A DNA stretch of 27,229 bases from a virus (taxonomy: Duplodnaviria; Caudoviricetes): positions 1-27,229 of IMG/VR virus record IMGVR_UViG_3300013114_000374; one strand, written 5' to 3'. A program made the translations under genes and the position numbers. Below are positions 1 to 27,229 of this stretch, one piece after another; within the stretch, counting starts at the first letter, position 1, and every line of letters starts with the position of its first letter. The notes under the pieces are model-generated. The model did no database searches. It had not been told where the DNA came from and worked only from the letters and a program-made list of their open reading frames with translations.

Positions 1-455
1 GCTAAAGCGGTGGACCTAAGAGCTTGTTCTGTTGAAATTGCATTTCCAGTAACTGCTTTTAAATTATCCGCTAAGAATCCTAGATTTCTACCTGCAGCAA
101 CCCCTACATAGTCTAATCCTTCGGCCAATTGACCTACTTTAGAGGCATTTCTTAAAGCATTAAAAGCTGCCGTTGCTGCAAATATGTTTGCTGCTAATGT
201 AGCGTATGCGGCAACGAGGCCTGAAGAGCCTCCCATAGTTTGATTCATCTTAGAGAAGCCTTTAGCTCCAGAAAGACCTGCCTGCCCTACTCCTTTCATT
301 CCCTTATGGAAATTATCGTTTTGTTTATTTAAGTTTTTCGTAGCGTTGCTTTGCTTATTTACGGACGCAGTAGTTTTATCCAGATTTTTCTGGGCTACTT
401 TTAAACCTTTACTGGTCATTTGTATTTCTAGTAATACTGTGCTATCTGCTGCCAC
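1..455 (-). CDS. Tail tape measure protein, N-terminal part (runs off the window), T5 pb2-like
   Basis: GTG at 455 overlaps the upstream TAG; open frame MAADSTVLLEIQMTSKG...GLVAAYATLAANIFAATAAFNAL resembles T5-like TMP N-termini; lies directly after the tail chaperones. Confidence 0.88.
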   Translation of the reverse strand, partial: MAADSTVLLEIQMTSKGLKVAQKNLDKTTASVNKQSNATKNLNKQNDNFHKGMKGVGQAGLSGAKGFSKMNQTMGGSSGLVAAYATLAANIFAATAAFNALRNASKVGQLAEGLDYVGVAAGRNLGFLADNLKAVTGNAISTEQALRSTAL

Positions 456-841
456 TAACGTTTTCTCTTTATCTTGTCATATTCACGTTTAAGCCTCTCT
501 TGAGAGGTTTTAATCGCTTCTGCGTCAAGCCTCGATAGTACTTCTAATAATAATTCTTTACTATCAATATTATAAAGTTGCATTAATATAGGTAAGTTAG
601 TATAGTCTTTGCCTACATAACCTATTTCAGGATACATTCTATCCCCTAAAAAACTAAATATCTCTAATGCGTTTATTACTGTTTCTGGAAAATCTTCTAT
701 CCCGGGAGGACATCTTTCTATATTTGGAGGTTGATTTATTTGATCTTGTACATCCAAATACTTTTCTTTTGTCATGCCTATCGCACTATTATTCTGCCAG
801 TGTTCTAGTCGCTCCCACAGAAGCTCTTTTTGTTCTTCCAC
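455..841 (-). CDS. Tail assembly chaperone, second (T-like) frame, probably reached by frameshift
   Basis: Overlaps the end of the upstream chaperone in the +1 frame; no clear SD before GTG 841; G/T position before the TMP. Confidence 0.8.
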   Translation of the reverse strand: MEEQKELLWERLEHWQNNSAIGMTKEKYLDVQDQINQPPNIERCPPGIEDFPETVINALEIFSFLGDRMYPEIGYVGKDYTNLPILMQLYNIDSKELLLEVLSRLDAEAIKTSQERLKREYDKIKRKR

Positions 842-1235
842 GAAAGTTGCCTAGGTCAAAGACTACTTCGTTAATCCAATTGTCAAATTCTGCAGAATTG
901 GATATTAGCACCTCCGCTTGTTCTTGATTATATTCTAGTTCTTCTTCTTCGTCCTGCCCTTTTAAGTCCACAAGTATCAAATCTTCCAAATACTTTAGCT
1001 TTAATCCCTTCCAATTTTTAATAGTAGCTTTGGAAAATTCTACAACGAACTTATCCTCATCTAACTCTTCTACCATTTGTCTAGTTTTTCTGTCGAATTT
1101 ATTAACTGTGCACCTTTTTCTCAAAGACACTAATTCTTTTCTAGATAGATTACATACTTCTACTTGAAAATCTGGAGACCCAGGAAAATCCATCCAAGCA
1201 GATTTTGTATCTACCATTAAATCTGTTAATTTCAT
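789..1235 (-). CDS. Tail assembly chaperone (G-like), 148 aa
   Basis: Likely start ATG 1235 (MKLTDLMVDTKSAWMDFPG) after AAAGGA; acidic; ends DLGNFR as in T5-like chaperones; synteny. Confidence 0.82.
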   Translation of the reverse strand: MKLTDLMVDTKSAWMDFPGSPDFQVEVCNLSRKELVSLRKRCTVNKFDRKTRQMVEELDEDKFVVEFSKATIKNWKGLKLKYLEDLILVDLKGQDEEEELEYNQEQAEVLISNSAEFDNWINEVVFDLGNFRGRTKRASVGATRTLAE

Positions 1236-1248
1236 TAAAATTCCTTTT

Positions 1249-2160
1249 TTAATATATAAATGTTGGTGCAGTACCGCTTGTAAGCCTAAAATCGTAACTT
1301 TGAGTAAATATATCCCCAAAAGCGGCTCTATTAGTAAAAGATGCATTGGGTAAAGATATATCTATCTGATAATCAGACGCAGACAGTCCTGCTTGTATTT
1401 GAACAGAGGTTCCCTCTGCCCATGTTAAAACATTATCGTTAGACTGTGAATTTGTTTCGTCGATATATTGGTTAATACTTCCTGCCATAGACCTTCCGTT
1501 TAAAGTAAAACCAGAAGGATATATAGTATCAGTATAATCTGTTACTGCAAGAGTTTCTTGCAAAGTTACATTTTTTGTCCAATTAATATCATTTTGAATT
1601 TCAAAAGACGCGCCTAAGATATTGTCTAAATAGTTTCCACCTACTTGAACTCTAAATTCTTTGGAAACTGCAAAAGTGGGGGTTGAATCCCAGTCTCCTA
1701 CTCCTACCGAAAAAGGAGCCGCGTTTCTAGTAAGTTTTGTTCCTTGTCCGGATAAAGAAACTGTCATAAGCCCCGCTCTGGGAATATTAAAAGTTCCATT
1801 AGTAAATACACAATTTTCTATTTTATAGTAAATATTCGGACTATAATCCTGATATACAAAATATAGATTAAAAGTATTTAATGTGCTTCCGGTTAAATCT
1901 ATTAACAAGTCTAAGGGCTTGTGTTGAAACAGAAGTGTTTCTTTCAATAAATAAATTGAAAAATCAAAATCTGCGGGTCCTGCTGTGTTTGTAACTGTAT
2001 CTTCTATGAAGTCGGAGGAAGCGTGTAAAGTTCTTTTCTGTACCTCGTCTTGCTTAAAGGTTTGAGAAAAAGAAACATCTTTAGTAGTATGAAGTTTATA
2101 GAAAGTGCTAGTAGGATACTCTAACCATACTATCCCTTCTCTTAAAAATTCAAAACTCAC
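1249..2160 (-). CDS. Minor tail / baseplate tube protein (T5 p140-like)
   Basis: 303 aa beta-rich, tube-protein-like motifs; lies between major tail protein and chaperones; SD GGGGAGAG upstream. Confidence 0.8.
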   Translation of the reverse strand: MSFEFLREGIVWLEYPTSTFYKLHTTKDVSFSQTFKQDEVQKRTLHASSDFIEDTVTNTAGPADFDFSIYLLKETLLFQHKPLDLLIDLTGSTLNTFNLYFVYQDYSPNIYYKIENCVFTNGTFNIPRAGLMTVSLSGQGTKLTRNAAPFSVGVGDWDSTPTFAVSKEFRVQVGGNYLDNILGASFEIQNDINWTKNVTLQETLAVTDYTDTIYPSGFTLNGRSMAGSINQYIDETNSQSNDNVLTWAEGTSVQIQAGLSASDYQIDISLPNASFTNRAAFGDIFTQSYDFRLTSGTAPTFIY

Positions 2161-2189
2161 TTTCTCTCCCCTATATTATCTCCTCATAG

Positions 2190-2215
2190 AAAAAAGGGGA
2201 GAAATTTTCTCCCCC
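2190..2215 (-). terminator. Intrinsic terminator after the major tail gene
   Basis: - strand GGGGAGAA-AAT-TTCTCCCC followed by T6. Confidence 0.8.
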
Positions 2216-2225
2216 AATCTTCATA

Positions 2226-2254
2226 ATTATATCTAAATAACACCTAATTGTCAA
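2226..2254 (-). promoter_or_regulatory. Sigma70 promoter
   Basis: TTGACA-17 bp-TATAAT on the - strand. Confidence 0.8.
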
Positions 2255-2272
2255 GAATTATTTTTCCGGACC

Positions 2273-3496
2273 TTAGACATTATATATGATTGTTGCTTCG
2301 TCAGTATTATCTACATTACCGTCTGCTACCTGACCGTGGAAATTTACTTCCAAAGTAAGCAAATCTTCAACATTAACAGTAGGAACTTCCAGATGAGCTG
2401 TAGGTAAATCAAAGTATACTCTAGGAGTAGATCCGGTCGTTCCTCCAATATTTACAGACATATTAAACACATTTCTAACTGTTTCAGTATCAGATACTAA
2501 GTCTGCAAAAAGCTCTCCAGATTTACTCTCACCATCAGCATTGTCAAGATAACAAGTCATAGAACCAGAAACTGAACGAGCTCCTGTAATATTTGCAAGA
2601 GGAGCATTAACTACTCCCAATTCTTCCGGAGTCAAATAATTAATATTATTCTCAATACTAAAGCTTCCGCCAGTGAGAACAAGATTATAAACATCTACAA
2701 TAGGCGGAGAACCGGCGGAACCAGAATCTCCTGCTTCAGGAGAACCTACCTGCTTGTCAGTTCTAACTAAATCAACTGTAGAAATACGATTACGAATAAA
2801 GTTAGTAGTATCCGTTAATCCTTCTTCTATAACTGCTGGAGAACCTCCTGCAGTAAGATCAGTAGGAACAGAAGTTCCTGCATCTGTCAAAGATTTAGCC
2901 ATACCACTCCAAGCAATAGTAGCAATGCCATCTATATCAAAATCCATTGACATAGAATTAACAACAGCACTATCTAATTGATAAACTTGAATATTTCCAG
3001 TATCTTCAAAACTAAAGTAAATTTTCCAGTTATCTGAAAGAGAAGATACATTTGAACCTCCAAAATTCCAAGTTTGTGAGGTAGTTAATCTGTTATTAAC
3101 ATTATAAGCATTCTCAGGACTTTCTGGAGAAACGATCTCTTCAGCTACAGCTGAGTTAGCATAAGTGCCTAAAGAAGTATCATAAGAATCAGCACCTAAA
3201 AGCATTGCCCAAAGAGGATCTTCAGGGCTTCCTGCTTCAGAAGTAGGAACAGCTCTTTCAAAAGGACGAGCATAAGTACTCAACGACCACTCAACAGGAG
3301 CTAGACTATCGTTAAAAAGCAATCTTGCTCTACGAGAGGCAGAACCTGCTTCATTAATTGTTATTTCCGAGCTATTAATAGCTTGACTAAAAGAAAACCC
3401 ATCTAACACAGAGAGTTTCCACGCTTGTACATGAGTTGACCCATCAGACGTCAACTGAACATATACATTTGCATTTCTTGTAAATTGTAATGCCAT
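2273..3496 (-). CDS. Major tail tube protein (T5 pb6-like, no obvious C-terminal Ig domain)
   Basis: VLDGFSFSQ, FNDSLAPVEWSLSTYARP, DFDIDGIATIAWSG, NNINYLTPEELG motifs of T5-like tail tube proteins; SD AGGAG. Confidence 0.92.
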   Translation of the reverse strand: MALQFTRNANVYVQLTSDGSTHVQAWKLSVLDGFSFSQAINSSEITINEAGSASRRARLLFNDSLAPVEWSLSTYARPFERAVPTSEAGSPEDPLWAMLLGADSYDTSLGTYANSAVAEEIVSPESPENAYNVNNRLTTSQTWNFGGSNVSSLSDNWKIYFSFEDTGNIQVYQLDSAVVNSMSMDFDIDGIATIAWSGMAKSLTDAGTSVPTDLTAGGSPAVIEEGLTDTTNFIRNRISTVDLVRTDKQVGSPEAGDSGSAGSPPIVDVYNLVLTGGSFSIENNINYLTPEELGVVNAPLANITGARSVSGSMTCYLDNADGESKSGELFADLVSDTETVRNVFNMSVNIGGTTGSTPRVYFDLPTAHLEVPTVNVEDLLTLEVNFHGQVADGNVDNTDEATIIYNV

Positions 3497-3566
3497 TTAT
3501 TTTTCTCCTAAAGAAAAACAGAGAAAAGCTATTACTTTATCTATTTTTCTATCTTAACCTAAAAGG

Positions 3567-4019
3567 TTAGTAACGAACTTCGCATATTATTTCTCCAACC
3601 GCTAGAGGTTCGAGAGCACCTTCATCGGTGTCCAAGCTCAAGATTGTGATCTGCTGGACACTTTGAGTGTTTCCGTCTAAGTCTGTATATTCCAGACTTG
3701 CGTTATCTTCTATAACTGTTTCTATATCTTCAAAAAGTTTTTCTAGTGCAAAGATTGCATTTTCTTCTTGTACATATACTCTTAGAGTTATAGCTAAGTA
3801 TCTATCTTTAAAACCTCCACCTTGGTATACTCTGTTTTCAGACCCCGCACTTACATGAACGGCTGGAAAATCTTCTACCTCATCCCAAAACTTTAATCGT
3901 GGTAATACATTATTGTATAAATTTGTTCTATACGGAGAATTACCATTTATGCCTTTTATTTTATTCTCAAGAGCTTGAACAATGGCCATTCTTCTTGAAC
4001 TATAATCTCTTGTGGCCAT
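3567..4019 (-). CDS. Tail tube terminator protein (T5 p142-like)
   Basis: 150 aa, LKFWDEVEDFPAVHV and TDEGALEPLAVGEIICEVRY; synteny. Confidence 0.85.
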   Translation of the reverse strand: MATRDYSSRRMAIVQALENKIKGINGNSPYRTNLYNNVLPRLKFWDEVEDFPAVHVSAGSENRVYQGGGFKDRYLAITLRVYVQEENAIFALEKLFEDIETVIEDNASLEYTDLDGNTQSVQQITILSLDTDEGALEPLAVGEIICEVRY

Positions 4020-5452
4020 TACATTCTCCTAGTGTAAAATCTTCCTGTTATTAATTGTGCTGCTATTTCTCTGATAGACCGGTCTATTAGTTTTCTAGGA
4101 TCTCTTTTCCCATTAGACCAAGGAGGCATACCAGCTCCATCTTCAAAAACTTGATAAGGGTTTTTTCTATAAGTATATCCTATGCTTGGAAAACCTCCTT
4201 TAGTTTCTAAAACATCTGTTACTCTAACACTTTCTGCAAATCTTCCCGTTCTATTTGCTAAAGAAGGCGGTCCCATATTTTCTTTCACTGTTTGTGTAAG
4301 TTTTTGATTTACTAAAGCAGCTAAAGCTATGGTACTGTTTGCTGAAGATTTCCTAATAGCTTGTTTTTTTGCCGAGCCTTTAAAAGATGCTACACTACGC
4401 CTAGATTTTTTTTCACCACTAATTCTTTCTTTTTTAGATTTAGTTCCTTTAGATAAATTAATTTTAGTATTACTAGTTGTAACTATTTTTGCTACTTCTG
4501 AAAGCATAACTCCCTGTTCGTAATACTTTATTATTTTCTTTTTTTCTATAGTTTTTCTACTATCAGAGCCACCCCAATTACCCCAATCATTCTTTTTTAT
4601 TCGATCTTCAGCAGCTTTTAAAACTTTTTTTCTGTCCCGTATTAAGTCCGCTTCTGGACCAAGCCCTTGGGATTGGTTTTCTATAAAACTTCCAATAGTT
4701 AGATGCGCTTTAGTAGCATCTAGTGCTGAAGTATAAGTCATAAAAATCTCAAAACCCCAGTCCTTTATAAGATTATTTCGTGCTTTAGGACTTAAGTCTC
4801 TACCTTTATCTGTCTTTCCTTTCTTTAACAATTTTTGAAATGTTAAATCAGCTCTGGAAGCCTTATGTTCTGCTATGGCACTTCCTTTATCATGTGTTAA
4901 GGCCTGTGTTCGAGAAGATTTAATTTTATCCAAATTATCATTAGCTGAAGAAGCTAACCTACTTATTTCGTCTATAATTTGGTTGACTTCTTGTCTATAT
5001 ATCTCTCTTATAACTATGAAATTATTGCTTTGGTATACTCCTATATGGGAGTATGAGGGTGCCTCACCTACTGGATAAAAAGCATGAATCTCAATATCAT
5101 CATCTCTAGTATAAGTTTCCGGAAATACTGTAACATATATTCCAGCTGCAGCCGTTTCTGCCTTTTTGGCATTATTAAAAATTTTTTCCATAACTTCATC
5201 TATTTTGACTTGAATTAGCTCTAATATATGACGTTTTTGTTCTTCTTCTAGTAATAACCATCCCGGATGGATAATTTCCCCTGTCGACTCTTCAACAAAA
5301 TTCAATTCTGTTAAAATTGATTTAATAACTATAGTTTTGCTAATTATAGTTATATTTTCCTCGTAATTTAATTCTGATCTTAATTTTTTAATATCAGAAT
5401 CTAATTGTGTTCTTAATTCTTTTACTATATTATTTAAAAGATTTTTGCTCAT
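4019..5452 (-). CDS. Tail completion / neck protein (T5 p143-like) with long N-terminal extension
   Basis: C-terminal NRTGRFAESV...GYTYRKNPYQVFE...RDPRKLIDRSIREIA motif; synteny. Confidence 0.78.
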   Translation of the reverse strand: MSKNLLNNIVKELRTQLDSDIKKLRSELNYEENITIISKTIVIKSILTELNFVEESTGEIIHPGWLLLEEEQKRHILELIQVKIDEVMEKIFNNAKKAETAAAGIYVTVFPETYTRDDDIEIHAFYPVGEAPSYSHIGVYQSNNFIVIREIYRQEVNQIIDEISRLASSANDNLDKIKSSRTQALTHDKGSAIAEHKASRADLTFQKLLKKGKTDKGRDLSPKARNNLIKDWGFEIFMTYTSALDATKAHLTIGSFIENQSQGLGPEADLIRDRKKVLKAAEDRIKKNDWGNWGGSDSRKTIEKKKIIKYYEQGVMLSEVAKIVTTSNTKINLSKGTKSKKERISGEKKSRRSVASFKGSAKKQAIRKSSANSTIALAALVNQKLTQTVKENMGPPSLANRTGRFAESVRVTDVLETKGGFPSIGYTYRKNPYQVFEDGAGMPPWSNGKRDPRKLIDRSIREIAAQLITGRFYTRRM

Positions 5453-6060
5453 GACACTCTGTACATGTCTAAAACCCTACGTATGTGATCAGGGAATCCT
5501 GGGTCTCCGCGAATGGCGGAAGGCCCCGCACCTTCTCGAGTAGCAGAACCAATTGTTTGTCTTTCTTTCCATTCATCTTTATGATAGTAAGTAATAATGT
5601 CAGCAATAGCTAGTTTTAAGTCTACAGGTAACGTAACATATCCTGCTAAATAAGTAACTTTTACTGAACCTACCCCTCTAGGAAAATTTTTATAACTACC
5701 ATTGTCATTAGTTCTAAATACAGAGTCAGTAACACTATCTAAGTACCAGGAATATTCTGCAGGACTACCTTCTCCATCTCTGAAAATTTCTGTATAGGCT
5801 TCTGTTTGACCCGTTCTCTCATATACATTAGTAATACTAATAACAGGACTGTATTTTAATTGAACTACATAACTATCCCACTGAATATCAAATAACTGTG
5901 TATATCCGGGAGAGGAGGCATAAGTATCAAACTCGTTATTACAATAAGTTCGGACTAATTGACTTACACTCGTAATCAAAGTCTCGAATTTCTCATCATA
6001 TTGAGTAGAGTTTACACCCTCTAATATCTTATAGTCATCTAATGTAATTAAATCAGCCAT
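5449..6060 (-). CDS. Head completion / head-tail connector protein (T5 p144-like)
   Basis: LITLDDYK, VKVTYLAGY..LPVDLKLA, FPDHIRRVLDMYR; immediately after the capsid gene. Confidence 0.87.
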   Translation of the reverse strand: MADLITLDDYKILEGVNSTQYDEKFETLITSVSQLVRTYCNNEFDTYASSPGYTQLFDIQWDSYVVQLKYSPVISITNVYERTGQTEAYTEIFRDGEGSPAEYSWYLDSVTDSVFRTNDNGSYKNFPRGVGSVKVTYLAGYVTLPVDLKLAIADIITYYHKDEWKERQTIGSATREGAGPSAIRGDPGFPDHIRRVLDMYRVS

Positions 6061-6069
6061 TTATAATCC

Positions 6070-6102
6070 AAAAAGGCTTGGGAAGCCCCGAAAGGCTTCC
6101 CA
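6070..6102 (-). terminator. Hairpin / terminator after the capsid gene
   Basis: - strand TGGGAAGCC-TTTCGG-GGCTTCCCA, then AGCC and T5. Confidence 0.7.
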
Positions 6103-6116
6103 TCCTAAATAACATT

Positions 6117-8162
6117 TTACCAGGTATGTGCAACAACTTGTCCTTCAGCTGTGAACAATTGAGCAAAACCACGTCTTTGAGTAGCAACCAGAACTCGACG
6201 CTGATTTTCAACATCGTAATCTGACTCTACCGTAACACCGCGTAAAACGGGAACAACAAAGTTTCGAGTATTAACAGCAAGACCCCAGGCTTCATCTTCA
6301 ACTTTTCCACCTTTGAACTCGGAACAAACGAGAATAGGGGAGCCATAAGCTTGTCCTATTTCACCTGTGAGTTTAGTAGCGCGATTGCTACCAACAAGGT
6401 TGGCATCTTGGAAAGCCGCATCGTCTAACAGATCGTAATAAGCATCTAAAGATACTATGTAAACTACGTCTTGAGGGGAGCGTCCATACTTACCCATTGC
6501 TTGACGCATGTTAAGTAATGCAGCAGTAGTAGCAGGATTGCCTCCAGACTGACCCGGAGAACCATCATCGACAACTTTACTGTCATCAACAGCAATCTTA
6601 TAAAGACCGTTCTGTCCACCATCATTCAGTGAATCGGTGGAATTGCCGACCAAAAGCGAATGTTCAACAGCGCGTGCATGAGCACGAACCATAGCTTCAC
6701 GAATCAAAGGAAGAATAGGCATAATTGCATCTTCTTCAGCTTCATTAGCCAGGTAAGATTTGGAAATCAAACGATTAACAGTTAAGACTTGAGAACCCAT
6801 ACCAATAGGACCTCCAGTATAAGGAGAACCTTGTGCATCTTTATCTTCTAAGTTACCTTTAAAAGGTGCTCCAGAATTAGCATTGTCTCCATCGCTAGGA
6901 GCTTCCGTCCATTGTGCAAATCCAGAATCCGGCATAGTTGGGATAACCATACTAGCAGCATTCATTTGAATCTTACGGAATAAAGGCTCAATAACCAGCT
7001 CTAACTCAATGTCCCGTTCAATTGACGTTGAAACTACAGTTTCAAAATCTTCTGAAGTACGAGAAGGAACACTTACACCGCCTTGAGTATTAACTTTTTC
7101 GAAAAGAGCTTTACCGGCTTTAGTATCCCAGCCTTTTCTAGTAATAGCACCTAAAAGGTGCGCATCACAGATTTCAGCTTCATTAGCTTTCATAAAGTCT
7201 TGAACTTCCCCGCGGTCAGCGAATACACGCTTAGACTCACGCATTTTTTGAATCTCTTCTGATTTCTCAGCAAGATCCTTTTCATATTTTGCGACAATTT
7301 CAGCCACATTAGCATCTTTCTCAGCAAATTTTGCTTCGACGTCCGCCATTAATCTCTCTGCACCGCTAGATACAGCGGTAACAATTTCAGCTTCGTGTGC
7401 AGCTTTCTGGGCAGCAGCTTCGGTAGCAGCTTTTTCTTCTGCTTCCAACCGCTTTTGCTCTTCTGCTTTGCGCTCAGCTTCTTTCATTGCCATTGCAGTT
7501 GCTGTTTTTTCAACAGCAGCACTAACAATAGCATCGATATCTATATCACTCATAGTTTTCTCCTGTACTTCGACTTGTGATAAGTCTTTAGGCATTGAGT
7601 CGTTTTCAGCCTGTTTTTGTTCAGTTTCCTGAGCATCAACAAGAGAAAGGGACTCTTCTGTATTGAAAGATTTCTTGAATTCTTCATATTCCTTAACGGA
7701 ATCAAAAGATTTTGCAAGAGAAAAGGTAGCAGCTTGGTTAGCAGGAACCGTTACTACTGAAACTTCCAGTAATTCTGCGTCCTTAATCTTATATCCATCG
7801 GTTTCGGTCATGAACTCGGCATCCTTGACTCGAAACCCGACAGAAAAAGCTCCAAGGACACCTTCTTTTATTAAATCACCTACGTGACCAGCAGATTTAG
7901 CAATTTTTGCTTTTAACTGCAGACCATTGTCGTTGGTACCAAGCGAAACTGCTCGTCCAATCGGCTGATTATAGTCATGATTAAAAAGAATAACGGGATT
8001 GTTTAAATAGTTTTTAAGACCGCCGGATTTCTCCCAAGCAGTAGATTCAACTATATCACCTACTCTATCCATATTGTTAGTACTTGCCATACCTTCAATA
8101 TGTAAATCTCCACCCTCTTCTAAGGCTTTGAAAGTGGAACCAATATGAAAAATCTTATTCAA
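6117..8162 (-). CDS. HK97-type prohead protease fused in-frame to the major capsid protein (internal capsid start at 7553)
   Basis: N-terminal protease motifs NPVILFNHD..PIG, AFSVGF, ELLEVSVVTVPAN; coiled-coil delta domain; HK97 capsid C-terminus; SD AGGAG 6 nt before internal ATG 7553. Confidence 0.93.
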   Translation of the reverse strand: MNKIFHIGSTFKALEEGGDLHIEGMASTNNMDRVGDIVESTAWEKSGGLKNYLNNPVILFNHDYNQPIGRAVSLGTNDNGLQLKAKIAKSAGHVGDLIKEGVLGAFSVGFRVKDAEFMTETDGYKIKDAELLEVSVVTVPANQAATFSLAKSFDSVKEYEEFKKSFNTEESLSLVDAQETEQKQAENDSMPKDLSQVEVQEKTMSDIDIDAIVSAAVEKTATAMAMKEAERKAEEQKRLEAEEKAATEAAAQKAAHEAEIVTAVSSGAERLMADVEAKFAEKDANVAEIVAKYEKDLAEKSEEIQKMRESKRVFADRGEVQDFMKANEAEICDAHLLGAITRKGWDTKAGKALFEKVNTQGGVSVPSRTSEDFETVVSTSIERDIELELVIEPLFRKIQMNAASMVIPTMPDSGFAQWTEAPSDGDNANSGAPFKGNLEDKDAQGSPYTGGPIGMGSQVLTVNRLISKSYLANEAEEDAIMPILPLIREAMVRAHARAVEHSLLVGNSTDSLNDGGQNGLYKIAVDDSKVVDDGSPGQSGGNPATTAALLNMRQAMGKYGRSPQDVVYIVSLDAYYDLLDDAAFQDANLVGSNRATKLTGEIGQAYGSPILVCSEFKGGKVEDEAWGLAVNTRNFVVPVLRGVTVESDYDVENQRRVLVATQRRGFAQLFTAEGQVVAHTW

Positions 8163-8502
8163 AGGATCCTCCTCTTAATGATCTTAATTTTTCAAGAGGA
8201 CTAAGATCATCTTCTGAAGCCGGTTCTAAAACGGGCTTTTCTTGCTCTATAATAGGTTCTGCTTTTTTCTCAACAACAGGTTCTACCCCTATTTTAGACC
8301 ACTCTTCTGGATAGCTTTGTTTAGCATATCTAACTAAACTGTTATACCCCATTCCACCAAAATACCTAACTAATAATTTAGGAGATATTGGGGCGTTATT
8401 TTTTAAATTATAATATTCTGTTCTATTTAGTGCTCTACCAACATCTTGAAAGTATAATACTAAAGTTCTTAGCATTTCTCTTTTACTTTTTATACTAGGC
8501 AT
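8155..8502 (-). CDS. Hypothetical protein at the T5 decoration-protein position
   Basis: 115 aa overlapping portal stop and protease start; N-terminus loosely resembles homing-endonuclease-associated repeats. Confidence 0.7.
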   Translation of the reverse strand: MPSIKSKREMLRTLVLYFQDVGRALNRTEYYNLKNNAPISPKLLVRYFGGMGYNSLVRYAKQSYPEEWSKIGVEPVVEKKAEPIIEQEKPVLEPASEDDLSPLEKLRSLRGGSFE

Positions 8503-9694
8503 CTTCTTCTTCTCCTTCTGTTGGTCTGCCGCCTTCGATTGGATTTACAGCAGATCCTGCTATATTTGCAGGAACTCTTATTTCTCCCGCCCCTTCTACC
8601 TCTTCATAATTTAATGCTTCTCTTGCTTCATTAGGTGTAATAATACCAGTATTAACAAGAGTTGAATAATATGCTGCAGAATCTCGCAGTTCCGGCTGAA
8701 GTGCGGGGATATCGCTTATATCAGGAGTAATTTCATAACCAAAAAATCTCTCCAAAGCTTTATCTACTTTTTCAATAATAGGCAGTATAGTTTCCAAATA
8801 ATACATTCTATGATTAGGTCTAATATTTGCATTATTACCTGAATCTAACATAAGGGGTGGAATACCTAATACTTTTAATACTTGTTTTTCTGCGGCTTCT
8901 ATAGAGGCTTCGAAGTCTAATTCTCTGAAATTTACATTAGATATGGCATCTAAATCCATTCCACCATCTAAAATCAATGGGCGTCTACCGCCACCGTTAG
9001 GTTGGTATCGAGTACGCCAAGATTGAATCATTCTTTCTTTATTTTTCTCACTAATAATAGAAGGGGACTTAATTACTAGACCAGGTACTGCTCCATTATC
9101 AAAGAAATTGTCTTGAAACTGTCTCATTTTAGTAAGTTGAGACATAGTTCTTACAGCCGCTCTTAATCTGCTGGTTCCTCTATAGATACTATGGAAACTA
9201 TTTTCTTTAATATGAATAATTTCTTTAGTGGAATAGTCTATAGAGGATTGAAAAGTGTATTTATTTATATAAGTATTCTTATCTGGATCAATATCAACAT
9301 AAGTAGCCGGTAAGTGATACAGCGAAGCCCCGTCAAAATAGATAAAGATATTTCCATCCAATATATAGTCGATTATGAGGTTTCGCTTAAAAGTAGATAT
9401 ATCTTGAAAAGGGTTTGGTTCTCGATTAAGAAGTAATTCTACTCTTGATCTTCGAACTCCTTTAGTCACCGGCATTATACCTGTAACTGGCTCACCTACT
9501 CTGAACGGAACTTCCGCTGTATCGTCAACTATCATGTTAACACCACGGTTAACAACTTCTAAATATTCATAATAGGCTTTATAATTAGTAATAATTTCAC
9601 GAGAAGCAATAGGGCCAGAACCTTCAAGGCTGACAACTATTTCTTCTTGTGCTGGATTTAATTTTTCTTCCTTCCAGAAATTATACCATGCCAT
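8495..9694 (-). CDS. Portal protein (HK97/T5 pb7 family)
   Basis: LLNREPNPFQ, FFDNGAVPGLVI, LGIPPLML, GIITPNEARE motifs. Confidence 0.96.
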   Translation of the reverse strand: MAWYNFWKEEKLNPAQEEIVVSLEGSGPIASREIITNYKAYYEYLEVVNRGVNMIVDDTAEVPFRVGEPVTGIMPVTKGVRRSRVELLLNREPNPFQDISTFKRNLIIDYILDGNIFIYFDGASLYHLPATYVDIDPDKNTYINKYTFQSSIDYSTKEIIHIKENSFHSIYRGTSRLRAAVRTMSQLTKMRQFQDNFFDNGAVPGLVIKSPSIISEKNKERMIQSWRTRYQPNGGGRRPLILDGGMDLDAISNVNFRELDFEASIEAAEKQVLKVLGIPPLMLDSGNNANIRPNHRMYYLETILPIIEKVDKALERFFGYEITPDISDIPALQPELRDSAAYYSTLVNTGIITPNEAREALNYEEVEGAGEIRVPANIAGSAVNPIEGGRPTEGEEEDA

Positions 9695-10067
9695 TTAATT
9701 TTTCTCTTTGTATTTCTACCCAGCGCATTTGTCTAGATGCTGTATGAAGTGGTGGATTTCTACCATATATTGAGTGTAATTTCAAATGATGATCGTGGCA
9801 AAGAGTTGCTGTATCATCATACAGCTCTGCCCAATTATCTTCGATAAACTCGTCGCGCCAAATGGTAATATATTCATCTGTATAATGTTCCGGACGCACC
9901 TGTGTTTTTTCTTTTAACCACTTTTCTAACAAGAGAACTAAGGTATGGTAATGATGAAAGTCTAACTTAATATTACTGTCACAAATTTCACAATTATTTC
10001 CTTTTTCGTATCGGGATTTTGCTCTATCTCTTATATATTTAATTCGATCTCTTTTTAGTTTTGCCAT
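9681..10067 (-). CDS. T5-like nicking HNH endonuclease of the packaging module
   Basis: KYIRDRAKSRY, CEIC, LDFHHY, TLCHDHHLKLHSIYG; lies between terL and portal as in T5. Confidence 0.85.
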   Translation of the reverse strand: MAKLKRDRIKYIRDRAKSRYEKGNNCEICDSNIKLDFHHYHTLVLLLEKWLKEKTQVRPEHYTDEYITIWRDEFIEDNWAELYDDTATLCHDHHLKLHSIYGRNPPLHTASRQMRWVEIQREKLNGMV

Positions 10068-10075
10068 TTTTAAAC

Positions 10076-10104
10076 ATTATACTCACAGGTTAGTTGAAAG
10101 TCAA
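10076..10104 (-). promoter_or_regulatory. Sigma70 promoter for the head operon
   Basis: TTGACT-17-TATAAT. Confidence 0.8.
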
Positions 10105-10141
10105 GAACTATTTTTTCGATGCGTTCAAAATTTCTAATTAT

Positions 10142-10516
10142 TTAGTCTTTTTTAATAGAGGGTATTGAACCTTCTAATAAATTTTTTATCTCGGGAACAG
10201 GCCAGCCTCCTTCTACACGTCGCCCTAGGTAATTACATAGAGCATCCGGAGACACTCCTTTTATCATAACTATATCAGTGCCTGTTATCTTTTCTGCGTT
10301 AAAAAAAGCTTTGTAGCAATTTATTCTATATTTAGCACCTTCTTTTTTATACATTTCGACAGTTGCTTCATATCTGTCCCACGCTTCATGCATATCCTTA
10401 GGAGTAGTTTCTCCAGTGGACACTCCCGGAATTTGTGCAGCTAACTGCTCCATAACATAAGGAGAAAGAGCTGCGCTGACATTAAAAGATAACAACAGCA
10501 ATATTAGTATTTTCAT
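10142..10516 (-). CDS. Hypothetical exported protein
   Basis: ATG 10516 right after the terL stop gives the signal peptide MKILILLLLSFNVSA. Confidence 0.65.
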   Translation of the reverse strand: MKILILLLLSFNVSAALSPYVMEQLAAQIPGVSTGETTPKDMHEAWDRYEATVEMYKKEGAKYRINCYKAFFNAEKITGTDIVMIKGVSPDALCNYLGRRVEGGWPVPEIKNLLEGSIPSIKKD

Positions 10517-10517
10517 T

Positions 10518-11798
10518 TTAGAAGGTCGGGGCGCTCTCCTCAAAACTATAGAGAGCATATCTTAGTGCATCGGCCATATGAGAAGAAGAATCATGTACGG
10601 GCTTCTCTCTTATTAAGTTGGGATTTGGATCCCATCTATATTGGTCGAGACAACGTAAAACTTCGGTGCATCCTTGATCTACTATTAATCTATCATTCTC
10701 TACCAGGGATGCTACATGTCCTATACCATCAACTTGGGATTTTTTAGCATTTATAGTAGAAATATCATAGTTCTGTGCAAAGTCAAATCTTGTTTGGGCC
10801 GCAGCAGCATCTATAAAACAATAATCTGCTTCTCTCCTTTCTATGATTTCTGCTAAAAATCCGGCGTGCTCTTCCGTTGTTCTTTCTGCCGCATAGTATT
10901 CTTCAATTACATAGTATTTATATTCATCGTAAGCAATGACACAAAACGCAGTTGGGTCTCTGAAACCTACATCAAGCCCACAAATAATATCCATGCCACT
11001 AAGGTCCATGGAAGATAAGTCTGCTATACACTTATCATAATTAAAGTTCCAAATTTGTCCTTCAAATATATTAAAATCTGCCTCATATTCTTGGGCAAAC
11101 TCTGCAGCGCTCATAGCTTTCCTGGCTTCTTCAATATCACTTTCAACTGCACGTGGGTTGTCTTGCCATGTAGCTTTAACGGAAGCCCACTCACTAAAAT
11201 CGTCTGTAAAACCTCTCTGGTAAAATCGACTGAACCAATTATTCCGACCCCGTGGCGTGCTGATAAACAGAGCTTTGGAACCTACCTTATCTAAAGTAGG
11301 TCTTATAGCTACATTAAAAGCTGTTTCTCCATCGGCCAACGCCGCCTCGTCAAATAGAACAAAGTCATACGAACGTCCAACAACAGAATCAATTTGATTT
11401 ACCGAACCAAGCCTAATAGTAGACCCATTAGATATTTCTATAACTCTGTCCTTCGCATTGTCTTTGGTTATTTCTAAATCAAAATGTTTTATTAGGTTTC
11501 TTTGCAAATCAAAACTAATATTAGATAAGTTATAATTTGGAGAAACTATTAAAACATGACACCCAGGAACTAAAGACACACACTGGGCTATAATATTTCC
11601 TATATACGTTTTACCTTGTCGTCTGGATAAAGCTCCCACCACAAAACGATATTTATCCGAATTTAGGGCGTTTATTAAGGCTATCTGAGAGGGTATCGCT
11701 TTGATACCAAGTAAGTCTAAATAGCCTTCAATGGGTACTTTTAAAAAAGTACCTGGTATTAATCTGTCTTGGACGATATCTCGTCTACTGATTTCCAT
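10518..11798 (-). CDS. terL: Terminase large subunit (T5-like)
   Basis: Walker A SRRQGKT, Walker B VLFDEAA, ISTPRG, nuclease GLDVGFRD and HMADALRYA; likely start MEISRR. Confidence 0.97.
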   Translation of the reverse strand: MEISRRDIVQDRLIPGTFLKVPIEGYLDLLGIKAIPSQIALINALNSDKYRFVVGALSRRQGKTYIGNIIAQCVSLVPGCHVLIVSPNYNLSNISFDLQRNLIKHFDLEITKDNAKDRVIEISNGSTIRLGSVNQIDSVVGRSYDFVLFDEAALADGETAFNVAIRPTLDKVGSKALFISTPRGRNNWFSRFYQRGFTDDFSEWASVKATWQDNPRAVESDIEEARKAMSAAEFAQEYEADFNIFEGQIWNFNYDKCIADLSSMDLSGMDIICGLDVGFRDPTAFCVIAYDEYKYYVIEEYYAAERTTEEHAGFLAEIIERREADYCFIDAAAAQTRFDFAQNYDISTINAKKSQVDGIGHVASLVENDRLIVDQGCTEVLRCLDQYRWDPNPNLIREKPVHDSSSHMADALRYALYSFEESAPTF

Positions 11799-12016
11799 AA
11801 TTCTTTGCACTCGCAAGGTTCAGCGTTACATTCAGGACAGATACTAGACCATCCTCTCAATCTTTCTAAAGGAGACCACTCCTTTTGTTCTTTTGTTGTA
11901 GTCTCTGTAGCTGGAGGAACTGAATCAGGATCTGCGTCCCAGGCTTCTTCATAAGTCTTATATTTTTTAGCACTTCCAGATACTTTCCACATATTTCTTT
12001 TTTGAAAAACTGTCAT
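11759..12016 (-). CDS. Hypothetical protein with Cys cluster (CPECNAEPCEC)
   Basis: 85 aa, abuts the upstream gene, co-oriented. Confidence 0.65.
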   Translation of the reverse strand: MTVFQKRNMWKVSGSAKKYKTYEEAWDADPDSVPPATETTTKEQKEWSPLERLRGWSSICPECNAEPCECKELWKSVDEISSKTD

Positions 12017-12301
12017 TTACATCCCCGTCGAGATAGAAAGAATTGTTCCTGCTAAAAATACTATGGTAGTGCCACTTACAGTAATTACTAATTTATGCAG
12101 GCTTTCTATTCTCGCTTTGAGTTCTTGATTAGTGACAATTTGTGTGTCTCTCAATTCTCGAAACTCGTTAAAGATTGTTTTCCACCTTTCTTCTCCCACA
12201 GCATCGTGCGTGTAGAAGTCTTGTCTGAGCTGACGATGGTCAACCCACAGGTTATCTAAATCTTTTTGAATTTTTTCTAAACTATCCGCTTGTGGGTCCA
12301 A
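12017..12301 (-). CDS. Coiled-coil protein with C-terminal transmembrane helix (XhlA/holin-like architecture)
   Basis: Heptad-rich N-terminus, hydrophobic tail LVITVSGTTIVFLAGTILSI. Confidence 0.6.
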   Translation of the reverse strand: MDPQADSLEKIQKDLDNLWVDHRQLRQDFYTHDAVGEERWKTIFNEFRELRDTQIVTNQELKARIESLHKLVITVSGTTIVFLAGTILSISTGM

Positions 12302-12716
12302 GTAACTTCTCCATTAGCTTTCCATAATTTCCTTCGCCAAAGGGAGAATTGATTTGCACATTCTGCTGTCTGATGTTAGTAGCAGTAGTGGAAGTCTTTT
12401 TATGATCTTCCGAAATTTTATGCGCTAGTGCAATAATATCGACGAGGTCTTTTGATGAGTACTGATCGGACTCGCGGGCCTCTTCTAGTTTTTTCTCTAT
12501 TACTTCATCTAAAAGGTCTGCGAGTCGGAATCTGTTGCGATACCCTTGGTCGAGATAGACCGAGTTGACATATTCTTTTACTTCGCTCTTTTCAAGAACG
12601 TTATAAACTTTATCGGGAGTAACTCCTAGTTGATTCGCCGCCGTAAGTGCGGAGCCTGTAGAGAGATATGCGTTAGCCACCTCTAGATTTTCTGGAGCTA
12701 ATTTTACAAGTTTCAT
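12282..12716 (-). CDS. terS: Terminase small subunit (T5-like)
   Basis: LAPENLEVANAYL HTH, DQGYRNR, YSSKDLVDII, NYGKLMEKL; synteny. Confidence 0.88.
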   Translation of the reverse strand: MKLVKLAPENLEVANAYLSTGSALTAANQLGVTPDKVYNVLEKSEVKEYVNSVYLDQGYRNRFRLADLLDEVIEKKLEEARESDQYSSKDLVDIIALAHKISEDHKKTSTTATNIRQQNVQINSPFGEGNYGKLMEKLLGPTSG

Positions 12717-12722
12717 GAGATT

Positions 12723-12751
12723 ATTCTACGGCATTAAGACCTAAAAGTCAA
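12723..12751 (-). promoter_or_regulatory. Sigma70 promoter for terS (leaderless mRNA predicted)
   Basis: TTGACT-17-TAGAAT; ATG begins 7 nt after the -10. Confidence 0.75.
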
Positions 12752-12772
12752 GAATTATTTTTTCTAGGTTCG

Positions 12773-13957
12773 TTAGCTACCAAACTGATTCGTTGCTGTT
12801 AAGATAATATTAGAAGAAGTTTCTATTATAGTAGCATCGGACCCCGCTGTAGATATATCAACCCTAAAAGTAATAGAATCAGATGCAAATCCTGCGCCAT
12901 CCCTTTGTATTCCAAAATCTCTTTGGGCATTTAATTGAAGCCAAGTATTATCAGCACTACCATATACAGTTCCAATACCTGTAGGCCCTGAAATAATAGT
13001 GAACTTAACATAATAATTACTTCCAACTCCTACAGCTGGCGCCGTATACCAATCTTCATCCGTAATATTACCACCAAGCCCAGTACTCCTGTACCCAATA
13101 GAATTTCCATCTGTTAGCAGACTAAGATAACAAATTACAACTGTCTCAGAAGCGCCAGAAAAGCTCCAAGAGGTTGTAACTACCCCACAATCATCGGCTA
13201 CTCCTGGTGTAGTCTTAACTACTGTAACACTATTAGAAGAAGTTTCATCCGGGCTAGGGGTTTCATCAATTGCTCTAGCTCTATAATAATAGGCTGTCTT
13301 AGCTGTAAGCCCCGTTTTAGTATAACTTGTAGTTCCTATAGACAAATTTTCAGTAACAAAAGAACTAAAATCAACTAAAGTAGAAATATCTAATTTATGA
13401 TCTTCCGCTCCGGCAGAGGCAGTATAACTAAAGGTTTGAGAAGTCTCTGAAACATTTGCTATTGAAAGAGCTGTAGGAGGCTGAAGGCTGCTACCACCAC
13501 TTCCTGCGCCCTCTTGGTTTATTCCTAGGGTAAAAATTCTGTAAGTTTTTTGAGAACTATCTTGGTTGAATACTTTTAATGTTGTTTTTGTGATTTCCCA
13601 ATAAAATCCAGCATCATCAAAATCTGGGTAAGTTCCAGTTATATCCGCTCCCCAGTTATCTAATACTGTGAAATTATCGGATATGAAGTCATTGGCAGAA
13701 ACTTTTTCAAAACCTACGGTGAGAGGTATAATAGTAAGTGCGGAAGAGAAAGTATGTGTGTATGATGAGTTTGCACTTACTGTTATGTCATAAATATTTT
13801 TTACAAAAAATCCATCTGTAGGGTATAACGTATCAAATAATAATTTATCAGTAGTTTGTAAAGCAGTTCCATTTATAGCATCTTGTCCAGCTTTAGAAAT
13901 TCTAAGTCCGTAATTAGTTCCATTATCTAAATTTCCTATAATAACTCTGTCGTTCAT
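12773..13957 (-). CDS. Putative tail-tip / receptor-binding protein with fibronectin type III domain
   Basis: At the T5 pb5 position; FN3 signature PPTALSI...TSYTKTGLTAKTAYYYRARAI; N-terminus shared with two neighbours. Confidence 0.7.
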   Translation of the reverse strand: MNDRVIIGNLDNGTNYGLRISKAGQDAINGTALQTTDKLLFDTLYPTDGFFVKNIYDITVSANSSYTHTFSSALTIIPLTVGFEKVSANDFISDNFTVLDNWGADITGTYPDFDDAGFYWEITKTTLKVFNQDSSQKTYRIFTLGINQEGAGSGGSSLQPPTALSIANVSETSQTFSYTASAGAEDHKLDISTLVDFSSFVTENLSIGTTSYTKTGLTAKTAYYYRARAIDETPSPDETSSNSVTVVKTTPGVADDCGVVTTSWSFSGASETVVICYLSLLTDGNSIGYRSTGLGGNITDEDWYTAPAVGVGSNYYVKFTIISGPTGIGTVYGSADNTWLQLNAQRDFGIQRDGAGFASDSITFRVDISTAGSDATIIETSSNIILTATNQFGS

Positions 13958-14361
13958 GAAGCCTCCATATCACTAATAATGTAACCTATTTCTACTGCGC
14001 TTCCAGTGCTATTATCAAAAGTCAGGGTTCCTGTAGTACCTGTAACAGATTGAGTAACTTCTATTTCTCCCATGATAAGAGGGTCAGCAGAAGAAAGTTT
14101 AGTACTAGAAGTATACCACCATAGTACTAAACTTTTCTTTCCATTTACAGCGGTGAAGCCTATGTTATTTACTCCGGAGCTTAAAGTGACAGTAGTAGCA
14201 GATAAAACTTGACCATAAGGATTACGTGAGTCGAATAAAAGATCATTCGTCCCAGCTAAAACTCCTGCAGTAATGACGGATACTCCCGGTTTACTAACCC
14301 AAAGGCCATAAACATCAGAAGTACCATCATTAGCTTTTCCTACTACTACCCTATCTGCCAT
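13954..14361 (-). CDS. Putative tail-tip protein, paralogue 2
   Basis: N-terminal DRVVVG..YGLWVSKPG..LLFDS; beta-rich. Confidence 0.65.
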   Translation of the reverse strand: MADRVVVGKANDGTSDVYGLWVSKPGVSVITAGVLAGTNDLLFDSRNPYGQVLSATTVTLSSGVNNIGFTAVNGKKSLVLWWYTSSTKLSSADPLIMGEIEVTQSVTGTTGTLTFDNSTGSAVEIGYIISDMEAS

Positions 14362-14487
14362 TTATTTCTGGTTTTGAGAACCACCACCTCCGCCACCTCC
14401 GTGGCCACCACTACCTCCACCACCTTTTTTCTTATAGATATAATAGACTACTGCGCCTACCAATACTAATGCGATTATTGCTTCCAT
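14362..14487 (-). CDS. 41-aa membrane protein with Gly-rich tail (absent from the ORF track)
   Basis: SD AAGGAGGT; MEAIIALVLVGAVVYYIYKKKGGGGSGGHGGGGGGGSQNQK; stop abuts the next ATG. Confidence 0.8.
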   Translation of the reverse strand: MEAIIALVLVGAVVYYIYKKKGGGGSGGHGGGGGGGSQNQK

Positions 14488-14496
14488 ATTACCTCC

Positions 14497-15048
14497 TTAT
14501 GGCCCCGCTGAAACGAGGGTTGACTTGCTGGTATCACCAGCGGCTAAGATAAAATACTTAAAAGTATTTGTCCCATTTAGTCCAAAATTTCGGCCACTCC
14601 ACTCACTTTTAAATCTTCTGCCAGTTATCTTAAATTGTTTGTTCGCATGGTCTAAAGTAAGATGAGATTCATTAAAATTGCAAGTATTCATTAATACAGG
14701 CACTCTTTCTCCTGCATCTTCTATATAAGTAGCTTCGCGAGCATAGGTAGCTTGCCCAATAGAACCAATAGCAGTTCCATCTATACGCATATAAATAATT
14801 AGAGGAGGATAAGAAAGAGATAGAGAGGAATAAGCTTCCCAAGAAGAGTCTGCGGAACTAAATTCACCCTCTGTAGGGGAAGGCATTGTAACGGTAACTG
14901 TGCCAGATTGAAGTACATTGAAAGATTCAGTATCGTCAGAATTAAACATTAATTCAGCATCGGTAGCCGAGGTAACATCTACGGTAGGTTTAGATACATA
15001 AAGACCGTAATCTGTTCCTCGTTTACCAATTAATACTCTTTCAGCCAT
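14497..15048 (-). CDS. Putative tail-tip protein, paralogue 3
   Basis: N-terminal ERVLIG..YGLYVSKPT..LMFNS; SD GGAGAG. Confidence 0.65.
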   Translation of the reverse strand: MAERVLIGKRGTDYGLYVSKPTVDVTSATDAELMFNSDDTESFNVLQSGTVTVTMPSPTEGEFSSADSSWEAYSSLSLSYPPLIIYMRIDGTAIGSIGQATYAREATYIEDAGERVPVLMNTCNFNESHLTLDHANKQFKITGRRFKSEWSGRNFGLNGTNTFKYFILAAGDTSKSTLVSAGP

Positions 15049-15071
15049 AAAGTTCTCTCCATTTAAAATCC

Positions 15072-15100
15072 ATTATACTAACAATGGACAAAAATGTCAA
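15072..15100 (-). promoter_or_regulatory. Sigma70 promoter for the tail-tip trio
   Basis: TTGACA-17-TATAAT. Confidence 0.82.
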
Positions 15101-15117
15101 GAACTTTTTTTACCTAC

Positions 15118-16359
15118 CTATTTAGAAATACAAGACTCACTAGCAGTATTATAGTTACCGCAATTCAAAGTCTTCCAATCAGATACTAAAACAGAGGAAT
15201 CGGGGAGGAAGTCAGACCAAGCATCACCAGGAACTAACTCTGTTTCATAAACAATATCGAACATACCATCACCTGTAATTTCACCAATAAGGACTGGTTT
15301 GGTTATGTGGTGGTTCGGCAACATTGTGGCAACTCCACCTGACAAATTGGGCACGCTAATACCAAGAATAGACTCTTGTACTGCAGCGGGGTCGGTGGAA
15401 CCAGCGGCTTCGACCGCAGCTACCCACATATTGAACCCAATGTATGTAGCTTCCATAGGGTCATTAGTCACTCTATCATTACCAACATAATCTAACCAAG
15501 TGTCTATGAAGTCATCATTTACTTCGGAATCAACATTCATAAAATAATTCCAAGCTGCTAAATGCCCTACTAAAGAAGAAGTGTCTAAACCAGAAAGCTC
15601 TTCCTCTCCTACGCTAAAGGCAACTACAGGAATATTTTCAGGATTTATACCAGCATTTCCAAGTTCTTTATAGAACGGAATATTGGCGTCTCCGTTGATA
15701 GTTGATACAACTGCTGTTTTCTTTCCGGCAGACCCAAACTTTTTAATATTTGATACAATTGACTGCCAGTCTGAATGACCAAACGGGGTATAAGAAATCA
15801 TAATGTCGTCAGGCGAAACTCCGTTCTGCTGTAAGTATGCGTCTAAAATTTTATTCGTAGTGCGGGGATATACATAATCTGTCCCTGCGAGAACCCAACG
15901 GGTGACGCCGAGGTCCATTAAATAGTCTACGGCTGGTATAGCTTGTTGGTTGGGCGCAGCTCCAGTATAAAATACATTCTTCGAAGATTCTTCTCCTTCG
16001 TACTGAACTGGGTAAAATAGTAATCCGTTTAACTCTTCGAAAACGGGTAGGACTGACTTGCGAGAAACTGAGGTCCAGCATCCGAATACCACGTCTACTT
16101 TCTCTTTTTCGAGAAGCTCTCGCGCTTTCTCTGCAAAAAGAGGCCAGTTGCTTGCTGGGTCTACGACAACTGGTTCCAACTTTCTTCCGAGTACGCCTCC
16201 TTTGGCGTTTTGTTGCTCTATGAGCATTAATACTGTATCTTTAAGTGTAGTTTCTGAAATCGCCATAGTTCCTGAGAGCGAATGTAAGACTCCTACTTTA
16301 ATGGGTTCTTGTGCTGCTACGGGTAATGCTAATAATAGTAAAAATAAAAATTTTTTGAT
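15118..16359 (-). CDS. urtA: Urea ABC transporter substrate-binding protein, 413 aa including signal peptide
   Basis: IKVGVLHSLSGTMAISE, VDPASNWPLFAEKA, FGCWTSVSRKSVLPVFE, YPVQYEGEE, GTDYVYPRTTN are UrtA signatures; the frame extends 31 codons upstream of ATG 16266 to an ATC preceded by SD AAGGAG. Confidence 0.95.
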   Translation of the reverse strand: MKKFLFLLLLALPVAAQEPIKVGVLHSLSGTMAISETTLKDTVLMLIEQQNAKGGVLGRKLEPVVVDPASNWPLFAEKARELLEKEKVDVVFGCWTSVSRKSVLPVFEELNGLLFYPVQYEGEESSKNVFYTGAAPNQQAIPAVDYLMDLGVTRWVLAGTDYVYPRTTNKILDAYLQQNGVSPDDIMISYTPFGHSDWQSIVSNIKKFGSAGKKTAVVSTINGDANIPFYKELGNAGINPENIPVVAFSVGEEELSGLDTSSLVGHLAAWNYFMNVDSEVNDDFIDTWLDYVGNDRVTNDPMEATYIGFNMWVAAVEAAGSTDPAAVQESILGISVPNLSGGVATMLPNHHITKPVLIGEITGDGMFDIVYETELVPGDAWSDFLPDSSVLVSDWKTLNCGNYNTASESCISK

Positions 16360-16389
16360 GTGATACTCCTTGTTGTGTGAATTTCGAGT

Positions 16390-16418
16390 ATTATACCATG
16401 AGCGAGTTAGTAAGTCAA
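16390..16418 (-). promoter_or_regulatory. Sigma70 promoter for urtA
   Basis: TTGACT-17-TATAAT. Confidence 0.82.
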
Positions 16419-16579
16419 GATTTATTTTGCTCTTTGCATATCCGCGTTTTTATGATAAAAACAAATACGTTTTTATGGTTTTAAGCGCCTTTATTGGTTG
16501 TAAATTTCTTAAAGTTGCGCGTGAAAAGGGGTCTGCGCGGGCGCGTCATCACTGAGTCGTATAACCGGCCACTACCTAC

Positions 16580-16662
16580 ATCATCCTGGGTGATGGGGTC
16601 AGGTGTTGAGCGATCATCACTCACAATGATAGGGTCAGGTGTTGGTATCATCCTGGGTGATG
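16580..16662. repeat. A-B-spacer-B-A direct repeats at the strand switch
   Basis: ATCATCCTGGGTGATG at 16580 and 16647; GGGTCAGGTGTTG at 16596 and 16632. Confidence 0.85.
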
Positions 16663-16707
16663 ATGATTTTGGTTATAAGAACCTGGGCCTTTATGCTAAA
16701 ACGGTAT

Positions 16708-16849
16708 TGGACAATTGAGGGACTAGGTGAGATACTATGCACATATTAACAAGAGGGGATGAACATAAGGATATAACTAATTGGTATAAAAAGATGCAAA
16801 TAAAGCTTTACATTTGCAACTGGATATGCTCTAATATACACATATTAAC
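16708..16849 (+). promoter_or_regulatory. Two tandem pre-early-type promoters
   Basis: TGGACA-17-GATACT (16708-16736) and TTTACA-17-TCTAAT (16807-16835), each followed by CACATATTAAC. Confidence 0.65.
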
Positions 16850-16867
16850 TTGATAAGGAATGAAAAT

Positions 16868-17173
16868 ATGTCTCAATACACTAACCTGATGGTAACAGCT
16901 TTAGAGGCTGGCACTGTCACCGATTACGCTACAGCGTCGGAATACGCCAACGATAATGGCTTGTCGGTTCGTTCGGTCATCGCAAAGGTTAAAAGCCTTG
17001 GTCTTGACTATACGCCAAAAACTCGCGTTGTTGGCGTTAGGGTGGAGAAATCCACAAAGCAAGACACCGTTGTGGCAATTGCCAAAGCGTTGTCGGTTTC
17101 GGTTGATTCGCTTAATGGTTTAGCAAATGCTAAAGCATCGGCACTCGACACTATCCTAGAGCATTTAGGATAA
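16868..17173 (+). CDS. T5 A2/D3-like DNA-binding protein, copy 1
   Basis: SVRSVIAKVKSLGLDY...TKQDTVVAIA...LNGLANAK pattern recalls T5 A2; SD TAAGGA. Confidence 0.65.
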   Translation: MSQYTNLMVTALEAGTVTDYATASEYANDNGLSVRSVIAKVKSLGLDYTPKTRVVGVRVEKSTKQDTVVAIAKALSVSVDSLNGLANAKASALDTILEHLG

Positions 17174-17460
17174 TGTCGGTTTCAACCACCGCCGCAACCC
17201 CTGCTGTAAAAGGCAGGGCAAGCGGTCTAGCTGGCTGGATTGGCATGGTTATGCTACAGGGTAGCACATTGCCAACCCTGTATGATGCCCTGACTGGTGT
17301 TGCTCATCTGCCGCCATTGAGCTTAACTGCTCTAACATGGGCTGGCTTGTCGCTTTACCTATGGAACGCAATAGCACAAAAAAATGTGCTGTATATGGTA
17401 GGCAATACCATAGGCTTAACGCTTAACTCTATTGTCTTGGGATTGATATTAATCGCTTGA
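17173..17460 (+). CDS. SemiSWEET / PQ-loop-like three-helix membrane protein
   Basis: Three hydrophobic helices; LP after TM1, G..LYLW in TM2, GN.IG in TM3. Confidence 0.6.
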   Translation: MSVSTTAATPAVKGRASGLAGWIGMVMLQGSTLPTLYDALTGVAHLPPLSLTALTWAGLSLYLWNAIAQKNVLYMVGNTIGLTLNSIVLGLILIA

Positions 17461-17485
17461 CAATAGGGCGGCGATATGCTCTAAT
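17457..17485 (+). promoter_or_regulatory. Pre-early-type promoter
   Basis: TTGACA-17-TCTAAT; shares GATATGCTCTAATA...ATATTAAC with the 16807 promoter. Confidence 0.75.
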
Positions 17486-17513
17486 AGACTTATATTAACA
17501 AAGGAAAGAAAAA

Positions 17514-18233
17514 ATGATAACACCTAAAAACGTAATAATGGTTTTGGACACTGAAACCGCTGATCTGTCTGGTGACGTTTACGATGTAGGCTATACCATT
17601 GCGGACAAAAACGGAAACATTGTTAAAACCTATAACGCACTGGTTGAGGAAATTTTTACTAATCCTTCTAAAATGATGACCGCTTTTTATGCTAAAAAAC
17701 TGTTTTCCCACTATGCTCCAATGCTTAATGATGGGCTGATTAAGCTGGTTCCATGGGCTGGTATTGTTAAGCAAATGCAAAGCGATATGGCTGAATACGG
17801 CGTAAAAACCATAGCAGCTTATAATGCGGGTTTTGACCTTCGGGTTATGAAGCAAACAAATAAAGCATTAGGCGATGGAACAAACATCAACAAAACTCCT
17901 GTTAAGGTTTTGGATTTATGGCAATTTGCTTGTGAAACTAAGCTTCAACAAAAAACCTATAAGCGATTAGCGCTTGAAAAGGGTTGGGTTTCGCCTGCTG
18001 GCAATATCAAAACCGGAGCCGAATTCGCTTACCGTTACACCAGCGAACAGCATGATTTTGTGGAAGATCACACCGCCCTAAGCGATGCGATTATAGAAAC
18101 TCAAATTATGGCGGCTTGCTATTCTCTCAAGACGAGAATTCCATACGGCGTTATAAATGGCGCACCTTGGCGACTGGTACAGGATGCGATTGTTGAAAAT
18201 GACTCTAACATTCATGGTAATAAGGTAGCTTAA
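17514..18233 (+). CDS. DEDDh 3'-5' exonuclease (DnaQ/RNase T-like)
   Basis: ExoI VLDTETA, ExoII AYNAGFD, ExoIII HTALSDA. Confidence 0.9.
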   Translation: MITPKNVIMVLDTETADLSGDVYDVGYTIADKNGNIVKTYNALVEEIFTNPSKMMTAFYAKKLFSHYAPMLNDGLIKLVPWAGIVKQMQSDMAEYGVKTIAAYNAGFDLRVMKQTNKALGDGTNINKTPVKVLDLWQFACETKLQQKTYKRLALEKGWVSPAGNIKTGAEFAYRYTSEQHDFVEDHTALSDAIIETQIMAACYSLKTRIPYGVINGAPWRLVQDAIVENDSNIHGNKVA

Positions 18234-18234
18234 T

Positions 18235-18753
18235 ATGAACAATAAATTAAAAATCGCGATTGCTCGCGCTAAAATAGCCAGAGCTAAAAAAGCGGAAGCC
18301 AAAAAAGCCAAAGCTAAAAAAGGCCCGACAATCTACGCTGCTGGAAAAATCTGGTATGCTCCAATTTTTCGGGACTTGCGAAAACGGTTTAATATCATTT
18401 CGCGCTGGATTGACTACAGCGATGATCACTGGATTGTCAAAACGCGGAAAGATATTCTCTGGCAACATTGCCTTGAGGATTCTACATCTGCTGACATGAT
18501 GATTATCTGGTCAGGTGATTATGATGATGAGCAGCGCGGTGTATTGGTAGAATTAGGTCAAGCGTTAGCTGCTGGAAAATATGTCTATTTGATAAATTCT
18601 GGCGCGAGCTTTGAGGCGAAAAATGGAAGCGATGCGGCATATGCCCATCACGACCGATTTTTTAAACTCGAAGATTCTAATCCAGAATCTGGATTCCGAC
18701 GCGCGGTAAATCACTGGATCGCTACTACCTACACTGGATGGGCGGCAAAATGA
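18235..18753 (+). CDS. Nucleoside 2-deoxyribosyltransferase / deoxynucleotide N-hydrolase-like protein with Lys/Ala-rich N-terminus
   Basis: IYAAG, CLEDSTSADMMI, GVLVELGQALAAGKYV (catalytic Glu motif). Confidence 0.75.
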   Translation: MNNKLKIAIARAKIARAKKAEAKKAKAKKGPTIYAAGKIWYAPIFRDLRKRFNIISRWIDYSDDHWIVKTRKDILWQHCLEDSTSADMMIIWSGDYDDEQRGVLVELGQALAAGKYVYLINSGASFEAKNGSDAAYAHHDRFFKLEDSNPESGFRRAVNHWIATTYTGWAAK

Positions 18754-19010
18754 CATATGTTTACACTGTAGAAAGAAGGGGGGCGTATCAAGGGGAAAAT
18801 GCTGTTTTTGGAATATTCACCACATATTGGAAAGCTTTTGAGCTTTTCGATAAGCTGGACGCGGGTGAGGAAGAATCGGCGGATGATTGCTTATTGTTAA
18901 GGCAGATTCCCTTGAATACTGAATTACAAGTTAATAGCGACAATGGACTACCTGAAGCGGAAATTTTGTATGCCACAGTCGATACTTGTGAAAATCAGCC
19001 TTATCGTTAA
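18750..19010 (+). CDS. Hypothetical acidic protein
   Basis: ATGA overlap with the upstream stop; VFGIFTT..KA motif common in phage small proteins. Confidence 0.65.
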   Translation: MTYVYTVERRGAYQGENAVFGIFTTYWKAFELFDKLDAGEEESADDCLLLRQIPLNTELQVNSDNGLPEAEILYATVDTCENQPYR

Positions 19011-19021
19011 AGCTGGCCCAG

Positions 19022-19110
19022 GTCAATTTTTTGACACATGAATTTTTTTCATGTGTCAATTTTTTGACGCTTGACTTTTTTTCATGTGTCAATTTTTTGA
19101 CGCTTGACTT
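19022..19110. repeat. 33-bp-period array of GTCAA-TTTT-TTGAC palindromes
   Basis: Copies at 19022, 19055, 19088; nested inverted repeat TTGACACATGAA/TTCATGTGTCAA at 19031-19059. Confidence 0.92.
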
Positions 19111-19114
19111 TTTG

Positions 19115-19136
19115 AAAAAATCGGCGCGCCCGCGCC
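19115..19136 (-). terminator. Putative leftward intrinsic terminator
   Basis: - strand GGCGC-GGGC-GCGCC-GA-T6. Confidence 0.55.
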
Positions 19137-19236
19137 AGTGCAAAAGTCAAGTAGTATTTAAATGATTTCCTGGTCGCGGATAGATTTTTTTCTTATAAGC
19201 ACCCTAGTCTCTTATAGTCAAATGGAATAAGCGCAG

Positions 19237-19368
19237 CGCGCCAATTATACAGTAGTAGTACTATTATGTCAAGAACTTTTTGGTCTTAGCACATAAAAAA
19301 TTTAAGCGGGGTCTCCCCAATTCGCGCCGATTATACAGTAGTAGTACTATTATGTCAAGAACTTTTTG
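19237..19368 (-). promoter_or_regulatory. Duplicated 46-bp unit, each a consensus leftward sigma70 promoter
   Basis: TTGACA-17-TATAAT at 19244-19272 and 19330-19358, identical spacers, GC-rich discriminators. Confidence 0.85.
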
Positions 19369-19415
19369 CACCTCGGGCATTAAAAAGTTTTTTGAGGTCT
19401 ATCACCAAAAAACGC

Positions 19416-19444
19416 TTGACAACGCAAGCTTTATCTCTTATAAT
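19416..19444 (+). promoter_or_regulatory. Sigma70 promoter
   Basis: TTGACA-17-TATAAT, divergent from the 19330 promoter. Confidence 0.85.
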
Positions 19445-19490
19445 AGTTTCAGAAATTAAGAAAACAACCAACAAAAAAAGGAAATAAATT

Positions 19491-19802
19491 ATGTCTAGCT
19501 ATACTGACAGCATGGTCGCTGAAATGACCGCACAGGGCGAATTCAATTACGAATCTGCCAAAATCTTCGCCGAAGCTAACAGCCTGTCTGTTCGATCTGT
19601 TATCTCTAAAGTGAAGAACATGGGACTCCCCTACACCCCTAGGGTTGTAGTAAAGTCAACCGCTGTGCCCCGCATCACCAAGGCGGAAGTTGTTAAAGGT
19701 CTGGCCCGTGAGCTCAATGTTAGTTTTGAGTCCGTCGAAGGCTTGGCTAACGCCCCAATGGCTGATCTGCAGGCACTGGTAGCCGCGATCCGCCAAAGCT
19801 AA
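19491..19802 (+). CDS. T5 A2/D3-like DNA-binding protein, copy 2
   Basis: Clear paralogue of 16868-17173 (LSVRSVI.KVK..GL.YTP, GLANA); own promoter and terminator. Confidence 0.68.
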   Translation: MSSYTDSMVAEMTAQGEFNYESAKIFAEANSLSVRSVISKVKNMGLPYTPRVVVKSTAVPRITKAEVVKGLARELNVSFESVEGLANAPMADLQALVAAIRQS

Positions 19803-19817
19803 GCTCCCCAAAGCTGC

Positions 19818-19843
19818 AAAAACCCCGCTACGGCGGGTTTTTT
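19818..19843. terminator. Bidirectional intrinsic terminator
   Basis: AAAAAC-CCCGC-TACG-GCGGG-TTTTTT. Confidence 0.85.
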
Positions 19844-19888
19844 GTGGGCGGTGCTTTATTTTTATCAAAATGATAGCGCGCGGCGCCA

Positions 19889-19917
19889 ATTATAGTGCCA
19901 AAATGATGCTGTGTCAA
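19889..19917 (-). promoter_or_regulatory. Third leftward consensus promoter with no ORF
   Basis: TTGACA-17-TATAAT with the same flanks (GCGCCA / GAACTTTTTGGTCT) as the 19244 copy. Confidence 0.8.
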
Positions 19918-20167
19918 GAACTTTTTGGTCTCCACGTGCAAATAATTGTCCCCTAGTCTGGTAGGTAGCCTGGGCGGGGTTTTTGCAACTTTTGGCGGGG
20001 TTTGCAGGGTTTGCCGAGGCTTTTTGAAGTTTTTATCAGTTAAGTGCAAATTTTACTTGATTTTTAGCCCCGCGACCGCCCGCCCCGGATGAAATTTGCG
20101 TTATTTTTCAGCTCAAAATGGTAGTTAAAAATCTATGCAACAGTTAGTGTAAATCTGACGAAATTAC

Positions 20168-20196
20168 TTGACAAAACCATCGAAACCCCTTAAAAT
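20168..20196 (+). promoter_or_regulatory. Sigma70 promoter
   Basis: TTGACA-17-TAAAAT. Confidence 0.8.
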
Positions 20197-20232
20197 ATAC
20201 GCATATAAGAAATTAAACCGAGAAAAAAGAAC

Positions 20233-20745
20233 ATGAAATTCACTTACGAAGAAATGGCAAAGGCATCTATAAGTCACAATGAGGTTAATGACTGTATTGT
20301 CAAAGCTGTATCAATCGCATTTGGGATGACCTACGAGGAAGCACACCATGAGTGTAAGATACGTGGTCGCAAGCGGGGTTCAGGGTTGTCGTGGGAAGGC
20401 ATAAAGGACCTCCTCGAACATATGACTTCAGAGTACGGCTTCGATGTCCGTCTCGTCCTGAATGAGGCGATTGAAGAAAAGTTCATGACTGGTCGCGTTA
20501 AATATAGCATAAAGGCGGCGTCCTTACCAGTGACGGAGACTGACAAACCTATCCACTGGGTCCACAACCGGTACATAGGGAACTCTAAGACGATACGCAC
20601 CTTTGCTCGGAACAACCCGAAAGGCACTTACATCGTATTCACACACGCTCACGCTACCGCGATTGTGGATGGTGTTGTACAAGATTGGGCAAGACCTGGT
20701 AGGGGAGATCTAAAGCGTATTTTCGGAGTCGTAGAAATAAAATAA
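20233..20745 (+). CDS. Hypothetical phage protein, possible C39-like cysteine peptidase fold
   Basis: NDCIVKAVSIA...YEEAH and GTYIV...HATAIVDG..QDW give a Cys-His-Asp arrangement. Confidence 0.55.
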   Translation: MKFTYEEMAKASISHNEVNDCIVKAVSIAFGMTYEEAHHECKIRGRKRGSGLSWEGIKDLLEHMTSEYGFDVRLVLNEAIEEKFMTGRVKYSIKAASLPVTETDKPIHWVHNRYIGNSKTIRTFARNNPKGTYIVFTHAHATAIVDGVVQDWARPGRGDLKRIFGVVEIK

Positions 20746-20753
20746 AAAAGTTC

Positions 20754-20782
20754 TTGACATACTCTATCTGATATCAGATAAT
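20754..20782 (+). promoter_or_regulatory. Sigma70 promoter with embedded 16-bp palindrome
   Basis: TTGACA-17-GATAAT; TATCTGATATCAGATA at 20765-20780. Confidence 0.8.
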
Positions 20783-20826
20783 ACTCATGTATTAAAGATT
20801 AACTAAAAGAAGAGAGAAAAAATCTA

Positions 20827-21009
20827 ATGTTTAAACAAGCGAAATTACATACACTTAAAAAAGGCGACGAATTTCGTATCGCTGGAGAATCTGTATGGTA
20901 CAAAGTCCTAAAAGGCTATGACGATGTAGGTTGCTATAGATGTGAGACAGTAAAAGAAGGTTACTACGATGAAATTCCTGGCTCTTATCTTGTAATGGTG
21001 AAAATCTAA
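20827..21009 (+). CDS. Small hypothetical protein (SH3-like beta barrel pattern)
   Basis: LKKGDEFRI...WYKV; purine-rich SD; follows promoter. Confidence 0.65.
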   Translation: MFKQAKLHTLKKGDEFRIAGESVWYKVLKGYDDVGCYRCETVKEGYYDEIPGSYLVMVKI

Positions 21010-21254
21010 TGGGGACTAATCTTAAGCAGGCTAAAATGCGCCCTGATATAGTGATATGCTTTAACAATGTTGAGGAAAAAATTGAAATCCTATTCTGCAC
21101 TACTAAGGAGTTCAAATCCTTGATAAAAGGCTGGAAGGAAGATTTAAGTATTATTGATAGCTGGAAATACAGAAACTATAAAACTGATGAACAAATATTC
21201 AAAGCTTACCACGGCGATGAGGCTGTCTGGGCTTGGATACCGGAGAATTTATGA
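21009..21254 (+). CDS. Hypothetical protein
   Basis: TAATG coupling to the upstream ORF. Confidence 0.6.
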   Translation: MGTNLKQAKMRPDIVICFNNVEEKIEILFCTTKEFKSLIKGWKEDLSIIDSWKYRNYKTDEQIFKAYHGDEAVWAWIPENL

Positions 21255-21337
21255 AAGATAGTGATTATTACATAGTAGAAATGTTAGAAGTAGTTGGAGT
21301 TATATCGGGTATAGTATTTATAGTAGCAATGAGTTAA
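21251..21337 (+). CDS. 28-aa membrane peptide
   Basis: SD GGAG, ATGA overlap; MKDSDYYIVEMLEVVGVISGIVFIVAMS. Confidence 0.55.
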   Translation: MKDSDYYIVEMLEVVGVISGIVFIVAMS

Positions 21338-21342
21338 TAAAT

Positions 21343-21417
21343 AAGGGACTGGTGTAACTAAGAGAACATCTCGGGTGTCCAACTCCGAAGATGGCGGTGC
21401 AAGTCCGTCGTCCCTTA
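21343..21417 (+). tRNA. Atypical tRNA (Trp-CCA-like, 8-nt anticodon loop)
   Basis: Acceptor AAGGGAC/GTCCCTT, D stem GTGT/ACAT, anticodon stem TCGGG/TCCGA with loop TGTCCAAC, T arm GGCGG-TGCAAGT-CCGTC; ends ACC(T). Confidence 0.7.
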
Positions 21418-21438
21418 CCTAATTTTTAAAAAAATTTC

Positions 21439-21467
21439 TTGACAAGTAGGTCAAAAGAGAGTATAAT
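21439..21467 (+). promoter_or_regulatory. Sigma70 promoter for the tmRNA/tRNA operon
   Basis: TTGACA-17-TATAAT with AT-rich upstream element. Confidence 0.88.
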
Positions 21468-21473
21468 ATCTTT

Positions 21474-21747
21474 ATAAAAATTTGAGGAAGCTGAGAATAG
21501 CTGTAATGGACGAGGGTGCGAATCCCTCCAGCTCCACCATAAACACACCTGTAAGGCGTGGTAAGGTTCCCAACGGATTACCGTAGAAGACTACGCAGGG
21601 TGTGTTTTTGATGGGGCTGAATAGTATCGACATGCAGGGAAGGTAAGTGGAGAATTTTTATAACTAAACTTAAACGCAAACGATGACGTTTATTCTTTAG
21701 CTGCATAAGCTAAACGGGGACCGGCCCTCCTTGTTACCCAACGGGCC
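21474..21747 (+). ncRNA. ssrA: Circularly permuted two-piece tmRNA; tag ANDDVYSLAA
   Basis: Acceptor piece ...GGACGAGGGTGCGAATCCCTCCAGCTCCACCA ends 21539; intervening hairpin 21540-21612; coding piece starts GGGGCTGA at 21613; G3:U70 pair; tag ORF 21676-21708; outer boundaries approximate. Confidence 0.93.
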
Positions 21748-21756
21748 TACTTAAAT

Positions 21757-21829
21757 AAGCAATAAAGACATTACGATCAGCTTGGTACTTTCTGCAGAGA
21801 GAACGCCTCCACTGATGTCTTTATTGCTT
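21757..21829. repeat. 17-bp stem hairpin in the tmRNA-tRNA spacer
   Basis: AAGCAATAAAGACATTA / TGATGTCTTTATTGCTT (one G:U). Confidence 0.85.
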
Positions 21830-21844
21830 TCTAAAGAGAATTTC

Positions 21845-21917
21845 GCGGGTGAGTTCAAGGTGAATCGCTGCCCTTCCAAGGCATGCTGATAGAGTTCGAT
21901 TCTCTACATCCGCTCCA
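21845..21917 (+). tRNA. tRNA-Gly (TCC)
   Basis: GCGGGTG/CATCCGC acceptor, U73, encoded CCA, loop CTTCCAA, T loop TTCGATT; short D arm. Confidence 0.9.
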
Positions 21918-22001
21918 GGAAGGGTATGCAAGAGGCTAAAGCTGTCAGACTGTAAATCTGATCCCATGGGTTCGTTGGTTCAAATCCAACCCCTTCCACC
22001 A
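21918..22001 (+). tRNA. tRNA-Tyr (GTA)
   Basis: GGAAGGG/CCCTTCC acceptor, TCAGA-CTGTAAA-TCTGA, long variable arm, encoded CCA. Confidence 0.93.
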
Positions 22002-22006
22002 ATTTT

Positions 22007-22060
22007 TAAAAAAGTTATGTAATATTGGTAGTACAAGTCCAGAATTACATAACTTTTTTA
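22007..22060. repeat. Perfect 17-bp inverted repeat between tRNA-Tyr and tRNA-Asp
   Basis: TAAAAAAGTTATGTAAT / ATTACATAACTTTTTTA, 20-nt loop. Confidence 0.88.
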
Positions 22061-22063
22061 ACT

Positions 22064-22140
22064 GGAGTGGTAGTTCAATAGGCTAGAACGCTGCCCTGTC
22101 ACGGCAGAGGTTGTGGGTTCAAGTCCCATCCATTCCGCCA
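22064..22140 (+). tRNA. tRNA-Asp (GTC)
   Basis: GGAGTGG/CCATTCC acceptor, CTGCC-CTGTCAC-GGCAG, G73, encoded CCA. Confidence 0.95.
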
Positions 22141-22156
22141 ATTTAAGAGTAGGAAA

Positions 22157-22276
22157 ATGAGCGAAAAAGAACAAGCAGAACTCATCAAACTGAGGATGAG
22201 AATGGAAATTATCAGAACAGTAGCCCCTATTGTGGCTCTGATTCTACAAGTAATTATTCTAATAAGGATATTTTAA
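22157..22276 (+). CDS. 39-aa membrane peptide
   Basis: MSEKEQAELIKLRMRMEIIRTVAPIVALILQVIILIRIF; TAATG coupling to the next gene. Confidence 0.6.
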   Translation: MSEKEQAELIKLRMRMEIIRTVAPIVALILQVIILIRIF

Positions 22277-22608
22277 TGAAATATGTGAATGTTTATGAAG
22301 TAAGTAAATGCTATGGTGGCCCAGAAGAAGGGGGTTGGTGGTATAATGCTGGAGAATTAAGAGAATCTTTTGGCCCAATAACCGAAGTAAAAGCAGAGTA
22401 TTTAGCTACAAGTATTCGCGAAGGCGATAAGCCTCGGTGGCAGTATCAAATGGGTTTCAATTCCACAGATGGTTGCGATCCTGATGGAAATGGTGATGAT
22501 AGCTATCTTATGCGTGGCGGTCCTTGGGGTAGAGCAAAGATAAAAGTATATGTTCAAGACAAGCCAGGAATTAAAAGGTTTCCGGAGGAAAGACCTTACT
22601 ATGAGTAG
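22276..22608 (+). CDS. Hypothetical phage protein (YGGPEEGGWWY motif)
   Basis: YGGPEEGGWWY and C-terminal FPEERPYYE; SD TAAGGA. Confidence 0.75.
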   Translation: MKYVNVYEVSKCYGGPEEGGWWYNAGELRESFGPITEVKAEYLATSIREGDKPRWQYQMGFNSTDGCDPDGNGDDSYLMRGGPWGRAKIKVYVQDKPGIKRFPEERPYYE

Positions 22609-22960
22609 AGGTAGTATACAATTAACAGTTCCAGCGGCTAATCATATAAGTAGTTATATGAATAGAGTGAGGGGAGATATATTAGGCATTAAGTTAAAAA
22701 TGACAACTAATGGTTGTTCTGGTTGGATGTATAAAATGGAAGCCTGTTATGAATACCCTGAAAAAGAAGAATCTCTTATTCTTCTAAGTAGAAATATTAA
22801 GTTATTTGTAGACTTAAAAGACTATAAGTATTTACATAATACAACAATAGATTACGTTAGAGAAGGCTTAAACGAAGGATTTAAGTTCGACAATCCTAAT
22901 GTGGAAGCATCATGTGGCTGTGGCGAAAGTTTCAGCTTTAAAAAGGGAGTAACAGTATGA
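22601..22960 (+). CDS. iscA: A-type iron-sulfur cluster carrier (IscA/SufA/HesB family)
   Basis: GCSG, TIDYVREGLNEGFKFDNPN, CGCGESF; ATG 22601 after GGAGG. Confidence 0.95.
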   Translation: MSRGSIQLTVPAANHISSYMNRVRGDILGIKLKMTTNGCSGWMYKMEACYEYPEKEESLILLSRNIKLFVDLKDYKYLHNTTIDYVREGLNEGFKFDNPNVEASCGCGESFSFKKGVTV

Positions 22961-23415
22961 AGTATGTATTTGAAGAATTAAGTACCAGAGACATATTGGT
23001 AGGAGCTGCTATATTGATAGGGGCATACTTACACTTTGTAGAGGGAGTAATTTAGTGAACAAAATATTAATGGTTGTAGCCAGCATGGTTGCGGCCTCTT
23101 TACTTGCATTTGAGTTTTCCAGCTCTCTAGTAGAATGGAGTTTCTATATGTTTATACTATTTTTAGTAGCTACTTGCTACATAGTAGGGGAACAGAATGA
23201 CACTTGAAGAGTACATACATATGAATGAGAAACACGAAAAAGAACAGATAAAAATCTGGTATGGTGAGGATTCCACTGTTGGAAAAGAAAAGCTGGAAAC
23301 AATCAATACTGAGAAAAAGGTGAGGGCAGTATAAATGGAAGCTCTAGGTGGAGAATTCTTTTTGTTAGTAGCAATATGTGGAATTTTATATGGGTTATCT
23401 GACGATAATTCTTGA
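22957..23415 (+). CDS. Four coupled micro-ORFs (22957-23055, 23055-23207, 23197-23334, 23335-23415), three hydrophobic
   Basis: Each has an SD-like element and overlapping or abutting start/stop; translated by hand. Confidence 0.55.
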
Positions 23416-23440
23416 CATGAAAGCTAAAAGCCTGTATAAT
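23412..23440 (+). promoter_or_regulatory. Sigma70 promoter
   Basis: TTGACA-17-TATAAT. Confidence 0.85.
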
Positions 23441-23486
23441 ACTTACATCAAATAAAAATTTAACTAAAAATTTCGAGGAGAAATTT

Positions 23487-23729
23487 ATGACTGAAGCACA
23501 AGAAATTCAAGCGTTAAAAGACGAGTTAGCCGCATTGCGAGCTCAAAAGGAAGATAAACTTACTATCAAGATTGGTAATAAGCAAAATGTTGTGGTTGGT
23601 GGTAAAGCGCTAGGGCAACGATTTCCTGTGACGTTATATGCCCCGTCTTGGATTAAAGTATTAGATCAAGCTGAAGAGATTCGTCAGTTCATTGAAGATA
23701 ACAAAGACAGCCTTACTTGGGAACGGTAG
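23487..23729 (+). CDS. Small protein, possible PC4-like nucleic-acid-binding fold
   Basis: SD GAGGAG; coiled coil then LG.RFPVTLY..W..L....EIR.FI motif. Confidence 0.6.
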   Translation: MTEAQEIQALKDELAALRAQKEDKLTIKIGNKQNVVVGGKALGQRFPVTLYAPSWIKVLDQAEEIRQFIEDNKDSLTWER

Positions 23730-23914
23730 TGAGTAAAGAAATTATATGGCATTTTACCTGTAAAGACTGTAAAAACTGGTGGAGCTATGCTACTCAAGAA
23801 GAATGGAGTCCAAGAAGGCGCATGTGGTGTCCTCATTGTGGATGGAAGCATAGTAGTATTGAAATGTATGAACAAGGCAGAGAAAAACCAGAAATAGAAG
23901 GAACACCAGTATGA
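23729..23914 (+). CDS. Small zinc-ribbon protein
   Basis: CKDC...CPHC; GTG overlaps the upstream TAG. Confidence 0.7.
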   Translation: MSKEIIWHFTCKDCKNWWSYATQEEWSPRRRMWCPHCGWKHSSIEMYEQGREKPEIEGTPV

Positions 23915-24126
23915 GCATGTATACGGCTGTAAAAACCATAGCTAATTCAGTAGAGCTATCTAATCACAATAGATATATGATATACTTTGCTGGAGCTCTG
24001 GTAGATGAATACGAGTCTATTCAATCAACGGAAGGGTATTTCCTTACCGTGAGAAATAGAGAAAAAGCAAGAGATAAAGTCACTAAAGATATGGAGGATT
24101 TGGATGGACTGGGGCTGGAATTATAG
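23911..24126 (+). CDS. Hypothetical protein
   Basis: ATGA coupling, SD AAGGA. Confidence 0.6.
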   Translation: MSMYTAVKTIANSVELSNHNRYMIYFAGALVDEYESIQSTEGYFLTVRNREKARDKVTKDMEDLDGLGLEL

Positions 24127-24340
24127 AATAGTGAGAAAAAACAACGATAGATTTGGTGAAGAAACATATCAAATCCATGAGTGCTACTATTGGCCTGATC
24201 GAAGTGTTAGATTTGTTTCTTCCCGAGGCATTGACCCGTGGGGGGAATCCTTTGACGAGCTAAAAGAAAATATGCATCAAATGGCAGAAGCTTTTCATAA
24301 GCCTGTTATAGAATGGAGGGATGAGTGGAATGATGAGTAG
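24104..24340 (+). CDS. Hypothetical phage protein (WNYRI...IHECYY motif)
   Basis: SD GGAGG; motif WNYRIV..YQIHECYY..P.GESFDELK..AFHKPVI. Confidence 0.7.
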   Translation: MDWGWNYRIVRKNNDRFGEETYQIHECYYWPDRSVRFVSSRGIDPWGESFDELKENMHQMAEAFHKPVIEWRDEWNDE

Positions 24341-24543
24341 TTTAATGCTGTTTGTAATAGTAGTTCTAAGTATAACTGCATTTTTCTGGGCTACAGCTAC
24401 CAGAAAGGCTAAAGAAAAGGGTGCTGAACACTGGAGCATGAGTAATGAAACAACAAAAAGATAAGCTGGATTATTTTTGTGTTTGTATAACTATATTATT
24501 TATAGCTATGATTATACTAGCACCTGGAGGAGCACTGCATTGA
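24333..24543 (+). CDS. Two membrane micro-ORFs (24333-24464, 24445-24543)
   Basis: MSSLMLFVIVVLSITAFFWATATRK... and MKQQKDKLDYFCVCITILFIAMIILAPGGALH, overlapping neighbours. Confidence 0.5.
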
Positions 24544-24767
24544 GCACAACAGTTTATGTAGTTTTAAACGAGAAAAAAGTTATAGGGGTATATACCCAAT
24601 TTGTTTTTGCTCAGAAAATGGCAGAAGCGGGGTTTTCGGCCTCCGCCGAAACCGAAAACGGAACTAAAACAAGTAGAAAGCATATTATATATCCTGTTAA
24701 ATTAGATCAGTTAGATTTCCATCTCTTGCATAAAGGATGGTTTGAAACCTTTTTAGAAGGAGAATAA
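24540..24767 (+). CDS. Hypothetical protein
   Basis: TTG 24540 after SD GGAGGAG; VYVV..VIGVYT...A motif like 18750-19010. Confidence 0.6.
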   Translation: MSTTVYVVLNEKKVIGVYTQFVFAQKMAEAGFSASAETENGTKTSRKHIIYPVKLDQLDFHLLHKGWFETFLEGE

Positions 24768-24773
24768 AACATT

Positions 24774-25082
24774 ATGTACACAGAAGAAGAAGTAGAGTAT
24801 CTAATCGAAACCTATAGTAAAGCCACTGATAAACAAGAAATTTTATCAGATTTAAGTTCACAGCTGAATAAGACTAGAAGGTCTATAATTGGGAAGCTAT
24901 CCCGACTTGGTGTTTACCAGAAGAAGGTATACCTGACTAAAAGAGGGGAAAATCCTATTACTAAGCTGGAATTAGTGCATAAACTATCTATAGCTATGGA
25001 AATCCCGTTGGAGAAGTTATCTGGATTGGAGAAAGCCCCAAAAGAAGTTTTAAAAGAGATACTAATAAAAGCAACAACATAA
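24774..25082 (+). CDS. T5 A2/D3-like DNA-binding protein, copy 3
   Basis: YTEE...RSIIGKLSRLGVY...ITKLELV...LSGLEKAPK aligns with copies 1 and 2; SD AAGGAG. Confidence 0.65.
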   Translation: MYTEEEVEYLIETYSKATDKQEILSDLSSQLNKTRRSIIGKLSRLGVYQKKVYLTKRGENPITKLELVHKLSIAMEIPLEKLSGLEKAPKEVLKEILIKATT

Positions 25083-25119
25083 CAACAACATAACAACAAC
25101 ATAACAACAACATAACAAT
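25072..25119 (+). repeat. 11-bp tandem repeat (AACAACAACAT), about 4.4 copies
   Basis: Read directly across the 25082 stop codon. Confidence 0.92.
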
Positions 25120-25191
25120 AAGCTTGCTTGCTTTTGTGGTTATTTTCTTGCCTGCTTATGTTTATTTTGTTAAGCTAAAATTTGAGACATT

Positions 25192-25545
25192 ATGCTAGAA
25201 ATATTGTGTGTTGCTTTTGCAGTTTATTTTGAAGCCAGAGGCGAGCCAGCAGCGGGGCGGGACGCCGTTGCGTCCGTCGTTTGGAATAGAGTGGATCATC
25301 CCGAGTGGCCTAATAATGCTTGCTCCGTAGTGAGCCAGTTTAATCAGTTTGAAACATACCCCTTTGATATAGCTAAAATAACCGATGAAGATGCGTTTGT
25401 GGCTGCAATGGCCACCGCATCTTATACTGCCGATGAACCAACCGAGCACGTTTTATTTTTTGAATCCCACCCAACCAGTAAATTCCTAAACTATAAATAT
25501 CTATATACTATAGGAAATCACGATTTTTATACTCTAAAAGATTGA
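25192..25545 (+). CDS. SleB-like cell wall hydrolase (Hydrolase_2 family)
   Basis: AVYFEARGEP..G..AVASVVWNRV...WPNNACSVV.Q..QF, TIGNHDFY. Confidence 0.92.
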   Translation: MLEILCVAFAVYFEARGEPAAGRDAVASVVWNRVDHPEWPNNACSVVSQFNQFETYPFDIAKITDEDAFVAAMATASYTADEPTEHVLFFESHPTSKFLNYKYLYTIGNHDFYTLKD

Positions 25546-25632
25546 AAAACAAAGGATTAAGTCGGTTTTTGTCTTTTTGTATTTAAGCGCCCCCTCTATG
25601 AGCTAGAAGAAACTTTCCGCAGAACGTAAAAA

Positions 25633-25641
25633 TTATCCACA
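25633..25641 (+). promoter_or_regulatory. Consensus DnaA box
   Basis: TTATCCACA within a long intergenic region; single copy. Confidence 0.5.
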
Positions 25642-25733
25642 AGTCTTATTAGTATTGTTCCGGTTCACTTGAGCCCAGAAGGGTAATAATTGCCTTATTT
25701 AGCTTTAAATTTTTGTTTGTTTTTTGGGTAAAA

Positions 25734-26054
25734 TGATGCCCAGTTAATTAAATCGGGCATTAGTAGGTTTTCTTTGCAATGGGGCAATTGCCATTGCGCA
25801 ACCCGTGTAGACTTTAAACATGGATTACACAAGTGATTATCTTGCCCCGAGGCATGGTGCGTGGTCTACTGCATAAATTCGTTGCGTGTGCCTGTCGGGT
25901 GTTCCCACAACAACCCACTAACACCGCGCTCATTCCTATCGTCAGAGCGCGTGTTGTGTCTTGGTGAGAACAGCGACATCTTACGAATTGATGCACTAGT
26001 TGAAAAAAATTAGTGATCAGCTTGTTGCGCGGCTGCTCGTTGTTGTTAAAATTT
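25734..26054 (-). ncRNA. Putative structured non-coding RNA or origin-associated RNA
   Basis: Downstream of a consensus promoter, no credible ORF, GC-richer, chain of about 8 stem-loops; boundaries approximate. Confidence 0.55.
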
Positions 26055-26060
26055 ATAATA

Positions 26061-26089
26061 ATTATACACTACCGAGAGCAAAAAGTCAA
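26061..26089 (-). promoter_or_regulatory. Sigma70 promoter with no downstream ORF
   Basis: TTGACT-17-TATAAT. Confidence 0.8.
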
Positions 26090-26143
26090 GAATTGTTTTT
26101 GCCCAAGAGTAGAAAAAGTGGATTGAAATCCTTAATTTTTTTG

Positions 26144-26164
26144 AAAAAAAACCTCTTACGAGGC
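26144..26164 (-). terminator. Intrinsic terminator after the HNH gene
   Basis: - strand GCCTC-GTAA-GAGGT then T run. Confidence 0.75.
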
Positions 26165-26175
26165 TCTTTTCCCTT

Positions 26176-26943
26176 CTAACATACTTCATACCTATTACCT
26201 TTCTTTAAGTTTTCTTCTGCTGTTAAATATTGCAGATTAGTCTCAACATGTAGCCCCGAAACGAGCTCACCTTGTAGGGGTATTATATGGTCTACATGGT
26301 GACCTTCGGGACAACTTAAATATATCTCTCTAATAGCCTCTTCATCTGACCAAGATACGGTTCGTTGTAGCTTTGCTGCTCTATACTTAGCATTGCTTGC
26401 CTTATATTTTTCGGGGTTTTCTGCTCTATACTTAGCAAGGTATGCCTTAACCTTTTCAGTGTTTTCTTTATAATACTTAGCCTGTCTTGCTTTCACCTTT
26501 TCAGGGTTTTCTTTATAATACTTAGCCTGTCTTGCTTTCACCTTTTCAGGGTTTTCTTTATAATACTTAGCCTTGTATATAGCATTGCATTCTTTACACT
26601 GAGACCTCGTTCCCGATGGAGACCTTTTATCGGCCTGAAACTCTGATAGTTGTTTCACTTCTTTACACACTGTGCAGGGTCTAAAACCGAAAAAGAAATA
26701 CAATTTTAGCCCAAGCGGTGTCCTGCTTCTTCTCGGTAGTTCTGTATACGATTTCGTCCAGGTACCTACTGTATGTCGGTCAACCCCTAAGTGCTCTGCT
26801 ATAGCTTTTTGGCTTTCAAGCTCTATTGCCAGTTTGAAAAAGTCTACTGTAGTCATCTTGTGTTTAGAGGTTGTATATTCTCTTGACCAAGGGTAGCTTT
26901 CAATTAAATCATTTATATTTTTCATATTTTTCATATTTTTCAA
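26176..26943 (-). CDS. Free-standing HNH homing endonuclease with HTH, zinc finger and 15-aa repeats
   Basis: HTH SQKAIAEHLGVDRHTVGTW, CTVC..CKEC, KYYKENPEKVKARQA repeats, HVDHIIPL..GLH..NL....EEN..K.N; exact start uncertain (TTG 26943 or ATG 26934/26925). Confidence 0.92.
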   Translation of the reverse strand: MKNMKNMKNINDLIESYPWSREYTTSKHKMTTVDFFKLAIELESQKAIAEHLGVDRHTVGTWTKSYTELPRRSRTPLGLKLYFFFGFRPCTVCKEVKQLSEFQADKRSPSGTRSQCKECNAIYKAKYYKENPEKVKARQAKYYKENPEKVKARQAKYYKENTEKVKAYLAKYRAENPEKYKASNAKYRAAKLQRTVSWSDEEAIREIYLSCPEGHHVDHIIPLQGELVSGLHVETNLQYLTAEENLKKGNRYEVC

Positions 26944-26956
26944 CTTTTGAGACTAT

Positions 26957-26985
26957 ATTATACGAGATTTGAGCAGAAATGTCAA
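26957..26985 (-). promoter_or_regulatory. Sigma70 promoter for the HNH gene
   Basis: TTGACA-17-TATAAT. Confidence 0.82.
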
Positions 26986-27009
26986 GAAGTATTTTTTTGT
27001 TTAGGTCAT

Positions 27010-27031
27010 AAAAAAGCCCCTAGCGGGGCTT
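27010..27031 (-). terminator. Intrinsic terminator
   Basis: - strand AAGCCCC-GCTA-GGGGCTT-TTTT. Confidence 0.85.
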
Positions 27032-27038
27032 GTTGGAC

Positions 27039-27203
27039 TTATGATTTCCAGAATTTCCGAAACTTAATACCCGCTATTAAAAATAGCCATGCTATACATA
27101 CAACAAATGTCTCATCGCTCCAAGAAGTAATAGACACACAAGGCGTCAAATAAATTTCTTTCGATGCTTTGTAGCAGTTATCCCACTCCGTCCCTTCGTA
27201 CAT
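27039..27203 (-). CDS. 54-aa hypothetical protein (absent from the ORF track)
   Basis: SD AAGGAG; MYEGTEWDNCYKASKEIYLTPCVSITSWSDETFVVCIAWLFLIAGIKFRKFWKS; followed by terminator. Confidence 0.7.
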   Translation of the reverse strand: MYEGTEWDNCYKASKEIYLTPCVSITSWSDETFVVCIAWLFLIAGIKFRKFWKS

Positions 27204-27229
27204 AAATTCTCCTTATATTTTTATTAATA

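Follow-up and report, generated by a model that had tools for sequence, protein, structure and literature searches.

We find that a marine tailed phage, T5-like by its gene content, carries a gene for UrtA, the binding subunit of the bacterial urea importer UrtABCDE, with no genes for the rest of that importer beside it. The gene lies in the window, by which we mean the whole stretch of DNA analyzed here, a 27,229-base virus record that is 28% complete by CheckV. In the reading that we prefer, to which we give a probability of about two in three, it is a stand-alone auxiliary gene of the PstS kind, whose exported product would bind urea and feed the host's own UrtBCDE importer. The host sigma-70 RNA polymerase would transcribe it from a phage promoter, and ribosomes would start with low efficiency at an ATC codon behind a strong Shine-Dalgarno sequence, which would likely limit the load on Sec export. 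The mature protein, which probably reaches the host periplasm in the infected cell, would bind urea and dock on the UrtBC of the host, whose urease or urea carboxylase would then free ammonium; urea import by UrtBCDE would in this way raise the nitrogen supply for virion building. This reading is built on the TIGR03407 score, the intact pocket, purifying selection, conserved alignment columns, the lack of a permease alongside, the fixed slot of the gene, its repeated capture, the TonB-dependent receptors and TorF porins, likewise envelope uptake genes, in the loci of relatives, and the precedent described for cyanophage PstS (10.1101/2021.07.20.453049). Counting against it are the weak start codon, the lack of a recognizable nitrogen operator, and the rarity of the gene. 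The features on which the argument turns are collected in Table 1.

Table 1. Positions of urtA, its expression signals, and the genes around it in the window
Feature	Position	Strand	Basis or remark
urtA, urea ABC-transporter binding protein, 413 codons from ATC	15118..16359	-	TIGR03407, PDB matches, residue mapping, alignment, AlphaFold
Predicted Sec signal peptide, residues 1-16	16312..16359	-	Translation and hydropathy; basic-hydrophobic-AxA pattern
Shine-Dalgarno AAGGAG (16371-16366), 6-nt spacer, inferred ATC start (16359-16357)	16357..16371	-	
Sigma-70-type promoter-like site, TTGACT-17-TATAAT with extended TG	16390..16418	-	Consensus match
Next promoter-like site (12/12)	15072..15100	-	Immediately follows the urtA stop; precedes the genes downstream
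Three ORFs (183, 135, and 394 aa), alike at their N termini	12773..15048	-	Between urtA and terS
terS	12282-12716	-	phrog_3802 and phrog_2 cover the terS/terL pair; anchors the slot
terL	10518-11816	-	terS and terL together span 10518..12716; anchors the slot
Divergent small-gene block (107 aa; 95-aa membrane protein; 239-aa exonuclease-like)	16850..18233	+	Bounds the slot

A urea-binding protein without its transporter

The window protein scores 551.9 bits against TIGR03407, as compared with a curated cutoff of 492.75, and falls far under the respective cutoffs of an archaeal model and a branched-chain amino acid model. Its best solved relatives in the PDB are 8TG1 and the UrtA structures 8HIC, 7S6E, and 7S6F. 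The strictly conserved urea-pocket residues described for Prochlorococcus UrtA are W120, S122, Y141, Q144, E146, Y190, N246, and S274 (PMC10392092); mapped via motifs in the 8HIC alignment, all eight are kept in the window protein, as W95, S97, Y116, Q119, E121, Y162, N222, and S249. The Phe192 site, which the same source describes as dispensable or non-essential, is a Tyr (Y164) here, as it is in all 212 aligned rows, and a C400/C410 pair lies near the C terminus. The AlphaFold model has a pLDDT of 82.5 and a pTM of 0.86. The phage urtA clade is under purifying selection, with dN/dS of 0.046 to 0.097 at dS of 0.5 to 2.0 in all six pairs drawn from the window and the viral loci L002, L006, and L007, and no stops or frameshifts were seen in phage urtA. 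Furthermore, the window protein keeps 234 of the 239 columns conserved in at least 95% of 192 homologues outside the clade, along with all 38 family-conserved charged residues, as would be expected if the docking surface is still in use.

In cellular genomes, urtB lies downstream of urtA in all 72 loci with at least 2.5 kb of downstream sequence, as against none of 12 viral stretches. Family searches of four viral records for UrtB and urease, and of two further ones for UrtB, found nothing, all of these records being fragments, and searches for UrtB and urease alpha were empty in both the window and its 39.5-kb near-twin, in line with the first-pass annotation, which had reported no urtBCDE or urease in the window. 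Neither urtB nor urtC stands beside urtA in the window, in G001, or in the other viral loci; a two-pattern scan confirmed none of 52 UrtC candidates in the viral collection; and no partner gene or regulator co-occurs with urtA across the viral loci. Together with the pocket, the selection, the 38 charged residues, and the repeated capture discussed below, these stand-alone loci favor the nitrogen-acquisition auxiliary gene originally proposed from the sequence.

One alternative accepts urea binding and denies the benefit to uptake: as a competitor or buffer, phage UrtA would occupy host UrtBC or hold periplasmic urea, shifting the nitrogen status of the cell. The 11 positions with clade-specific substitutions, V227I and Q236A at family-conserved sites among them, and the long stem branch of the phage clade (0.23 changes per site) are consistent with such a departure, and the damped start codon described below would suit a modulator. 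We nevertheless consider this unlikely, given that the pocket and the conserved charged residues are all kept, that no partner or regulator travels with the gene, and that a lytic phage would gain little from blocking nitrogen uptake.

Start codon, signal peptide, and promoter

The first-pass annotation described an intact urtA with a signal peptide. Family membership and the intact pocket uphold the former, but the signal peptide belongs to the product only if translation starts at ATC, and its plain mention overlooked that no ATG precedes it: the 413-codon open frame has no in-frame ATG, GTG, or TTG ahead of the signal peptide. ORF callers begin the gene at an internal ATG (16266, Met32), and the window's own UrtA cluster representative is called at 382 aa. 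The strong Shine-Dalgarno sequence makes ATC the likely start, and such a start leads gene callers to shorten genes of this kind and to hide their signal peptides. The same AAGGAG-6 nt-ATC layout is found in L006 and in L001, the near-twin, and the 6-nt ATC spacing is common to phages whose terS is 51% identical. In a variant contig from runs X1 and X2, TTG stands at this distance from the Shine-Dalgarno sequence, L007 has an ATG start, and the L002 locus is missing the 5' end of the gene. The start is thus other than ATG in three of the five phage copies in which it was read from DNA (the window, L001, and L006), as opposed to an in-frame ATG in 93 of 95 cellular urtA loci by a loose test. 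The signal peptide itself varies by in-frame length changes only (L001 and a run-X7 contig). In E. coli, AUC is reported to initiate at about 1 to 2% of the level of AUG (10.1101/063800). Because the ATC start is weak, translation is likely damped, and we infer that translation of phage urtA is real at this reduced level, which fits poorly with the PstS model of uptake by sheer abundance.

These starts could also mean that urtA is passive cargo in the course of being silenced, with the loss of ATG having lowered expression and the gene hitchhiking or giving a cytoplasmic Met32 product. The contrast in start codons between phage and cellular copies and the rarity of urtA among relatives would both be explained. 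However, a dN/dS of at most 0.10 at dS up to 2.0, the lack of stops and frameshifts, the restriction of signal-peptide changes to in-frame ones, and an ATC held at identical spacing between such distant phages are not what decay would leave behind, and the Met32 product would be without the first beta-strand of the AlphaFold model. We rate silencing as decidedly unlikely.

The promoter-like site upstream of urtA shares its 17-nt spacer with all 17 sites listed by pattern in the window and the TC before its -35 box with 13 of these 17, which agrees with the original description of a promoter matching the other phage promoters, at the level of a consensus match. A loose scan returned 43 sites against 41.4 in shuffled sequences, that is, no excess, with 8 perfect 12/12 sites among the 43. 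A second promoter-like class, with a -10 of TCTAAT and a shared 27-nt motif, occurs at 16807 and 17457 (+), ahead of the divergent genes. No sigma-54, NtrC, NtcA, or GlnR-like motif was found with four general consensus sequences, from which the host regulator may differ, in the 540 nt upstream of urtA, and hence no nitrogen-responsive control is visible. Where pstS genes have Pho boxes, these serve as an operator for the host's nutrient-starvation regulator. With neither such a motif in these 540 nt nor a co-occurring partner gene, a nitrogen sensor, which had been offered as the alternative role for urtA, finds no support here.

The slot beside terS

The window and the near-twin together show about 27 to 40 kb of a genome of roughly 100 kb, the rest of which may yet encode a permease far from urtA. 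In a scan of 39 ORFs, the left half of the window proved to hold T5-type tail, neck, head, portal, and terminase genes, of which those for the head, neck, tail, and terminase follow the T5 order (PF25747 T5_p143, PF23779, PF23818, phrog_3802, and phrog_3575), and terL is 48 to 49% identical to the terL of cultured Vibrio and Pectobacterium phages. By these genes, the phage is T5-like (Demerecviridae-like). The first-pass annotation had placed urtA between structural and pre-early genes; the structural genes on the left are indeed there, but the label on the right is positional only, as the scan of the 39 ORFs gave no match to any family bearing the name of a T5 pre-early gene.

Of the three ORFs that separate urtA from terS, possibly encoding tail-tip or receptor-binding proteins, that of 394 aa has weak fn3 and tail matches, and the nearest Atlas clusters of that of 183 aa are mostly viral hypothetical proteins; the 135-aa ORF clusters with ORFs of 3 other terL loci among 80 examined. 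On the other side, the divergent small-gene block is also found in relatives without urtA. Its 95-aa membrane protein (17173-17460, +) resembles SemiSWEET/PQ-loop transporters by Atlas leads of 0.88 to 0.89 only and has no Pfam match; as a partner of urtA it was ruled out because it occurs in three relatives that lack the gene. Direct repeats of 16 and 18 nt at 16580-16662, where gene direction switches, are possibly a genome-end or transfer signal. Farther to the right lie a permuted two-piece tmRNA gene (21435-21799, +; RF04321, 97.6 bits; alpha model, 59.2), of a type known from marine phages (PMC9004378), then tRNA-Tyr, tRNA-Asp, and a weak third tRNA match (21845-22140, +), and an IscA/A-type Fe-S carrier (22550-22960, +), IscA being described as a known auxiliary gene of marine phages (PMC5332604).

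A search of viral collections for urtA at this locus, as recommended in the first pass, located it upstream of terS in L001, L002, L006, and L007 as well, so that all five clade members whose DNA context was read, including the window, share this position. Three distant phages, with terS only 44 to 51% identical to that of the window, carry the same UrtA clade near terS, which suggests phage-to-phage transfer. Among relatives the gene is rare. A terS survey yielded 114 loci with a match, or 89 distinct ones after removal of duplicates; of the 22 loci showing terS with the divergent block, urtA is present in one, the near-twin, and it is absent from all 10 closer relatives (terS 74 to 85% identical) among those 22. 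Two complete relatives of 106 and 98 kb are also without it, and we found no UrtA match in 50,697 GenBank phage records, representing cultured phages, and no PHROG for UrtA.

The slot loci of relatives hold TonB-dependent receptors (9 of 89 loci match one of two queries), TorF/Gcw_chp porins (5 of 89), asparagine synthase, and tail-like genes. Instances of TonB-dependent receptors, a TorF porin, asparagine synthase, and PPK2 are at L111 6002-9112, L163 181-2325, L161 920-2677, and L154 2355-2990. In L007, and only there, a TorF porin directly precedes urtA; the porin query gave a single weak, 51-residue match in 80 cellular urtA loci. CsgF, CsgG, and FecR-domain genes follow terS in L006 (2306-5579, +), a urtA-bearing T5-like phage, and CsgG matches occur in several other terS loci.

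Phylogeny, repeated capture, and host

The closest proteins, 85 to 92% identical to window UrtA (88% for L006), form one clade with a support of 100. Sampled cellular sequences reach at most 81% over near-full length, with proteobacterial UrtA at 76 to 81%; the genome scan covered 3 of 64 parts. G052, an 86% match from a cellular genome, was rejected as a clade member, as it is a frameshifted cellular urtA lying outside the clade.

A second set of carriers comprises five T4-like loci (L003 and L226-L229), in which urtA is found among replication and metabolism genes and belongs to a different cellular subfamily from the T5-like clade. In L003 (7935-10879), L226, L227, and L229, it is followed by gapA. 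With sparser sampling, a first AU test left a single viral origin standing (p = 0.297), but with 17 cellular rows added and some others dropped, a single origin of T5-like and T4-like UrtA is rejected (p-AU = 6.3e-6). Judging from these trees, T4-like marine phages captured urtA independently of the T5-like clade. In L267 and L268, which we read as T5-like by gene order, urtA lies right after nrdB; a tree that unites these two with the terS clade could not be rejected (p = 0.20), which makes a third capture no more than a suggestion. For L004, whose UrtA shares 93% identity with a cellular protein, the explanation may be either that the gene was acquired recently or that the locus is a contaminant.

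Phylogeny against cellular UrtA had been expected to predict the host. The phage clade did prove distinct, but it is placed with Woeseiaceae, Congregibacter, and Halomonas/Marinobacter proteins without settling on one group (support 90 to 94), and the tree points to marine gammaproteobacteria without firm support. Two other genes point elsewhere: the best named homologues of the window IscA are mostly betaproteobacterial, at about 50 to 55% identity, and the permuted tmRNA matches the alphaproteobacterial model. We take a marine proteobacterium with urtABCDE to be the likely host.

The position of urtA also raises the possibility of superinfection exclusion or receptor masking in the manner of the T5 lipoprotein Llp, whose gene presumably lies in this region, beside the receptor-binding gene. 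The putative tail-tip genes adjoining urtA upstream of terS and the outer-membrane receptors among the neighbors in relatives are compatible with such a role. Yet in another T5-like lineage urtA follows nrdB, in T4-like phages it sits amid replication and metabolism genes, often before gapA, the hydrophobic stretch of the UrtA N terminus is not followed by a lipoprotein Cys, and the urea pocket is fully conserved, all of which makes this explanation very improbable.

A real locus

L001 is collinear with the window for 17,230 nt at 99.94% identity; the two differ in frame within the signal peptide and may come from one population. Of the contigs from other studies, that of P3 runs across both urtA junctions, with 157 differences over 1,400 nt, and that of P2 across the downstream one; run X1, which may be the source, was left out of the count of independent junctions. 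L002, L006, and L007 link the same UrtA clade to terS. Strain variants that occur together in runs X1 and X2 have urtA in common and differ in their flanks beyond 15071 and 16353, which suggests recombination at the slot edges. An assembly chimera or host contamination, which the 76 to 81% identity to cellular UrtA and a GC3 of 0.35 in urtA versus 0.18 to 0.29 in six phage genes might have indicated, and which was among the objections foreseen in the first pass, is contradicted by the bridging contigs, the collinear near-twin, the distant carriers, and a phage clade distinct from all sampled cellular rows, and is left with next to no chance.

Relationship to known systems and implications

The phage protein resembles the UrtA of bacterial UrtABCDE (TIGR03407; 8HIC, 7S6E, 7S6F, and 8TG1; PMC10392092) in its score, its eight pocket residues, its identity to proteobacterial UrtA, and its predicted exported type I binding-protein architecture. 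It differs in being phage-borne, in forming its own clade, and in having a phage-type promoter, no urtBCDE alongside, and a non-ATG start in several copies. Another parallel is the stand-alone PstS of cyanophages and pelagimyophages, likewise the solitary periplasmic binding protein of an ABC importer, borne by a phage and modeled to rely on host permeases (10.1101/2021.07.20.453049; PMC12379486). Cyanophage PstS is reported to be abundant in infected cells, with uptake rising after infection and docking on host PstCA modeled (10.1101/2021.07.20.453049). Unlike phage PstS, phage UrtA would take urea rather than phosphate, its carriers appear to be T5-like and T4-like phages of likely proteobacterial hosts, and no nutrient-responsive operator was found for it. 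It also recalls the viral amt, glnK-amtB, and focA (PMC9083009 and PMC8115048), which are nitrogen acquisition genes of marine viruses. However, these are described as encoding channels that work by themselves, or else PII regulators, and as serving ammonium or nitrite (PMC9083009 and PMC8115048), whereas phage UrtA is a binding subunit for organic nitrogen and needs a host partner.

We found no publication reporting phage urtA in a search that took in mostly titles and abstracts outside the subscription journals. Term searches of the available running text of PMC9083009, PMC8115048, PMC13067525, PMC5332604, PMC12379486, PMC13196213, PMC11360552, 10.1101/053090, and 10.64898/2026.10.24.761521, and of one 4,059-character supplement of PMC11360552, gave no urea-transport auxiliary gene. 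The treatment of viral nitrogen genes in the available review text covers ammonium and nitrite transport and no urea route (PMC9083009). Growth is stated to be nitrogen-limited across more than 75% of the ocean, and urea is described as an efficient nitrogen source (PMC10392092).

On a broader and more tentative view, which we hold at somewhat less than even odds, urea capture may be a recurrent and so far undescribed nitrogen strategy of marine viruses. At least two, and possibly four, lineages would have independently taken only urtA; one clade would have moved among distantly related T5-like phages, entering a cargo slot for envelope uptake next to terS; and the ATC or TTG start would be a conserved dose control of a periplasmic protein that boosts host urea import. 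In our best reading, phage UrtA is the nitrogen counterpart of the cyanophage phosphate-binding protein. If true, this would carry the PstS model over from phosphorus to organic nitrogen, and to phages that infect heterotrophs, by way of a urea binder that the phage supplies.
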